Source: Bdellovibrionales bacterium (GTDB lineage Bacteria > Bdellovibrionota > Bdellovibrionia > Bdellovibrionales > UBA1609). From it: a stretch of DNA of 64,000 bases. Numbering within the stretch: the first letter of the stretch is position 1; each line of letters opens with the position of its first letter. Of this stretch, positions 1 through 64,000 are shown piece after piece. The DNA lies in NCBI GenBank assembly GCA_965219095.1, contig CBDCMT010000001.1, positions 1,107,262 through 1,171,261 of the forward strand. Reading direction: 5' to 3'. Position numbers and translations under genes: made by a program. A model generated the notes under the pieces. The model saw nothing but the letters and a program-made list of their open reading frames with translations. It made no database searches and was not told the DNA's origin.

Positions 1-4
1 GGGT

Positions 5-961
5 TTGCCTACAGGTGTTTTAGTGGAAGGAGCTTTTTCACTTGTAGAAGAAAGAAAACCTAAAGCGTCTTGTGAGGACATACGATGTGATCTTTTAAAA
101 GGTATGGAGATTTTTAACCAAGCGGGGTTTTCTCATATTAGGGATTTTATGGCCATGGACACACCTTTGGAGCAAGCTTTGAAAATTGAAAAAGAAGGCC
201 AACTGACTTTAGCGGTAGAGACGTATTTTTATGCTCAAGATGATTTTGCACGAAGTTTAAATAAAGCCCTTGAAGTAAAATCAGAATGCTCTTCTGAACA
301 GTTGAGATTCAAAGGTTTAAAGATCTTTTTAGATGGAGCTTTAGGTTTAGAAGGAGCTTATTTAAGTAAAAACTATAAGGATTCAAACCATTCAGGATTC
401 TTATTGTTTTCTTTTTCTGAACTCAAAGAAAGGCTTGAAGTTGCTTGGGAGTACGACTTAGAAGTAGCCGTTCACTGTATAGGAGATGAATCTAGTCATC
501 AGCTAGCTTTGGCTACAGAAGCACTTTTTAAAAATAATAAAAAAGGAAAGCTACATGTTGAGCACGGAGAAGTTTTAAGAAAAGAAACCATTCGATGTTT
601 CAAAAAACTGGGAGTAAGAGTTCATATGCAACCTTGTCATTTTCTTACTGATAAGAAATGGCTTTATAATAAGTTAGGAAGCTTTGAGAACGTTTTTAAC
701 TGGAGTTATTTAGAAGAAAAAGATGTTAAATTTGACTTTGGAAGTGATAGCCCTATTGAAAGCCCTTCTCTTTTTGACACTCAAAAAGCCCTGAAAGAAG
801 CTCATAAAAAGGGAATTTTACCTATAAAACGAGACTGGTGGCTTTATCATAGTCATGAAGATAGTCATTGGGTTAGTGATACTTATACAGAGGTTGAAGA
901 TTTTAAAAAAATAAAAAGACTTGTTTTCAAAGGAAAGACAGTTGCTTTCAGTATGATATAG
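5..961 (+). CDS. Amidohydrolase-superfamily metal-dependent hydrolase (Amidohydro_3/YtcJ-like), C-terminal ~318 aa. The 5' end lies outside the window.
   Basis: The ORF is open to the window edge. Motifs VAVHCIGD, HVEHGEVL, VHMQPCH and FGSDSPIE resemble the His/His/Asp metal-ligand strands of the amidohydrolase barrel. Confidence 0.6.
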   Translation: MPTGVLVEGAFSLVEERKPKASCEDIRCDLLKGMEIFNQAGFSHIRDFMAMDTPLEQALKIEKEGQLTLAVETYFYAQDDFARSLNKALEVKSECSSEQLRFKGLKIFLDGALGLEGAYLSKNYKDSNHSGFLLFSFSELKERLEVAWEYDLEVAVHCIGDESSHQLALATEALFKNNKKGKLHVEHGEVLRKETIRCFKKLGVRVHMQPCHFLTDKKWLYNKLGSFENVFNWSYLEEKDVKFDFGSDSPIESPSLFDTQKALKEAHKKGILPIKRDWWLYHSHEDSHWVSDTYTEVEDFKKIKRLVFKGKTVAFSMI

Positions 962-1094
962 ATACTCATAAACAATAACATCTTTTATACTGAGGGAGTC
1001 GGACATACTTTTGGCTCTGTTAATCGAGCTCAAAGGTGCGAGAAGGAAAGAAATTTCATAAGCTCAAAAATTGATTTTTGGAAATGGTATTAAT

Positions 1095-2187
1095 TGTAAT
1101 AGACGTTATATGATCTGACAGTTACCCTTTCTGGGTTGATAAAAAACTGTCTGTCAGTTTTCGTTCTGTTCAATCATCTTTTGCCTTACTTTTTGTTTTC
1201 CGTCAAGGAAAGTTTCCATAGGTGTTCGACCACAACACATTTTTCCCTGATGAGTTCTCCTTTCATTATATTTTACAAGCCACAAGTCAAGGTCAGACTG
1301 CAACTCTTCTATGCTTTTGTACACTTTTTTTCTAAACTCCACTTGATAAAACTCCTCTAAAATTGTTCTATGAAATCTTTCACAGATGCCATTGGTTTGA
1401 GGATGTCTTGCCTTTGTTTTTGTGTGTTCTATATTGTTGATAGCCAAATAAAGCTCATAATCGTGACGATCTTGAACTCCACAGAACTCTGTACCCCTAT
1501 TTGTTAACATACGAAGCAGGGACACATCATGGTCTTCAAAGAAAGGGAACACTCTATCATTGAGAAGGTCAGCTGCTGTGATAGGTGTTTTCGTTTTATA
1601 GAGCTTACAGAAAGCAACTTTTGAGTAAGTGTCCACAAAGGTTTGTTGATAAAGACGTCCTACACCTTTCATAGTTCCCACATAAAAAGTGTCCTGTGAG
1701 CCTAAATAACCAGGATGAGCTGTCTCTACCTCTCCGCACTCTAAATCCTCTTGTTTCTTCTTCTCTAGGGCTTGTAACTGCTCCTCTGTGAAAACCAAGC
1801 CTTCCTCTGCAGACTTCTTTTCTAAAGCTTTCAAACGCTTTTTGAAAGTCTCTAAATTATTTCTTAGCCAGACCCCTCTAACTCCTGCAGGAGAAATAAA
1901 AATTCCTTTTTTCCTTAACTCATTGGACGCTCTCAACTGTCCATAGGCAGGAAGTTCTATAGCGATCCTTAAACAAGCCTCTTCTGTCGTTTGATCAACT
2001 CTGTTTTTTAAATTAGGCTTTCTACGACTTTGCTCTCTTAATGATTCTAAACCTCCTTCCTCTTTGAGTGTCTTGTAACGATAAAATGTATCTCTTGAAA
2101 AGCCCATCACCTTACAAGCTTGAGATACATTGCCTAACTCTTCTGCTAATTGCAAAAGACCTACTTTTGATTTTATAATTCTTTCTT
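1095..2187 (-). mobile_element. IS481-family element, copy A1. The right end is intact; the left ~115 bp is replaced by unrelated sequence.
   Basis: The terminal repeat TGTAATAGACGTTATATGATCTGACAGTTACCC at 1095-1127 matches the right end of copy A2 (31301-31333). Homology to A2 stops at 2187, five codons into the transposase. Confidence 0.85.
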
Positions 2188-2197
2188 TTACCTCCAT
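1154..2197 (-). CDS. IS481-family transposase (rve/DDE integrase core)
   Basis: 347 aa, near-identical to 30231..31274. It has an N-terminal HTH and the motif HPQTNGICERFHRTILEEF typical of IS481/IS3-type integrase cores. The first 4 residues differ (MEVK vs MTYQ) because of the 5' breakpoint. Confidence 0.9.
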   Translation of the reverse strand: MEVKERIIKSKVGLLQLAEELGNVSQACKVMGFSRDTFYRYKTLKEEGGLESLREQSRRKPNLKNRVDQTTEEACLRIAIELPAYGQLRASNELRKKGIFISPAGVRGVWLRNNLETFKKRLKALEKKSAEEGLVFTEEQLQALEKKKQEDLECGEVETAHPGYLGSQDTFYVGTMKGVGRLYQQTFVDTYSKVAFCKLYKTKTPITAADLLNDRVFPFFEDHDVSLLRMLTNRGTEFCGVQDRHDYELYLAINNIEHTKTKARHPQTNGICERFHRTILEEFYQVEFRKKVYKSIEELQSDLDLWLVKYNERRTHQGKMCCGRTPMETFLDGKQKVRQKMIEQNEN

Positions 2198-2245
2198 TTT
2201 ATGGAGACTTTAAGAGAAAATTGACTGTCCGCAGAAACAGGGGAA

Positions 2246-3216
2246 GTTCAATTCCCTAAAGGTATGAGTGGTCCTCTTCAGTATGGTGTAGGCATTAGAG
2301 CTTCCATCATCAATTTCATTATAGTTCAGATGCTGTCTTTTCAACGTGTTGGGGAACATTACATGGGGCTTATAGGTCGAATGATTTCTCCTGCAGTTAT
2401 GTTGAGATACATTGCTGAATTAGGAGAGTTTCTTAAAAGTTGGGAAGAGCAGATGAAAGAAAAGATACTTGAATCAGAGGTCATTCATGTTGATGAGACC
2501 TCTATGAGGGTTAAGGGTAAAAACTACTGGATTCATACTTATAGTTCAGGAGAATTAGTCTTGCAGTTTCTACACCTTTCAGGTGGAAGGGAAGCCATAA
2601 AAGATATTGGTCTCTTGGATAGATATACAGGAGTGCTTGTGCATGATTGTTGGAGTCCTTACTTTTGTTATGATAAGATAACTCATGCTTTGTGTGTGGC
2701 TCACCTTTTGAGAGAGCTTAAATTTATAGAAGAAAGCAATGGATTCAAATGGGCTACAAATCTCAAAAAACTTCTTAAAGAGACTGTGGAGTTAGTTCAT
2801 AAAAAAGAGTCAAGAGTTCTGACTCAAAAAGAGTACGAAACTCTTCAGAGAAGGTATAGGAGTATTCTTACAAAAGGCTTAAAAGAGCTTCCAGAATTTC
2901 CTAAGAAAAATGGCAAGAAAGGACGAATAAAGCATACACAAGCTCAAAACCTTTGGCTGCGATTTAAAAAGTATGAAGCAGAAATACTGTGCTTTGCTAA
3001 AAGAAAGAACGTAGATCCTACTAATAACAGAGCTGAAAGAGATCTAAGAATGACTAAAGTGAAAAAGAAAGTGTCAGGGTGTTTCAGAACAGAAGAAATG
3101 GCGAAATATTTTTGTCGCATTACCAGCTATGTTAAAACAATGAGAAATAAAGGGTATTCTTCTTTAGAAGCCATCTCTATGGCTTTAAATAAAAACTTAC
3201 GAGAGTGAGCAGTTAC
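2246..3216 (+). mobile_element. IS66-family element, copy C1, 5'-truncated
   Basis: Ends in GTGAGCAGTTAC at 3205-3216, the same terminus as the full copy at 50348-51880. Homology to the full copy begins near 2246. Confidence 0.85.
2264..3208 (+). pseudogene. IS66-family transposase, C-terminal two-thirds (N-terminus missing)
   Basis: Motifs DETSMRV, YWIHTY, HDCWSPY, CVAHLLREL and NNRAERDLR are typical of IS66 TnpC. It lacks the N-terminal zinc-finger part present at 50447-50940. Confidence 0.85.
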
Positions 3217-3369
3217 AATTAAACATCTTAGACCTCCTTGTATGTTTTTTGCAACTCTCAAGGTGTTTTTCCTTGTAAGTTGCTTCTTCAAGAAAATCTT
3301 ACAAAGGTCTGAGGTGTTTGTTGATATCAGCTAGCCTTTAGCCCTGAAAAAAGTCGAAACTCGGGTTAT
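3217..3369 (-). mobile_element. IS982-family left-end fragment (F1), cut by IS66 copy C1
   Basis: This is the reverse complement of the first ~150 bp of the IS982 copy at 4615 (ATAACCCGAGTTTCGACTTTTTTCAGG...). The terminal repeat ends at 3369. Confidence 0.75.
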
Positions 3370-3374
3370 TATAT

Positions 3375-3438
3375 CTTATATCACAGCATTGGAAAACTGA
3401 CAGAACCTCCGGGAATCCACAGATTCTTTTGAAGAGGC
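3375..3438 (-). repeat. ~65-70-bp remnant of the ISL3 3' terminus
   Basis: Reverse complement of GCCTCCTCAAAAGAATCTGTGGGTTCCCGGAGGTTCTGGCAGTTTTCCAAGGTTATGATATAAGG, the end of the ISL3 copy at 38384. Confidence 0.75.
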
Positions 3439-3520
3439 AAAAACTTTAGTTGTGCTCTCTAAAAAGAGAGGCTGAAACCAAATTCCAGCCTCTCTTTTTA
3501 AGTGTGATAGTTGTGTTGTT

Positions 3521-4363
3521 TTAATCTTCCCAAGAGTTAACACCATAAACATCAGAGGTTTGACCATTGTCATTTGTAAATTGAACAATATAAGTACCCC
3601 TAAAAACAGAAATAAAAGTCTCTTTCTTTTCTATATCATAAGTGTGACTAACAGCATGTCGTCCCTTTGAAAACCAGAAAAAACTAGAGTTTTCACCATC
3701 AAAAGAAAAATATGGAACTTCATAACTTCCATCTTCATTAAATCTTATCATTTTAGCATATTCATCAAGGTTTTTTGATGCGTTATATTTACACATAGTT
3801 TTTGTATCAGGACTGTAATTCCCATATAAATTACACCATCTAATACTGCTTTTATTATAAGAATTTATATAAATATCTCTGATTATCAAATCTTGCATTT
3901 TCTTGTTAGTAAGATCCAAATAAAGAGAGTATTTTTGACCTTGAGAATTGATCTTAATTGTGTCAAGATCGATATCAATTAGAGTTTCTTCTTTCACTTC
4001 AATAAATTGCCTTGTGGTACTATAAATTAAGGCATAAAGCCCTTTTTTAAGAGACACCTCTTTGTTTAATTCTTTTTTTGTTAAGTAATGGCAACTATAT
4101 TTTTTGGGAACCTCGAGAGTTCCTTCACAGGCAAAGATACCATATTCAGAATCTTGCCCTTCTCCTGGAACGCCATTAACCCTTAAAATCCCTTCTGTAT
4201 TTTTAGGAGGAGTTACTGCTAAGGGTGAAGCCTCCAGAGAGTGATGTGATTGTTCTAGTGAAGCTTGTAAAGTTAAGCTCTGAACTTCTCCTTCCACGAC
4301 GTCTCCATAAGAAAGTCCTCCTAAAGACATCAAAAATAAAAATGTTAGTATTAGTTTTTTCAT
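3521..4363 (-). CDS. Hypothetical secreted protein (280 aa)
   Basis: N-terminal signal peptide MKKLILTFLFLMSLGGLSYG. An AGGAGGGA Shine-Dalgarno lies upstream on the minus strand (4371-4380). I recognise no family. Confidence 0.6.
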   Translation of the reverse strand: MKKLILTFLFLMSLGGLSYGDVVEGEVQSLTLQASLEQSHHSLEASPLAVTPPKNTEGILRVNGVPGEGQDSEYGIFACEGTLEVPKKYSCHYLTKKELNKEVSLKKGLYALIYSTTRQFIEVKEETLIDIDLDTIKINSQGQKYSLYLDLTNKKMQDLIIRDIYINSYNKSSIRWCNLYGNYSPDTKTMCKYNASKNLDEYAKMIRFNEDGSYEVPYFSFDGENSSFFWFSKGRHAVSHTYDIEKKETFISVFRGTYIVQFTNDNGQTSDVYGVNSWED

Positions 4364-4709
4364 AACGTAAAATCCCTCCTTTTCTAATGTTTTTTCGTTA
4401 TTTTGTTTCTTAAGTCCTATTTTCTAACCTACATAATAAAGGAAAAGACTCTTATCCTTTGTTAAAAGCATACCTTGTATGAAAAAAAAAAGAAGAGATA
4501 ACTTTTTGCGTTATGATTCTTATTTCGGGGTGGTAAAGGGTTTTAAGCTAAAGTTTAAAAAATACAGTTAAACAAAGACTATTTATTTTTCTACTTTTTT
4601 AAATCTTAAAGTTAATAACCCGAGTTTCGACTTTTTTCCTGACTTCGACACAACACACTGCAATAAGTGAATAATTTCAAATAGTTACAATTTTTGGGGC
4701 CACAGGAAA

Positions 4710-4742
4710 GGGTAACTGTCAGATCATATAACGTCTATTACA
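4710..4742 (+). repeat. Solo IS481 right-terminal repeat (33 bp)
   Basis: GGGTAACTGTCAGATCATATAACGTCTATTACA is identical to 31301-31333. It sits exactly where the IS1634-like transposase fragment is truncated. Confidence 0.8.
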
Positions 4743-5345
4743 GTTAAACAAAGACAAGGTGTTCTCAGATACCTTTTTCTTCGAGGTCTCAATAAAAGGA
4801 TAAAAACGATCCATAGCCCTATAAACTTTCTCTAAAGGAATCTGTCGGTTAAAATCTTCAAAAAGTGTTTCTACACTACCTCTTTTTGATTCTGGATTAA
4901 AAACTCTTGATAAAACACAGTGCTTTAAAATATCATTCCACTCTAAATCTTTCTTTGTACCCTCAATCAAATTTACAAAACCTAACTCAGCATAAAGCTC
5001 ATTAAAAACTTTCTCAATACCACAAACAACACGCTTTTTCTCCTCTAAAATACTGCCTGAAAACTGGAAATCTTTCTCACTCTTTTTTTTCTTCTCTTTC
5101 TTCTTCTCCTTAGGCCTTCTACCATAAACTAGCTTCTCACAACCTGGAAGCACAGGATTTCTTTGATTCTTAATGTCTATGATCAACTCTTCTGCTAACT
5201 TCTTAGCTTTTTTAACTTCCTTATCGTTTGCAAAAATACCCATAGAACGAATGGTCTTTTGTACGCACTTCCCCTTAAGCCAAACAGACTCTACAATCCG
5301 TACACTTTTTTTACCTTTAGACTTTGATGTTACTTTTACAAACAT
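4719..5345 (-). pseudogene. IS1634-family transposase, N-terminal ~200-aa fragment
   Basis: The N-terminus MFVKVTSKSKGKKSVRIVESVWLKGKCVQKTIRSMG parallels the intact IS1634-like proteins at 39752 and 42094. The last residues are encoded by the IS481 repeat. Confidence 0.75.
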
Positions 5346-5716
5346 TCTTTAAAAAGGCTAAACAACTTTTGCAAACTTGTAAAATGGACCGGGGCCACAG
5401 AAACAACCTAAAACCTGTGTATAACTCCTTCAACTAAAAGCTAGAACCAAAAGAACGGAAATATTTTTTTTTAACTCACTGTGTTGTGTCGAAGTCAGGA
5501 CTTTTTTCAGGTCTAAAGGCTAGCTGATATAAACAAACATCTCAGTTCTTTGATAAGATGTCTTGAAGAAGCAACTTACAAGGAGGTCTAAGATGTTTAA
5601 TTCTAATTCTAATTATATCATATCAATTTATGTTCTTGTCGATGATTTTTTAACCCCTCTCATACAGCAGCATCCAGAACTAGTTTGCTAAAAATAAAAG
5701 AGGTTTTTCTTGTGCT

Positions 5717-6351
5717 ATGTCTTCCAGCGAAATTATCACTCTTTGCTTACTTTTCCAAAGTTCTGTCTTTAGGAATTTTAAAGCCTTTTATCAGTTTGCA
5801 GAAGTCTATCTTAAACCTTATTTTCCTAAAATGTTGTCTTACTCCCGATTTGTGAACATAAAAAAAGACATGGCTTTTTTGATGTTTCTTTTCTCGACAA
5901 GCCTTATGAGTAAAACCACCGGCATATCATTTATTGATTCCACATCGATTTTTCTTCAAAAATAAAAGAATAGGACGAAATAAGGTGTTTCAAAAGTTAG
6001 CTAAAAAAAGGTAAAAGGAGTCACAGGCTGGTTCTTCGGATTTAAACTCCATATTGTTATCAATCACCTAGGAGAGCTTTTAAGTTTTACCTTAACTCCG
6101 GGAAATGTAGATGATCGAAAGCTGAGTTATGGATTTATAGTAAAGGGCTGGTGGGGAAACTCTTTGGAGACAAAGGTTATATTTCATCAGACCTTTTCAA
6201 AAAGCTTTTAAAAAAGGGAGTTAAGCTTATTACAAACGTCAAATTAAATATGGAGAATAAATTGATTCCCTTATTTGACAAGTTGATGTTGAAAAAACGT
6301 TCTGTTGTGGAGGTCAGTGATTGGAGTGTTAAAAGGAGAGTTTCATCTTGA
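5717..6351 (+). pseudogene. IS982-family transposase, broken into several frames
   Basis: Contains IYVLVDDF (upstream, other frame), SEIITLCLLFQSSVFRNFKAFY, FPKMLSYSRFV and GDKGYISSDLFKKLLKKGVKLIT. The ORF track shows only two pieces, 5717-5965 and 6151-6351. Confidence 0.75.
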
Positions 6352-6503
6352 GCATTCTCGCCATCGTAGCCCACAAAACTTTGTCATCAATCTTTTAGGT
6401 ACTCTCATCTCCTATTGTTTAAAACCTAAAAAACCCTCCATTCAACTTAAAACTCAAGAACAGGGGCCTCTGAGCAATATATAAAAGTCGAAACTCGGGT
6501 TAT

Positions 6504-6748
6504 AAATTAAATTGCGTAACTGATTTTTTTCATTTTACATCTTAACCTCACTTTTTTACACTTATTTTAACCCATCAATCGATTCACACAACAATAGATA
6601 TACATAAAATAAACATATCTTATGAAAACTCAACCTCCCTTCAAAAAAAACTTTTTTAAAGCCTCCTAATTGAAACTTTTCCTTAAGTCAATTTTAAAAT
6701 TTTAAATTTGAACATAAAAATGTCGAATTAATTTCTGTAATTGGTATA
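6504..6748 (+). repeat. ~245-bp non-coding repeat, copy 1, ending in the IS630-like lineage B terminal repeat
   Basis: Aligns over its whole length with 43783-44028. It ends with ATGTCGAATTAATTTCTGTAATTGGTATA, the inverse of the lineage B left end at 37654. Confidence 0.7.
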
Positions 6749-6750
6749 AG

Positions 6751-6843
6751 GAGCCCTGTTCAGTGTATGACAGCAGGAAATCATCACAGGACTTTGAATC
6801 CCTTCCTATTTTAAGTTACAGGGTGTTTTTTGTTTATTTTGTC
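6751..6843 (+). mobile_element. ISL3 internal fragment (zinc-finger region of the transposase)
   Basis: Reverse complement of 39410-39490 of the intact ISL3 copy. It encodes ...SVYDS.KSS.DFESLPILSYRVFFVYF. Confidence 0.7.
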
Positions 6844-6868
6844 CTAAAATCCTGCTGAGTTATAACTA

Positions 6869-6924
6869 GTGTTCTGACCAGTAATTTTTTTCACAATTTT
6901 CAAGCCTTTAATCCAGGTCATTTT
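6869..6924 (+). repeat. Solo terminal repeat of IS630-like lineage C
   Basis: GTGTTCTGACCAGTAATTTTTTTCACAATTTTCAAGCCTTTAATCCAGGTCATTTT matches the ~55-bp inverted repeats at 62236 and 63691. It is preceded by TA. Confidence 0.8.
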
Positions 6925-6964
6925 AAAAGAATCTGTGGGTTCCCGGAGGTTCTTTTGAGAAGGC
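6925..6964. repeat. Foldback (palindromic) derivative of the ISL3 terminus; left arm truncated
   Basis: AAAAGAATCTGTGGGTTCCCGGAGGTTCTTTTGAGAAGGC has the same architecture as the complete foldback at 8210-8257. Confidence 0.65.
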
Positions 6965-7116
6965 CAAAAATTTTATAAAAAATATAGTAAAAAAGTTAGT
7001 TGAACTTTTTTAATTGTCTTACTGTATAAAAAATGATAATAATGATGAAAAAATAATTGCGCTGGGTGTTTCAGTTAGTTTCAGAGGATAAATACGATTT
7101 TAAGGAATACAATTTT

Positions 7117-8265
7117 ATGAACTTTAAAACCTTCTTGTTTGCTTTAAGCTTTTCAGTTTTTTTCTCATTCTCGCAGTCCACTTTTTCACAAACTCATGTG
7201 AGTTCAGACCAACTCACCGAAGCTATCAAAGAAGCTCGCCTCACAAATCCAGAACTTCGGTACATCAAAAACTTAGCTAAAAGAATGGGAGTCCGGGTCT
7301 GGCTTTTGGGAGGATCAGCCTCCAGCTTAGCTTACTATGTGAAAAAGGATCTAGAACGAAAGGAAAATGAGAACAAGGGCTGGTTTAAACCCCAAAAAGA
7401 ACATTTCGATTACGACTACACAAAGATCTTTTTTCCCACTCAGGATATAGATTTAGTCGTAGAAGGGGGGTCAGAGGAAAAAGTCTCAAGGCTAGAAGAA
7501 GAAATCTCTAAAAAGTTTCCCTACTTTCAAGGAAATAGCAATAAAAGTGCTTGGGAGGTAAGGCCTTTAAGAGAATCAAGAGGTCCAAAGGCACCTTTAT
7601 TGGAAGGAGATGTATTAAAACAGCATACCGATTCTTATTCTGTGATGATGATAGAACTGAGCGAATCTAAAGATCCTGTAGTAAGAAGCATCAAGGAGTG
7701 GGATTCCAGAAACCCTTCCCTTTTAGAAGATCTTCTAAAAGGAGAAATAAGCTATTATGATTCAAAAAATCATAAAGAAACTCAAAGGTACAACGAGGGT
7801 ATGAATCCTGAGATCTTTTCAGTCATCCGTTATTTGATTAAAATGTTTCAGTATGAACTAAAGCCTAAAAAAGAAGATTTAGAAAGGATTAAAGAAATTA
7901 TAAATGAATTTTCAGCTTCAGAATTAAAAACAGGTTATGCGAAGTTCTGGTGGGAGATGAATGTAAGAAAATTATTTATGCAAAATTCTGATCTAGAGAG
8001 AACTTGGAGAGTGCTTGATGAATTAGGTTTAAAAGAAAAGCTCATAAGCCTGGGAGGAAATAAATGGGAAAAAGGAAGTCTTACTTTTTGGCTTCATAAA
8101 GAACCTTTAAGAACTAAGAAAATAGGAGAAGGAGAAGGAAGGACAGCTAAGGATCTGGGAATAGAGATCGTATCTCATGAAACAAGTGATTTCGAAGCTT
8201 ATGAAATTAGCCTCCTCAAAAGAATCTGTGGGTTCCCGGAGGTTCTTTTGAGGAGGCAAATTTAA
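7117..8265 (+). CDS. Secreted nucleotidyltransferase-fold protein (tRNA-NTase/poly(A)-polymerase-like). The native 3' end is replaced by a repeat.
   Basis: The likely start is ATG 7117, with AAGGA 10 nt upstream, rather than the track start at 7057. Signal peptide MNFKTFLFALSFSVFFSFSQSTFSQ. Motifs LLGGSASS...DIDLVV (G[GS]...DxD) and IFSVIRYLIKMFQYEL resemble the PolyA_pol head and R..R..RF helix. The last 18 codons and the stop lie in the repeat at 8210-8265. Confidence 0.45.
   Translation: MNFKTFLFALSFSVFFSFSQSTFSQTHVSSDQLTEAIKEARLTNPELRYIKNLAKRMGVRVWLLGGSASSLAYYVKKDLERKENENKGWFKPQKEHFDYDYTKIFFPTQDIDLVVEGGSEEKVSRLEEEISKKFPYFQGNSNKSAWEVRPLRESRGPKAPLLEGDVLKQHTDSYSVMMIELSESKDPVVRSIKEWDSRNPSLLEDLLKGEISYYDSKNHKETQRYNEGMNPEIFSVIRYLIKMFQYELKPKKEDLERIKEIINEFSASELKTGYAKFWWEMNVRKLFMQNSDLERTWRVLDELGLKEKLISLGGNKWEKGSLTFWLHKEPLRTKKIGEGEGRTAKDLGIEIVSHETSDFEAYEISLLKRICGFPEVLLRRQI
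8210..8257. repeat. 48-bp foldback element derived from the ISL3 terminus
   Basis: Arms GCCTCCTCAAAAGAA (8210-8224) and TTCTTTTGAGGAGGC (8243-8257) are perfect complements. They flank the loop TCTGTGGGTTCCCGGAGG. Confidence 0.75.
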
Positions 8266-8269
8266 TTGC

Positions 8270-8481
8270 TTGCTGATCTCTCGCAAAAGATGCACCCCCC
8301 CAACACCTACAGAACTTATAGGATGTTTGTTCAACTTGGCTTCAAGCTTCCCCGTAGATTGATTCTTCTTGCCCAAATAAACTCTTCTCTGACGAGATTG
8401 TTTTTTTTCTTTGTCCCAGTAACTGCTTATCTCATACACATAGATGCTTCCATTTCTTTTCTCTTCATACCTATAAGACAT
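8270..8481 (-). pseudogene. IS1634-like transposase, N-terminal ~70-aa fragment
   Basis: MSYRYEEKRNGSIYVYEISSYWDKEKKQSRQRRVYLGKK matches the pattern of IS1634-type N-termini. The reading frame then runs into the foldback repeat, which explains the track ORF 8107-8481. Confidence 0.6.
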
Positions 8482-8960
8482 AGTTCAAATTGAACTATGT
8501 TTTAGGGGCTTTGTCAACTCCCTGTTGATGACTCAAAACTCTTAACGACAGGATCAAATTTCAATCCAAAAACAGAGCCTATGAAAAACATAGCTTTAAA
8601 AAGACCTATAAAAATAGTGTGTTATAAGTTCTCCAGAAAAACTCAATGAGACTAAATTAACTCGTTCTTATGATTTATCAGGAGTATTCTGTTGAAAAAA
8701 AACAGGCTCTTAGTCCTGAAACCTAGTATCAAAATTAACAGATTTCAGGAAGCATAGGCAAGAGTATTTATCTCTAAAAATTCTATAAAATCCTACTTTT
8801 TACAAGGGGGAATAAGAAATTTTCCAGATTCTGAGCAGAACTTAAATCCTAGTGTATATTTTTTGTCGGGAATTTAGGTCATTAGTATTTAAGAATCAAG
8901 GCAAAATACTTTCGTTGTTGCTTAATGGAAGTTCGATACATCCAAAGTACTGAAACGACT

Positions 8961-9088
8961 ATTTTATCTTTAAAAAAAGATTTCTGACACTACAAACTTA
9001 CTTTCTGGAAAAATGCCCTCCACTTCTATTTTAAACATAGCTTACGTACTTTTATGTAGTATTAGTAGTAGAAAACGCTGAAGTCGGG
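8961..9088 (-). repeat. Terminal ~130 bp of an IS1634-like element (5' leader plus terminal repeat)
   Basis: AAAAAAGATTTCTGACACTACAAA...GCTGAAGTCGGG aligns with 15680-15806. The CCCGACTTCAGC terminus resembles the CCTGA(C/G)TTCG termini of the other IS1634-like copies. Confidence 0.6.
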
Positions 9089-9228
9089 TTTAAACTGAGT
9101 TTTTTTTATGATTTTTAGTGGGAAAATTGTAGTACCAGTTTTTTAATCACTCTGTGCAAGAATTTGCTTCCCATGCAGACTTTTTTAAGTGAACGAACTA
9201 TCATAGGAAAGCTTTTTTGAAGATACTG

Positions 9229-12200
9229 CTAAAAAATTTTGTTACAGACTCCTCCTCCTACACCATTTATAATATTATTAATTTTTTCTTCATTGAGCGC
9301 ACCTTCCTTTAAAAGAGCTTGAGTAAAAGCTTCTACTGTTTCCTTTTTTTCATCTAAAATTTTATTAGCTACTTCTTCCGCCTCTTGAAATATTTCTGAT
9401 CGAAAGTTCTTAAAATTCTTTTTCTTTCTCCATGAAGAGTTCCCTGCAGCACCAGACTCATAGAATTTCTTTGTGACCTTTTGAGCTTTTTCGTAATCAT
9501 TAGACATTCCTGTATCATAAGGATAACCAGCTCTCTTTTGGCTGATTCCTCCAGCTAAAAGTTGAGCTACTAGTATGACAAGAGCCTCTCTATCAAGATT
9601 TAATTTAGGAATAGAAGAGTTTTCCTCTTCATATCGTGCATAACCTGCAACATCACCTCCAGGAATGATAGTAAGATAAACTAATTTTTGGCCTGTTATG
9701 TGGGGATCATTGAGAACAGCATGCCCTGCTTCATGATAAGCTACTATTTTAGCCTCTTTTTTTCCGAGTAGTATCTTCTTTGTAGCATTCTGAGTTACGT
9801 CTAATGTTTCTTGGAAAAGCTTTGTGTTTTTAGAAGAAACTTCTGCTGTAAAACTTACTTTTCTTTTAAAGTCTTTACCTTCGACATAAAAGGTTTTAGG
9901 AAGATTATCTTCCAAAGATAAGGTGATTGTAATAGAATCATTTTGTTTATTTTCCTGGGTTAATCTAAATCGAGCTTGAGTAATAAGAGACTTGATTTGT
10001 TGGTCAACAACATTTTTCAAACTCCGGCCCCCTTGGCCTTGAGTAAAGAAGACTTCTGAAAAGGAATTTAAAAATTCCTTACTATAATTGATTTTGCCTC
10101 CCCATTTTTCAGTTTCTTTTTTAATAGGTTCTAAGAACTTTTCAACAATGACATTTACTTCGCTTGTTAATAAAGGCTTGTAAAGAGCAATGAGAGACAT
10201 CCTGCTTAAGAAAGCTTCTGGAACCCCTGCCTCTAAGAGAAGCTTTCTTAATTGCTCTGTCTCTTTAGCCTCTTCCCAAATAGCTAAGCGCAGGTCCTCG
10301 TGGCTGACACCTTGAAAAATCTTTTCTCCATCATTTCCTGTAAAAATAAATGTATATTTTGATAGGTTATAAGTTTGATCTGTTACATTGGAAGTCCATT
10401 TTCCCTCATCGGTTAAGTTATAAAAATGTTTCATTATAGTTTCTTTTAAGTGCTTATCATAGCCTCCTGCATTAGAAGCTTCATCAAACACAATAACGCC
10501 ACCAGTTGGATTGTTTCTCAGAGCTCGCTCAAAAAGACTTTCCCTATCTGAGCCTGCAAATCCTTTGGGGGAGCCAAAAATATCGTTCATTTGTCCTGTG
10601 TACGTTATGTTTGAAAGAGGTATAATGACAGCTCGCTCTTCACTTCCGTGAAAAATCTTAGCTATAACACGTGCTGTTTCTGTCTTTCCTGTACCTGTGC
10701 TTCCTAAAAGAAAGAAACTTAGAGGCTTCTTATTATTTGTGAAGCTTTTATGAGCTAAAATAGCTTGGCTTATCTTCTCAGCAAGCTCATCCTGACCTAT
10801 AAGACTTTTTGTAAAGATCTCTTTAAAATGAATCAGCTTATTTATGAATTCTTGGTTCTCAAAAACATCTTTAAATTTCTTTTTAGGAGCTGATGAAAGA
10901 ATCTCATCTCCTCCTTTCTTTCTCTTAGATGAAACTTTAACCTGACTTCCTTTTTCTAAAAGGCTGATCTGAATTACTTCCTGATCCTTTAAACTCCATT
11001 GAGAGCGAAAGTTGACGATAGCTTCTCCAATGTATTTTTCTAGATTTTTGATAACAATACGTACACCGTTTTGTGGATTAAAAACATTTTTCACAAGATA
11101 TTCTATTAATTTATCATCAATCTCTAATTTTATTTTAAAAGTTTTTTCTGTATCTTTGATTATTTGATCAGCCTTTTTTCTTGCAATTCTCAATGCTAAA
11201 TTTAAATCAATAGGATTAGCAATGATATAAGAATCCACTCTTTCAAGAATAAGGTTAGGGAGTTGAGCTGTGTCAAGTCCGTTAACTTTTTCCCTAAAGA
11301 TATTTTTTATCATAGAGGGATTGTCTTTAAGAAGAGTTATATGTTCATTCCACTCTCTTTCGGTCCAGTTTTTCATCCCTTTAGGAAATAAGACATTATC
11401 TCCTCGGTTGCTTGTTAAAAGAATAATGACGTTGTTCGCCTTTCTTATCTTCCCATCAGCACCTGTAATCGTTCCTGTATCGAAAAATTCCATAAATTTT
11501 TCCCAAAAATCTTTATGAGCTCTCTCTGCTTCATCTATAATAATAATACCTCCTTTGCCTCCACGAGCTGGATCATCTAACCAATTCATAAGCTCTCCTG
11601 AAGTTTTATCAGAAGATATAACTCCCGGTGGTGCTCCCAATAAAGCATTAAGAGAGAGGCTTCCATCTTTATATGTGTTGGCGTCAATATGCATCACTGG
11701 ATTGTTTGCAGAAGGGAAAGCTAATTGAGTAAACTCTTTAGCAACCATGGTCTTTCCTACTCCTGTGGAACCTAGTAAAAGACCTACCCTGATTCTACGT
11801 TCTTTATCCTGGATGTTCTGAAGCCATAAATTAACAATATCATTGATCATATGACTCTGACCGAGAACTTCTTCATTTAACTTCTTTTTTAAATCATCAG
11901 CATACTTTGCAAATCTTACCCCATCTCTAGGATCAGCAGGTAGATCATATCTTTTAATTAAAAAATCTGAAAAATCTTGCTTTGTAATAGAGACAGTCTT
12001 CTTATTTTCCCCTTTCCTTCTTTGAACAAAAATAGCTAAGTCCATAAGAGCTTTTATTGAAGCACTCACTCTTCCATTATCCGGAACAATAAATAGTGAT
12101 TCCTCCACAACTCTCCTAATGACTTCATTGTCTTCGAATTCAACCTGATATTTTCCTTCTATTTTGGGAATCCAAGAAAACTTTAAAAGCTCCATGACCT

Positions 12201-13335
12201 CTTCAACATTGAACTCAGGCACTGCAACCTTTTCAAAACGACGTTTAATAGCATCGTTGTCTTTAAATTTAGCCATAAATTCTTTTGAGGTTGTCGCTCC
12301 TATAAAATGAATGCCGTTACGCTCAGAATCTAAAAAAGGCTTCAAAGATTCAACTTGAGATTTACTTAATGTATGGACTTCATCTAAAAATACAATGATG
12401 GGTTTTTTTGTAGCTTCTTGAATGGCAAGTACAGCTTTAAAATAATCTTCTATAGCAGCGGCTTGTGCAGAGGAGCTATCCGACAAAGCTATTTTAGAAA
12501 TACGAGCTGGTGATGTAGAAAGCAGTTCAGCTTTTCTTAAATAATCATAAAAACTCAGATCAGGGAATTCTTTGTCTATGATCATTTGTGTTATCTTTTC
12601 AACAACAGTGGTTTTTCCAGAACCTGCCGGACCGATAAGAATGGGGTTTTTTCCTTTCAACCTCACAAGAATGTCAATTGTATGATTAGCTTCCTCATTT
12701 CTTCTATAAATAGTACGCTCAGGAGAATTTCTTTGGATATCAGTAAGGAATTCATTGGTTCCGTTAAACAAAGTATCTACATATTCCATCAGTTTTCTTG
12801 AAGATACCTTAAGCAATTGATCTTTAAAGTATAAACTTTCTTTATCTTCTAATTGAGGATTTGTTTCTATTTTTTCCTCAAGATTTTCTATAGAACTCTC
12901 TATATGAGAGAATGAACGAGGGTCTATTCTTTCTTTGTTTTTATCTATTAATCCCTTCAAGTCATTAAAGTTATCATCATATTTCTTATGCACCATATTG
13001 GATAAGCTTACTAAAGCATCTCCAACTATATACGAATTAGGAGCATTGGAGGCTTTTATAGAGAATTCCTTCTTAATAGTTTCCATCAAAAATTCTATGA
13101 CAACATTATTGTGATACTCCCCTAATTTTTTAAGAGAGTTGCTAGCTTCTATAAGTTTTTGAGTTGAGCGTCTAGGATTATATTCATCTTGAACTGGGCT
13201 TATTTTGTTAAATAAATTATATGCTTCTTCAAGCTTTGTTGAATCAGTCTGTTCTTGTGCGAAAGTTAGCCCATGAAGAGCCGCTAAAATAAAAAAAATG
13301 CATAAATATGAAATGATTGTTTTTAATATTTTCAT
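9229..13335 (-). CDS. Giant AAA+ protease-like protein: signal/anchor sequence, ClpA/B NBD1-like module, two ClpB NBD2-like modules and an FtsH-type M41 zinc peptidase domain
   Basis: 1368 aa. N-terminus MKILKTIISYLCIFFILAALHGLTFA/QE. P-loops GPAGSGKTT (12607-12633), GSTGVGKTM (11746-11772) and GSTGTGKTE (10678-10704). Walker B motifs IVFLDEVH, IIIIDEAERAH and IVFDEAS. Also LLGAPPG and IGATTSKEF...KRRF. The C-terminus has AYHEAGHAV (HEAGH at 9721-9735), TIIPGG and SNDYEKA, as in FtsH peptidase domains. Confidence 0.8.
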   Translation of the reverse strand: MKILKTIISYLCIFFILAALHGLTFAQEQTDSTKLEEAYNLFNKISPVQDEYNPRRSTQKLIEASNSLKKLGEYHNNVVIEFLMETIKKEFSIKASNAPNSYIVGDALVSLSNMVHKKYDDNFNDLKGLIDKNKERIDPRSFSHIESSIENLEEKIETNPQLEDKESLYFKDQLLKVSSRKLMEYVDTLFNGTNEFLTDIQRNSPERTIYRRNEEANHTIDILVRLKGKNPILIGPAGSGKTTVVEKITQMIIDKEFPDLSFYDYLRKAELLSTSPARISKIALSDSSSAQAAAIEDYFKAVLAIQEATKKPIIVFLDEVHTLSKSQVESLKPFLDSERNGIHFIGATTSKEFMAKFKDNDAIKRRFEKVAVPEFNVEEVMELLKFSWIPKIEGKYQVEFEDNEVIRRVVEESLFIVPDNGRVSASIKALMDLAIFVQRRKGENKKTVSITKQDFSDFLIKRYDLPADPRDGVRFAKYADDLKKKLNEEVLGQSHMINDIVNLWLQNIQDKERRIRVGLLLGSTGVGKTMVAKEFTQLAFPSANNPVMHIDANTYKDGSLSLNALLGAPPGVISSDKTSGELMNWLDDPARGGKGGIIIIDEAERAHKDFWEKFMEFFDTGTITGADGKIRKANNVIILLTSNRGDNVLFPKGMKNWTEREWNEHITLLKDNPSMIKNIFREKVNGLDTAQLPNLILERVDSYIIANPIDLNLALRIARKKADQIIKDTEKTFKIKLEIDDKLIEYLVKNVFNPQNGVRIVIKNLEKYIGEAIVNFRSQWSLKDQEVIQISLLEKGSQVKVSSKRKKGGDEILSSAPKKKFKDVFENQEFINKLIHFKEIFTKSLIGQDELAEKISQAILAHKSFTNNKKPLSFFLLGSTGTGKTETARVIAKIFHGSEERAVIIPLSNITYTGQMNDIFGSPKGFAGSDRESLFERALRNNPTGGVIVFDEASNAGGYDKHLKETIMKHFYNLTDEGKWTSNVTDQTYNLSKYTFIFTGNDGEKIFQGVSHEDLRLAIWEEAKETEQLRKLLLEAGVPEAFLSRMSLIALYKPLLTSEVNVIVEKFLEPIKKETEKWGGKINYSKEFLNSFSEVFFTQGQGGRSLKNVVDQQIKSLITQARFRLTQENKQNDSITITLSLEDNLPKTFYVEGKDFKRKVSFTAEVSSKNTKLFQETLDVTQNATKKILLGKKEAKIVAYHEAGHAVLNDPHITGQKLVYLTIIPGGDVAGYARYEEENSSIPKLNLDREALVILVAQLLAGGISQKRAGYPYDTGMSNDYEKAQKVTKKFYESGAAGNSSWRKKKNFKNFRSEIFQEAEEVANKILDEKKETVEAFTQALLKEGALNEEKINNIINGVGGGVCNKIF

Positions 13336-13399
13336 GGCTTATCACTATTTTTTATCGAACACCCTCTTTAATTATTTAAAAATCACCAACCTTTAAGTG

Positions 13400-13428
13400 A
13401 TTTTAAACTTTGTATTAGAGAAATTCAA
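13400..13428 (-). promoter_or_regulatory. Possible sigma-70-type promoter for the 1368-aa gene
   Basis: On the minus strand, TTGAAT (13428-13423), a 17-nt spacer, then TAAAAT (13405-13400), about 65 nt upstream of the ATG. AT-rich DNA makes chance matches likely. Confidence 0.25.
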
Positions 13429-13642
13429 TAGAGTATGTATTTTTTTTAATGAAATAATAAAATTTACATAAGAGCTTTATATTATCGAGACATTTTGACA
13501 AAAACTAGGCCTATTCTCTGTGTGTGGATTTTGAAGTGCAATCAGTATAGAAGAAAAATCAAAAAGATATCTATGAGAATCTCTTATGACAAAGAGTTTT
13601 CTGTGGATTCTGAAAGGGAGATTATAAAAACAAGTTTTAATA

Positions 13643-13688
13643 AAAACTGCCAGAACCTCCGGGAACCCACAGATTCTTTTGAGGAGGC
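13643..13688 (-). repeat. Remnant of the ISL3 3' terminus
   Basis: AAAACTGCCAGAACCTCCGGGAACCCACAGATTCTTTTGAGGAGGC is the reverse complement of the ISL3 end at 38384. Confidence 0.75.
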
Positions 13689-14114
13689 GATTTTTCTTTT
13701 AAGAACTCTTTTCTGAAATTTAAAGGTAAAATCAACTATTCTACTCTATCAAAAATTATCAAATCTTGGGAATACTCCACATCCCTTTTGCTTCCAGGAG
13801 AATGCGGCACTGTAAATTAAATTGTGTAACTGATTTTTTCATTTTAAATTATGGACTCTTTTTTGTAACATTCTTTGCAAAGCTCTTAATAATCAGGTCT
13901 TTCGTTATTACATTTTAAAATCATATAAAGAAGAACACCTGTACCCTCACAGGTTTATCTAATCCTTTTTTCTTCTTTAAGTTTCTTTAAATCTACCAAC
14001 TTCTTTTCTCTTTTCCTAGGAGCATGAGCTAAGACTTCTATACTCTTAAAAGCAGGCTTTTTTTCGTTTTTTATATTAATAATAATCTGTTCTGCAAAAG
14101 ATAGGGCTTGTTCC

Positions 14115-15509
14115 GAGGATGTCCCATTTCTCGGTGGAATTCTGTTCAAAAATGGAGCAGATAAGAGGACTCCCTGGTGGATTTTTAAGTCCACCTAGGA
14201 TTTAATAAATATTTAGAATGAATTAAAAATTAAACAAAAGGAGTCCAAAATGAAGAATACAAAAGAAAAAATATCAATTCAAGAACTATCGGATCACAAG
14301 GAGATTCAAGATGCTGTTCATAACTATATGAAGCATAGAATTCTTGACGTAATCTACTGGATATTTAATGACGAAGTCACTAAGCTCTGTGGTCCACTAT
14401 ACGATCGAGAGGAAGAATGCATGCGAAATGGAAGCGATCCTGGGTCTGTTTATGCTCAAGGACAAAGAGTTTCGATTCGAAAGCCCAGAGTTAAAAAAGA
14501 CGGAAAAGATGTCAAACTGCGAACATACTCTGCTTTGAGAAACTACGATGTTTTCACTGAAAAGATTCAGAACCACCTTCTCCATGGAGTTTCAACAAGG
14601 GACTACGATCCTCTTTTAGAGGAGATCTCTGGTGGCACAGGAGTTAAGAAGAGTTCTGTTTCTAGAGCTTTTGTAAATTCCTCTAAGAAGGCTTTAGATG
14701 AGATAAGCTCTAAGGACTTGTCTAAGCATGAGTTTGTTTCAGTCATGATAGATGGAGTAGGCTTTGGAGATCGTACAGTGGTGGTTGCTTTAGGTATCGA
14801 CGTGACGGGCAAAAAGCACATTATAGGGTTACGAGAAGGAACTACAGAAAATTGCGAGCTGACAAAAGATCTTTTAGAGAACCTTGTTTCTAGAGGTATG
14901 GATTCAGATAAGGGCTATCTTTTTGTTATTGATGGTTCTAAAGCTCTAAGGAAGGCTATCAAGGCAGTTTGGGGAAAAAAGTCTGTTGTTCAACGTTGCA
15001 TTCGTCACAAAGAAAGAAATATCCTCAATTATTTGCCAAAAGAAAGACATCAAGAGTTTCGCATTCGTTGGAAAAGACTTCATGGTTCAGTAGATTATGA
15101 ATCGGCTTTGAAAGAGCATGAGGAGTTAGTTTGTTGGTTGAAACAGATCAACCATTCAGCTTTAGAATCTCTTGAAGAAGCTTGTAAGGAGACTTTGACT
15201 GTGATTCGTCTTAAAGCTACTCCCTCCTTAAAAAAGACTTTACTGTCTACAAATCCTATAGAGTCCATGTTTTCCTACACAAGGTATAGAACAGGGAGAG
15301 TTAAGAACTGGAAAAGAGGAGCAGACCAAGTGAGTCGTTGGGCTGCTGTTACTCTCTTTGATGCTGAGAAAAGATTTAAACGAATCAGAGGCTTTATGTA
15401 TTTAAAAAACTTTAAAGAAAACTTAGAAAAAATGGTTGCAAAACAAAGAAAGGTCGCTTAAACATGAAATCGCCCTCTAACTAATTCCACCGAGAAATGG
15501 GACATCCTC
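14115..15509 (+). mobile_element. IS256-family element, complete, with target-site duplication
   Basis: 27-bp perfect inverted repeats GAGGATGTCCCATTTCTCGGTGGAATT (14115-14141; reverse complement at 15483-15509). Flanked by the 8-bp direct repeat CTTGTTCC (14107-14114 and 15510-15517). Confidence 0.9.
14250..15461 (+). CDS. IS256-family (Mutator-type) transposase
   Basis: 403 aa inside the delimited IS256 element. The layout is typical of Transposase_mut proteins (VMIDGV..., LFVIDGSKAL, QRCIRHKERN). A GGAG Shine-Dalgarno is present. Confidence 0.85.
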   Translation: MKNTKEKISIQELSDHKEIQDAVHNYMKHRILDVIYWIFNDEVTKLCGPLYDREEECMRNGSDPGSVYAQGQRVSIRKPRVKKDGKDVKLRTYSALRNYDVFTEKIQNHLLHGVSTRDYDPLLEEISGGTGVKKSSVSRAFVNSSKKALDEISSKDLSKHEFVSVMIDGVGFGDRTVVVALGIDVTGKKHIIGLREGTTENCELTKDLLENLVSRGMDSDKGYLFVIDGSKALRKAIKAVWGKKSVVQRCIRHKERNILNYLPKERHQEFRIRWKRLHGSVDYESALKEHEELVCWLKQINHSALESLEEACKETLTVIRLKATPSLKKTLLSTNPIESMFSYTRYRTGRVKNWKRGADQVSRWAAVTLFDAEKRFKRIRGFMYLKNFKENLEKMVAKQRKVA

Positions 15510-15679
15510 CTTGTTCCAGTCTCTTTTTATCTGTATATTGCCCCAAATGTTGAATGGTTTTTTGGATGACTTTATTCTGCACTCTCTTGTTCTCTACAAT
15601 CTGAACTGAAATAGAACCATTTTCTCTTGAAATCTTTTTTACAAACATATTTAAATATTAAAAGAAGTTTCCAGTCCTG

Positions 15680-15806
15680 AAAAGACCTCAAAAAAAGATT
15701 TCTGACACTACAAATGCACTTTCTGGAAAAATACCCCCCAACTCTGTTTTAAACATAGCCTGCACACTTTTATGAAGTTTTAGTAGTGGAAAATGCTGAA
15801 GTCGGG
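15680..15806 (-). repeat. Leader and terminal repeat of the IS1634-like element that hosts IS256
   Basis: Aligns with 8961-9088 and ends in GCTGAAGTCGGG at 15806. Confidence 0.6.
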
Positions 15807-15893
15807 ACACTCTAAAAATTTAACAAAGTTTGATCAAAAAATCAGAACGCTATGCGATAAAAGAATGTCGAATTATTTTTTGGAATTGGTATG
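15807..15893 (-). mobile_element. IS630-like lineage B, left-end ~88-bp fragment
   Basis: Reverse complement of 37654-37740 (TATACCATTTCCAAAAATTAATTCGACAT...TTTTTAGAGTGT). It is cut at the GTG start codon by the IS1634-like terminus. Confidence 0.7.
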
Positions 15894-16159
15894 AAGAGGA
15901 TGTTTCTTAGATTTTAAAGGAGAAGTTTTTATTGATCTTGTTGTAAAACGACTTTACAGGGACAATCTCGAAAGTTCGCTAAAACATTACAAAAAAAGTC
16001 ACTTAGGCCTAGCTAAAAATTAGACACTTTAACCCCTTAAAATTATTACACTTTTTCTGATCCGGGAAAAATCTTTATCAATCTAACAGGGTTGGTCTTT
16101 AGGGGATTTTCTAGAAACAAAAAAATCAAGCAATTTCAATAGGTTAAAAAATGCCTTTT

Positions 16160-16176
16160 TGGCACACTTTGTGCTT
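16160..16176 (+). promoter_or_regulatory. Candidate sigma-54 (-24/-12) promoter
   Basis: TGGCACACTTTGTGCTT has GG and GC 12 nt apart, as in the consensus TGGCAC-N5-TTGCW, with one mismatch in the -12 box. It lies only ~13 nt upstream of the ATG at 16187, so the true start may be the ATG at 16199. Confidence 0.35.
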
Positions 16177-16186
16177 CTAAAAGGGT

Positions 16187-17320
16187 ATGAAAGAGAATAT
16201 GATAGCTTTTATTTCAGGTATTTTCATAACTTTGTTTTTCCTCGTTCCTACAAAGAGAGAAAAACAAAGTAGTTTTTATCAAGATAAAAAGTCTTTTTTT
16301 GAAGAAAAATCTTATACAACAAAGATGGCAAATAAAAGAATTCAGCTTCCTAGAAAACAATCTTACAAAAGAAAAAAACTAAGGCTCTCTAGTCGTGGAA
16401 AACAACTAAGGTTCTCTACTCATGGAAAAAAACTTCAAAAAACAGATTCTCTTATAAAAAACTCTAAAGATAAACGGGTGCATCAAGTGCAAATCGGTAA
16501 TGAATCAAAGCCTTCAAAAAGCAAACAACTTCAAAAAAATAAAGACAAAACAAATAGCAAAAAGGATGGTTCCTTGTCACAAAGCAAAAAAGAGTCTTAC
16601 AAGAAAGATTCTAAAGCAAAAAAAACAGCACCCTCTTCTCTAAAGCCTCAAACGGCAATTACTTTATATCCTCCGCACTCTTTTGTTGAAAATGGAAAAC
16701 GCCCTGCTCATATGAGAACAAAACCTAAAAACTTCCATTTCACAAATGAAGAAAAAACTCTCAGCCATTGGATGGATCGTATTGTAAAAAAGGAAGACAA
16801 AAAAGCTCTAGAAGAGTTTGTCTATTTTTTGAATTTAAAAAAGATCAAAAATTCTATCTTTAAAGATGTTTTAGAAGCTATGTTAGAAAAAGGATCTCTT
16901 TATCCAAAAGCTATGAATCTTTTAGAAAAAAACCCTTCCTCTCTATCCTTTTATATCTTAAGCCAACACTTAAGAAAGGTGTCAGATGAAGAGAAGGAAA
17001 ACTCTTTAAGGGAGAGTCTGCATTCTTATTTAGAGCCTCATAAAATAAGTTATCTCATACAAGTTTTAAGAAATGAAGGGCTTTCTTCTCAAACGACATA
17101 CAAAGCTCTTGAAATCCTGTCTCAAAGGGAAGAAAACATACAAAACTTAGCTTATGACACAAAAAGAAACCTCTTTACCGCTTTAGCTTATTTCCAAGAA
17201 GAACACAATAAACTTCTTTATTCTCGAAAAGAACTTTCTAAACTAGAAGAAGAAAACTATAGTCTAGCTTATGATATTATGGGACTTATGAAGAGAATTG
17301 GTTCTTCAGAAGCTATTTAG
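16187..17320 (+). CDS. Hypothetical membrane-anchored, lysine-rich protein with a helical C-terminal half
   Basis: 377 aa with an N-terminal hydrophobic helix (IAFISGIFITLFFLV), a ~130-aa K/S-rich low-complexity region and a helical repeat-like C-terminus. I recognise no family. Confidence 0.55.
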   Translation: MKENMIAFISGIFITLFFLVPTKREKQSSFYQDKKSFFEEKSYTTKMANKRIQLPRKQSYKRKKLRLSSRGKQLRFSTHGKKLQKTDSLIKNSKDKRVHQVQIGNESKPSKSKQLQKNKDKTNSKKDGSLSQSKKESYKKDSKAKKTAPSSLKPQTAITLYPPHSFVENGKRPAHMRTKPKNFHFTNEEKTLSHWMDRIVKKEDKKALEEFVYFLNLKKIKNSIFKDVLEAMLEKGSLYPKAMNLLEKNPSSLSFYILSQHLRKVSDEEKENSLRESLHSYLEPHKISYLIQVLRNEGLSSQTTYKALEILSQREENIQNLAYDTKRNLFTALAYFQEEHNKLLYSRKELSKLEEENYSLAYDIMGLMKRIGSSEAI

Positions 17321-17393
17321 CTTTAGACTTTTTTCTTGTTTTTGATTTTTTCTCCTGACCTTCATCTATTTTTTTCCTTCTTCAGCTATAGAA

Positions 17394-17804
17394 ATGATTA
17401 AAGGTTCCGATAATGAAATAAAGGGGAAGAACATGAAAGAAGTTATAAAAACTCTAAAAGCCAGGAATTTAATTTTAAAAAATTTTTACAAAAAAAATCG
17501 AGAACAAATTTCAAAAATGAAAGTCTCTCGAGATTTTGATATTAGAAAATTCTATTTTCAAAAAGAGAGTTTATACCAACAGCTTAACTTTACAAATCAA
17601 AACCTTCGTGAATCTATGAAAGAACTTGAAGATCTATCTGCCTCCCATCTTATGATTTTTAAAAAAGATATTCTAAGAGAGCTTATGGTTAAGGATCATT
17701 TATCTAAAGCGATCCTTGATCAAGATCTTGAGATTCTCTCTATCTTAGATTCTATGAAATCAAACATCATCAGGAAGCTATCCACAGCAGATATTGCAGG
17801 TTGA
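17394..17804 (+). CDS. Hypothetical small helical protein
   Basis: 136-aa ORF. An alternative start at 17433 (MKEVIK) is possible. It is co-oriented with the flanking genes, and I recognise no motif. Confidence 0.45.
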   Translation: MIKGSDNEIKGKNMKEVIKTLKARNLILKNFYKKNREQISKMKVSRDFDIRKFYFQKESLYQQLNFTNQNLRESMKELEDLSASHLMIFKKDILRELMVKDHLSKAILDQDLEILSILDSMKSNIIRKLSTADIAG

Positions 17805-17834
17805 AATTTGATTGAAAAAGTTTAAACTATAGAT

Positions 17835-19739
17835 ATGGACTTTCTATGGCTCTCTAGAGGAAACCTGCCCTTGCTTCTAAAAAATTCTTGCTATGCTTTT
17901 AAAGAGCTTAGAAAAAATGAAGCTCAAAATATAAAATCTTCTATCCTTGTTTTTGATAAAAGCTTCAAAGAAGTGTGGCATGAAAACCTTGCATCTGCAG
18001 TTAAAGTCTTTTTTTGCCACAACAAAAGTCAAGATCAAGGGCTTATTGAAGCTGTGAATGGCTTAAAAGTTTTTAGTGTTATCGATGAAGCAAGTTCAGA
18101 AAATGAAGTAGACTTTATTTTAAAAAAAGCTTTAAATCACTATGAAGAAAAAAGTGCTCAAAAGCTTTTTTTAGAAGGCTTAAAATTAGAAAATGAAAAA
18201 TTAGTACAAAAAAAATCTAAGAAAGAAAAAGAGTATCATAAGTATACTCTAAATTTTAAACATATAAATTCAGAAACTCAAAAAGCTCTAAGAAAAAGAA
18301 AAGACATAGTACATTTAGCAAAAAAACTCTCTGGTATCACAGTCATTGATGATTTTTTCAAAGTTCTTCAACAAGAGATAAAAATCTTTCATAAGGTTCA
18401 CAGTCTTTATCTTGTTTATACGGATCATAATAAACAGTCCTTTCTCTTGTTTTCTAAAGAAAGGTTTATCAAAGAAAAACCCTTAGGAAGGGTTGACCGT
18501 CTTCTTCAAGCTTTCAACCATTCTCACAAGCTAGCAAATCTTATCAAAAGGCCGGTTTTACCTATAAAACAATTTGTTCTTTTGAAGAATCCTCCTTGTA
18601 CTCTCATTTTTGAAGCCACTTTAAATGTTGAAGAAGAAAAGGTGTTTTCGTCTTTTCTAGAGAAAAGACAAAAGATTCTAGAACTTACTTTTGAATTAGC
18701 CTTATTTCAAAATCAAATGAGAAAAACCATGCAAACGTGGGAAAAAGTTTTCAATGGCATACAAAACCCTCTTGCTGTAATCAAAAGAGATGGTTCCGTG
18801 ATAAGAGCTAATAAACACTTCTTTCAGATGAACTTGTCCCGTAAATGCTATCAAACTCTACAAAATCAAAATAAGATTCGTGTTAATAGTTTTCTTGAAA
18901 ACCACCTTTTTGAAGAAAAAACTCAACGAACCCCTATTGTTGTTAAAGACAAAATTTATGAACTTCATTCTTTTCCTATTAAGTTCTCTTATGAAAAAAA
19001 AACCTCTGCTGTTATTAATTATTACATTGATGTAACTAAGGCAAAAAAGCTTTATAGCCAAATGATACAAAATGAGAAAGCCATGGCTTTGGGACACTTA
19101 GCCCAGCAACTCACCCATGAACTTAACAACCCTTTAACAGGAATCAAGTCTATGGCCCAGATTTTATCTTCAAAAGCCTCGTCTGCGGTCAAAGAAGATC
19201 TCAACTACATTCAAGAAGGTGTAAATCAGTGTCTTTCTATTATTCAAAATCTTCATGATTTTTCTTGTGAAGCACTTGATCTTAAAGTTGTATCCTTAAG
19301 GTTTCTTGTAGAAAAAACCCTTCCCCTTTTAAAATCTGCAGTCAGTTTTTTTGAAAGAGAGACCACATTGGATCAAAAACAAGATTTTGTAAAAATACAG
19401 CCTCAGCTTATACAGCAAGTGATCTTCAACCTTGTCAAAAACGCCTCCCAAGCTATGGAAAAGCACAAAGGAAAAATTGAAATCAGAACCAAAGTTTTAA
19501 AAAACACAGTGCGATTTTCCGTAAAAGATACAGGCTCAGGGATTGATGACAAGTTAAAAAAGGCCATCTATGAACCTTTTTTTACTACTAAATCATCTTC
19601 CGATGGAACAGGCCTAGGCCTTCATTTATGTAAAACTATCATTGAAAAAATGGGGGGGGAACTTGACTTTCAAACTTCCCTTTCAAAAGGAAGCCTTTTT
19701 TATTTTGATCTACCCCGGATTGAAAGACACTCCCTATGA
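17835..19739 (+). CDS. Cytoplasmic sensor histidine kinase (unknown N-terminal domain, PAS-like, HisKA, HATPase_c)
   Basis: H-box HELNNPLTGI, N-box NLVKNASQAM, G1 DTGSGI, G2 GTGLGL. No obvious transmembrane segments. The stop overlaps the start of the next gene (ATGA). Confidence 0.85.
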   Translation: MDFLWLSRGNLPLLLKNSCYAFKELRKNEAQNIKSSILVFDKSFKEVWHENLASAVKVFFCHNKSQDQGLIEAVNGLKVFSVIDEASSENEVDFILKKALNHYEEKSAQKLFLEGLKLENEKLVQKKSKKEKEYHKYTLNFKHINSETQKALRKRKDIVHLAKKLSGITVIDDFFKVLQQEIKIFHKVHSLYLVYTDHNKQSFLLFSKERFIKEKPLGRVDRLLQAFNHSHKLANLIKRPVLPIKQFVLLKNPPCTLIFEATLNVEEEKVFSSFLEKRQKILELTFELALFQNQMRKTMQTWEKVFNGIQNPLAVIKRDGSVIRANKHFFQMNLSRKCYQTLQNQNKIRVNSFLENHLFEEKTQRTPIVVKDKIYELHSFPIKFSYEKKTSAVINYYIDVTKAKKLYSQMIQNEKAMALGHLAQQLTHELNNPLTGIKSMAQILSSKASSAVKEDLNYIQEGVNQCLSIIQNLHDFSCEALDLKVVSLRFLVEKTLPLLKSAVSFFERETTLDQKQDFVKIQPQLIQQVIFNLVKNASQAMEKHKGKIEIRTKVLKNTVRFSVKDTGSGIDDKLKKAIYEPFFTTKSSSDGTGLGLHLCKTIIEKMGGELDFQTSLSKGSLFYFDLPRIERHSL

Positions 19740-20092
19740 AAGTTTTAGTAATAGATGATGAAGAGCTTATAAGAAGAACTTTGGTGCATGTAGCTGAGAG
19801 CTTTGATTTTACAGTCAAAGAAGCTCAAGACAGTCATGAAGGAGAAAGAATTTGGTGTTCTTTTCAACCCGATCTAGTGTTTGTAGATGTTCTTATGCCA
19901 GGTCAAACGGGTCCAGAATTGATAAAAACGATGTCAAAAAGACATTCCTCAAAAATTGTCCTTATGTCAGCTCTCACTCAAGACTATGACACCAAAAAGG
20001 CCCAAGCTTTGGGTGCTGATTGGTTTGTAGGTAAACCTTTTGACAACATCTTTGATGTTTTTCAAAAAGCTAAGTGTCTCATAGACAAGTAA
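19736..20092 (+). CDS. Single-domain (CheY-like) response regulator
   Basis: 118 aa with VLVIDDEE, the phospho-acceptor context LVFVDVLMPG, and a conserved Lys in VGKPF. There is no output domain. Confidence 0.85.
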   Translation: MKVLVIDDEELIRRTLVHVAESFDFTVKEAQDSHEGERIWCSFQPDLVFVDVLMPGQTGPELIKTMSKRHSSKIVLMSALTQDYDTKKAQALGADWFVGKPFDNIFDVFQKAKCLIDK

Positions 20093-20146
20093 GGCAAGAC
20101 AAGTTTTTTTCTTGACAAGACCTTATAAACCAAAGAAGTATTAAGT

Positions 20147-20632
20147 ATGAAGAAAACGGCTCTTTATGCTGGAAGCTTTGATCCCATCACTTACGGGCAT
20201 ATAGATCTTATTGAAAAAGCTCAAAAAATTTTTAATAAAATCATTGTTCTTGTCTCTTCTTCTGAAAAAAAACCCCCTCTCTTCTCATTAAAAGAACGTC
20301 TCAATCTTGTAAGAGAAAGCGTCAAGCATTTTCAATCTGTAGAGGTTGATTCCTCTGAAATCCTTACAGCAGAGTATGCTAGAGAAAAAGATATTTGTAT
20401 TTTGCTAAGAGGCCTTCGTACAGCATCTGATCTTGACTACGAACTGCGTTTGAATTGGATGAATCAACAAATCAACAAATCATTGGAAACAGTTTTTGTC
20501 ACTCCCTGTCCTAAAAATTTCCTTATTTCTTCTCAAATTATAAAAGAAATCGCAAAAATAAAACCTAAGGAATTAGAAAATTTTGTTCCTCCTTTAGTGG
20601 CTCAAAAGCTAAAAGAAAGATTGAGCCTATGA
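20147..20632 (+). CDS. coaD: Phosphopantetheine adenylyltransferase
   Basis: 161 aa. The N-terminal YAGSFDPITYGHIDLI (T/HxGH motif) and the length are typical of CoaD. Confidence 0.9.
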   Translation: MKKTALYAGSFDPITYGHIDLIEKAQKIFNKIIVLVSSSEKKPPLFSLKERLNLVRESVKHFQSVEVDSSEILTAEYAREKDICILLRGLRTASDLDYELRLNWMNQQINKSLETVFVTPCPKNFLISSQIIKEIAKIKPKELENFVPPLVAQKLKERLSL

Positions 20633-21810
20633 ATCAACTGTCACAAAGAGCTTGCAATTTAAAAAGCTCTCCCACACTTCGTTTAAACCAAAAGACAAAA
20701 GAACTAAGAGATAGAGGTGAAAAAGTAATTTCCTTTGCAACAGGAGAGCCTCAATGGCAGGCACCTCAATACGTTATTGAAACTGAATATGAAAGCCTTA
20801 AAAAAGGGGCCACTCGCTACACTCCTTCTTCAGGAATAGAGGAGCTTAAAAGTGCTATTGTCAACAAAATTAGAAAGAATCTCTTTCTAGACTATGAAGT
20901 AAATGATGTTAGTGTTTCCACAGGAGCTAAGTTTGCCACCTTCGCAGGCCTTCAAATTCTTTGTGATCCTAAAGACGAAGTCATTGTGATAGCACCTTAT
21001 TGGGTTAGTTATCCTGAGATGATTCGTTTAGCAGGTGCTACACCTTCTGTGATTTCTACTTCCAGAGAATCAAACTTTAAACTCACAGCCGAACAGTTAA
21101 AAAGACACATCAATGAGAATACAAAAGCTCTCATACTTAACAATCCTGTCAATCCAACAGCTCAAGTTTACACAAAACAGGAGTTAGAAGGCTTAGCTAA
21201 AGTTTTAAGGCGTCATCCTCAAGTTTTTGTTCTTTGTGATGATGTTTATTATGATCTCTCCTTTAGTCGTCCTACGCACTTTTTAGAAATAGCTGGCGAT
21301 TTAAAAGATAGAACCCTTCTTTTAAATTCTGTATCTAAAAGCTATTCTATGACAGGCTGGAGGATTGGTTGGTCTGTGTGCTCTCATAAAGAGGTCATTT
21401 CGGCCATTAACAAATATCAAAGCCAATCCATTAGCTGTACTTCTCATGCAGGACAATTTGCTGCTGCTGCAGCTCTTCAATCAGGTGATCTTTTTATTAA
21501 AGAATCTCTTGAAAAACTCATTGATAAAAAAAATTTTGTTATGACAAAACTTTCAGAATTAGATCTTAAAGCTATTACCCCTCAGGCTACATTCTACCTC
21601 TGGGTATGTATTGAAGACTATCTTACAGGGCCTTTAAAAACCTCTCGTGAATTTTCAGAAGCTCTTCTAGAAAAACATATGGTGGTTGCTGTTCCCGGTA
21701 TTGACTTTGGACTAGATGGTTACTTACGTTTAAGCTATTGTCTTAGTTTTGAAGACATTAGAGAGGGGCTGATGCGTTTGAAACTTTTTACATCTTCTTT
21801 AAAAAACTAG
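20629..21810 (+). CDS. Class I/II pyridoxal-phosphate aminotransferase (aspartate aminotransferase-like)
   Basis: 393 aa with NNPVNPT and SVSKSYSMTGWRIGW (PLP-lysine context). There is a 4-nt overlap with coaD. Confidence 0.85.
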   Translation: MNQLSQRACNLKSSPTLRLNQKTKELRDRGEKVISFATGEPQWQAPQYVIETEYESLKKGATRYTPSSGIEELKSAIVNKIRKNLFLDYEVNDVSVSTGAKFATFAGLQILCDPKDEVIVIAPYWVSYPEMIRLAGATPSVISTSRESNFKLTAEQLKRHINENTKALILNNPVNPTAQVYTKQELEGLAKVLRRHPQVFVLCDDVYYDLSFSRPTHFLEIAGDLKDRTLLLNSVSKSYSMTGWRIGWSVCSHKEVISAINKYQSQSISCTSHAGQFAAAAALQSGDLFIKESLEKLIDKKNFVMTKLSELDLKAITPQATFYLWVCIEDYLTGPLKTSREFSEALLEKHMVVAVPGIDFGLDGYLRLSYCLSFEDIREGLMRLKLFTSSLKN

Positions 21811-21881
21811 TCTTTTATCTAAGTTTACCTTTACAGACCTTTGTTTTAAAATAAAAGTGTCCTTATATTAGGAATTTAGAT

Positions 21882-22370
21882 ATGGCTTTTCTTATTTTTA
21901 TACAGATGGTTTTTAATGTGGCTCTTAGTTTTTTTGTATTAGCTTTGTTAAAAAAACAAAATGCAGATAGGAAAGATGAAAGACTTAGTCAAGCCCTTAG
22001 GCTTTTAGAGAAAAAAATATCACTCCTTCAAGAACTTTCTAGGCAGATTGATCATCAAGTTTTTTCTACAGCTAACGCATATAAGATGGGCAGATCAAAA
22101 ATAGAGAAAGCAAAAAAACAAACTCAAACCTTTAAAGACAGCTGTGATCAATTTAAAAATAAAAACAGCAAAGACAACTGGCCTTCTAAAGTTTATGACT
22201 TTAAAAACCATGTATCCCTAAAAGCTAAGTCTTTTGCTTATGATTTAAAGAACGTTGCTTCTAAAGAGCCTCCCTTAACTTTAAAAGATAAGCTTCAAAC
22301 AAAAAAGGACAAGCCTCAAACAAATTTAAAACTTATTTCAAAAGATGATTCACCAGAAGACAGCTTATAA
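21882..22370 (+). CDS. Hypothetical membrane-anchored coiled-coil protein
   Basis: 162 aa with an N-terminal hydrophobic segment (FLIFIQMVFNVALSFFVLALL) and a K/Q-rich remainder. Confidence 0.5.
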   Translation: MAFLIFIQMVFNVALSFFVLALLKKQNADRKDERLSQALRLLEKKISLLQELSRQIDHQVFSTANAYKMGRSKIEKAKKQTQTFKDSCDQFKNKNSKDNWPSKVYDFKNHVSLKAKSFAYDLKNVASKEPPLTLKDKLQTKKDKPQTNLKLISKDDSPEDSL

Positions 22371-22865
22371 CTCTTGTTGACTTACACGAATGAAGTGAGT
22401 TAAGTAATAACGAACCATAGAGGTTAAGTCCACACGAAGATTTTTGAAAGACCATTCTAACTCTCCGTAGGCAATAAATTGTGCTTGAATTTTATGCTCA
22501 TCTTGCAAATCATTTTTCTTGTCATTTTGAATTAAGTGGATGCAAATCTCCCCTGGTTTAAGAGTGTAAAAAACCATCTGAAAACCATGTCGGAACAACA
22601 TAAATCCAGGTCTTTTTATAGATAGCTTGTAGATTTTAAGGCGGGCTTTACGACCTTCTTCTGTATCTTCTTTAAACTCATTGAAATAGATAATGTATTT
22701 TTCAAAAATATCCTTTATTAAGGATAAAGATTCTTTGGTTTTTTCTTCTAAAATTTCTTTTGGGCTAGTTTGTACTCCATAAAAATTATTGGACAAAAGC
22801 TCGCCTTCTGTCATAGCCTGTTCTTCTAGAACTAGTTTTTCTAACCAATCATGTTGAATTTCCAA
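22365..22865 (-). CDS. Hypothetical protein
   Basis: 166-aa ORF convergent with 21882-22370 (6-nt overlap of the ends). It has a non-ATG start in the track. I recognise no family. Confidence 0.45.
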   Translation of the reverse strand: MEIQHDWLEKLVLEEQAMTEGELLSNNFYGVQTSPKEILEEKTKESLSLIKDIFEKYIIYFNEFKEDTEEGRKARLKIYKLSIKRPGFMLFRHGFQMVFYTLKPGEICIHLIQNDKKNDLQDEHKIQAQFIAYGELEWSFKNLRVDLTSMVRYYLTHFIRVSQQEL

Positions 22866-23038
22866 AACACCTTCCTTCTTTTCAATATAACCCTAAGTTT
22901 ATGGTTATATTGTGATTTATGAAAGTCAACGTAGTTTTTTTGCTAAGCGTCATAGCTCCATTTTAAACTCAAATCCATCTAAGCTAGTTAGAGAAGGTAT
23001 AGTAAAATTATAAATAAAACTAAAAAAGGACATTTTTT

Positions 23039-23530
23039 ATGACAAAAATAAAACAATTTATTTTCTCCTCTTTTCTTCTTATGTTTCTTGCATCTTGTTC
23101 TTCTATGAAGGCCAAGGTAGGAGATGTAGAAAAGGATCCTAGCATTAGTACGACAGAACTTAGTTTTAAACCTCAAGGAAGTGATGCAGGTTTTGATGGT
23201 TTAACAACTATTAATTTTGAATTCGATCGTGCGGACTTAACAGAAAAAAGTCGCAAAACCCTTGAAGAAAATGCTCACTGGATTAAAACTAATCCTAATT
23301 ATATTATCGAAATTGAGGGTCATTGTGATAATCGAGGTTCTGTACAGTACAACATTGCTTTAGGCGAAAGAAGATCTAATATGGTAAGAGGTTATCTTAT
23401 TAATTTGGGTGTACCTAGAGAGAGGATGTCTGTTATCAGCTATGGAAAAGAAAAATTAATTGCTTTAGGAAATGATGAGGCCTCTCACTATAAAAATAGA
23501 CGAGCTAACTTTAAGCCCATCAAGAAATAA
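23039..23530 (+). CDS. pal: Peptidoglycan-associated lipoprotein (OmpA-like C-terminal domain)
   Basis: Lipobox FLASC. The OmpA_C-like region includes FEFDRADL, IEGHCDNRGSVQYNIALGERRSNMVRGYL and RRANF. Confidence 0.85.
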   Translation: MTKIKQFIFSSFLLMFLASCSSMKAKVGDVEKDPSISTTELSFKPQGSDAGFDGLTTINFEFDRADLTEKSRKTLEENAHWIKTNPNYIIEIEGHCDNRGSVQYNIALGERRSNMVRGYLINLGVPRERMSVISYGKEKLIALGNDEASHYKNRRANFKPIKK

Positions 23531-23533
23531 ACT

Positions 23534-23875
23534 ATGAAAAAAACTTTTCTTAAAAGTTTTTCATTTTGTTTTATATCCTTATTTTTCCTACAATGTGCAG
23601 GAACGCCTCCCGTTTATATTTACAATCAGGCTTCCCTAGCTTTAAAAAAAGCCAGAGAAGCTTATGGTAAAACGTACTCTCCTAAAACTCTTAAAATATC
23701 TCAAAGGTATTACAACCAAGGAGAAAAACTCTATACAGAAAGAAGGTACAGAAAAGCGAAAGAAGAATTCCTAAAAGCCATTAAATGGGCTGAAAAAACA
23801 GAAAACCTTTCTTTAATAAGAAAGATAAAAGAACAGGAAGAAATAACAGAAGAAGAAAGAAAGTCAGCACAATGA
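23534..23875 (+). CDS. Small helical lipoprotein (possibly DUF4398-like)
   Basis: Lipobox FFLQC. 113 aa, helical and A/K/E-rich, immediately after pal. The family assignment is from memory only. Confidence 0.5.
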   Translation: MKKTFLKSFSFCFISLFFLQCAGTPPVYIYNQASLALKKAREAYGKTYSPKTLKISQRYYNQGEKLYTERRYRKAKEEFLKAIKWAEKTENLSLIRKIKEQEEITEEERKSAQ

Positions 23876-24612
23876 AAAAAAAATTACTGCTTATCATAAC
23901 TACTTTGCTTTTTAGCACTTCTTGTTTTAAAACAAGAAGTGAATTGCAAGGTAGAATCAACACTGTTCCTGAAGCTATACCTCTTGAGTCCCAAGAAAAC
24001 TCACAAACTACACCCTACAGTAAGAGAAGTATAAGAACTTGGGATCGGTTGAATGAAATCGAACAACAACTTCAAGAGCTTCGTTCAGAAATTGAGATTT
24101 TACAAAATCAAATCTCTCAGGCCAATTACAAGGACAAAAATCCTCCCGTCAATTCTTTAAATAAAAACTATTCAAACAAAGCTTACGAGGAGGCTTTGTT
24201 TGATTTTGAAAAAAATCTGAAAAATTTAAACAAACGGCTCAATCAATTGGAAGAAAAACAAAAAGTTTATAAAAAAAAGAGTACAAAAGGAAGTAAAAAG
24301 AGTACAAAAAAGAGTGTAAAAAACAAAACCATTGTGAAGAAAGAAAACATTCTAAATTTTTTACACCATCGTGCTGAGAAAGCCTTTAAGACAAAAAACT
24401 GGACTCTTTCCATAGAACTTTATCAAAAGTTAAGGAAGAACTCAAAAGGGAAAACTTACAGACAAGCCACTTATAAGATTGGAGAGGCTTTCAGTCGTTT
24501 AGGTATGAAAAAAGAAGCCCAACCTTTTTTAGAAGAACTTGTTAAAAAGTACCCTAAAACTTTAGAGGCTAAACAAGCGAAAATAAAGTTAAATCAGTTT
24601 TATCATCAGTGA
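23872..24612 (+). CDS. ybgF: YbgF/CpoB-like Tol-Pal-associated lipoprotein (coiled coil plus TPR)
   Basis: Lipobox FSTSC and a central coiled coil (LQELRSEIEILQNQISQ). The C-terminal TPR-like part reads AEKAFKTKNW...YKIGEAFSRLGMKKEAQPFLEELVKKYPKT. It sits downstream of pal. Confidence 0.6.
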   Translation: MKKKLLLIITTLLFSTSCFKTRSELQGRINTVPEAIPLESQENSQTTPYSKRSIRTWDRLNEIEQQLQELRSEIEILQNQISQANYKDKNPPVNSLNKNYSNKAYEEALFDFEKNLKNLNKRLNQLEEKQKVYKKKSTKGSKKSTKKSVKNKTIVKKENILNFLHHRAEKAFKTKNWTLSIELYQKLRKNSKGKTYRQATYKIGEAFSRLGMKKEAQPFLEELVKKYPKTLEAKQAKIKLNQFYHQ

Positions 24613-25652
24613 TTAAAAAAGTTCTAGCTATTGAAACAAGTTGTGATGACACAGCTGTGTCTGTTGTCAAAGAACCACAGGAAGTGGAGGTCTCTTTATC
24701 TGCAGATCAAATAAAAGCTCACATGCCTTTTGGCGGTGTTGTACCTGAAATAGCAGGACGCAGGCATTCTCTTGTGCTACTTTCTCTTGTGAAAGAAGCC
24801 CTTCGTTTAAGTGAAAGTACTTGGGAGGACATTGATGGCTTATCTGTTACTAACAGACCTGGTCTTTTAACCTCCCTTTTTGTAGGAGTGATGACAGCAA
24901 AAACCTTAGCTCTTTGTCAGAAAAAACCTCTCATAGGAGTCAATCACTTAGAAGCCCACATCTATGCTCCTTTTTTAAGTGATAAAGAACATAAAGCTCC
25001 CCGCTTTTGGAAAAATTCTTTTCTAGCTCTTGCTGTAAGCGGGGGACATACTCACCTTTACAAAGTACACAAGTTTACTCGCTACGAACTTTTGGGAAAA
25101 ACACTGGATGATGCTGCAGGAGAGGCATTCGACAAATTTGCTCAACTTCTTTCTTTGGGCTTTCCGGGTGGCACTCTTGTGGATCGTATGTCTCAAGGTG
25201 GAGATGCTCACAAATATCTTCTTCCAAGACCTCTTATAAAAGAAGATCATTTCAACTATAGTTTTTCGGGGCTTAAAACAGCCTCCTATCGGTTGATTCA
25301 AACTATGACTCCGCAGGAGAGAAAGGACCATCTTAAGGATCTTTGTGCTAGTTTTCAACAGGCTGTTTCAGAGTCTTTAATGAAAAAACTCAAAAAAGCT
25401 CAAGAAAAGTTAAAAATTGACCGTGTTGTTCTTACAGGAGGTGTAAGTGCTAACTCTCTTTTAAGAAGCATGTGTCTTCAGTGGGCTCAAAAAAAAGGTC
25501 TTGAAGTTGCAATACCCCCTTTAAGATATTGCACAGATAATGCAGCTATGGTGGGGCTTGTGGGTCTTAAAAGACTTCAACTTTATGGAGGAGAAAGACT
25601 TCAAGCCATTCAAGCTATGTCTTGTGTCAAAAAGGACGATTTTATTTCATGA
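24609..25652 (+). CDS. tsaD: tRNA N6-adenosine threonylcarbamoyltransferase
   Basis: 347 aa with IETSCDDTAVSV, GVNHLEAH, SGGHTHL and VLTGGVSAN, typical of TsaD/Kae1. Confidence 0.9.
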   Translation: MIKKVLAIETSCDDTAVSVVKEPQEVEVSLSADQIKAHMPFGGVVPEIAGRRHSLVLLSLVKEALRLSESTWEDIDGLSVTNRPGLLTSLFVGVMTAKTLALCQKKPLIGVNHLEAHIYAPFLSDKEHKAPRFWKNSFLALAVSGGHTHLYKVHKFTRYELLGKTLDDAAGEAFDKFAQLLSLGFPGGTLVDRMSQGGDAHKYLLPRPLIKEDHFNYSFSGLKTASYRLIQTMTPQERKDHLKDLCASFQQAVSESLMKKLKKAQEKLKIDRVVLTGGVSANSLLRSMCLQWAQKKGLEVAIPPLRYCTDNAAMVGLVGLKRLQLYGGERLQAIQAMSCVKKDDFIS

Positions 25653-26461
25653 ACTCTCAGAGCGTCAAAGATAAGCTCAGACAATTAGGAATCTCTCCTA
25701 GAAAATCACTAGGACAAAATTTTCTTATCAATAAAAGCATTTGCTATCAAATTATAGAAAAAACCCGTCAACTCAAACCCTCTTATTACGTAGAGATAGG
25801 TCCTGGTCTAGGAGCTTTAACACAGTTCTTAAACCCTAAAAAAAGTCTTCTCATTGAAAAAGAGAAAGCTTTTTTGCCTTATTGGAAAAAGTCAGGCTTT
25901 CTTGTTTTAGAAAGGGACGTTTTAAAAGTTGATTTTAGTACTCTTCAACTTAAGCCTAAGACTATTCTTCTCAGTAACCTCCCCTACACCATAAGCTCTC
26001 GTTTTTTAATTCAGATCTCTTTACAACATAAGAATTTGATCGAGTGGATGGTTTTAATGTTTCAAAAAGAGGTGGCACAAAGAATACTAAGCCCTCAAGG
26101 GAGTAAAAACTATGGTATTTTATCTGTTATGACCCAAACCTTATGGAATATAGAAAATTTTTTAGAAGTTTACCCTAAAGACTTTTATCCTCCTCCCCAA
26201 GTTGCAGGACAGGTTCTTGTATTTAAAAAAAAACTCTCTCCTTTCAAGACCTCTCACCAAATAAAAAAGTTTCTTTTATTTGTAAAAAAAGCCTTTCTTT
26301 ATAGAAGAAAGTACCTGAAAAGTAACTTAAAGTTAAAAGATTTAAAAACCTTAGAGGCTCTTAACATTTCCTACAAAGCAAGAGCTGAGGATCTAAGTCC
26401 AAGAGACTTTGTCAAACTTTTTTGCTATATTAAAAAACATGAGACAAAAGAATCCACCTAA
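25649..26461 (+). CDS. rsmA: 16S rRNA (adenine1518/1519-N6)-dimethyltransferase
   Basis: Contains LGQNFL, EIGPGLGALT and SNLPYTIS. I prefer the ATG at 25649, which overlaps the tsaD stop as ATGA, over the track start at 25622. Confidence 0.85.
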   Translation: MNSQSVKDKLRQLGISPRKSLGQNFLINKSICYQIIEKTRQLKPSYYVEIGPGLGALTQFLNPKKSLLIEKEKAFLPYWKKSGFLVLERDVLKVDFSTLQLKPKTILLSNLPYTISSRFLIQISLQHKNLIEWMVLMFQKEVAQRILSPQGSKNYGILSVMTQTLWNIENFLEVYPKDFYPPPQVAGQVLVFKKKLSPFKTSHQIKKFLLFVKKAFLYRRKYLKSNLKLKDLKTLEALNISYKARAEDLSPRDFVKLFCYIKKHETKEST

Positions 26462-26918
26462 GAATGCTTTGTTTGTTGCAAAAAACAAAAAAGCCAGTTT
26501 TAACTATGAAATTTTAGAAAGCTTTGAAGCAGGCCTGCAACTCAAAGGTAGCGAAGTGAAGTCGTTGAGATTAAAGCTCTGTAGCCTTTCTCAAGCCTAC
26601 ATTTCTTTTGCCAAAAAGGAGGCTTTTGTACAAGGTATGCATATTGCCCCTTACCCTCATGGGGGTTTAAATAACCACAATCCTCTACGTCTTAGAAAGC
26701 TTCTTCTTCACAGAAGGGAAATTAATCGTTTGATGGGTCTTTCCGATAAACAGGGAGTTACGTGCGTTCCTTTAGAAATTTATTTTAATAAAAAACAAAA
26801 AGTGAAATTGAAAATAGCTCTTGTAAGAGGAAAGCATAAAAAGGACAAACGAGAAACATTGAAGAGAAGACAAGCTCATAGAGAGATGGCTCGTGAAATG
26901 AAAAAGAAAAATCTGTAA
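26439..26918 (+). CDS. smpB: SsrA-binding protein
   Basis: Contains NKKASFNYEILESFEAGLQLKGSEVKSLR and a basic C-terminal tail. The likely start is ATG 26439; the track ORF begins with TTG at 26409. Confidence 0.9.
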   Translation: MRQKNPPKNALFVAKNKKASFNYEILESFEAGLQLKGSEVKSLRLKLCSLSQAYISFAKKEAFVQGMHIAPYPHGGLNNHNPLRLRKLLLHRREINRLMGLSDKQGVTCVPLEIYFNKKQKVKLKIALVRGKHKKDKRETLKRRQAHREMAREMKKKNL

Positions 26919-26948
26919 ACAATATCTATAGCGATAGCATTTAATTTT

Positions 26949-27015
26949 GCCTCCTCAAAAGAATCTGTGGGTTCCCGGAGGTTCTGGCAGTTTTCCAAGG
27001 TTATGATATAAGGCG
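26949..27015 (+). repeat. ~67-bp remnant of the ISL3 3' terminus just downstream of smpB
   Basis: GCCTCCTCAAAAGAATCTGTGGGTTCCCGGAGGTTCTGGCAGTTTTCCAAGGTTATGATATAAGGCG is nearly identical to 38384-38450. Confidence 0.8.
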
Positions 27016-27102
27016 ATTTTTTAAGTGTAGTGAGGTCTAGTTTTTTGATAAAATCTTGATAAAGAAGAAGTTTTTTTAAGAACGTAGTTGTATGAGTAAA
27101 TT

Positions 27103-28479
27103 TTAATTAAGTTTTATTTTCTGATCTTCAAGAATTTCTTTTGTTTTCTGAGACCTATAAGAAAAAATTTTTTCTAAATTTTTTCTTATAAAATAGTCTG
27201 TTACTCCGAGATCTAAAAATCTTAAGGGAAGTGTGTAAAAAATTCGATCCTTTATAAGAGTTCCCCTTTGAACTTCTTCAAAAAAATGATCATGCATCCA
27301 ATGATTGTAAGGACCTTTTTTTTGGGAGTCTGTAAAATAGTGAGGAGGATTCCAGTCTGTGATTTCTGTGATCCAAGAAAGAGGAAATTTAGAGATTTTG
27401 AATTTGTAGTGAATGTGGGTGTGTTTTTTTATTTGTTCTGTTGAGATATGAATGATTTGCAATTGCAAAGAAGGGGGAGTGATCTTTTTAAGATTGTAGG
27501 GGTTGGAAAAAAACTTAAAAACCTTTTGAAGAGGTTGAAAGACCCATAAATTTCTTTCAAGAAGAGAAGCTCCTTTATGAAGATAAAGATCTTTGAAAGC
27601 TGTCTGGAGTTGAGGGAATTGAAACTTAAAATTTGTTTCTTTTGAGAATCTGTGAGGTATAACTTTTTGACTTGCTAAAACTAAGTTGGCTCTTTGTCCT
27701 AACATAATCTTAAGAGCTATTTTTGGAGCAGGGAGATTGAGTTTGAAAAGAGGCTTTAGCTTTAAAGTTTCATAAAAAATTTTTGTAAAATCTTTGTTTC
27801 TTATAGGGGAGTTTGTTGTGGCATTAAAAGCCCCGTAGAGGTTCTCATTGTCTAGAACGTAAAGAAAAAGTCTCACAACGTCTTTAATATGTATCCAGCT
27901 CATCCACTGACGTCCAGAAGCTAAGGGTCCTGCTATGCCTTTTCTAAAAAGAGGTTCTAATTCTTTTAAAAAGCCTTTATTGCGATCAAGGACAAGTCCT
28001 AAACGTAAAACAACAACTCTTAAAGCTTTAAGTTCTAAGAGGGGGTTTTCCCATTCTTCACAAACTTTCGAGAGAAAACCATTCCCCTTGGCAGAATCTT
28101 CTGTTTGCTCTTTCTCTCCTTCACCATAAAACCCAATAGCTCCTGCTGAAATAAAAGCTTTCACATCCGTTCTATGATGATTTAAGGCTTTAACAAGCTT
28201 TGTAGTCAGTTGAGAACGGGAGTTAAGAATTTCTTTTTTTTGAGTTGTGGTCCATTTTTTTGAAGCTATAGCTTCTCCTGCTAAATGAAATACAGCTTCC
28301 ACACTTTCAAAAGCCTCTTTATTTTCTATGTCATCCCATAAAAGAAGTTTGTGGGGGTAAGGAAAGTTAGGTTTTTTTTGTCGACTTACAATTTTTAATT
28401 TATAACCTTTTTTAAGTAAACTTTCAGAAAGTTTTTGGCCGATAAATCCTGTAGCACCTGTAATCATCACATACTTCAT
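27103..28479 (-). CDS. YfcH/TIGR01777-like NAD-dependent epimerase fused to a C-terminal SRPBCC (cyclase/dehydrase-like) domain
   Basis: N-terminal Rossmann motif MITGATGFIGQKL. The last ~150 aa (…WNPPHYFTDSQKKGPYNHWMHDHFF…GTLIKDRIFYTLP…FSYRS) resemble the SRPBCC domains often associated with this family. Confidence 0.65.
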   Translation of the reverse strand: MKYVMITGATGFIGQKLSESLLKKGYKLKIVSRQKKPNFPYPHKLLLWDDIENKEAFESVEAVFHLAGEAIASKKWTTTQKKEILNSRSQLTTKLVKALNHHRTDVKAFISAGAIGFYGEGEKEQTEDSAKGNGFLSKVCEEWENPLLELKALRVVVLRLGLVLDRNKGFLKELEPLFRKGIAGPLASGRQWMSWIHIKDVVRLFLYVLDNENLYGAFNATTNSPIRNKDFTKIFYETLKLKPLFKLNLPAPKIALKIMLGQRANLVLASQKVIPHRFSKETNFKFQFPQLQTAFKDLYLHKGASLLERNLWVFQPLQKVFKFFSNPYNLKKITPPSLQLQIIHISTEQIKKHTHIHYKFKISKFPLSWITEITDWNPPHYFTDSQKKGPYNHWMHDHFFEEVQRGTLIKDRIFYTLPLRFLDLGVTDYFIRKNLEKIFSYRSQKTKEILEDQKIKLN

Positions 28480-28524
28480 GCTTTGTTAGAGTACCATAAA
28501 AGAGAGGCTTAAATATTTAACTTA

Positions 28525-28906
28525 ATAACCCGAGTTTCAACTTTTTTCAGGGCTAAGGTCTAGCTTATATAAAAAAACACCTTTAGACCTTTGTAAGATT
28601 TTCTTGAAAAAGCAACTTACAAGGAAAAACAACTTGAGAATTATAAAAAAAACATACTAAAGAGGTCTAAGATATTTAATTCTAATTATATCAATTTATG
28701 TTCCTGTCGATGATTTTTTAACCCCTCTCGTACAACAATCCAGAGCTGATTTTTCAAAACAAAAGGAGTTTTTCTTCTGCTTATCTCCCAGAGAAATCAT
28801 CACTCTCTCTACTTTTCCAAAGTTTTAGGCTTTAGGAATCTTAAAGCCTTCTACCAGTTTATAAGAAGTCTATCTTACAATCTTATTTTCCTAAAATGTT
28901 GTCTTA
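28525..28906 (+). mobile_element. IS982-family left-end fragment (F3)
   Basis: Starts with ATAACCCGAGTTTCAACTTTTTTCAGGG and aligns with 4615 / 5500-5880. It is cut by the IS630-like lineage B terminus. Confidence 0.75.
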
Positions 28907-28992
28907 TACCATTTCCAAAAATTAATTCGACATTCTTTTAACGCATAGCCTCCTGGCTTTTTAATCAAACTCTGTTAAATTTTTAGAGTGTC
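28905..28992 (+). mobile_element. IS630-like lineage B, left-end fragment
   Basis: TATACCATTTCCAAAAATTAATTCGACATTC...TTTTTAGAGTGTC aligns with 37654-37741. Confidence 0.75.
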
Positions 28993-29094
28993 TATCAAAA
29001 AGAAAATATAGATGACCAGCCTTTTTTTGAAAAACTGGGACTTAAAAACCCTGATTAGAAGAGTTAGACTCATCTAAGAAGTAAGCTCATTGAA

Positions 29095-29134
29095 CTTCCC
29101 CCAAAAAAGTGGACAGTTTTTTGGGGGAAGATCA
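29095..29134. repeat. Perfect hairpin at the IS66 breakpoint (14-bp stem, 8-nt loop)
   Basis: CTTCCCCCAAAAAA GTGGACAG TTTTTTGGGGGAAG followed by ATCA. The same unit occurs at 46638-46680. Confidence 0.8.
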
Positions 29135-30117
29135 CTAGAAATAAAGGTCAATTTCCTAAAGGTATGAGTGGTCCTCTTCAGTATGGTGTAGGCATTAGAG
29201 CTTCCATCATCAATTTCATTATAGTTCAGATGCTGTCTTTTAGAGCGTGTTGGGGAACATTACATGGGGCTTATAGGTCGAATGATTTCTCCTGCAGTTA
29301 TGTTGAGATACATTGCTGAATTAGGAGAGTTTCTTAAAAGTTGGGAAGAGCAGATGAAAGAAAAGATACTTGAATCAGAGGTCATTCATGTTGATGAGAC
29401 CTCTATGAGGGTTAAGGGTAAAAACTACTGGATTCATACTTATAGTTCAGGAGAATTAGTCTTGCAGTTTCTCCACCTTTCAGGTGGAAAGGAAGCCATA
29501 AAAGATATTGGTCTCTTGGATAGATATGCAGGAGTGCTTGTGCATGATTGTTGGAGTCCTTACTTTTGTTATGATAAGATAACTCATGCTTTGTGTGTGG
29601 CTCACCTTTTGAGAGAGCTTAAATTTATAGAAGAAAGCAATGGATTCAAATGGGCTACAAATCTCAAAAAACTTCTTAAAGAGACTGTGGAGCTAGTTCA
29701 TAAAAAAGAGTCAAGAGTTCTGACTCAAAAAGAGTACGAAACTCTTCAGAGAAGGTATAGGAGTATTCTTACAAAAGGCTTAAAAGAGCTTCCAGAATTT
29801 CCTAAGAAAAATGGCAAGAAAGGACGAATAAAGCATACACAAGCTCAAAACCTTTGGCTGCGATTTAAAAAGTATGAAGCAGAAATACTGTGTTTTGCTA
29901 AAAGAAAGAACGTAGATCCTACTAATAACAGAGCTGAAAGAGATCTAAGAATGACTAAAGTGAAAAAGAAAGTGTCAGGGTGTTTCAGAACAGAAGAAAT
30001 GGCGAAATATTTTTGTCGCATTACCAGCTATGTTAAAACAATGAGAAATAGAGGGTATTCTTCTTTAGAAGCCATCTCTATGGCTTTAAATAAAAACTTA
30101 CGAGAGTGAGCAGTTAC
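29135..30117 (+). mobile_element. IS66-family element, copy C2, 5'-truncated
   Basis: Homology to the full copy begins at CTAGAAATAAAGG (29135). It ends in GTGAGCAGTTAC at 30117. Confidence 0.85.
29264..30109 (+). pseudogene. IS66-family transposase, C-terminal part. It carries the same frameshift variant as copy C4.
   Basis: 281-aa ORF nearly identical to 51027-51872. The upstream in-frame part is interrupted by the TTTTAGAGCG variant (copy C1 has TTTTCAACG). Confidence 0.85.
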
Positions 30118-30119
30118 GT

Positions 30120-31333
30120 TGTAATAGTCGCAACTTAATCTGACACGTCTCGAAATGTCAAAGAGATGAAAAGAGGTTACCCTTTTAAATAAACAATACC
30201 ACCCCAAAGGGTGGAGAAAGGATAACAAAAATGACATATCAAGAAAGAATTATAAAATCAAAAGTAGGTCTTTTGCAATTAGCAGAAGAGTTAGGCAATG
30301 TATCTCAAGCTTGTAAGGTGATGGGCTTTTCAAGAGATACATTTTATCGTTACAAGACACTCAAAGAGGAAGGAGGTTTAGAATCATTAAGAGAGCAAAG
30401 TCGTAGAAAGCCTAATTTAAAAAACAGAGTTGATCAAACGACAGAAGAGGCTTGTTTAAGGATCGCTATAGAACTTCCTGCCTATGGACAGTTGAGAGCG
30501 TCCAATGAGTTAAGGAAAAAAGGAATTTTTATTTCTCCTGCAGGAGTTAGAGGGGTCTGGCTGAGAAATAATTTAGAGACTTTCAAAAAGCGTTTGAAAG
30601 CTTTAGAAAAGAAGTCTGCAGAGGAAGGCTTGGTTTTCACAGAGGAGCAGTTACAAGCCCTAGAGAAGAAGAAACAAGAGGATTTAGAGTGCGGAGAGGT
30701 AGAGACAGCTCATCCTGGTTATTTAGGCTCACAGGACACTTTTTATGTGGGAACTATGAAAGGTGTAGGACGTCTTTATCAACAAACCTTTGTGGACACT
30801 TACTCAAAAATTGCTTTCTGTAAGCTCTATAAAACGAAAACACCTATTACAGCAGCTGACCTTCTCAATGATAGAGTGTTTCCTTTTTTTGAAGACCATG
30901 ATGTGCCCCTGCTTCGTATGTTAACAGATAGGGGTACAGAGTTCTGTGGAGTTCAAGATCGTCACGATTATGAGCTTTATTTGGCTATCAATGATATAGA
31001 GCACACAAAAACAAAGGCAAGACATCCTCAAACCAATGGCATCTGTGAAAGATTTCATAGAACAATTTTAGAGGAGTTTTATCAAGTGGAGTTTAGAAAA
31101 AAAGTGTACAAAAGCATAGAAGAGTTGCAGTCTGACCTTGACTTGTGGCTTGTGAAATATAATGAAAGGAGAACTCATCAGGGAAAAATGTGTTGTGGTC
31201 GAACACCTATGGAAACTTTCCTTGACGGAAAACAAAAAGTAAGGCAAAAGATGATTGAACAGAACGAAAACTGACAGACAGTTTTTTATCAACCCAGAAA
31301 GGGTAACTGTCAGATCATATAACGTCTATTACA
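30120..31333 (+). mobile_element. IS481-family element, copy A2, complete, with target-site duplication
   Basis: Termini TGTAATAGTCGCAACTTAATCTGACA (30120) and TGTCAGATCATATAACGTCTATTACA (to 31333). A 7-bp direct repeat GTTACGT lies at 30113-30119 and 31334-31340. The target includes the last bases of IS66. Confidence 0.85.
30231..31274 (+). CDS. IS481-family transposase
   Basis: 347 aa, intact, with a GGAG-type Shine-Dalgarno. Same motifs as 1154-2197. Confidence 0.9.
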   Translation: MTYQERIIKSKVGLLQLAEELGNVSQACKVMGFSRDTFYRYKTLKEEGGLESLREQSRRKPNLKNRVDQTTEEACLRIAIELPAYGQLRASNELRKKGIFISPAGVRGVWLRNNLETFKKRLKALEKKSAEEGLVFTEEQLQALEKKKQEDLECGEVETAHPGYLGSQDTFYVGTMKGVGRLYQQTFVDTYSKIAFCKLYKTKTPITAADLLNDRVFPFFEDHDVPLLRMLTDRGTEFCGVQDRHDYELYLAINDIEHTKTKARHPQTNGICERFHRTILEEFYQVEFRKKVYKSIEELQSDLDLWLVKYNERRTHQGKMCCGRTPMETFLDGKQKVRQKMIEQNEN

Positions 31334-31338
31334 GTTAC

Positions 31339-32033
31339 GTTTTATTATTATTTACATTTTTACGTTCTCCATAAGGTTTATATTTTTTCCCAGACTTGAA
31401 AACACCTAAAGTTAAAGCTGCAATTCTTCTAGTTGGTAGCGTTTCTAGCAGTATGTGGTGGTAAATTTTTTTTGATCAATTCTTCATAAAAATCATTAAA
31501 TTCATTGTTATTTCCTATAACTGAGAGTGCAGCTGTCTTAAAAACACTTTTCATTTGTGGGCAAAACCTAGACTTCTTAGTTCCATAAGACCTTCCACCA
31601 CTCATTTTATGTAGCTTTACAAGTCCGCAGTCCACTCCACCAGGAATTACGTTTAAATCAGTGAGGCACTACAACCCTATCTTCTTACCTTTCAGAGTTT
31701 TTAAATAGGCACGAAGATTCCCAAGATCTGAAATCGTGTCCATAGTCTTAATATCTTTTGATTTGCCTGTCATCCTTGAAATGGCCATGTTACTTTGTGC
31801 CTAATCTACGGCTATATAGTGATCATACATTTTATTTTCCTCCTTTGTTGGTTGTTCATAAATAAAGTCTTGAAATCCTATTTTACATCTTTTTTTTGCT
31901 TTTTCCTTTGAGGCCTTAAAAAGCAGGACAGCTAAAGGGTTTAGAATTTGTCTCGAAAAGCTCACCTCCTTCTGCAAGTACTTTAGGGTCACTATCATGG
32001 CTTAAACCAGTGACCTGTCTTTTTGATTTACCG
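31339..32033 (-). mobile_element. IS110-family element, internally deleted derivative (J1)
   Basis: The left-end leader and first ~45 codons (MYDHYIAVD...) are joined directly to the last ~100 codons (…VKLHKMSGGRSYGTKKSRF…). The central ~1 kb present in the 61521+ copy is missing. Confidence 0.75.
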
Positions 32034-32185
32034 TCGAATTAATTTCTGTAATTGGTATTACTTGTAGTTTTATAAGAGCTTAGCTTTTGTACTTACTTTT
32101 GAAAGCCAGGATTTAATTGTTGTATTATCTCTAGCGACATCCTTTCTGGTACTTTTTTATCTGGTACTTTCTTATTTTCCTGTTA

Positions 32186-33327
32186 TATAGTGCTTCCGCT
32201 TAGGTTTTCCGTTTTTTTTGAGTTGAGGTCTAGTTTTTATTCTAAGGCCTTGATAAAAAGTCATTTATTTTAAAAAATAGTTTCATATGTCAGGGCCTCT
32301 ATCAAAAAAAGAGCGAAAAGATTTACTCTATGAACTATCTCTAGAGAAAAATCTTAAATACGCAAAAAGGATTATGACAATTCTCCATTTAGATAAAGGT
32401 GAGTTGTGTAAAGATATTTCCCGTTTTCTTTTCCTTGATGAGGGCACGATAAGAGCCTATAGAGATCGTTATAACAAAGGCGGGATAGAGTGCTTAATCA
32501 ACGACAATTACAACCCTAAAAGGTCCTTTTTAACTAAGAAAGAGGAGAAAATGCTTTTAAAGGAATTAGAGAAAAGAATTTTTCCGTCATCACAGGCCCT
32601 TATTCAGTTCATTGAGGAGAATTTTGGTGTTACGTACTTTAACAAGTGGTGTAATTGATCTTCTCCATCGCCTTGGTTTTTCTTATAAAAAAGCCACAGC
32701 AATACCGGGTAAGGCAAAGAGAGAAGAGCAGAAAAAGTTTGTGCGTAAATACAAGAGAATTAAGAAGAAAGACGGTCCTGTTTACTTTGCTGATTCCACA
32801 CATCCTGAGTGGGGCCCTACGATTTCATATGGTTGGATAAGAGAGGGTAAGAAGTTTGAAGTGAAGACCAATTCAGGCTGGAGAAAAAGAGTGAATGTTT
32901 GTGGAGCTATTGAGATCAATAGTTTGAAGACGGTAGTCAGGAGTTATAAGACAGTTAACGAAGTTTTTCTATGTGATATGCTCTATCATATTCATTAAGA
33001 AGTATTCCGATGAAAAAGAGATTCATCTTATCTTAGATGGGGCCGGATACAATAGATCGAAGTCTGTCAAGAAGTTAGCGAAAGAGTTGAATATAAAACT
33101 TATTTATCTTCCTCCGTACTCACCGAATTTAAATCCTATAGAAAGACTTTGGAAGTTTATGAAAAAAGAGGTCACGGCGAATCGATATTATGAAAACTAT
33201 GACGATTTCAAGGGAAGTTTAAGTCAATTTTTTAGAGGAATACGAAAACACAGAGCTAAATTAGAAACTTTGATAACTGATAACTTCTCTATCTTAGGAA
33301 ACTGAAAAACTAAACGGAAGCACTATA
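32186..33327 (+). mobile_element. IS630-like lineage A element, both ends present
   Basis: Termini TATAGTGCTTCCGCTTAGG (32186) and its inverse CTAAACGGAAGCACTATA (to 33327), with TA at both junctions. Confidence 0.8.
32287..33305 (+). pseudogene. IS630-family transposase split into three overlapping frames
   Basis: ORFs 32287-32658, 32612-32998 and 32973-33305 together give HTH plus a DDE_3-like protein (…YFADSTHPEW…, LILDGAGYNRS, YLPPYSPNLNPIERLW). The same partition is seen in the copy at 45095. Confidence 0.8.
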
Positions 33328-33534
33328 GATAGTTTCAACCTCTTTTGTATTTTCAAGAATTTTATCAAGTTCATTTGCATAAACATGATTTCTTTTCTTC
33401 CTTTCATTATTTACGTATTCTTTAGCAAACGAATAGAAAGAATGTGAATCTCCATCAACATGGGCTTTTAAAATTTTTTTCATATAATCTTTATTTGCAC
33501 TCATTATAATTTTCCTCTCTATTTTTGATTCCAA
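33310..33534 (-). CDS. Small hypothetical protein downstream of the R-M methylase gene
   Basis: 74-aa ORF overlapping the hsdM-S stop by 16 nt. Its last residues are encoded by the IS630-A terminal repeat. Removing the IS restores a TAA stop after ...KEVETI. Confidence 0.4.
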   Translation of the reverse strand: MESKIERKIIMSANKDYMKKILKAHVDGDSHSFYSFAKEYVNNERKKRNHVYANELDKILENTKEVETIYSASV

Positions 33535-35993
33535 ACTTTTTCTATTTTTTTCTTAATTTTATTTTCGTTTATTTCGATTAGTTTTTTACAAGAGTCAACA
33601 TAATTTTTCTCTTTTTCAATTTCAGCGACAAATTCTTTTTGGACTAAAAGGGAGGGGATGGATAGCTCAAGAGATTTTACCATGGGAACAGTTAATTGTT
33701 TAATAGAACTGCCTGTATCTCCAATATAAGCCTTTTGAATTGAATAATTTAAAAAATGAACATCTACTTTCTTATTTTTTGGTGTTACAGTAATTAGTCT
33801 TATAGCAGGATAAAATCTTTCCAATCGAACTTCGCTGTACCCTATAGTTCCTCTTGCTGATATAGTTACGCTTTCTTCTTCAATTTTAGCTTCTTTTGCG
33901 TACCCATATAAAGCATTGTTTTCTGTGCCATTTGTATATATGGGTATTTTATACAACTTATCTTTAACCTTAGAGTAGTTTTTTGGAACATCTCCTCCTG
34001 CTGATACTTTAAAAAAACTTGCATCTCCCAACTTCACCATAGGCCATTTGGGATCAATTTTAAAAGTAGGTTTCCAGTTTTCAACAACTTGTTTAGCTCC
34101 ATCAATAATTTTTTGATAGCCGTCAATTTCAGCGACAATTTCTTTTTGAACTGAGAGAGGAGGGAGGGGGATTTGGATTTTTTTAACTTTATCTATAGTA
34201 ATAGAATCAAAAACCGATCCTCCACCTCCTTTTATTTCTTTCTCCATTGCTTTCAAAATTACAAATAAAAAAACTCTGCTAATTTTAATAGATCTAATGG
34301 CACAAAGCCCTCTTCCAATGCAAATTTTTTGTTTTGCTATATTAACAGGTCCGACAGGGGCTCTAACCGACATTAGAATATCATTTTCATGAGCTATTTT
34401 TGTTGTCTTAGATGTCCAAAGTTTAGGTTTGCTAATATATTTTTCTGTAAATTCAGCTTTTCCCTGATAAAAAGGTAAGCCTTGTCTTTCTTTGTTATAA
34501 TACTTACTTTCTGGAGATTGCCCTGCAATAATCTCACACACATCCCCCAATTTCACCATAGACCATTTGGTAATAACTTTCTTTTTAGGTCGATAAAAAT
34601 TACTGCTTAAACTATAACTTCCCTCTCCTATGATTTTTTTCTTCTTACACCAAAAAGAAACCTCACTCTTTTCTTTGTTCTCTTTAGACCAAGATTTTAA
34701 AACTCGAAAAGCTTCTGGCAAATCATTTTCATCAATCTTTCTTCGAGTAGCTCCAAGTTCAAAGCCATCATTTTGTACGTCCACAAATAAAATCTCATCG
34801 GACTTTTTAGCTCTTTTTCTATCTAAAAACAAAATAGAAGTTTTAACACCACTATAAGGCTCAAACACTTTAGCTGGAAGACTCACTACAGCCCAAAGGA
34901 AACTCCTTTCTACAAGCATTTTTCTTAAAGCCTTGTAAGCTTTGTCTGATTTAAAGATAATTCCCTCCGGCACAATAATACCTGCTCTTCCATCTAGCTT
35001 TAAATGCTCTGCTATGTAATCTACAAATAAAACTTCTGAGCGATTGGCTCGTACTGAAAACTTATTATGTGGCCTAATACCTCCTTTAGGCGTCATAAAG
35101 GGAGGGTTAGCTAATACGACATCAAAATCATTTCCCCAACGATTATCACTTGTTAAGGTGTCGTATTCAAAAATTTTAGGCTCTTTAAACTTATGAAGGT
35201 ACATATTAACTAATGCAAGCTTTACCATATCAGGAGATATATCATAACCTTCAAAGTTTTTCTGTAACTGTTTTCGCTCACTCGGCTTTAGTTTTTTACC
35301 TTTGTATCTGCCATTACTCTGAATTTGAATAGATAAACCGTCGTTTTCACTTCTTTCAAAACTGTGTTCAGGTTTTTTTGGATCATAATTCCTAGAGTTA
35401 TTTTTAACAATATGTTTATAAGATGAAATTAAAAATCCTCCTGTTCCACAGGCTGGATCAAGAATCGATTCATTTTTCTTAGGATCTAAAACCTCCACAA
35501 TAAAGTCGATAATATGTCTTGGCGTCCTAAACTGCCCTGCATCTCCTTGGCTTCCTAAAATAGAAAGTAAATACTCAAAAGCATTGCCTAAATTTTCACT
35601 GTCATCATAGCTAAACCAGTCAATTTCTTTTAGGAATAAGCTTAAAGTTTCTGCATCTCTATAGGGGAGAAAAGCATTTTTAAAAACGTCTTTAAAAAGA
35701 GAGGGCAGTGTTTTATGTGTAGGGATTTGGTTAATAGCTTGAATGTAAAGATCAAGTCGTTCTTGGCCTGATAGCTTTTTTTCAATAATTTTAGGCCAAC
35801 TGTATTTTTTAAACTCCCCTGTAAAATAGGAAGCGTTTCCTCCAAGCTCTCTAGACTCTTGATCCATGTCGTCCATAAATTTGTAAATTAAAGCTGTGGT
35901 AATTTGATCTACTTGAGCTTTGGGGTCGGGGACTTTACCTACAAGAATGTTTCTCGCAGAGTCTATTCTTTTTTTTGTTTCTTGATCTAACAT
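33519..35993 (-). CDS. hsdM: Type I R-M methyltransferase fused to a complete two-TRD specificity subunit (HsdM-HsdS fusion)
   Basis: 824 aa. AdoMet motif DPACGTGGF (about 35433-35459) and catalytic NPPF (35097-35108). The C-terminal half has two target-recognition repeats (WSMVKLGDV…; WPMVKLGDA…), each followed by conserved HsdS helices (LSVQKEIVAEIDGY; LLVQKEFVAEIEKE). Confidence 0.85.
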   Translation of the reverse strand: MLDQETKKRIDSARNILVGKVPDPKAQVDQITTALIYKFMDDMDQESRELGGNASYFTGEFKKYSWPKIIEKKLSGQERLDLYIQAINQIPTHKTLPSLFKDVFKNAFLPYRDAETLSLFLKEIDWFSYDDSENLGNAFEYLLSILGSQGDAGQFRTPRHIIDFIVEVLDPKKNESILDPACGTGGFLISSYKHIVKNNSRNYDPKKPEHSFERSENDGLSIQIQSNGRYKGKKLKPSERKQLQKNFEGYDISPDMVKLALVNMYLHKFKEPKIFEYDTLTSDNRWGNDFDVVLANPPFMTPKGGIRPHNKFSVRANRSEVLFVDYIAEHLKLDGRAGIIVPEGIIFKSDKAYKALRKMLVERSFLWAVVSLPAKVFEPYSGVKTSILFLDRKRAKKSDEILFVDVQNDGFELGATRRKIDENDLPEAFRVLKSWSKENKEKSEVSFWCKKKKIIGEGSYSLSSNFYRPKKKVITKWSMVKLGDVCEIIAGQSPESKYYNKERQGLPFYQGKAEFTEKYISKPKLWTSKTTKIAHENDILMSVRAPVGPVNIAKQKICIGRGLCAIRSIKISRVFLFVILKAMEKEIKGGGGSVFDSITIDKVKKIQIPLPPLSVQKEIVAEIDGYQKIIDGAKQVVENWKPTFKIDPKWPMVKLGDASFFKVSAGGDVPKNYSKVKDKLYKIPIYTNGTENNALYGYAKEAKIEEESVTISARGTIGYSEVRLERFYPAIRLITVTPKNKKVDVHFLNYSIQKAYIGDTGSSIKQLTVPMVKSLELSIPSLLVQKEFVAEIEKEKNYVDSCKKLIEINENKIKKKIEKVWNQK

Positions 35994-36002
35994 AATTAAA
36001 AT

Positions 36003-37276
36003 TTAATCCATATAAGTATTTAATGTCACATAGTTTTTTACATACTCTGGGACTTTGGTCTGCCACTTAGTGTTGCCATTTAATGCCTTGAAATCCGTCA
36101 TGCTAAAACCTGTGTAGCTATGGAGATCCCCATATTTCTTACTATCAATGATTTCCCTAAATTCACTATCTACAATATAAGCACTCAAATAATTCTTAAT
36201 AGGGAGAACGTGCTGATTTTCTGGTTTATAAATAGAAACAAATTTCTCACACTCATTTTCTAAAAGCTCTTCTTTAGTTGGAAAACGATCAATAAAGCCA
36301 AAAGTTCGCTCTAAAACCTCTTTCCATGAAAGCCTTCTATCTAGATTTTCAGATCTTCTTATCTTCTCTAAATTCAAATAAAGCTCTGGTTTATCCTCGT
36401 ATTTATATCTTACAATATTTTCTGCCACTTGCCAATTCTCCTCTTCAACAGCCTTTTTGATTCGATTATCATTATAAAAAACCTCTTTAGCCTTATCCCA
36501 TAATTCTCTATCAACTTTCATGCCAGCCTCACCTACCTGTATTTCAGAGATAGTGCTTATTTTGTCCGGAACATGGATTTCAATCTCATCTATAGTTATG
36601 GGAGGACTTTCTTCTCCACTCCCGGCTTCTACAGTTAATTGAGGTAGCTTTAAAGCTTCATCATAATTAAATTTTTCTTCAAAATACTCACAATTGGCAA
36701 AAAAATCAAAGAGTTTAAATTTTTCCTTTTCTATCTGATGTTTTTTTTTGTTCTTGTCCTCATATTTAAATACAAACTTTCTCGTTCCTCGTCCTTTCAT
36801 TTGCACAAAGTTAGTTGGAGAAAAAATTAGTCTCATTAAGCAGAGGTTTAAAATATCTTGGCAATCATAACCTGTTGTCATCATGCCTACTGTGACACAG
36901 ACTCTTGTTTTACTGGTTTTATAGCCCTCAAAAAATTCTGTATAACCACGAAGTTTGTTGTTGATAAAAAGAATAGTGTTTTGTTGAGAGTTTTCTGTAT
37001 CAGAAGTGACTTGTCTAGCAAAATCTGAGTTGTATTTATCAGGCCACATCTTTTGAGCCATTTGATTTAAGATATGAGTGATTTTAGAAGCATGTTTTTG
37101 ACTTACACAAAAAATGATAGATTTGCCAATTTCACCACTTATAGGATCTTTCAAGGCCTTTTCAAGGAAACTTTTACAAAAGACAATATTCGTTTTCTCA
37201 GAAAAGAACTTTTTTTCAAAATTCTTATTAAAAAAGACTTGTTCTTCTTCACCCTCAGTATTTTCTATTTTAATGC
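36003..37276 (-). pseudogene. hsdR: Type I restriction enzyme R subunit, C-terminal ~420 aa only (5' part removed at a MITE)
   Basis: Helicase motifs V-VI (MMTTGYDCQD, QMKGRGTR) and a long EcoEI_R_C-like tail. The frame stays open upstream of the track start (37154) to 37276, where the MITE begins. No nuclease or DEAD N-half is found nearby. Confidence 0.8.
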
Positions 37277-37352
37277 TATAGTGCTTCCATTTAGATTTTC
37301 AGTTTTTTTCTCTAGAGAACCGACCGGAAAATCTAAGCGTATTCACTATATA
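37277..37352. mobile_element. 76-bp MITE related to IS630-like lineage A (copy 1)
   Basis: TATAGTGCTTCCATTTAGATTTTCAG...CCGGAAAATCTAAGCGTATTCACTATA. The left arm is near-identical to the lineage A left terminus. TA is present at both junctions. Confidence 0.75.
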
Positions 37353-37568
37353 GCTGACTTTTTCATGGAGAAGAGAGTGGAACTACGCAATCCAAGTTTA
37401 AACATAAATATCTAAGTTATTTTTGCACAGATCCTAATGAAATATTTCAGGGTCACTGTGGTGCTTAAACTGGTGACTTTCTTTTTAATTTAAAGGAAAA
37501 AATTGAAGGAAAATGTATGACAATTTTTGTCACTTTTTTCTGTCATAACCATGAAACATCTTACATTA

Positions 37569-37642
37569 TATAGTGCTTCCGCTTAAGTTTTCAGGTTTTT
37601 TTTCTATAGAATCGACCGGAAAATCTAAGCGTATTCACTATA
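37569..37642. mobile_element. MITE related to IS630-like lineage A (copy 2)
   Basis: TATAGTGCTTCCGCTTAAGTTTTCAG...CCGGAAAATCTAAGCGTATTCACTATA. It has the same right arm as copy 1. Confidence 0.75.
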
Positions 37643-37653
37643 TTACAGTAGAT

Positions 37654-38383
37654 TATACCATTTCCAAAAATTAATTCGACATTTTTTTAACTCATTGCGT
37701 CCTGGCTTTTTGATAAAACTCTGTTAAATTTTTAGAGTGTCGAAAAAAGATTTAGTTACACAGATTCAAGGGTATAATTTTCTAGCTACTTACAAAGTAG
37801 AAAGAAGTGCCAACATCAAGACAAAATTATTGGCTTTGCAGCATATGCAAGAAGGAAAATCGATTCAAGAAACAGCAGGTATGGTTTTGTATCACCGTCA
37901 CAGTATCAAATCCTGGTTACAGTCTTTTTTTGTAGACTTTGATTACGAGGGATTGATAGATCGAGAAGGCAGAGGACGCAAGCCTCGTTTGCCAGTAACA
38001 GAAGAAGAGAGGTTCAAAATCAAGTTAGATGAAATTCAAGACAAAAGAGAGGGAGGAAGCATAGGAGCAAAGGGAATACAGAAACTTTTAGCAGATGAAT
38101 TTAACTGTTGCTATTCTCTTTCTGGGGTTTATGTTTCTTTAGACCGCCTTAATATTGTATGGATCAGTGGTCGTTCTCTTCATCCTAAAAGTTCATTAAG
38201 AAGCTATGGAACAGTTTAAGGAACATTTTCCAGAAGAGGTGGAGAAAATAAAAGAAAAGATTCAGACTCATAAAATAGAGATTTGGTGGCAGGATGAATG
38301 CAGAATAAGCTCAGCAAGGTTCTTTGAGCAGGATTTGGGCAAGAAAAGGCACACGGCCTAGAGTTGTGAGGCAAAGACAATTT
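37654..38383 (+). mobile_element. IS630-like lineage B element, 3'-truncated by ISL3
   Basis: Left terminus TATACCATTTCCAAAAATTAATTCGACAT at 37654. The coding sequence runs into the ISL3 terminus at 38384. Confidence 0.8.
37737..38380 (+). pseudogene. IS630-family transposase, frameshifted and truncated
   Basis: The HTH N-terminus (GTG start) continues in other frames as …IEIWWQDECRI… and …GTRPRVVRQRQF, typical of IS630. It is broken at about 38219 and cut at 38383. Confidence 0.75.
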
Positions 38384-39637
38384 GCCTCCTCAAAAGAATC
38401 TGTGGATTCCCGGAGGTTCTGGCAGTTTTCCAAGGTTATGATATAAGGCGATTTTTATAGCTTTAGAGGTTCTAAAGCCGTAAGATTTTCTCATAGTGAG
38501 TTTTACTTTGTTGTTTAAACCCTCTACAATCCCTGAGGAGAAGGCTTTTTTAGCCTTGAAGTAATTAAGAATAAGTAGCTTATGTCTTCGTATGGTTTTT
38601 GCTTCTCTTTTCATAGGTTCAATTTTTGAAAGCATGACTCGTCTCGTCCAACTGTCTATAAATTTACCAGCCCAAGTTGGTGAAACATAGGTCCATAACT
38701 GTCGGAAGTCTTCTTTTAAAAGATAACAGCGGATACTTTTTAAATTGTACTGTATTAAATGCCTTAATTTTACTTTTTCATAAGATTTTAAATTTTCTGC
38801 ATTTTTTAACAAGGGCCATCTAGCTTTTGTTAAAAGGGGTTCATACCCATCTTCTTTCATTTTTTTGTGTTCTGAAGCTCTCACTTCGTCTAAAGCCTTA
38901 TTGAGTCTTGCTACGATATGAAACCGATCTAATATATTCAAAGCTTGACTTGCCCTCTCCTTTATGACTTTTAAATAAGGCTTCCACATGTCAGAGCACA
39001 CAAACCGTATCTCTTTTGACTTCTCTCCTAGTAAATCAAAGAATTTTCTAAAACTCTTTTCTGTTCTTTTTTCTCCTATCCATAGCAAACAAACACTTTC
39101 TTTGCTTATTTCATAGACTAAGGTGAGATACTGATGGTTCTTTTTCCATTGTATCTCGTCGACTCCTATAGCATATATCCCCTTTAAAACCCTTTGTTTT
39201 AAACCATATTCTACGACCCATTCTACCGAAGCATAGACCTGATTCCAACTGACCTGAAACTTACAAGAAACCTCTTTCCAAGACAGGTGACGACACCAGT
39301 CTGCTAAGTACTTCATGTAAAAGATCGTTAAACTCTTCTTACCATCGGCCCAAGGTAAATACTCAACTTTTACCCCACAGCAAGGACAATTAACTCTTCT
39401 TACAAAATAAACAAAAAACACCCTGTAACTTAAAATAGGAAGGGATTCAAAGTCCCGTGATGATTTACTGCTGTCATACACTGAACAGGGCTTCTTACAA
39501 ACACTACAAAAAGCTTGGCCATTTTTACGAGCCTTAATAGGAACATTAATTGACTTTCTATCTTTTGAAAAATAAATGTCTCCGTATACAAAAGACTTCC
39601 ATCTTAAACAATCATTTAGTATAGTCTTCAAAAGCAT
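38384..39637 (-). mobile_element. ISL3-family element (E1). The 3' terminus is present; the 5' leader is replaced by an IS1634-like insertion.
   Basis: Terminus GCCTCCTCAAAAGAATCTGTGGATTCCCGGAGG at 38384. An IS1634-like terminal repeat begins 1 nt upstream of the transposase ATG (39638). Confidence 0.8.
38390..39637 (-). CDS. ISL3-family transposase
   Basis: 415 aa with an N-terminal zinc finger (CSVCKKPC…CPCCG), GVDEIQWKKNHQYLTLVYE and a C-terminal …LGKLPEPPGIHRFF that runs into the terminal repeat, as is common in ISL3. Confidence 0.9.
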   Translation of the reverse strand: MLLKTILNDCLRWKSFVYGDIYFSKDRKSINVPIKARKNGQAFCSVCKKPCSVYDSSKSSRDFESLPILSYRVFFVYFVRRVNCPCCGVKVEYLPWADGKKSLTIFYMKYLADWCRHLSWKEVSCKFQVSWNQVYASVEWVVEYGLKQRVLKGIYAIGVDEIQWKKNHQYLTLVYEISKESVCLLWIGEKRTEKSFRKFFDLLGEKSKEIRFVCSDMWKPYLKVIKERASQALNILDRFHIVARLNKALDEVRASEHKKMKEDGYEPLLTKARWPLLKNAENLKSYEKVKLRHLIQYNLKSIRCYLLKEDFRQLWTYVSPTWAGKFIDSWTRRVMLSKIEPMKREAKTIRRHKLLILNYFKAKKAFSSGIVEGLNNKVKLTMRKSYGFRTSKAIKIALYHNLGKLPEPPGIHRFF

Positions 39638-41488
39638 CCTGAGTTCGCCCTCAAGAAAGGATTAAATTTATAACTATTTGATTTCATTGGTATTTTTTTG
39701 CTTGACAACATAGTATGTCTTTAGTATGTTCATATTTATAGGGGGGGGATTATGTACATAACAAGTCCTAAACGCAAAAACGGTAGCACAGTGGTTCGTC
39801 TTGTGGAATCTTTTTGGAAAGAAGGCAAAGTAAAGAATCGCATTATCAAAACCATAGGACAATCTAAAGATTCCAAGATCGTAGAGAAATACAAACAAGA
39901 AGCTAAAAAGCTTCTTGAACAACATAAAAAGGGTCTTCTTTCACTTTCAAGCCTTTCAGAAAAGATTCCTATTGATCTCCTACGTTTCCAAGGTGAGAGA
40001 AGACATAACCATGGTTTTGAGGACATTTTCGGAACAGCATGGGAGGATTTAGGTTTTAAAGATTTAATAGAAACTGGAAGAAAAAAAGAGGCTATAAACC
40101 AAGTACTCCGTGAGGTGGTTTTTATGAGAGTTTTCTCTCCTTCAAGCAAGCTAAGAAGCTGTTCTCTAATAGAGAAGTTCTTTAGTAAACAAATATCTCA
40201 TAAACAGGTCTTGACTATGATGGATAGAGTTTTTAAAGAGGAGGATGTTTTGAGGCAAAAGGTTTTCGAATCTCTAGCATCCAAAGGTTCGGACTTTAAT
40301 GTTTTACTGTTTGATGTAACAACCCTATATTTTGAATCTACCATGCAGGGAGAATTAAGGGACTTTGGTTATAGCAAGGACGGAAAGTTTAATGAAACTC
40401 AAGTGGTTTTGGCTGTGCTAGCCAATACAGAGGGTTTGCCTTTAGCTTACGAGGTGTTTCCTGGTTGCACATCAGAGACCAAGACTTTGCAATTTGTTTT
40501 AAACCAAGCTGTAAAGAAGTATAAGGTAAAACGAATTCGTGTGGTGGCTGATAGAGCTATGTTTTCAGATAGCAATTTTAAGTTTTTTGAAAGTTTAAAT
40601 AAGAAAGGAATTGAGGCTGAGTATGTGGTATCCTGCCCTTTAAAGAAACTACCTAAAGAGAAAAAAGAAAAAATTTTTGAATTTAAAGAACTTAAAAAAG
40701 AGAGCCAAAATTCTGAAGTTTATGAGTTTTCCTACAAGAATCGCAAGGTATTTGTTTCTTACAGTGAAAAGCGGAGATTACAGGATGAAAAAAAACGACA
40801 AAGATTGTTAGAAAAACTCAAAAAAATTTGTAAAGACGGTAAAATTTCAGCCACTAAGTTAGTAAGTAATCGTGGGGTTCGAAAATACCTTAAAACTCTA
40901 AAAGGAAGTGTTCAGATAGATGCAGATAAAATCTTTCAGGACAGCCTTTGGGATGGCCTCTATGGAGTTTGCTCTAACATAGAATGTGAAACAAATAGGA
41001 AACCTTTAGAATTATACCGGTCACTTTGGAAAATTGAAGAACTGTTTCGTATTAACAAGCATACCTTGAAGATGCGTCCTATCTATCACAGACTCTCTGA
41101 AAGAATTAAATCTCATCTTTTTATTTGTTTTTTGGCTTACACTGTCTTGAAGTATGTAGAACTCTCTTTAAAAAAAGCTACTCTTCATTACAGCCTTAAT
41201 GAGCTTATTGATACTTTAAAAGAGGTTGAATCTTTTGTGATTGGAGACAAAATGAAAAAACCTTCTGTCTCCTATTTTGTCCCCAGAGCTTTATCCAAAG
41301 AAGCCAAACAGATTTATGCTGTATTTAAAAAAGATTACATAAAAAAACCTTTTCGCATAGAAAACTCTTCCTAAACTTAAAATAACCCATCTAAAACCTA
41401 GTATGTCTAAAATCTGGAGGCAATCCAGAAAAATCTAATATATTCAAATACTTATGAATTTTATCGTTTGTTAAAGGGCGAACTCAGG
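39638..41488 (+). mobile_element. IS1634-like element (D-a), complete
   Basis: 14-bp inverted termini CCTGAGTTCGCCCT (39638-39651) and AGGGCGAACTCAGG (41475-41488) enclose an intact 540-aa transposase gene. Confidence 0.8.
39752..41374 (+). CDS. IS1634-family (IS4-superfamily DDE) transposase
   Basis: 540 aa. N-terminus MYITSPKRKNGSTVVRLVESFWKEGKVKNRIIKTIG. DDE region with LFDVTTLYFES, VVADRAMFS and YRSLWKIEELFRINKH. Confidence 0.85.
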   Translation: MYITSPKRKNGSTVVRLVESFWKEGKVKNRIIKTIGQSKDSKIVEKYKQEAKKLLEQHKKGLLSLSSLSEKIPIDLLRFQGERRHNHGFEDIFGTAWEDLGFKDLIETGRKKEAINQVLREVVFMRVFSPSSKLRSCSLIEKFFSKQISHKQVLTMMDRVFKEEDVLRQKVFESLASKGSDFNVLLFDVTTLYFESTMQGELRDFGYSKDGKFNETQVVLAVLANTEGLPLAYEVFPGCTSETKTLQFVLNQAVKKYKVKRIRVVADRAMFSDSNFKFFESLNKKGIEAEYVVSCPLKKLPKEKKEKIFEFKELKKESQNSEVYEFSYKNRKVFVSYSEKRRLQDEKKRQRLLEKLKKICKDGKISATKLVSNRGVRKYLKTLKGSVQIDADKIFQDSLWDGLYGVCSNIECETNRKPLELYRSLWKIEELFRINKHTLKMRPIYHRLSERIKSHLFICFLAYTVLKYVELSLKKATLHYSLNELIDTLKEVESFVIGDKMKKPSVSYFVPRALSKEAKQIYAVFKKDYIKKPFRIENSS

Positions 41489-41806
41489 AAAAATTGTTAG
41501 GTTTTTCTTCCCATCTGCCCAAGGTAAATACTCAACTTTTACTCCACAGCAAGAACAATTAACTCTTCTTACAAAATAAACAAAAAACACCCTGTAACTT
41601 AAAATAGGAAGGGATTCAAAGTCCCGTGATGATTTACTGCTGTCATACACTGAACAGGGCTTCTTACAAACACTACAAAAAGCTTGGCCATTTTTACGAG
41701 CCTTAATAGGAACATTAATTGACTTTCTATCTTTTGAAAAATAAATGTCTCCGTATACAAAAGACTTCCATCTTAAACAATCATTTAGTATAGTCTTCAA
41801 AAGCAT
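41471..41806 (-). pseudogene. ISL3-family transposase, N-terminal ~105-aa fragment
   Basis: The first 104 residues are nearly identical to 38390-39637. The last residues (PEFAL) come from the IS1634-like terminal repeat. Confidence 0.85.
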
Positions 41807-42088
41807 CTCTTCCCTCCTTTTTTTTTTTTTTGAATAACATTTTAAGGCATCTGGGAAGTAGGTGCTTCTTTTTTAAAATTTTAATGTAATACAGCAAATA
41901 AAAGCAAATAAAATGAATGTTTTTGAGTTCAATCACCGGAGGTGATAGAGGCCAGTAAGGGCCTCAAAGAACTCAAAAATACAAGATAGGATGTCTTACT
42001 ACTCTTACTTTGATTAATATGAGCCTTTTTGGGGGATTTCTAGCTACTTTTCACCCACAGATTTCCGGAAGGAGCCGACAATTTTTAT
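41489..42088 (-). mobile_element. ISL3-family element (E2), 5' portion with leader and probable left terminus
   Basis: Homology to E1 resumes at 41489, equivalent to about 39324 in E1. A probable terminus, CACCCACAGATTTCCGGAAGGAGCC near 42052-42076, shares ATCTGTGGGT with the other end. Confidence 0.65.
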
Positions 42089-43764
42089 CCACGCTAAAAA
42101 TGATCACTACTGGTTTTCATTTCTCTGAGAAGTTTTTTGTCAATAGCCTTTATGATATTTTCTTGAATTTTGCTTAGAGCAACTGTTCGAGACATTTGAA
42201 TTTTTTTCTTTTTATCAGAAAAATAAACTTTGTACAGGTTCTCTAGCTCTTTTAATGCTTGAATTGGCGAAATATCCAAATTGTAGAGATGCAACTTTAA
42301 TACGGAAAGCAGAAGATAAGATAAATAACAAATAAAAACATGAGCCACTACTCTGTTGCAAAGCCAGTGTCGCACAGGATTTAAATTTGTAACTCCTTTT
42401 AAAATTCTGAAAGCTCTTTCTACGACATCTTTATCAAAATAAAATTTGACCATATCTTTACCAGAAATATTCTTTGTAGAAAATATACAGGAGTACCCAT
42501 CAAATTCTTCTGCTTTTTTCAGTTCCCGATCCTTGATCTTTCCTGTGGGAGTTAGATATTTTTTCAGCCCCTCCTTAATGGACTTGTTTTGAGATAGACA
42601 GTTTTGAGCAGCAACTATCTCATCATATCTCGCCTCTCGAATTGTATCCTTTCTTTTATGGTTGTAGCAGATTGCCAGTTTTCCTTTAACTTGGCCAAAT
42701 GTATAATTCATGCTTTTAACGTAAAAAGTATTCTTGTTCAAAATTACCCTATTTGAAACGTTTACTATAGAACCGGACTTTAAAAAATTTCGTACTGTCT
42801 TCTTTTCAACCTCTCTCATAGGAATTCCGCACAATGTATTCCAACCCAATCCCCCTATGTGAGAAAGGTTTTTAGACGATGCTATGCCTCGATCATACAC
42901 CAATAGGCCAGAACGAAGATTGTATTCTGAAAAACTACTAACAAGTGCCGTCAATGTCCTGCTATCGTGAATGTTACCCTTAAAGGTCTTGTGAAAAACA
43001 GGAATCCCTTCTTCTTGAGTTACAGCAAGACCTATCTGAATCAGAGGACTCTTCCTTTTCCCATCTTTGCTGTACCCTGGGTTACCTAGTTGACATTTAC
43101 TTCCATAAAAATAAGTGTTAGTAACATCATAGACAATTTTATTAGATGATAACTTGTATTCTTTTTTAACATTTTCAAAAATACGTTTCTGCAAAGATGG
43201 AGCCTTGGATTCGTTAAGCTGATCGAGAGCTGAAAAAAGCCTTCTTTCAGTCAGCCCATCTAAGTTTAAAATGCTGTTTAAATCTGTTCGTTCATACCAT
43301 GATGGCATATTATTGACGCTTCTGTAATCCAAGCAATGAGCATAGACCATACTTAGTATTTCATCTGAATAATTGCCAAGAACTTCGGGAAGACCAACTT
43401 TTTTTGCAAGGGCATGAAGAACAATCAAGGGACCACTGATCTTAACTTTATCGAATTGAATGTTCTCGGAAGATATAGAGATAACACGCTTATGATTCAC
43501 TTCCTTTCCAAGATATCTCAAGTACTTCTGTACGACCTTGCCCTTGACCCGGACATTTTTCACCTCTGCTAAATAAGTGCTGCCTCCTCTTTTAATCTTC
43601 TTTATAAAACTCATAGTAGTTACCATTATGGTAACTACTTAAAAATAGAAGGGCAAGAGCTTTTCACAGAAAAAAAGGGCAATAAGCCCATTTTTACTGG
43701 AAAACTTCCATCTTATGGAACTTATCTTACTGTTAGAGCAATGTAGTGATCATTTTTAGCGTGG
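42089..43764 (-). mobile_element. IS1634-like element (D-b), complete
   Basis: Perfect 22-bp inverted repeats CCACGCTAAAAATGATCACTAC (42089-42110) and GTAGTGATCATTTTTAGCGTGG (43743-43764). Confidence 0.85.
42094..43626 (-). CDS. IS1634-family (IS4-superfamily DDE) transposase
   Basis: 510 aa. N-terminus …FIKKIKRGGSTYLAEVKNVRVKGKVVQKYLRYLGKE. Also YDVTNTYFYG, LVYDRGIAS and FRILKGVTNLNPVRH. Confidence 0.85.
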   Translation of the reverse strand: MVTTMSFIKKIKRGGSTYLAEVKNVRVKGKVVQKYLRYLGKEVNHKRVISISSENIQFDKVKISGPLIVLHALAKKVGLPEVLGNYSDEILSMVYAHCLDYRSVNNMPSWYERTDLNSILNLDGLTERRLFSALDQLNESKAPSLQKRIFENVKKEYKLSSNKIVYDVTNTYFYGSKCQLGNPGYSKDGKRKSPLIQIGLAVTQEEGIPVFHKTFKGNIHDSRTLTALVSSFSEYNLRSGLLVYDRGIASSKNLSHIGGLGWNTLCGIPMREVEKKTVRNFLKSGSIVNVSNRVILNKNTFYVKSMNYTFGQVKGKLAICYNHKRKDTIREARYDEIVAAQNCLSQNKSIKEGLKKYLTPTGKIKDRELKKAEEFDGYSCIFSTKNISGKDMVKFYFDKDVVERAFRILKGVTNLNPVRHWLCNRVVAHVFICYLSYLLLSVLKLHLYNLDISPIQALKELENLYKVYFSDKKKKIQMSRTVALSKIQENIIKAIDKKLLREMKTSSDHF

Positions 43765-43782
43765 AATTTGGGTAAATTAATT

Positions 43783-44028
43783 AAATTAAATTGTGTAACT
43801 GATTTTTGTCATTTTAAATTTTAACCTCACTTTTTTACACTTATTTTAACCCATCAATCAATTCACACAACAAATAGATATACCTGAAATAAACTTATCT
43901 TATGAAAACTTAAACTCACCTTAAAAGAAGTTTTTTTAAAACCTCCTAACTGAAACTTTTCCTTAAGTCAATTTTAAAATTTTAAATTTGAACATGAAAA
44001 TGTCGAATTAATTTCTGTAATTGGTATA
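43783..44028 (+). repeat. ~245-bp non-coding repeat, copy 2
   Basis: Aligns with 6504-6748 and has the same terminal ATGTCGAATTAATTTCTGTAATTGGTATA. Confidence 0.7.
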
Positions 44029-44075
44029 AACTTTCACAAAAATACAGGCTTAATCGAAAAAAAGGGGAAACACAC

Positions 44076-44204
44076 CCTTTGAGGCCTTAAAAACCAGGCC
44101 AGCTAAAGGGTTTAGAATTTGTCTCGAAAAGCTCACCTCCTTCTGCAAGTACTTTAGGGTCACTATCATGGCTTAAACCAGTGACCTGTCTTTTTGATTT
44201 ACCG
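44076..44204 (-). mobile_element. IS110-family left-end (leader) fragment
   Basis: Aligns with 31905-32033 and with the reverse complement of 61521-61650. It ends in ...CTTTTTGATTTACCG. Confidence 0.75.
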
Positions 44205-44226
44205 TTATATGATCTGACAGTTACCC
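44205..44226 (-). repeat. Fragment of the IS481 right-terminal repeat, fused to the IS110 leader
   Basis: TTATATGATCTGACAGTTACCC matches 1105-1127. Confidence 0.75.
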
Positions 44227-44419
44227 TTTTATATTATACGAAGTAAATTCTGATATCTTGGAGATTTAGGTTTAATGAGAAGAAAGTGTAGATTGGATGA
44301 TTTTTTGACTGGCCGCACTGTTTCTTGGTAAATGAACATAGATGAAGTAAAAACTGTCTAATGGCTTTTAGAATGGTTTTTGAAGATGGCAACAAAAAGC
44401 TCTGCTATAGAATTTTTTA

Positions 44420-44974
44420 ATGAATGATTCAGTCGAAAAAGTAAAACTTTCTTTCTGGTCTTTACTAGTTTGGATTTTTGTTGCTAGTTTATTTCGTTTA
44501 ATTCCCCACCCCCCTAACTTTACTCCTCTTTTGTCTATAGCTTTATTAGGAGGAGTATATTTTGAAAAAAAGACTTTTAGTTTTTTGCTTACTTTTTTAG
44601 TTATTTTTTTAACGGATCTCATTATAGGACTGCATTCTTTAATATGGGCTGTTTATTTATCGCTAACCTTTATTATTTGCATGGGATTTTTTCTAAGAAA
44701 AAAAGTAGGGATAATTTCTGTTTTATTGATATCTTGCCTTTCTTCTGTTGTGTTTTTCTTAATTACAAATTTTGGCGTTTGGTTAACATATGATATGTAC
44801 TCTAAAACTTTTTCTGGTTTGATGGCATGCTATGTAGTAGCTTTACCGTTTTTCCATAATACTTTGTTAAGTTGCTTGTTTTACTCTTCTGTTTTGTTTT
44901 TTAGTTTTTCCTTTTTTAGACGAAAAGTTCTAATTTTAAACACTCAAAAGTCCCTACATTCATTAAATAATTGA
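44420..44974 (+). CDS. Polytopic membrane protein (possibly DUF6580-like)
   Basis: 184 aa with about 5-6 hydrophobic helices. The motif RLIPHPPNFTPLLSIALLGG recalls the DUF6580 putative transporter family, from memory only. Confidence 0.5.
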   Translation: MNDSVEKVKLSFWSLLVWIFVASLFRLIPHPPNFTPLLSIALLGGVYFEKKTFSFLLTFLVIFLTDLIIGLHSLIWAVYLSLTFIICMGFFLRKKVGIISVLLISCLSSVVFFLITNFGVWLTYDMYSKTFSGLMACYVVALPFFHNTLLSCLFYSSVLFFSFSFFRRKVLILNTQKSLHSLNN

Positions 44975-44993
44975 TAATATTTCTTACAAACAA

Positions 44994-46036
44994 TATAGTG
45001 CTTCCGCTTAGGTTTTCAGTTTTTTTTGAGTTGAGGTCTAGTTTTTATTCTAAGGCCTTGATAAAAAATCATTTATTTTTAAAAATAGTTTCATATGTCA
45101 GGGTTTCTATCAAAAAAAGAGCGAAAAGATTTACTCTATGAACTATCTCTAGAGAAAAATCTTAAATACGTAAAAAGGATTATGACAATTCTCCATTTAG
45201 ATAAAGGTGAGTTGTGTAAAGATATTTCCCGTTTTCTTTTCATTGATGAGGGCACGATAAGAGCCTGTAGAAATCGTTATAACAAAGGCGGGATAGAGTG
45301 TTTAATCAACGACAATTACAATCCTAAAAGGTCCTTTTTAACTAAGAAAGAGGAGAAAATGCTTTTAAAGGAATTAGAGAAAAGAATTTTTCCATCATCA
45401 CAGGCCCTTATTCAGTTCATTGAGGAGAATTTTGGTGTTACGTACTTTAACAAGTGGTGTAATTGATCTTCTCCATCGCCTTGGTTTTTCTTATAAAAAA
45501 GCCACAGCGATACCGAGTAAGGTAAAGAAAGAAAAGCAGGAAAAGTTTGTGCGTAAATACAAGAGAATTAAGAAGAAAGACGGTCCTGTTTACTTTGCTG
45601 ATTCCACACATCCTGAGTGGGGCCCTACGATTTCATATGGTTGGATAAGAGAGGGTAAGAAGTTTGAAGTGAAGACCAATTCAGGCTGGAGAAAAAGAGT
45701 GAATGTTTGTGAAGCTATTGAGATCAATAGTTTGAAGACGATAGTCAGGAGTTATAAGACAGTTAACGAAGTTTTTCTATGTGATATGCTCTATCATATT
45801 CATTAAGAAGTATTCCGATGAAAAAGAGATTCATCTTATCTTAGATGGGGCCGGATACAATAGATCGAAGTCTGTCAAGAAGTTAGCAAAAGAGTTGAAT
45901 ATAAAACTTGTTTATCTTCCTCCGTACTCACCGAATTTAAATCCTATAGAAAGGCTTTGGAAGTTTATGAAAAAAGAGGTCACGGCGAATCGATATTATG
46001 AAAACTATGACGATTTCAAGGGAAGTTTAAGTCAAT
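44994..46036 (+). mobile_element. IS630-like lineage A element, second copy, 3'-truncated
   Basis: The left terminus TATAGTGCTTCCGCTTAGG at 44994 lies 20 bp after the stop of the membrane protein gene. Homology to 32186-33327 ends at 46036. Confidence 0.8.
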
Positions 46037-46038
46037 AA
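45095..46038 (+). pseudogene. IS630-family transposase, same three-frame partition as 32287-33305, and truncated
   Basis: ORFs 45095-45466, 45420-45806 and 45781-46038 are nearly identical to the first copy. Confidence 0.8.
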
Positions 46039-46175
46039 AAAATGGAAAGGAAATGCAGGAAGTTTTTTCTTAGGTGATTAGAATATTCGTGACCGTATGC
46101 AAAAAAAAATTTTTATATTTTTTGTAAATGGAGAAGTGTTTTTTCTTGACATACTTTTTGATAGATACTCTAAAG

Positions 46176-46637
46176 TGTAATAGTCGCAACTTAATCTGAC
46201 ACGTCTCGAAATGTCAAAGAGATGAAAAGAGGTTACCCTTTTAAATAAACAATACCACCCCAAAGGGTGGAGAAAGGATAACAAAAATGACATATCAAGA
46301 AAGAATTATAAAATCAAAAGTAGGTCTTTTGCAATTAGCAGAAGAGTTAGGCAATGTATCTCAAGCTTGTAAGGTGATGGGCTTTTCAAGAGATACATTT
46401 TATCGTTACAAGACACTCAAAGAGGAAGGAGGTTTAGAATCATTAAGAGAGCAAAGTCGTAGAAAGCCTAATTTAAAAAACAGAGTTGATCAAACGACAG
46501 AAGAGGCTTGTTTAAGGATCGCTATAGAACTTCCTGCCTATGGACAGTTGAGAGCGTCCAATGAGTTAAGGAAAAAAGGAATTTTTATTTCTCCTGCAGG
46601 AGTTAGAGGGGTCTGGCTGAGAAATAATTTAGAGACT
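46176..46637 (+). mobile_element. IS481-family element, copy A3, left 462 bp only
   Basis: Left terminus TGTAATAGTCGCAACTTAATCTGACA at 46176. Homology ends at ...AATAATTTAGAGACT (46637), where the hairpin unit starts. Confidence 0.85.
46287..46637 (+). pseudogene. IS481-family transposase, N-terminal 117 codons
   Basis: Identical to the start of 30231-31274. The track ORF (to 46727) continues into the hairpin and antisense IS66 sequence. Confidence 0.85.
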
Positions 46638-46680
46638 GATCTTCCCCCAAAAAAGTGGACAGTTTTTTGGGGGAAGATCA
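46638..46680. repeat. Perfect hairpin between the IS481 and IS66 fragments (17-bp stem, 8-nt loop)
   Basis: GATCTTCCCCCAAAAAA GTGGACAG TTTTTTGGGGGAAGATC followed by A. Confidence 0.85.
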
Positions 46681-47169
46681 CCACTCATACCTTTAGGAAA
46701 TTGACCTTTATTTCTAGCTCCACATGAGGGACAATCCTTAACTTCAGAAGTTACAGTATGGGTTTGAATTTCATAAAAAATATCAATCTTTTTACGCTTT
46801 TCAAGGCTTTTTACCTCTGCTGTCTTTAAACACATCCCACACTGAGAACACTCTGAGGGAGAGACAGTCTCCTCACTGTTTGTATCTTTACTGTTATAAA
46901 GTCTAGAGCCCCTTTTTCTGACTCCCACTAGCTTTCTTATTACGATTCCCTTGACGACTAAAATCTTGCGAAGGAGGAAGACCGCTGTTGCTGGAATTTT
47001 TTCGAACCTGTTTTTCTAAAAGCACAACAATCAGAATGTTCACAACCTTAAAGAGAGATTCAAAAACCACAGAAATCTCAGTAGGCACAGAACCTTTCTT
47101 TGCAAGCTTATCAAAGTCACTTCTTATATTTTCAATCTCATTTCTGATGGAGGTCTTATTTATTGTCAT
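46681..47169 (-). pseudogene. IS66-family transposase N-terminal part, frameshifted
   Basis: Track ORFs 46903-47169 and 46629-46928 together match residues 1-160 of 50447-51082, including the CPSCG zinc finger. Confidence 0.8.
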
Positions 47170-47268
47170 TTGAAAAGAGTATTTAAAAGAAAATCTGTAA
47201 GAGCAAGACTTTTATCTTAAAACAGGTCTAAAGTTAGGGATAACTGAACAATGTAGGTGAGCAGTTAC
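46681..47268 (-). mobile_element. IS66-family element, copy C3, 5' 588 bp only
   Basis: Terminus GTGAGCAGTTAC ending at 47268, the reverse complement of the left end. Homology stops at ...AAAGGTATGAGTGG (46681). Confidence 0.85.
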
Positions 47269-47401
47269 TAATTTTCTCCCTTTTAAGGATTTAAACCTTT
47301 TCTTTAAGCTTTAAAAAAAAAAAAATATTTTTGTAACTGCTTGAAATAATTAGCTTTTTTCATCATGGATGTCTTCTTGCAGTAAAAAGGAGGAGGTAAA
47401 T

Positions 47402-47479
47402 ATGAAAAAATTATTTTTTACGATGGCAATTTTCCTGAGCGGAATTACAGCGATGGCTGAATGCGATCATACCCCCTAG
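47402..47479 (+). CDS. 25-codon signal-peptide-like ORF, possibly the 5' part of a disrupted ~54-aa secreted peptide gene
   Basis: A strong Shine-Dalgarno AAAGGAGGAGG lies 5-6 nt upstream. The ORF is MKKLFFTMAIFLSGITAMAECDHTP-stop. The +1 frame stays open from 47481 to 47567, and the switch point is a C5 run (47472-47476). Confidence 0.3.
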   Translation: MKKLFFTMAIFLSGITAMAECDHTP

Positions 47480-47571
47480 AAAGTATCATTTAGAAGATAA
47501 CACAAATTCTGATTCTAATCAGAATGATCGCAGAGTTCAGCCTAAATCTTCTGAAGGACGGCAATAATTGA

Positions 47572-47615
47572 AACTCTGAAAAAATTTAAAAATATTTTTA
47601 AATTTTTTCAGAGTT
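47572..47615. terminator. 44-bp perfect palindrome between convergent genes (probable bidirectional terminator)
   Basis: AACTCTGAAAAAATTTAAAAATA/TATTTTTAAATTTTTTCAGAGTT is perfectly self-complementary. It sits between the small ORF (plus strand) and 47673-47963 (minus strand). Confidence 0.45.
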
Positions 47616-47672
47616 CGGGGATTAATGAGTTAAGAAGGCGTAAAAAGAAGTAGAAAAGAAAGAAGTTAATTT

Positions 47673-47963
47673 TCAAAGCTCTTTAGGCTTTTCATCCTTA
47701 TCTTTTTCGAGTTTGTCTTTATAGGATTCTTTTTTTCTATTAAGCTTTATTTTTTCCATAAGCTTTTCTGCTGAAAGGTTTTTAGATGCATATTCCCATA
47801 AGATTTTCAAGTTAATTTCTTGAAAGATAGAAGTGAGGGGAGATTTGTGAATCCAAGACCACAGCCTTTCTTCAAAGGTTTTCTTGCCCCATGAAATCTG
47901 CATAAAGATTACAAAGGCAATTGTCAGTACAAAACTTTTCAGTACAAGTACAAAAGAAGACAT
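47673..47963 (-). CDS. Small membrane-anchored hypothetical protein
   Basis: 96 aa with an N-terminal hydrophobic helix (FVLVLKSFVLTIAFVIFMQI) and a K/E-rich tail. Confidence 0.45.
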   Translation of the reverse strand: MSSFVLVLKSFVLTIAFVIFMQISWGKKTFEERLWSWIHKSPLTSIFQEINLKILWEYASKNLSAEKLMEKIKLNRKKESYKDKLEKDKDEKPKEL

Positions 47964-48017
47964 GCTAATATATTATAAGAAAGAAAAGGAGAAAAAAAAA
48001 CTCTTTTTATAGTAATT

Positions 48018-48668
48018 ATGGAAAAAATCCTTTCAAAGCTACTTGCCTTTGGTGCTAATTTAGTAGGATTTAAGGCTTACGGCTTTATTATTTTAATTTT
48101 GATAATTTGTGGATTAGGAGTCCCTATACCTGAAGACATTACTTTGATTTTAGCAGGTTTTCTTGCAAGTCAAGGTAATATTAGTCTTTCAGGAGCCTTT
48201 GTTGTAGGTTTTGTGGGTGTCCTCATTGGGGATACATTTTTATTTTTTTTAGGACGAAAGTTTGGTTACAGAGTTTTTAGACTTAAGTTGATAAAAGGGA
48301 TTTTTAGTGAAAAAAGACTTCAAAAGGCTAAAAATAGGATCCATAGAAATTCTAAGTTCATTTGTTTTACAGCGAGGTTTTTACCAGGACTTCGTGCCTC
48401 TATTTATCTTGTATCAGGAGCTATGAAAGTTTCACCCTTTGTTTTTTTATTTCTAGATGGTTTCGCAGCTCTTATTAGTGTTCCTATTTGGGTGTACCTA
48501 GGTTGGTATTTAGGAACAGAGATTGATTTTGAAAATTTATTTGAAAGTGAAGCATTCCAGCAGATTAAAGACATTCAATTCTACTTTTTTGCAGGCATAG
48601 TCTTTATTATTACTATTTATGTCGGTCGATCTTTTTATAAAAATTATAAAGCTAAAAGAGATCAATAA
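48018..48668 (+). CDS. dedA: DedA-family (SNARE-associated/VTT domain) membrane protein
   Basis: 216 aa. The motif GLGVPIPEDITLILAGFLA, the FLGRKFG context and multiple TM helices are typical of DedA. Confidence 0.8.
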   Translation: MEKILSKLLAFGANLVGFKAYGFIILILIICGLGVPIPEDITLILAGFLASQGNISLSGAFVVGFVGVLIGDTFLFFLGRKFGYRVFRLKLIKGIFSEKRLQKAKNRIHRNSKFICFTARFLPGLRASIYLVSGAMKVSPFVFLFLDGFAALISVPIWVYLGWYLGTEIDFENLFESEAFQQIKDIQFYFFAGIVFIITIYVGRSFYKNYKAKRDQ

Positions 48669-48729
48669 GTTTTTCCTTATAATCCTACATTCACTTTCCG
48701 TATGGCAGACTGTGAGAGTATAAAAATTT

Positions 48730-48796
48730 GCCTTCTCAAAAGAATCTGTGAATTTCCGGTGTTTCTGTCAGTTTTCCAAGGTTGTGATATAAGGCG
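48730..48796 (+). repeat. Diverged ~67-bp remnant of the ISL3 3' terminus
   Basis: GCCTTCTCAAAAGAATCTGTGAATTTCCGGTGTTTCTGTCAGTTTTCCAAGGTTGTGATATAAGGCG. Confidence 0.7.
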
Positions 48797-48915
48797 TTTT
48801 TAGAGCTAAATTGTGTAACTGATTTTTTCATTTCAAATTTTATCTCAGTTCCATTGTTCTGTTGTTAATTCCTATCTTCTTAGCTATCCTTGACCCCCCT
48901 TTCTTAGGCTAAAGT

Positions 48916-49172
48916 TATACCATTTCCAAAAATTAATTCGACATTCTTTTAACGTATAGTGCTCTGGCTTTTTGATCAAACTCTGTTAAATTTTTAGAGT
49001 GTCAAAAAAAGATTTAGTTACAAAGCTTCAAGGGTATGATTTTATAGCTACTTACAAAGTGGAAAGAAGTGTCAACATCAAGACAAAGCTCCAAGCTCTG
49101 CACCATATGCAAGAAGGAAAATCGATTCAAGAAACAGCTAGGTATGGTTTTGTATCATCGTCACAGTATCAA
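48916..49172 (+). mobile_element. IS630-like lineage B, left-end fragment with the first ~58 codons of the transposase
   Basis: Aligns with 37654-37910. The track ORF 48999-49211 runs on into the next fragment. Confidence 0.75.
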
Positions 49173-49173
49173 A

Positions 49174-49230
49174 TTAAAACTCAAGAACAGAGGCTTCTGA
49201 ACAATATATAAAAGTCAAAACTAGGGTAAT
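49174..49230 (+). mobile_element. IS982-family right-end fragment
   Basis: TTAAAACTCAAGAACAGAGGCTTCTGAACAATATATAAAAGTCAAAACTAGGGTAAT aligns with 6447-6503. Confidence 0.7.
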
Positions 49231-49274
49231 AGGAGCCTGTAATAATTACAGGCTCTTCTACAAGCTCTCTATTC

Positions 49275-49707
49275 TTATGGTTTGGGCTCACAAGTAATCT
49301 GTTCTCTATAAACTTTTATTAATGTTTCATTTAAAGTATTTAAAACATAAACCTTCTTATCCCAAGAACCTACGACAATTTTATTATCATTCATTATAGC
49401 AGGAAAGGAATAAACCAAGCCACCTGTTTTAAAAGAAGCTACTTTAAATAATTCATTACCTGAAAGCTCTAAAACATAAACCTTGAAATCATCAGAGCCT
49501 ATGACAATTTTATCATCATCCATTATAGCAGGAGAGGAACGAACCAAGCCATCTGTTCTAAAAGAAGCTACTTTAACTAACTTCTTACCCCTAAGCTCTA
49601 AAGCATAAACATTTTCATCATCAGAACCTATGACAATTGTTCCATTATTCATTATGGCAGGAGAGGAGCGAACCGCATCACCTGTTCTAAAAGAAGCTAC
49701 TTTAACT
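49275..49707 (-). pseudogene. Beta-propeller (PQQ/BamB-like repeat) protein, C-terminal fragment
   Basis: Four tandem ~40-aa repeats (…SSPAIM.D.KIVIGSDD.KVY.LEL…). The frame is open upstream of the track start to about 49715 with no start codon, and it ends at an IS66 terminal scar. Confidence 0.6.
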
Positions 49708-49725
49708 GTAACTGCTTACTCTCGT
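49708..49725 (-). repeat. 18-bp scar of an IS66 right terminus
   Basis: GTAACTGCTTACTCTCGT matches the reverse complement of the IS66 right end (GTAACTGCTCACTCTCGT) at 17 of 18 positions. Confidence 0.55.
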
Positions 49726-49782
49726 CACCACAGGCACACAGTAGTGATAGGTTATAAAAGAGTGGTTGGGTTGGGTGTCTTC

Positions 49783-50076
49783 TCATTTCTCCAAGCCTTT
49801 CTTCTTTTTTTCTTTAGCATTGTAAACTTGAAGAAAAATTTGCTTGTTTTGAAGTTTATCAATAAGAAGAGCTTGACCTCTTTTTAAAGACTTAAAAACA
49901 TCAAAATCCACTTTCATCTTTTTGGTGTTAAAAAGTGAACCTAAGCCTGTTTTTATAGCACTTCCTTGAAGAATTTGGCTTTGAGCTTTTAGGATTGCAA
50001 GGTCTTGAGATTCTCCTTCTATCTTCATAAGAAGCCTTAAATTCTTTTTTTGTTTTTTATACTGTTTAAATTTCAT
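49783..50076 (-). CDS. Hypothetical basic protein (97 aa)
   Basis: The ORF starts 2 nt after the stop of 50079-50327. The two may be halves of one disrupted gene. I recognise no family. Confidence 0.35.
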   Translation of the reverse strand: MKFKQYKKQKKNLRLLMKIEGESQDLAILKAQSQILQGSAIKTGLGSLFNTKKMKVDFDVFKSLKRGQALLIDKLQNKQIFLQVYNAKEKKKKGLEK

Positions 50077-50078
50077 GT

Positions 50079-50327
50079 CTATATGATCTTGATTTGAAGG
50101 TGTTTTGCGTTTTTGAGTTCAAAAACATGTTCATCAGTGATAAGAGAAATGGATTTTTGAACAAAGTTTTTTGGGTTTATTTTCTTAGCATAAGAGCTTT
50201 GATTAGCTTTTTTAAAAAGATCTTTTGTTTTTAAAAAAGTACGTTTTTCAAGAATAAGACGTGCTACTTTCTTCTTAACTTTTATGCCTTCTCTTTTTGT
50301 GTCTTTATTTAATTTATTTCTTTTCAT
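50079..50327 (-). CDS. Hypothetical basic protein (82 aa)
   Basis: The ORF start codon lies only 20 nt from the IS66 copy C4 terminus, so its native promoter region is displaced. Confidence 0.35.
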   Translation of the reverse strand: MKRNKLNKDTKREGIKVKKKVARLILEKRTFLKTKDLFKKANQSSYAKKINPKNFVQKSISLITDEHVFELKNAKHLQIKII

Positions 50328-50347
50328 AAATAAACCTTTCTTTTTTA

Positions 50348-51880
50348 GTAACTGCTCACCTACATTGTTCAGTTATCCTTAACTTTAGACCTGTTTTAAG
50401 ATAAAAGTCTTGCTCTTACAGATTTTCTTTTAAATACTTTTTTCAAATGACAATAAATAAGACCTCCATCAGAAATGAGATTGAAAATATAAGAAGTGAC
50501 TTTGATAAGTTTGCAAAGAAAGGTTCTGTGCCTACTGAGATTTCTGTGATTGTTGAATCTCTCTTTAAGGTTGTGAACATTCTGATTGTTGTGCTTTTAG
50601 AAAAACAGGTTCGAAAAAATTCCAGCAACAGCGGTCTTCCTCCTTCGCAAGATTTTAGTCGTCAAGGGAATCGTAATAAGAAAGCTAGTGGGAGTCAAAA
50701 AAAGGGCTCTAGACTTGATAACAGTAAAGATACAAACAGTGAGGAGACTGTCTCTCCCTCAGAGTGTTCTCAGTGTGGGATGTTTTTAAAGACAGCAGAG
50801 GTAAAAAGCCTTGAGAAGCGTAAAAAGATTGATATTTTTTATGAAATTCAAACCCATACTGTAACTTCTGAGGTTAAGGATTGTCCCTCATGTGGAGCTA
50901 GAAATAAAGGTCAATTCCCTAAAGGTATGAGTGGTCCTCTTCAGTATGGTATAGGCATTAGAGCTTCCATCATCAATTTCATTATAGTTCAGATGCTGTC
51001 TTTTAGAGCGTGTTGGGGAACATTACATGGGGCTTATAGGTCGAATGATTTCTCCTGCAGTTATGTTGAGATACATTGCTGAATTAGGAGAGTTTCTTAA
51101 AAGTTGGGAAGAGCAGATGAAAGAAAAGATACTTGAATCAGAGGTCATTCATGTTGATGAGACCTCTATGAGGGTTAAGGGTAAAAACTACTGGATTCAT
51201 ACTTATAGTTCAGGAGAATTAGTCTTGCAGTTTCTCCACCTTTCAGGTGGAAGGGAAGCCATAAAAGATATTGGTCTCTTGGATAGATATGCAGGAGTGC
51301 TTGTGCATGATTGTTGGAGTCCTTACTTTTGTTATGATAAGATAACTCATGCTTTGTGTGTGGCTCACCTTTTGAGAGAGCTTAAATTTATAGAAGAAAG
51401 CAATGGATTCAAATGGGCTACAAATCTCAAAAAACTTCTTAAAGAGACTGTGGAGCTAGTTCATAAAAAAGAGTCAAGAGTTCTGACTCAAAAAGAGTAC
51501 GAAACTCTTCAGAGAAGGTATAGGAGTATTCTTACAAAAGGCTTAAAAGAGCTTCCAGAATTTCCTAAGAAAAATGGCAAGAAAGGACGAATAAAGCATA
51601 CACAAGCTCAAAACCTTTGGCTGCGATTTAAAAAGTATGAAGCAGAAATACTGTGTTTTGCTAAAAGAAAGAACGTAGATCCTACTAATAACAGAGCTGA
51701 AAGAGATCTAAGAATGACTAAGGTGAAAAAGAAAGTGTCAGGGTGTTTCAGAACAGAAGAAATGGCGAAATATTTTTGTCGTATTACCAGCTATGTTAAA
51801 ACAATGAGAAATAGAGGGTATTCTTCTTTAGAAGCCATCTCTATGGCTTTAAATAAAAACTTACGAGAGTGAGCAGTTAC
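50348..51880 (+). mobile_element. IS66-family element, copy C4, full length, with target-site duplication
   Basis: 12-bp perfect termini GTAACTGCTCAC (50348-50359) and GTGAGCAGTTAC (51869-51880). An 8-bp direct repeat CTTTTTTA lies at 50340-50347 and 51881-51888. Confidence 0.9.
50447..51872 (+). pseudogene. IS66-family transposase, full-length coding region split by one frameshift
   Basis: ORFs 50447-51082 (coiled-coil N-terminus, CPSCG zinc finger) and 51027-51872 (DDE part). Copy C1 reads through this point in one frame (QMLSFQRVGEHYMGLIGRMI). Confidence 0.85.
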
Positions 51881-52823
51881 CTTTTTTATTCTTTTAATTT
51901 CTAACTTAAGTGATAGTTTTTTATTTTTTTTCACCCTTTAGCTTAAGAGTTTTTAAAAAAGCTGAAATAGGGGTCAGGCAGGTTTTTTAAATTTGCAAGA
52001 GATAGCTAGAAAATAAATAATTTCAATAAGTTATAATGCTTAAAAATATTTTTTCACTGTGGAGTTTTCATCATCAATTCATCACTTGTTTTTACTCCCT
52101 TTTTTGTTTTTTAAAAGAGTCTTTTTCTTTTTTTTAAAAACTACAATCTCTCTTCTCTAAAATGGGCTAAGCTCATTAAATTTTTATCCATGAAATCCTC
52201 AAACAGGCTATAAAAATCTTAGAAGGGCTATTAAAAAAAAAAGACTTTTTTCTTCATCCATTAAGCTATTTCTTCTTCTTTTTTTAAAAAAAATGTATAA
52301 AACAGCTAAATTTCAGGCTTTGAAAGTAGCTTTTTAAAGCTCTTTGAAGCCGATTTTTTGACCTGTAGCTACATAGGATTTGAACCCTGTAAAAACTCTT
52401 TTTTATCTTTTAGAGATATAACATTTTCTGTCTATGGCCTCCTTTTCTTTTATGAAGCGTTGGCATGGGTATTCTTTTTTCTTATTTCTTCGAACAAATA
52501 GAGCTTATCTTGACCGGACATGGAAAATTTCCCCCTCACTATAGGGGAGGTGCTAACCCCCATGGGGGTTAGATTCCTTCTAAGTAATTGAATTTCTTGG
52601 TTTTTTTGTTTTTTAGCTTCTGAACTGGAAATGTTTAATTTTTTAGAAATCTTTCGTTCTGTCAAGTCTCATAGAGGGCCATTTGAATCACACTTTTTTT
52701 TTACTTGAAAGTAACTGAGAGTAGATTTTTTTAAGAAGCTGACCTAAAAATTCATCTTTATAAAGCTGCTTTTGGATTTTCTTTTTGCTACTCCTTAAAC
52801 CTCATCTCGATACGATCCTGATT

Positions 52824-54387
52824 AGTCGAACGTGAAAAATTGACAAAAGCCTAGGATTTTTATGCTGTATGATCTTTATTCCTGTTACTTTCTACTATAG
52901 AGGGTTAAATATTTTTTCATAACTTAAACAAAACAGTAGTTTTCAAGAAGGCGTACAGGCCTTTTAAGCCATTTCAGTGAAAAAAACGAAAAAAGACGCA
53001 CCTCTAGCATTAACTTTCTAAAATTTTGAGAAACTCCTGATAAAAGACTATTAATAGCATCCCCTTGTGATCCTAATAAAAAGTTCCTTCCCATACGAGA
53101 ATCTATTTTCATATGACCAATGATTGCCTCAACTGAACTTCTTCTTCTGTGAAGTTTTCTTTTGTAGGGACTTAATGTTTTACTCATTCCCCCAATATGA
53201 ACATTAACTCCCGAAGGATGATGCTCTTTGCCACGATAACCTTTATCTACATACAAATTTTTTGCCTTAACCTTTGTTAAGGATTCAACTTGAGATAAGG
53301 CTGGCTTTAAACTGTGAACATCTGATACATTTTTTTCAAATGACTTTACCCCTAAAACCCAGCAATTTTTTGATGAAGTTGCCACACTCACCTTATTGCC
53401 AAATTCATATTTTTTATGGGCTTTGCCCTTCCCTATGCAATAAACCTCAGGAGCATGAACACTATACACCTTGTTCTTATCCCCTCTTTTTTGGTTATAA
53501 ATTCTTACACATAAAGATAAACATCTTTTTAAAGATGTATTCTCTTCCAAGAACTTAGGACCTCCTTTTCTTGTAACATCTCTTATCACACGACCTAGAT
53601 AAGTATGAAGCTTTCTTTGCTGTTTTCTTGCTAAACGTATTTTTCTTGTATGAGCATAACGAGCATTCTTAAACAAACACTCCTTGGCCTTTCTTTTATA
53701 GCTTTGACGTAAAACTAAACCCTCTTTTTTAGCCCTGTGAACTAAAGTCTTTAAAGCTTTGTAATAAAGACGGCTGTCTGTAGGAAAAGCTATTGCTTTC
53801 TCTTGAACAGTTGTATCAACAACTACATTCTCAAACTCTTTTTTTTTTACAAAATCCTCTCTCAAAGCTAAATCAATGGTTTCCTCTAAGAGAACTTCTA
53901 TCTTCTCAGCCCCCATCCTCTTTCTCCAGTTAGTCAATGAACTTCTATCACAGGGATCTTCATAAGAATAAAAAGGCTGACCACAAAAATACTGCCATTG
54001 AGGACTCTCTTTGAACATTTCTATTGTCTTCTCGTCACTTAAATTATAAATGTATTTCAAGCACTGAAGTCCCACCATTAAACGAGTTGAAAGACCTGGA
54101 CGACCTTTTTTTTCATCATACTTCGAACCAAAATCTTTATCAAAACGATCCCAGTCTATTTTATTAGCTAAAATGACAAGCGGATGCTTCTTATGAACAA
54201 TGTCGTTTACTCTAAAATTAAGAGGGCTTCTCTTTTGTGTGCTGAACATGTCTTTTGGCCTCATCTTTTTTCCTTTCTGTTTTGCAAGGTTTTTTATCTG
54301 TTTTTCCACTTCCTTGCAATTATTTTTATGCAAAAATTACAAAAAAACAAGTGTTTTTAGCTGTTTGTGCATTTTTCACGTTCGACT
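52824..54387 (-). mobile_element. IS5-family element, complete
   Basis: 17-bp inverted termini AGTCGAACGTGAAAAAT (52824-52840) and ATTTTTCACGTTCGACT (54371-54387). A possible 4-bp direct repeat GATT lies at 52820-52823 and 54388-54391. Confidence 0.75.
52924..54333 (-). CDS. IS5-family transposase (InsH-like N-terminus plus DDE_Tnp_1)
   Basis: 469 aa with KGRPGLSTRLMVGLQCLKYIYNLSDE, DTTVQEKAIAFPTDSRLY, YVDKGYRG and SVEAIIGHMK. Confidence 0.85.
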   Translation of the reverse strand: MHKNNCKEVEKQIKNLAKQKGKKMRPKDMFSTQKRSPLNFRVNDIVHKKHPLVILANKIDWDRFDKDFGSKYDEKKGRPGLSTRLMVGLQCLKYIYNLSDEKTIEMFKESPQWQYFCGQPFYSYEDPCDRSSLTNWRKRMGAEKIEVLLEETIDLALREDFVKKKEFENVVVDTTVQEKAIAFPTDSRLYYKALKTLVHRAKKEGLVLRQSYKRKAKECLFKNARYAHTRKIRLARKQQRKLHTYLGRVIRDVTRKGGPKFLEENTSLKRCLSLCVRIYNQKRGDKNKVYSVHAPEVYCIGKGKAHKKYEFGNKVSVATSSKNCWVLGVKSFEKNVSDVHSLKPALSQVESLTKVKAKNLYVDKGYRGKEHHPSGVNVHIGGMSKTLSPYKRKLHRRRSSVEAIIGHMKIDSRMGRNFLLGSQGDAINSLLSGVSQNFRKLMLEVRLFSFFSLKWLKRPVRLLENYCFV

Positions 54388-54461
54388 GATTAGAAAGTGT
54401 TTCATCTCTTAAGCTCAAATAAATGATTCTCTGTTTTAAGAGAAAGGGCTTTTTTGAAAAT

Positions 54462-54503
54462 ATCTTTGGCTTTAAATAAAAACTTACGAGAGTGAGCAGT
54501 TAC
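54462..54503 (+). repeat. ~42-bp remnant of the IS66 right end
   Basis: ATCTTTGGCTTTAAATAAAAACTTACGAGAGTGAGCAGTTAC matches the last ~42 bp of the IS66 copies. Confidence 0.75.
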
Positions 54504-54845
54504 AAAATAAAATTATGAAAAAGAATGTAATAACTACAGAGCGTAGTGGATTTTATATAAGGAAACTCTCCTTCTTCCATAATGAATCAAAAAAGGGAAG
54601 TTCTAGAAAGTTACTGAAGGTGTTCCTAAATCTATTTTACAAAATTCCAAGGCATAAAAGGCTAACCAACCCATACATGATCAAACAGTAGCATATAATA
54701 ATTACACTCTTTACTTAAATCACAATTTTTGCTAATACATTATACACTGAATCGTAACTTCAAAAACCCTCTTTTTATCTAAGCTATAAAAATAGGCTTT
54801 TAAAGCACAATTAGTATAGTAAAAATCATATGAAAGGAAAGGATT

Positions 54846-57800
54846 TTGAAAAATTTTAAAAAAAAGTATCTTGTTGCTTTATCCTCTATGTTGGCTCATC
54901 AAGCCTTTGCAGGTTTTATGTCTTTAAACCCTCTGTTCCATCCCTTAGCTAATGATTTAGTTTGCAACGAAGAAACAAAATTTCTTTGCAAAAAAATAGG
55001 CTTAAAGAAAGAAGAAGTTATTGATACAGAAAAACTTCTCAGCCAATCAGACTTCAAAATAGACTACTCCCTTTTTAATCCTAAGGAGAGTGATATTTGG
55101 AAAAATAGAAAGCCTATTAAAATTTCTAATCCTCGTTTAATAGAAGATCATAAGAAGGTTAAATTTAGAGAAGTGTCTCCTGTGGGATCTGGCATGTTTC
55201 GATTTCTTATAGAAGATAAAAAGGGACAGCAATATCGTTTTATTATTGGAAGGAAGTCTCACAATATTTTATTACGGCGGGCCCTTCTAAGAAAGCTGGG
55301 ATATATCGTTCCTGATTCCAGTCACGTTAAAAAAGTGTCCGTTGAATTCAAAAACTCTGTAGCATGGAGGACTTTTCTAAAAAACATGTCCTACGGTGTA
55401 GGAACTTCTAACTTATCTAGATGGGTGACTAATATAGATAAAAAATCTCTGGAAGATCATCCAGACAAAACAAAATGGGTTATCAGAAAAGAAGCCTCAT
55501 ATGAGAAGAACACATTAATTCTACAAGATGTTATTGTTACAACATCTTGGGATCAACTGTACGATTTATCTATCGTCTTCATTAGTTCTGTTATGAAGAA
55601 CAGAAGAGTTTTCAATTCTCTTCTGATTCCTTATGCTTTAGTTGATGTACCAGAAAGTTTCAATAAATTCAATTGGAATATGGGAAAACAAACCAACGAA
55701 CAAATTTTTTTTAAAAGTGATTTCTTAAAAGACTTTCGTATGGGATATGAAGATGGGAAATGGATAGCAAAAAAAATACTTGATCTTGAAAGAAAAGATT
55801 TTGAAGACATTGTTAAAGAAGCTGCACTTCCTCAACCTGTATCTCTTCTAGCTATAGAAAAACTCATTTCTAGGAGGAATTCTTTGTGCCTTATTTTCTT
55901 TCCTAATAAACAGTCATGTATTATGGAAATTGATTTTAAAAAAACAGATCCGCAACATCCTCATCTTTTGAAAAACGGTCGCCTCCTCTTAGATACTAAA
56001 AATGGTGATCCTAAAGATTCAGACCATTGGTGGGAGGGTTATGGCTCTCGATTTTCTTATGGCCCTGATGAAGCTCCTCTTTCACGAAAAGAAATGACAG
56101 CCTTTTTTACATCTCAAATCTTTAGTAATCTTATCTCTAATTTTGTAAGTGATATCAACAAAGATTTTCTCCCTAACTCAGATAACAGTATTCAAAGGAA
56201 AGCCTATAAAGAGTATACTGAAGATTATCAAAACCAAATCATCGAAAGAATCATGGAGGGTAAAGAACCTAAAAATAGAATCACCTCTCTTAAAAATTGG
56301 TCAAAAGATATTCTTTATGTTCGCCTAAATGCTTCTCGAGATATTATTTTTGGAGGTTATTTAGGAACAAGCCACAACATTCAATTAGTTCACTCTTTTG
56401 GATGGGCTGTAGATGCAGGTTGGTTTTTAGGATCTCATGGTGGTCCTAGGGATCTCTCTCTTTCTGGAAGATCTGGCTTAGCTTACTCAGAAAATTACAC
56501 GCAAGTCACCCCCTCTATAAGTATAAAAGAGGCCAATAAGACTCCTTATAAAAACATCTTTGTTCATTTTATGATGAAAAAAGTAAGTGAGAAATTAAAC
56601 AAGGTAAATGATCTGAAAAAAAAGAAAGAGATGGATTTTCAAAACAATCCTCAATCTACGAAAAAAATAAAAGAGGAGGAAGAAAAATTAAGAAACGAAT
56701 TAAGTGAAATTTTAAATGAGCATTTAAAGGTGGGAGAATCTTTTATCATTACAAGAAATATAGGACCTTTTGCAGCTTTAAATGCCATTTTATCTATCAG
56801 CCCTCATACAAAATTATCTTTGAATTTAAGAAATCAAATTACAGAGTTAGAAAGAGTTCATATTCTTAGAAAAGACCAAAATACAGTTCACATTTATTCC
56901 TCTAATGCTACTCGTTTTAATTGGGGCTTCACTCTACAATTAAGAAAATGGATACCTATTTTTACTTATAAAAATAGAAAGGCCAGATCTGTTCTGAAGC
57001 CTGTAAATGTAAAATTCCTTTCTTTAAATATACTTCCAGACATCAAAAAAAACCCTGAATTTGAACAAAATTCTATAGTTTTGAAGAACTTTTTTTCTGA
57101 ACCTTTAAGCACAGAAAATATTTCAGATTTCATTGATGCGAAAGATTATGTTGAACTATCTAGCCATTTTACAGAAAGTTTCAAAGATTTTAAATTTTTA
57201 TGGCAATCCTCATCCACTTTAGAGCAAAATAATATTATTAAAGTAAAAGAATACAAAAATAAGGAGCCTTTTCAAAAAAAATTCATTTGGGCATCTTCAG
57301 GTAAAAGGACTGGAGTTAATTATCAAAGTGTATTTCTTGATATCTTAAACCATATTATAGAAGAAAATTTAGGCCTTGAAGACATTAATGTGGGATTAAC
57401 AAACACAAATCGACCTTCAGAAACTATTTTTGGCCATTCTACAGTCCAGCAGTCTTTCTATGAGGGAGTGATCGAAGAAGAAACACAAAACGTAAAAGAA
57501 GCTTTTGTCAACGTTTCTTATCGCTGGAAAGGCTGGGCTCTTTCTAAAGAAAAGCTGGAAGCATTAATACGCAAACTCAATTCCTTTCAAAAATCCTTAC
57601 AGGTCAAAACAAACCTTCCACCTCTTCCTATTAGTTCTTTTTCTCTAACAAATCAGCTTCAACTTTATTCTATCTTTTATAATATTTATATCTATGAAAA
57701 AGGAATCCAAAATATAGCTAATTGGGGAAAGCCTTTGGACTCACATAAATTAGATAAAAAAAATTATGAAAAAAGAAGATCCGAAAATCTTTACAAACTT

Positions 57801-58235
57801 TTTGAAATGTATGGAGGTTTTCATAATGTAAATTGTGATCATACTGAATCTTTTAGTATGGGAGGAGATTGCTACTTGTATGCTAAACGACGTCTCATCG
57901 ATGCTTTCAAAAAGGCTCAAGATCTTTACCAAAAAACTATAAAAACAAGCCAATATAAAAAAATAGCAAGAACTACATTAAATATGACTCTGGCACTTGA
58001 GCCGATAAATTTTGATGGTCTGATCAATGCAATAGGAGGAAGTACTCATATTTACACAAAAACAGGTGCTTTTGGCTATAGAGAAGGGGATGAAGGCAAT
58101 CACAAACCTATTTTTGGAAATTCGAAAGGAAAGCTCCCAGAACAAAAAAATTTAGGTCCTATTCAACACACTCGTAATAGATTAGGAATTTCAGAAGGCG
58201 AGCTTTATCTTTATTGGCTTTTAAGGAGGCTTTAA
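54846..58235 (+). CDS. Very large secreted hypothetical protein (1129 aa)
   Basis: TTG start with AAAGGAAAGGA upstream. Signal peptide …LSSMLAHQAFA/G. I recognise no catalytic motif. The stop overlaps the start of the next gene (TAATG). Confidence 0.6.
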   Translation: MKNFKKKYLVALSSMLAHQAFAGFMSLNPLFHPLANDLVCNEETKFLCKKIGLKKEEVIDTEKLLSQSDFKIDYSLFNPKESDIWKNRKPIKISNPRLIEDHKKVKFREVSPVGSGMFRFLIEDKKGQQYRFIIGRKSHNILLRRALLRKLGYIVPDSSHVKKVSVEFKNSVAWRTFLKNMSYGVGTSNLSRWVTNIDKKSLEDHPDKTKWVIRKEASYEKNTLILQDVIVTTSWDQLYDLSIVFISSVMKNRRVFNSLLIPYALVDVPESFNKFNWNMGKQTNEQIFFKSDFLKDFRMGYEDGKWIAKKILDLERKDFEDIVKEAALPQPVSLLAIEKLISRRNSLCLIFFPNKQSCIMEIDFKKTDPQHPHLLKNGRLLLDTKNGDPKDSDHWWEGYGSRFSYGPDEAPLSRKEMTAFFTSQIFSNLISNFVSDINKDFLPNSDNSIQRKAYKEYTEDYQNQIIERIMEGKEPKNRITSLKNWSKDILYVRLNASRDIIFGGYLGTSHNIQLVHSFGWAVDAGWFLGSHGGPRDLSLSGRSGLAYSENYTQVTPSISIKEANKTPYKNIFVHFMMKKVSEKLNKVNDLKKKKEMDFQNNPQSTKKIKEEEEKLRNELSEILNEHLKVGESFIITRNIGPFAALNAILSISPHTKLSLNLRNQITELERVHILRKDQNTVHIYSSNATRFNWGFTLQLRKWIPIFTYKNRKARSVLKPVNVKFLSLNILPDIKKNPEFEQNSIVLKNFFSEPLSTENISDFIDAKDYVELSSHFTESFKDFKFLWQSSSTLEQNNIIKVKEYKNKEPFQKKFIWASSGKRTGVNYQSVFLDILNHIIEENLGLEDINVGLTNTNRPSETIFGHSTVQQSFYEGVIEEETQNVKEAFVNVSYRWKGWALSKEKLEALIRKLNSFQKSLQVKTNLPPLPISSFSLTNQLQLYSIFYNIYIYEKGIQNIANWGKPLDSHKLDKKNYEKRRSENLYKLFEMYGGFHNVNCDHTESFSMGGDCYLYAKRRLIDAFKKAQDLYQKTIKTSQYKKIARTTLNMTLALEPINFDGLINAIGGSTHIYTKTGAFGYREGDEGNHKPIFGNSKGKLPEQKNLGPIQHTRNRLGISEGELYLYWLLRRL

Positions 58236-61200
58236 TGAAACAAATGTTAATTTTTATTTTATGTTTTTTTTTTCTCTCTCTTCCTGCAACCATAAAACCT
58301 CATAGTAATTTTAACCCATACTTCAATGATCCTTTTTTTGTTTACCAATGGGGGCTTTCAGCTCAAAATCAAATTTTTATCAAAGATTTAACTGACATTA
58401 AATCAAAAAAAATTCATATTTCCCCAAAAGCTTCTATTGGTTTTTTTGAACCCCATAACCAGCCACTCACAGCTAAAATGAAAAAGGAAGTGGTGGTTGC
58501 TGTCATAGATTCTGGTTTAGATATATCTCATAAAGATTTAAAAGGAACTATATCTTTAAGCTCAGATTGTAACGAACTCCACCTCCCTCCAACTGGAAAA
58601 GCCCACGACATCAAAGACAAGGATAAGAATGGTTACAGGGGGGATTGTATGGGATGGAACTTTTCCGTTAAAGATGGAAACAACAAAGTTTACGATGATA
58701 AGGGACATGGAACTCACGTATCTAGCATCATATCAGCAACTTCTAATAATGATGAAGGAATTGCAAGCCTCTCTGCACAAATTAAAATTCTACCCATTAA
58801 AATTTTTCGCAACACAACAGAAAAAGAGAAATCTACATATAGAGAAGAAAAAGAAAACTATAGTATTGATTTTTCAGAAAACATCATCAAAAAAGCCATA
58901 GATTATGCAGTTTCTAAAAATGTTGATGTTATTAATATGAGTTTTGGTTGGCCTTTGGTGATTCAACATCCTTCTTTAACAGAATCCCTTCAAAAAGCTC
59001 TTGATAAAAATATTACAATTGTTGCTGCTGCGGGAAACAGCCACCACAATGCCTTTATTTTACCATGTGCTATTGAGGGAGTTTTATGCGTGGGTGCTTC
59101 AAATGGACTAGGAAAATTAGCAGAATTTTCTAATTATGGAGGCCATGTGGATCTCTTAGCTCCAGGAGAAGAAATTTTTGGAGCCCTTCCTCTATCACAA
59201 GCCACATATGAAAGAACTTTTTCTATTCCAGGCTATGGTCCTTTGACGGGAACAAGCCAAGCAGCACCTTGGGTTTCATCTGCTGTTGCTTTTTTAAAAG
59301 GAATTTTCCCTCAAATTCAAAATGATGAAATTAAAGCCAGATTATTTCTAAGTTCCTCTCATTTTGACGAACACAAAAAAACTCTTCATGGACTTTTTAA
59401 TTTAAAAAAAGCAATTGAAGTCAAAAAAAACCCCGTTATAAGACCTATATTTAAAAGTCAGAAGGAAGTGGAATTGATAAATGGTCAAGCTAAAATAAAA
59501 TTTAAATTAAAAAATTACTGGGAGACGACAAAAAATTCTATCAAGATTTCTGTTTCAACAATAGATCCCCCTATTCAAAAGTATAGTTTTACGTATCCAC
59601 AAGGTTTAAAAAACAAAGAGATCAAAACGATTTCCTTTAATCTTTCTCTTCCCTATGAATGGGTACATAGCAAGATTTCTCTTCTTGTCTCCATTCAAGA
59701 GGGAGATGGTAAAAAAGAAGATTTTTTTCATGAAGTGGATGTTTTTAAAAGCTTTCAACTATTTTCTTCACAAAAAATATCAATCCCAATTAATCATGAA
59801 ATTCAACTTTTATTAAAAGAACGTTTTAAAAGTAAAAGGGGCATTACACCTTTCTTTGAAATAGGGAAACCTTCAGGATCTCCTAGTTATTATTTAACCA
59901 AAACTGAAGAAGGGGGAACAAAAGTTTTTATTTGGAAAAAAGGGAGATACGGCCTTGATCTCAAAGAGGTTTTTATTCCTAATCTATTAAATGGACAAGG
60001 AACACTATCCCCTTCTCTTATTAAATATGACTTTAATCATGACGGGAAAGATGATTATCTTATTAGCGGGCTTTCAAAAAAACATGATGAGTCTAATAAA
60101 GATTTTGAACAAACTGTTTTATTTTCTTTTTTCGATCACAACCTGGAACCTCTATTTAAAAACATTTCTCATCATTGGAAACAAAAATTTCAAAGAATAG
60201 TTTTTAGATGGGAGAATCCTAAAGTGAGATTTTTAACTTATTCTTTTGAAGGTGAGAAGATAAGCCTTCCTTTTCTTATAGGAAGAAATTACCCTCCTGA
60301 AAAAGATCTTCTTACACATCCAGATGATGCTTTTTTAAATAGGAATAGAAATTATATTTTCTATTTACATCCTGTCATTAAAAGAAATTCCCAAGGTAAT
60401 GAGGAGGTAATTTTAGAAGAAAGGATTCTAGATTCTTATCATTTCATGAAAAACTTAAAAGAAAAATTAACTCTACACCAAAAATCAGAGAAAAATATCC
60501 CTGAAAATCTAAATGCTGAAAACCCTCTAACTACCTTACAGTTTCTTTCTTTGTTTCCTCAAAAAAACAAGGAAGAATTAAAGGGTCTTCTAGCTATAGG
60601 GGAGGGGGGAAGCAAAAAATACTACATCATTCACTGGAAAAGTAAGTTTTTAGAAAATAACTTTAAAGAAGCAGATTATGACATACGCAGCTTAGATTAT
60701 GGAAATAAAAAATTAGATGGAAACACACTTCAAACTCTCTTTCGCATTTCTAAAGACAAGGTTCTTCCTTCGGAATCTTATGTCTTTATTCGACATTACA
60801 AAGATTTAGAAAAGCCCTCAAGAGTACTCATAAGTGGATCAGAGAATAACTCTAAAACTGCTAGTGTGTTTACCCCTTCCTTTAAAAATAAAAGTGATAG
60901 GTTGACTTACTTTAAAAAAGCGTATGAAACAGATGAGCATTACATTGTTTTTTATGAATCTCAAAATCAAATTATAGCAAAAACTATACCTCTTTCAAAA
61001 AAAGACAACTTAGAAAACTTTACAAGAGAAAATAAAGAGGGAAAAACTTTCTTTAAGCGAGTCATTCGCTCCGCTCTATTTCCAGATGTCTTTTTTAGCG
61101 AAAGACTTTCTCCTTTAGTGATTAAGAGAGGGACAGTTTTAAAACCAGCTCTATATGTCAATGCATCAGAAATCTACTCTCAAAAAGTTTTCCTTTGGTT

Positions 61201-61384
61201 CCTTGATGAACACAAGGGAGAATTTTTTGCACCTATAAAGTACAGCCTTAAAGTTCCTAAAAATTGTCTTAGTTTAAAACCTACTCCTTACGGCGAAGGT
61301 GATGAATATAAAGCAGTTTTTATGTGCCAAAGAAAAAAAGACTCCAACATCTTTTGGACCCTTTATTATTACACTTTTAATTAG
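58235..61384 (+). CDS. Secreted subtilisin-family (S8) serine protease with a ~650-aa C-terminal extension
   Basis: ATG 58235 is preceded by AAGGAGG (58223-58229). Signal peptide MKQMLIFILCFFFLSLPA. Catalytic triad contexts are VAVIDSGLD (Asp codon 58508), HGTHVSS (His codon 58706) and GTSQAAPWV (Ser codon 59255). An FG-GAP-like YDFNHDGKDDYLISG lies in the extension. Confidence 0.85.
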   Translation: MKQMLIFILCFFFLSLPATIKPHSNFNPYFNDPFFVYQWGLSAQNQIFIKDLTDIKSKKIHISPKASIGFFEPHNQPLTAKMKKEVVVAVIDSGLDISHKDLKGTISLSSDCNELHLPPTGKAHDIKDKDKNGYRGDCMGWNFSVKDGNNKVYDDKGHGTHVSSIISATSNNDEGIASLSAQIKILPIKIFRNTTEKEKSTYREEKENYSIDFSENIIKKAIDYAVSKNVDVINMSFGWPLVIQHPSLTESLQKALDKNITIVAAAGNSHHNAFILPCAIEGVLCVGASNGLGKLAEFSNYGGHVDLLAPGEEIFGALPLSQATYERTFSIPGYGPLTGTSQAAPWVSSAVAFLKGIFPQIQNDEIKARLFLSSSHFDEHKKTLHGLFNLKKAIEVKKNPVIRPIFKSQKEVELINGQAKIKFKLKNYWETTKNSIKISVSTIDPPIQKYSFTYPQGLKNKEIKTISFNLSLPYEWVHSKISLLVSIQEGDGKKEDFFHEVDVFKSFQLFSSQKISIPINHEIQLLLKERFKSKRGITPFFEIGKPSGSPSYYLTKTEEGGTKVFIWKKGRYGLDLKEVFIPNLLNGQGTLSPSLIKYDFNHDGKDDYLISGLSKKHDESNKDFEQTVLFSFFDHNLEPLFKNISHHWKQKFQRIVFRWENPKVRFLTYSFEGEKISLPFLIGRNYPPEKDLLTHPDDAFLNRNRNYIFYLHPVIKRNSQGNEEVILEERILDSYHFMKNLKEKLTLHQKSEKNIPENLNAENPLTTLQFLSLFPQKNKEELKGLLAIGEGGSKKYYIIHWKSKFLENNFKEADYDIRSLDYGNKKLDGNTLQTLFRISKDKVLPSESYVFIRHYKDLEKPSRVLISGSENNSKTASVFTPSFKNKSDRLTYFKKAYETDEHYIVFYESQNQIIAKTIPLSKKDNLENFTRENKEGKTFFKRVIRSALFPDVFFSERLSPLVIKRGTVLKPALYVNASEIYSQKVFLWFLDEHKGEFFAPIKYSLKVPKNCLSLKPTPYGEGDEYKAVFMCQRKKDSNIFWTLYYYTFN

Positions 61385-61724
61385 GGCATGTCGTCAATTA
61401 ATCTAACCAAACCATAAAGAAGCTAACATAACTTAAAGCTAAGAAGTGTTTTCTCTTTTTGATAGACATACCGGGAGACCTTTGAGTGCATATTGATAAC
61501 AATTACAGAAATTAATTCGACGGTAAATCAAAAAGACAGGTCACTGGTTTAAGCCATGATAGTGACCCTAAAGTACTTGCAGAAGGAGGTGAGCTTTTCG
61601 AGACAAATTCTAAACCCTTTAGCTGGCCTGGTTTTTAAGGCCTCAAAGGGAAAAGCAAAAAAAAGATGTAAAATAGGATTTCAAGACTTTATTTATAAAT
61701 AAACCAACAAAGGAGGAAAATAAA

Positions 61725-62236
61725 ATGTATGATCACTATATAGCCGTAGATTGGGCACAAAGTAACATGGCCATTTCAAGGATGACAGGCAAATCAAAAG
61801 ATATTAAGAAAGACTATGGACACGATTTCAGATCTTGGGAATCTTCGTGCCTATTTAAAAACTCTGAAAGGTAAGAAGATATTGACTATCGAAGAGACTA
61901 CAACTTCGATAGTGGTTGTATTCAGAATTAAAGGATAGTGTTGATGAGTTCATAGTCTGTGATCCTCTTCGGAACAAACTTTTAAGTGAAGGGGCTAAAA
62001 CTGATAAAATTGATGCTGAAAAACTTGTTTTATTGTTACGCTCTGGCCTTTTGAAACCAGTTTTTCACTCAGGTGATGAATTCATTTACCTTCGTAAGAT
62101 TGTCAGTGGGTATGAAGATGTGGTTAAAAGAGGAGTTCGTGTTAAAAACCAAAGATCAGCTCTGTTTCGAGCTTCCCATCTTGATGCTAAGAAGCAGACT
62201 CAATTAAAACGGGCAGAAGAGATATATTTGTTCTAG
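61725..62236 (+). pseudogene. IS110-family transposase, N-terminal part (frameshifted, then interrupted)
   Basis: MYDHYIAVDWAQSNMAISRM… A 4-nt insertion relative to copy J1 (AAGAAAGACTA vs AAGACTA) shifts the frame. Track ORF 61916-62236 is a later segment that ends at the IS630 TA target. Confidence 0.75.
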
Positions 62237-63691
62237 TGTTCTGACCAGTAAATTTTTTCACAATTTTCAAGCCTTTAATCCAGGTCATTTTATTAAATTA
62301 TTTTTATATTAAAAAGAATAAAAGTGAAATGTTTAGAGTTATACCAATTCCAAAAGTTAATTCTACATTTTCATGTATAAGTTTGGATTTTTACTTCTAG
62401 AAATTTATAACTTTTAAGTATGGGTAAAGAGTGTATCAAATTCATTGGAAAGATATGATTTTCTAATGTTTATATACAATTTAGTTTACAGGCTCTTACA
62501 GGCTCTTACAGGCTCGTCTCATTTTTTATAATGGAACTTTTCTCTGGCTGATTTTCTTGAAAAATTCCATTTTATTATAATCTTCCGTCTGTTCATAATA
62601 TTCACCCAAGCCTTGGTTCTTTTTCTTAAAGTTTCTATGTCAGGTATTCTTGATTTTCCTAAACATTGACGAGAGTACATATTGATTGCAATTTCTGCTT
62701 GATTTAACCAACTTCCATGACTCGGAGTATAATGAACCTCAAAGCGAGACCATAGATGCAAACCTCGATCTTTTCCATAAAAATCAGTAAGACTTTTTTT
62801 TCTATGAGTGTTCAAATTATCCATAACTAGAACAATCTTCTTGGAATCAGAATAATGTCTCTCAACAGAAGATAAAAACTTAGCAAAATCCGGACCTGTC
62901 CTTCTCTCTGTTACCTTATTCATATAAAAACCTCTCTTAGGCTCCACAGCACAGAAAACATTTGCTGTACCCTCTCTTTTATACTCATAATCTACTTTTT
63001 TTACTTCCGAGGGATGACAACCCGATGGAGGACGAACATCATCAAGTAACTGAAGAGGCTTTTCATCAATACACACAACAGGCTTTCCTTTAATCGGAGG
63101 CTTCTCATACACTTTCAAAACATCCTCCATCCTCTCTATAAATTCATCATTAAGCTCTGGTACACACCAACTCTTCTGTTGCCAAGGTTTTAGATCATGT
63201 TCTAAAAGAATAATCCTAACTTTTTCTTTGCTAATAGAGTCTACAATCTTGTTTTTTTCTGCCCTCTCTTTAATGAGCTCTAAAGTCCATCGATCAAAGC
63301 CCTCCGGAGGATCTGAGCAGACTATAGCTATAATCTTTGACTTTATGCGATCATCAAACTTTGGAGGTTTTCCAGGACGAGGATCATCTTCAAGAGCTTT
63401 TTTCAGCCCAGAATTCTCATAGTTTTTTTGGATGTTGAAAACAGTTCTAGGAGTTATCTCTAAGTAATCTGCTGTCTCTATGGCAGTTAAATTTTTGTTC
63501 CTTAAGTTTAGAACATTGGCTCGATATATGGCTCTTGGATTTTTAGACTTCTTTATAATTTTAAGAATTTCTCTCTTATCTTTTGGCTTTAATAAATTTA
63601 ACATATGAGTATTAAAACATAAAAAAAAAATAAATAAAATGACCTGGATTAAAGGCTTGAAAATTATGAAAAAAATTACTGGTCAGAACAC
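62236..63691 (-). mobile_element. IS630-like lineage C element, complete, with TA duplication
   Basis: ~55-bp inverted repeats start with GTGTTCTGACCAGTAA at 62236 and at 63691 (reverse complement). TA lies at 62234-62235 and 63692-63693. Confidence 0.9.
62519..63604 (-). CDS. IS630-family (Tc1/mariner-like DDE_3) transposase
   Basis: 361 aa, intact, with HTH motifs at the N-terminus, VVCIDEKPLQLL, VLVMDNLNTH and YTPSHGSWLNQAEI. Confidence 0.9.
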   Translation of the reverse strand: MLNLLKPKDKREILKIIKKSKNPRAIYRANVLNLRNKNLTAIETADYLEITPRTVFNIQKNYENSGLKKALEDDPRPGKPPKFDDRIKSKIIAIVCSDPPEGFDRWTLELIKERAEKNKIVDSISKEKVRIILLEHDLKPWQQKSWCVPELNDEFIERMEDVLKVYEKPPIKGKPVVCIDEKPLQLLDDVRPPSGCHPSEVKKVDYEYKREGTANVFCAVEPKRGFYMNKVTERRTGPDFAKFLSSVERHYSDSKKIVLVMDNLNTHRKKSLTDFYGKDRGLHLWSRFEVHYTPSHGSWLNQAEIAINMYSRQCLGKSRIPDIETLRKRTKAWVNIMNRRKIIIKWNFSRKSAREKFHYKK

Positions 63692-63693
63692 TA

Positions 63694-64000
63694 GAAGGCT
63701 TAGATAAAGCTATCAGTTCTTATGGGGAGGAGAAAGCACGTTATGAAGCAGAGTTTAAGAGGCTAAGTAAAAAACACAAAGATATTAGAAATCTTAATAG
63801 CATTCCAGGAATTGGTTCTATCAAGGCTATCAAGATTGTAGCCAGGGTTGTAGTGCCTCACCGATTTAAACGTAATTTCTGGTGGAGTGGACTGCGGACT
63901 TGTAAAGCTACATAAAATGAGTGGTGGAAGGTCTTATGGAACTAAGAAGTCTAGATTTTGTCCACAAATGAAAAGTGTTTTTAAGATAGCTGCACTCTCA
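63694..64000 (+). pseudogene. IS110-family transposase, C-terminal part (continues beyond the window, with frame breaks)
   Basis: EGLDKAISSYGEEKARYEAEFKRLSKKHKDIRNLNSIPGIGSIKAIKIVARVVVPHRF resembles the IS116/IS110/IS902 C-terminal domain. The later frames are interrupted. Confidence 0.75.

What the first reader, a model, noticed from the sequence alone, without database searches (positions are those of the whole stretch)
61500..61725. IS110-family left end repeatedly fused to terminal inverted repeats of other IS: candidate bridge-RNA-guided targeting
The ~204-nt non-coding left end (61521-61724) abuts the IS630-like lineage B terminal repeat at the same nucleotide in two copies. These junctions are CAATTACAGAAATTAATTCGA|CGGTAAATC at 61520/61521, and its reverse complement at 32033/32034. 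A third left-end fragment (44076-44204) is instead fused inside the IS481 terminal repeat (…GATTTACCG|TTATATGATCTGACAGTTACCC at 44204/44205). The 1-2 nt at each junction (CG) could belong to either partner, as expected for a shared core. The left end contains a conserved hairpin (GGTCAC…GTGACC, 61539-67), which is also kept in a diverged fragment at 37440-37495. Established knowledge: IS110-family recombinases lack inverted repeats and TSDs and often insert into repeats. For IS621/IS110 members, a structured non-coding bridge RNA from the element end specifies both target and donor. Inference: this leader may encode such an RNA programmed for IS termini.
Basis: partly seen in the sequence, partly recalled or inferred. 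Interest (0 to 1): 0.55.

Follow-up and report, generated by a model that had tools for sequence, protein, structure and literature searches.

The report
Dead IS1111-type element targeting IS ends
The flagged stretch is the untranslated leader of a decayed IS110/IS1111-family insertion sequence. The element did insert by RNA guidance into the ends of other insertion sequences, but its guide RNA lies at the other end, downstream of the recombinase gene.

Summary
Genome-wide there are about 43 left ends and 37 right ends of one ~1.6-kb IS110-family element. They sit at four recurrent sites, each also present as many empty copies. All four share an AC core and lie 10-80 nt inside the ends of other repeat elements: an IS630-like TIR, a second site in that same element, an IS481/IS3-like end, and one more repeat.

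The leader (61521-61724) is not the guide. It has no complementarity to target or donor, folds no better than shuffles, and is not conserved in relatives. The element has IS1111-group anatomy: a 9-bp subterminal inverted repeat and a 385-nt right end against a 204-nt left end. The right end encodes a two-loop RNA with strong covariation in 50 relatives.

In that RNA, a segment complementary to the right flank lies 5' of a segment identical to the left flank. Within this genome three guide variants differ by clustered substitutions that switch complementarity between target sites.

All copies share four frameshifts, so the family is extinct here. The window copy's guide region lies about 270-300 nt past the window end. 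This is a new member of a known kind. An earlier scan note on other copies in this genome reached the same verdict on the leader.

The parts
61499..61520 (+). Outer ~22 nt of the terminal inverted repeat of a 1.4-kb IS630-like element. This is the left half of target T1.
   Evidence: More than 80 empty copies of this repeat continue straight into ...AC-ATTTTTATG. The host element is TA-flanked and carries an IS630-type DDE remnant.
61521..61724 (+). Left end (leader) of the IS1111-type element. It holds the shared core C, the donor right half GGTAAAT, the 9-bp subterminal inverted repeat ATCAAAAAG, the -10-like hexamer of the circle-junction promoter, local hairpins and the Shine-Dalgarno sequence. 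It is not a guide RNA.
61725..62236 (+). 5' part of the recombinase pseudogene (DEDD domain, ATG at 61726). It is frameshifted.
   Evidence: PF01548 / NF033542 hits on the pieces. Frame breaks against the intact relative P0003.
62237..63690 (-). A different IS630-family element with an open 361-aa ORF (62519-63604). It is inserted into the recombinase pseudogene.
   Evidence: The alignment of this copy to the reference copy breaks at element positions 709-712 and resumes 1454 nt later. ORF list. Terminal repeats are visible.
63691..64000 (+). Continuation of the recombinase pseudogene, which runs off the window. The right end of this copy follows beyond the window: the guide segments lie 271-304 nt past the window end and the element ends about 580 nt past it.
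31339..32033 (-). Second copy: left end plus an internally deleted recombinase pseudogene, at the same T1 junction.
32034..32056 (-). IS630-like terminal repeat (T1 left half) next to the second copy.
44076..44204 (-). Left-end fragment (element positions 1-130) inserted at target T2.
44205..44226 (-). Left half of target T2. It lies inside the end of an IS481/IS3-like element. In empty copies 10 more nt (GTCTATTACA) follow before the element ends.
46033..46165 (+). Right-end fragment (element positions ~1458-1593) with the -35 TTGACA and the subterminal repeat, followed by a T3-like right flank. It lacks the guide region.
37445..37490 (-). Diverged left-end fragment that retains the first hairpin.

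Best explanation
The region is the 5' leader of one of about 40 decayed copies of an IS1111-group member of the IS110 family of RNA-guided DEDD recombinases.

Inferred life cycle. The element excised as a circle. Joining right end to left end creates a TTGACA-N17-TAAATC promoter that transcribes the leader, the recombinase gene and the 385-nt right end. The right end folds into a two-module RNA.

Target module. [quoted passage not shown] On its 3' side it carries about 6-8 nt identical to the left half of the target plus the AC core.

Donor module. The second module carries AUUUAC, complementary to the element's first bases, and GAUAGAC, identical to its last bases. These recognise the circle junction.

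Outcome. Recombination at the AC core places the element without a target duplication. In this genome the guides were programmed for sites just inside the ends of other insertion sequences. Guide variants a, b and c differ by clustered substitutions that retarget the element.

Role of the leader. It contributes only the donor half-site, the subterminal repeat, the -10 box and the 5' UTR.

Shown here: boundaries, empty and occupied sites, the position of the guides, guide-target complementarity and covariation, RNA covariation in relatives, and the decay of all copies.

Inferred: the circle intermediate, transcription, processing, and action of guide RNAs in trans on other copies.
For: Boundaries and targets.
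- Four target classes each have many empty copies and occupied left and right junctions, always at an AC core: T1 more than 80 empties, T3 27, T2 19, T5 5.
- Simple insertions with matching left and right flanks exist for T1, T3 and T5.

IS1111 anatomy.
- There is a 9-bp subterminal repeat (ATCAAAAAG / CTTTTTGAT).
- The left end is 204 nt and the right end 385 nt.
- The recombinase pieces hit PF01548, PF02371 and NF033542.

Guides in this genome.
- Variant a has AUAAAAAUG, a 9-nt complement of C-ATTTTTAT in T1. It also has AUUUCGAC, which matches 6-8 nt of the left halves of T1 and T3.
- Variant b differs by 3 substitutions within 5 nt. It reads UUAGAGUG, an 8-nt complement of C-ACTCTAA in T3. 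All three b copies whose guide region and right flank were read in the alignment are at T3, one of them a simple T3/T3 insertion.
- Variant c changes both segments. Its GUUAAC matches the T5 left half.
- Both ends of the IS630-like host share the same left half. All 7 T1 right junctions are at the end whose right half matches variant a.

Relatives.
- The same scaffold lies 50-70 nt after the stop codon.
- The right-guide window is complementary to its own right flank over 7 nt or more in 27 of 41 unique loci, against 0.4% of 1540 non-cognate pairs.
- The left-guide window matches its own left flank over 6 nt or more in 14 of 32, against 1.6%.
- The donor guide covaries with the right-end tip: GATAGAC here, CATAGAC in L025.

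RNA structure. The covariance model hits 50 loci. 87.5% of cells are paired against 39-47% when partners are slid, and 41 of 44 pairs show changes on both sides.

Segment order. The top-strand match lies 5' of the bottom-strand match, as reported for IS1111 seekRNAs (PMC11187229, section 9).
Against: - No intact recombinase gene of this family exists in the assembly, which is 94% complete. All fuller copies share four frame breaks. No copy can be active now, and spread after inactivation needs a lost helper or gene conversion.
- A copy's own guide does not always match its own site. Variant a copies sit at T5 and at T1-left/T3-right hybrids, and a variant b-like copy sits at T1.
- Variant c has no clean cognate. 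It matches the left half of T5 and matches the right half of T2 only with a 1-nt bulge.
- Rfam has no matching family.
- The alignment used for pair counts was fitted to the model.
Confidence: 0.86

Rival explanations
1. First reader's model. The ~204-nt left-end leader encodes an IS621-like bridge RNA whose loops pair with the IS termini and with the donor.
For: The leader is fairly long for an IS1111-type element, 204 nt against about 110 nt in distant relatives. It contains two local hairpins. The first hairpin survives in a diverged fragment. A few IS1111 relatives are reported to have long non-coding regions at both ends (PMC11187229, section 6).
Against: - No match of 6 nt or more to any target or donor guide rule lies in the leader, while the right end holds them all.
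- The fold z-score is -0.3.
- There is no Rfam hit.
- The interior is not conserved in the 83%-identical relative L027.
- In the 60-nt left-end query (and the first 30 nt read), copies at T1, T2 and T3 are identical or nearly so, so the leader cannot specify the different targets.
- The covariance model of the family RNA finds nothing in the window.
Confidence: 0.04
2. The recurrent junction reflects co-mobilisation. One ancient insertion into an IS630-like element was then copied around as a composite by the IS630 transposase or by duplication, rather than arising from repeated site-specific insertion.
For: - Two copies, including the window copy, are hybrids carrying the outer 23 nt of one IS630-like repeat on the left and the other repeat about 80 nt to the right. 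They are TA-flanked and might be mobilisable as a unit.
- Left junctions at T1 (23) far outnumber right junctions at T1 (7).
- One pair of copies is a true segmental duplicate.
- All copies share the same frameshifts.
Against: - Four unrelated target classes all use the same AC core.
- Simple insertions exist with the host body continuing on the right.
- Guide variants a and b are exact complements of two different sites.
- Relatives in other phyla obey the same guide-flank rule.
- Complete IS630-like hosts have no ORF longer than 76 aa.

Composite movement may still have contributed some copies.
Confidence: 0.08
3. Target choice is made by the recombinase protein alone, recognising a short motif around AC. 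The right-end matches are coincidental.
For: The only feature common to all four targets is the AC core. The family is dead here, so no function can be observed.
Against: Cognate complementary runs of 7-9 nt occur at a fixed scaffold position in 27 of 41 loci, against 0.4% in controls. Clustered substitutions retarget the element within this genome. Published experiments show RNA dependence in this family (PMC11187229; PMC11208160).
Confidence: 0.02

Closest known systems
IS1111-group elements with a right-end seekRNA / bridge RNA (ISEc11, ISKpn4, ISPa11; PMC11187229, and Fig. 6 of PMC11208160)
   Same: - DEDD recombinase of about 330-337 aa in intact relatives.
- Subterminal inverted repeats.
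- The longer non-coding region lies downstream of the gene.
- A structured RNA with the top-strand match 5' of the bottom-strand match.
- No target duplication beyond a shared core.
   Different: - The sequence is only distantly related: phmmer of relative P0003 against PDB gives IS621 at E = 3e-4.
- The leader is unusually long at 204 nt.
- All copies here are frameshifted.
- Three guide variants coexist in one genome.
[quoted passage not shown] 10 in PMC11208160)
   Same: An IS1111-type element whose specific target lies inside the terminal repeat of another transposable element, at one fixed position and in one orientation.
   Different: The host elements are different (IS630-like, IS481/IS3-like and another repeat). 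Several target classes are used by sibling copies. I did not compare sequences with IS4321 or IS5075 directly.
IS621 bridge RNA (IS110 group; PMC11208160, PMC11208158)
   Same: Two-loop logic. One loop pairs with both strands of the target around a core, the other with the donor junction. The promoter is assembled at the circle junction.
   Different: The IS621 RNA is encoded in the left end, with the left guide 5' of the right guide. Here the RNA is in the right end and the order is reversed. The core is AC here and CT in IS621.

Membership tests
IS110 family (DEDD RNA-guided recombinases) | N-terminal DEDD/RuvC-like domain (PF01548) | tested here: met
   Pieces score 31-36 bits against a cut-off of 29. 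NF033542 matches three consecutive pieces.
IS110 family (DEDD RNA-guided recombinases) | C-terminal PF02371 domain with the catalytic S-G motif | tested here: inconclusive
   The own piece scores 20.9 bits against a cut-off of 21.3. A ...KMS(S/G)GRSYG... motif is visible. Intact relatives at 70-84% identity carry both domains.
IS110 family (DEDD RNA-guided recombinases) | Intact recombinase gene | tested here: not met
   The longest frame is 133-149 aa. Four frame breaks are shared by the fuller copies. The copies are relics.
IS1111 group | Subterminal inverted repeats of 7-17 bp, with no terminal inverted repeats and no target duplication | tested here: met
   A 9-bp repeat lies at element positions 7-15 and 1582-1590. 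Empty versus occupied sites show only the shared AC.
IS1111 group | The longer non-coding region is downstream of the recombinase gene | tested here: met
   About 385 nt downstream against 204 nt upstream.
IS1111 group | Right-end RNA with a segment complementary to the top strand of the target lying 5' of a segment matching the bottom-strand partner | tested here: met
   Own variants a, b and c. Relatives: 27/41 and 14/32 cognate matches against 0.4% and 1.6% in controls.
IS1111 group | Conserved secondary structure of that RNA | tested here: met
   RNAalifold finds compensatory pairs. On the alignment of 50 sequences, 87.5% of cells are paired against 39-47% when slid, and 41 of 44 pairs change on both sides. 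Caveat: the alignment was fitted to the model.
IS1111 group | The RNA is expressed and bound by the recombinase | not testable with these tools
IS110-group left-end bridge RNA (IS621-like) | Left end longer than right end, encoding loops complementary to target and donor | tested here: not met
   The left end is shorter than the right end. It holds no guide-like match. Fold z = -0.3. There is no model hit in the window.

The most novel reading that the evidence does not exclude
These elements may have been a guild of non-autonomous, guide-diversified hyperparasites of other insertion sequences.

- Frameshifted copies kept spreading because a helper recombinase and sibling guide RNAs acted in trans on a shared donor junction. 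That would explain why a copy's own guide and its own site often disagree.
- The T1-left/T3-right hybrids may have arisen when the recombinase, guided by a sibling RNA, joined an inserted copy's right end to a second site in the same host IS and deleted the host's body. This would be natural half-site or excision-type bridge recombination acting to destroy a competing transposon.
Probability: 0.2. Interest if true: 0.55.

Novelty: new member of a known kind. Interest (0 to 1): 0.35.

Why it matters
The result moves the guide RNA of this element from the flagged leader to the right end. It also gives a clean natural example of guide reprogramming inside one genome: three substitutions within 5 nt of the right guide move the target from one end of an IS630-like element to a site near its other end.

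The same guide-flank rule holds in dozens of uncultured relatives. The covariance model and register found here could be used to read the targets of this little-studied IS1111-type clade.

It does not reveal a new mechanism. The copies here are dead, and IS1111-type elements that aim at the terminal repeats of other transposons are already known.

Tried and rejected
- Rfam scans of the leader and of the right end found only chance-level hits.
- Folding of the leader gave local hairpins but an energy no better than shuffles.
- An exact-match search for guide-like segments in the leader found none.
- A DNA search of 40 related genomes for the element found no real match.
- A search for a repeated cognate site for guide variant c (GTTAAC-GCTATTA type) found none. 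Variant c remains only half explained.
- I considered that the ~22 nt left of the leader belongs to the element itself. I rejected this because about 240 copies of that repeat continue into IS630-like sequence without the element.
- I considered a pre-existing empty MITE joining T1-left directly to T3-right. None exists in the genome.
- A look-up of P0001's contig returned no DNA.
- A promoter scan of an integrated copy found no convincing internal promoter for the right-end RNA.

Full report
**Observation.**
- The left end begins at 61521, directly after the outer ~22 nt of an IS630-like terminal repeat.
- The same junction occurs in reverse complement at 32033/32034.
- A left-end fragment at 44076-44204 abuts an IS481-like end at 44204/44205.
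- A diverged fragment lies at about 37445-37490 on the minus strand.

The window is G000:C2:1107262-1171261 of a 3.1-Mb, 34% G+C genome. BLAST of the 204-nt left end finds about 43 copies. Of these, 23 abut the IS630-like repeat at the identical nucleotide, in 22 different outer contexts. Four abut the IS481-like end and four abut a third site. The recurrence is therefore real and is not segmental duplication.

**Boundaries.** Comparison of copies defines a ~1594-bp element (reference copy C2:1748079-1749672, inside locus L008).
- It begins (C)GGTAAATC and ends ...TTGACATACTTTTTGATAG-AC.
- The leader is 204 nt.
- A recombinase reading frame of about 335 codons follows.
- A non-coding right end of about 385 nt closes the element.
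- A 9-bp subterminal inverted repeat lies at positions 7-15 and 1582-1590.
- Joining right end to left end gives TTGACA, 17 nt, TAAATC. In relatives the same join gives TTGACT-N17-TAAAAT (read). This is the junction promoter known for the family (PMC11208160).

**Targets.** For each flank class I looked for uninterrupted copies.
- T1 lies in the repeat of a 1.4-kb TA-flanked element that carries an IS630-type DDE remnant. It has more than 80 empty copies.
- T3 lies about 80 nt from the other end of that same element. It has 27 empties.
- T2 lies 10 nt inside the end of an IS481/IS3-like element. It has 19 empties.
- T5 lies about 62 nt inside the end of another repeat. It has 5 empties.

In all four, the left half ends in AC and the element's right end also ends in AC, so AC (at least its C) is the shared core.

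Left and right junction counts are as follows.

| Target | Left junctions | Right junctions |
|---|---|---|
| T1 | 23 | 7 |
| T3 | 4 | 15 |
| T2 | 4 | 5-6 |
| T5 | 1 | 3 |

Only about ten left and right ends are still paired. These are simple T1/T1, T3/T3 and T5/T5 insertions, plus hybrids (T1/T3 twice, including the window copy, and T1/T5 once).

**Where the guide is.** The published rule is that the left guide equals the top strand of the left target plus core, and the right guide is the reverse complement of core plus right target. The donor junction follows the same rule (PMC11208160).
- The leader contains no match of 6 nt or more to any of these.
- It folds no better than shuffles, z = -0.3.
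- It has no Rfam match.
- In the 60-nt left-end query (and the first 30 nt read), copies at T1, T2 and T3 are identical or nearly so.

The element's anatomy is that of the IS1111 group: subterminal repeats and a longer downstream non-coding region. In that group the RNA is encoded in the right end, and the top-strand match precedes the bottom-strand match (PMC11208160; PMC11187229).

The right end of the reference copy holds all four guide segments.
- AUAAAAAUG at positions 1289-1297 is a 9-nt complement of C-ATTTTTAT in T1.
- AUUUCGAC at 1315-1322 matches 6-8 nt of the left halves of T1 and T3, including AC.
- AUUUAC near 1350 is the complement of the element's first bases, GTAAAT.
- GAUAGAC at 1410-1416 is identical to the element's last bases.

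**Covariation inside this genome.** I aligned 19 right ends that are otherwise about 98% identical. Three guide variants appear.
- Variant a is as described above.
- Variant b changes 3 of 5 adjacent bases to give UUAGAGUG, an 8-nt complement of C-ACTCTAA in T3. All three b copies whose guide region and right flank were read in the alignment lie at T3. One of them (C1:307486-310843) is a simple T3/T3 insertion.
- Variant c changes both segments. Its left guide, GUUAAC, matches T5. Its right guide matches T2 only with a 1-nt bulge, and no better cognate exists in the genome.

There is also an internal control. Both ends of the IS630-like host share the identical left half, but all 7 T1 right junctions are at the end whose right half matches variant a.

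Concordance is not perfect. Variant a copies sit at T5 and in the T1/T3 hybrids, and a b-like copy sits at T1. I explain this by guide RNAs acting in trans on an identical donor junction and by later recombination between copies. That explanation is an inference.

**Relatives.** Intact recombinases of 330-337 aa at 70-84% identity are common in metagenomes. Eighty genomic loci were fetched.
- In L025 the scaffold is conserved while the guides differ. Its right guide, AUUCAAGCG, is a perfect 9-nt complement of its own right flank. Its donor guide changed from G to C together with its right-end tip.
- Across loci, the right-guide window is complementary to its own right flank over 7 nt or more in 27 of 41 unique cases, against 0.4% of 1540 non-cognate pairs. 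The register is always fixed and includes the last base of the element.
- The left-guide window matches the bases just before the left end over 6 nt or more in 14 of 32, against 1.6%.
- A covariance model built from nine sequences hits 50 loci, always just downstream of the gene, and hits nothing in the window.
- On that alignment, 87.5% of cells are paired against 39-47% when partners are slid. Forty-one of 44 pairs show changes on both sides. The caveat is that the alignment was fitted to the model.
- The leader of the closest relative, L027, shares only the first ~20 nt and the ribosome-binding region with ours.

**State of the family here.** No copy has an open recombinase frame. Whole-genome searches with PF01548 and PF02371 find only fragments. 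Against the intact relative P0003, the fuller copies share frame breaks near residues 65, 164, 233 and 300, whatever their target class or guide variant. Only a diverged, truncated lineage (C2:522033) lacks the first break. Either the copies spread after inactivation with a helper that is now lost, or gene conversion homogenised them.

**In the window.**
- The copy at 61521 is a T1-left/T3-right hybrid of guide variant a.
- It is interrupted at 62237-63690 by a different IS630-family element with an open 361-aa ORF.
- Its guide segments lie 271-304 nt beyond the window end.
- The only right-end fragment in the window (46033-46165) lacks the guide region.

**Comparison and verdict.** The element works like, and meets the testable criteria of, an IS1111-group member of the IS110 family.
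- Its closest functional analogue is IS4321/IS5075, which target terminal repeats of Tn21-family transposons. I take this from the citation in PMC11208160 and did not compare sequences.
- It is only remotely similar to IS621.
The placement of the RNA in the leader is wrong.
Here I tested the verdict independently and extended it with the guide-target covariation.

Noticed in passing
window 62237-63690: An IS630-family element with an open 361-aa transposase ORF (62519-63604, minus strand) and ~28-nt terminal repeats. It is inserted in the IS1111-type pseudogene with a TA at both sides. It belongs to a different lineage from the 1.4-kb host of targets T1 and T3.
   Followed up: partly
genome-wide; e.g. 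window 44076-44204 and locus L017: About two thirds of the left ends carry a 55-58-nt insertion after element position ~130 (BLAST splits into 1-130 and 125-204). Both leader forms occur at T1. The nature of the insertion is unknown.
   Followed up: no
G000 C2:705041 (outside the window): A right end (variant tip ...GATAGAT) directly abuts an inverted left-end tip plus the T1 repeat. This is a head-to-head junction that may record recombination between two copies.
   Followed up: no
loci L030-L040 (one Desulfatiglandales MAG): Eleven copies of one relative share identical guides and the same right-flank motif. The last base of the right end varies (T in 8, C in 1, A in 1) while the left flank ends in C. 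The core may therefore be resolved differently at the two junctions in that lineage.
   Followed up: no
L026 4888-5643 and L025 2240-2470: In one relative the right-end RNA region is separated from the recombinase gene by a reverse-transcriptase (RVT_1) gene, which is probably a group II intron. In another, the leader carries a G+C-rich ~230-nt insert, and gene callers place a 136-aa ORF there.
   Followed up: no
window 42094-43626 (minus) and 45095-46038 (plus): An open 510-aa frame lies at 42094-43626 (family not tested). A three-piece, IS630-like transposase pseudogene (LPPYSPNLNPIERLW motif) lies at 45095-46038. Both are next to the left-end and right-end fragments, illustrating the nested IS landscape.
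   Followed up: no
G000 C2:522033-523300 (locus L001): A diverged lineage of the same element (left end 92% identical). It keeps the N-terminal 147 residues in frame, lacks the first shared frameshift, and is then truncated. It sits at a unique, non-IS flank.
   Followed up: partly
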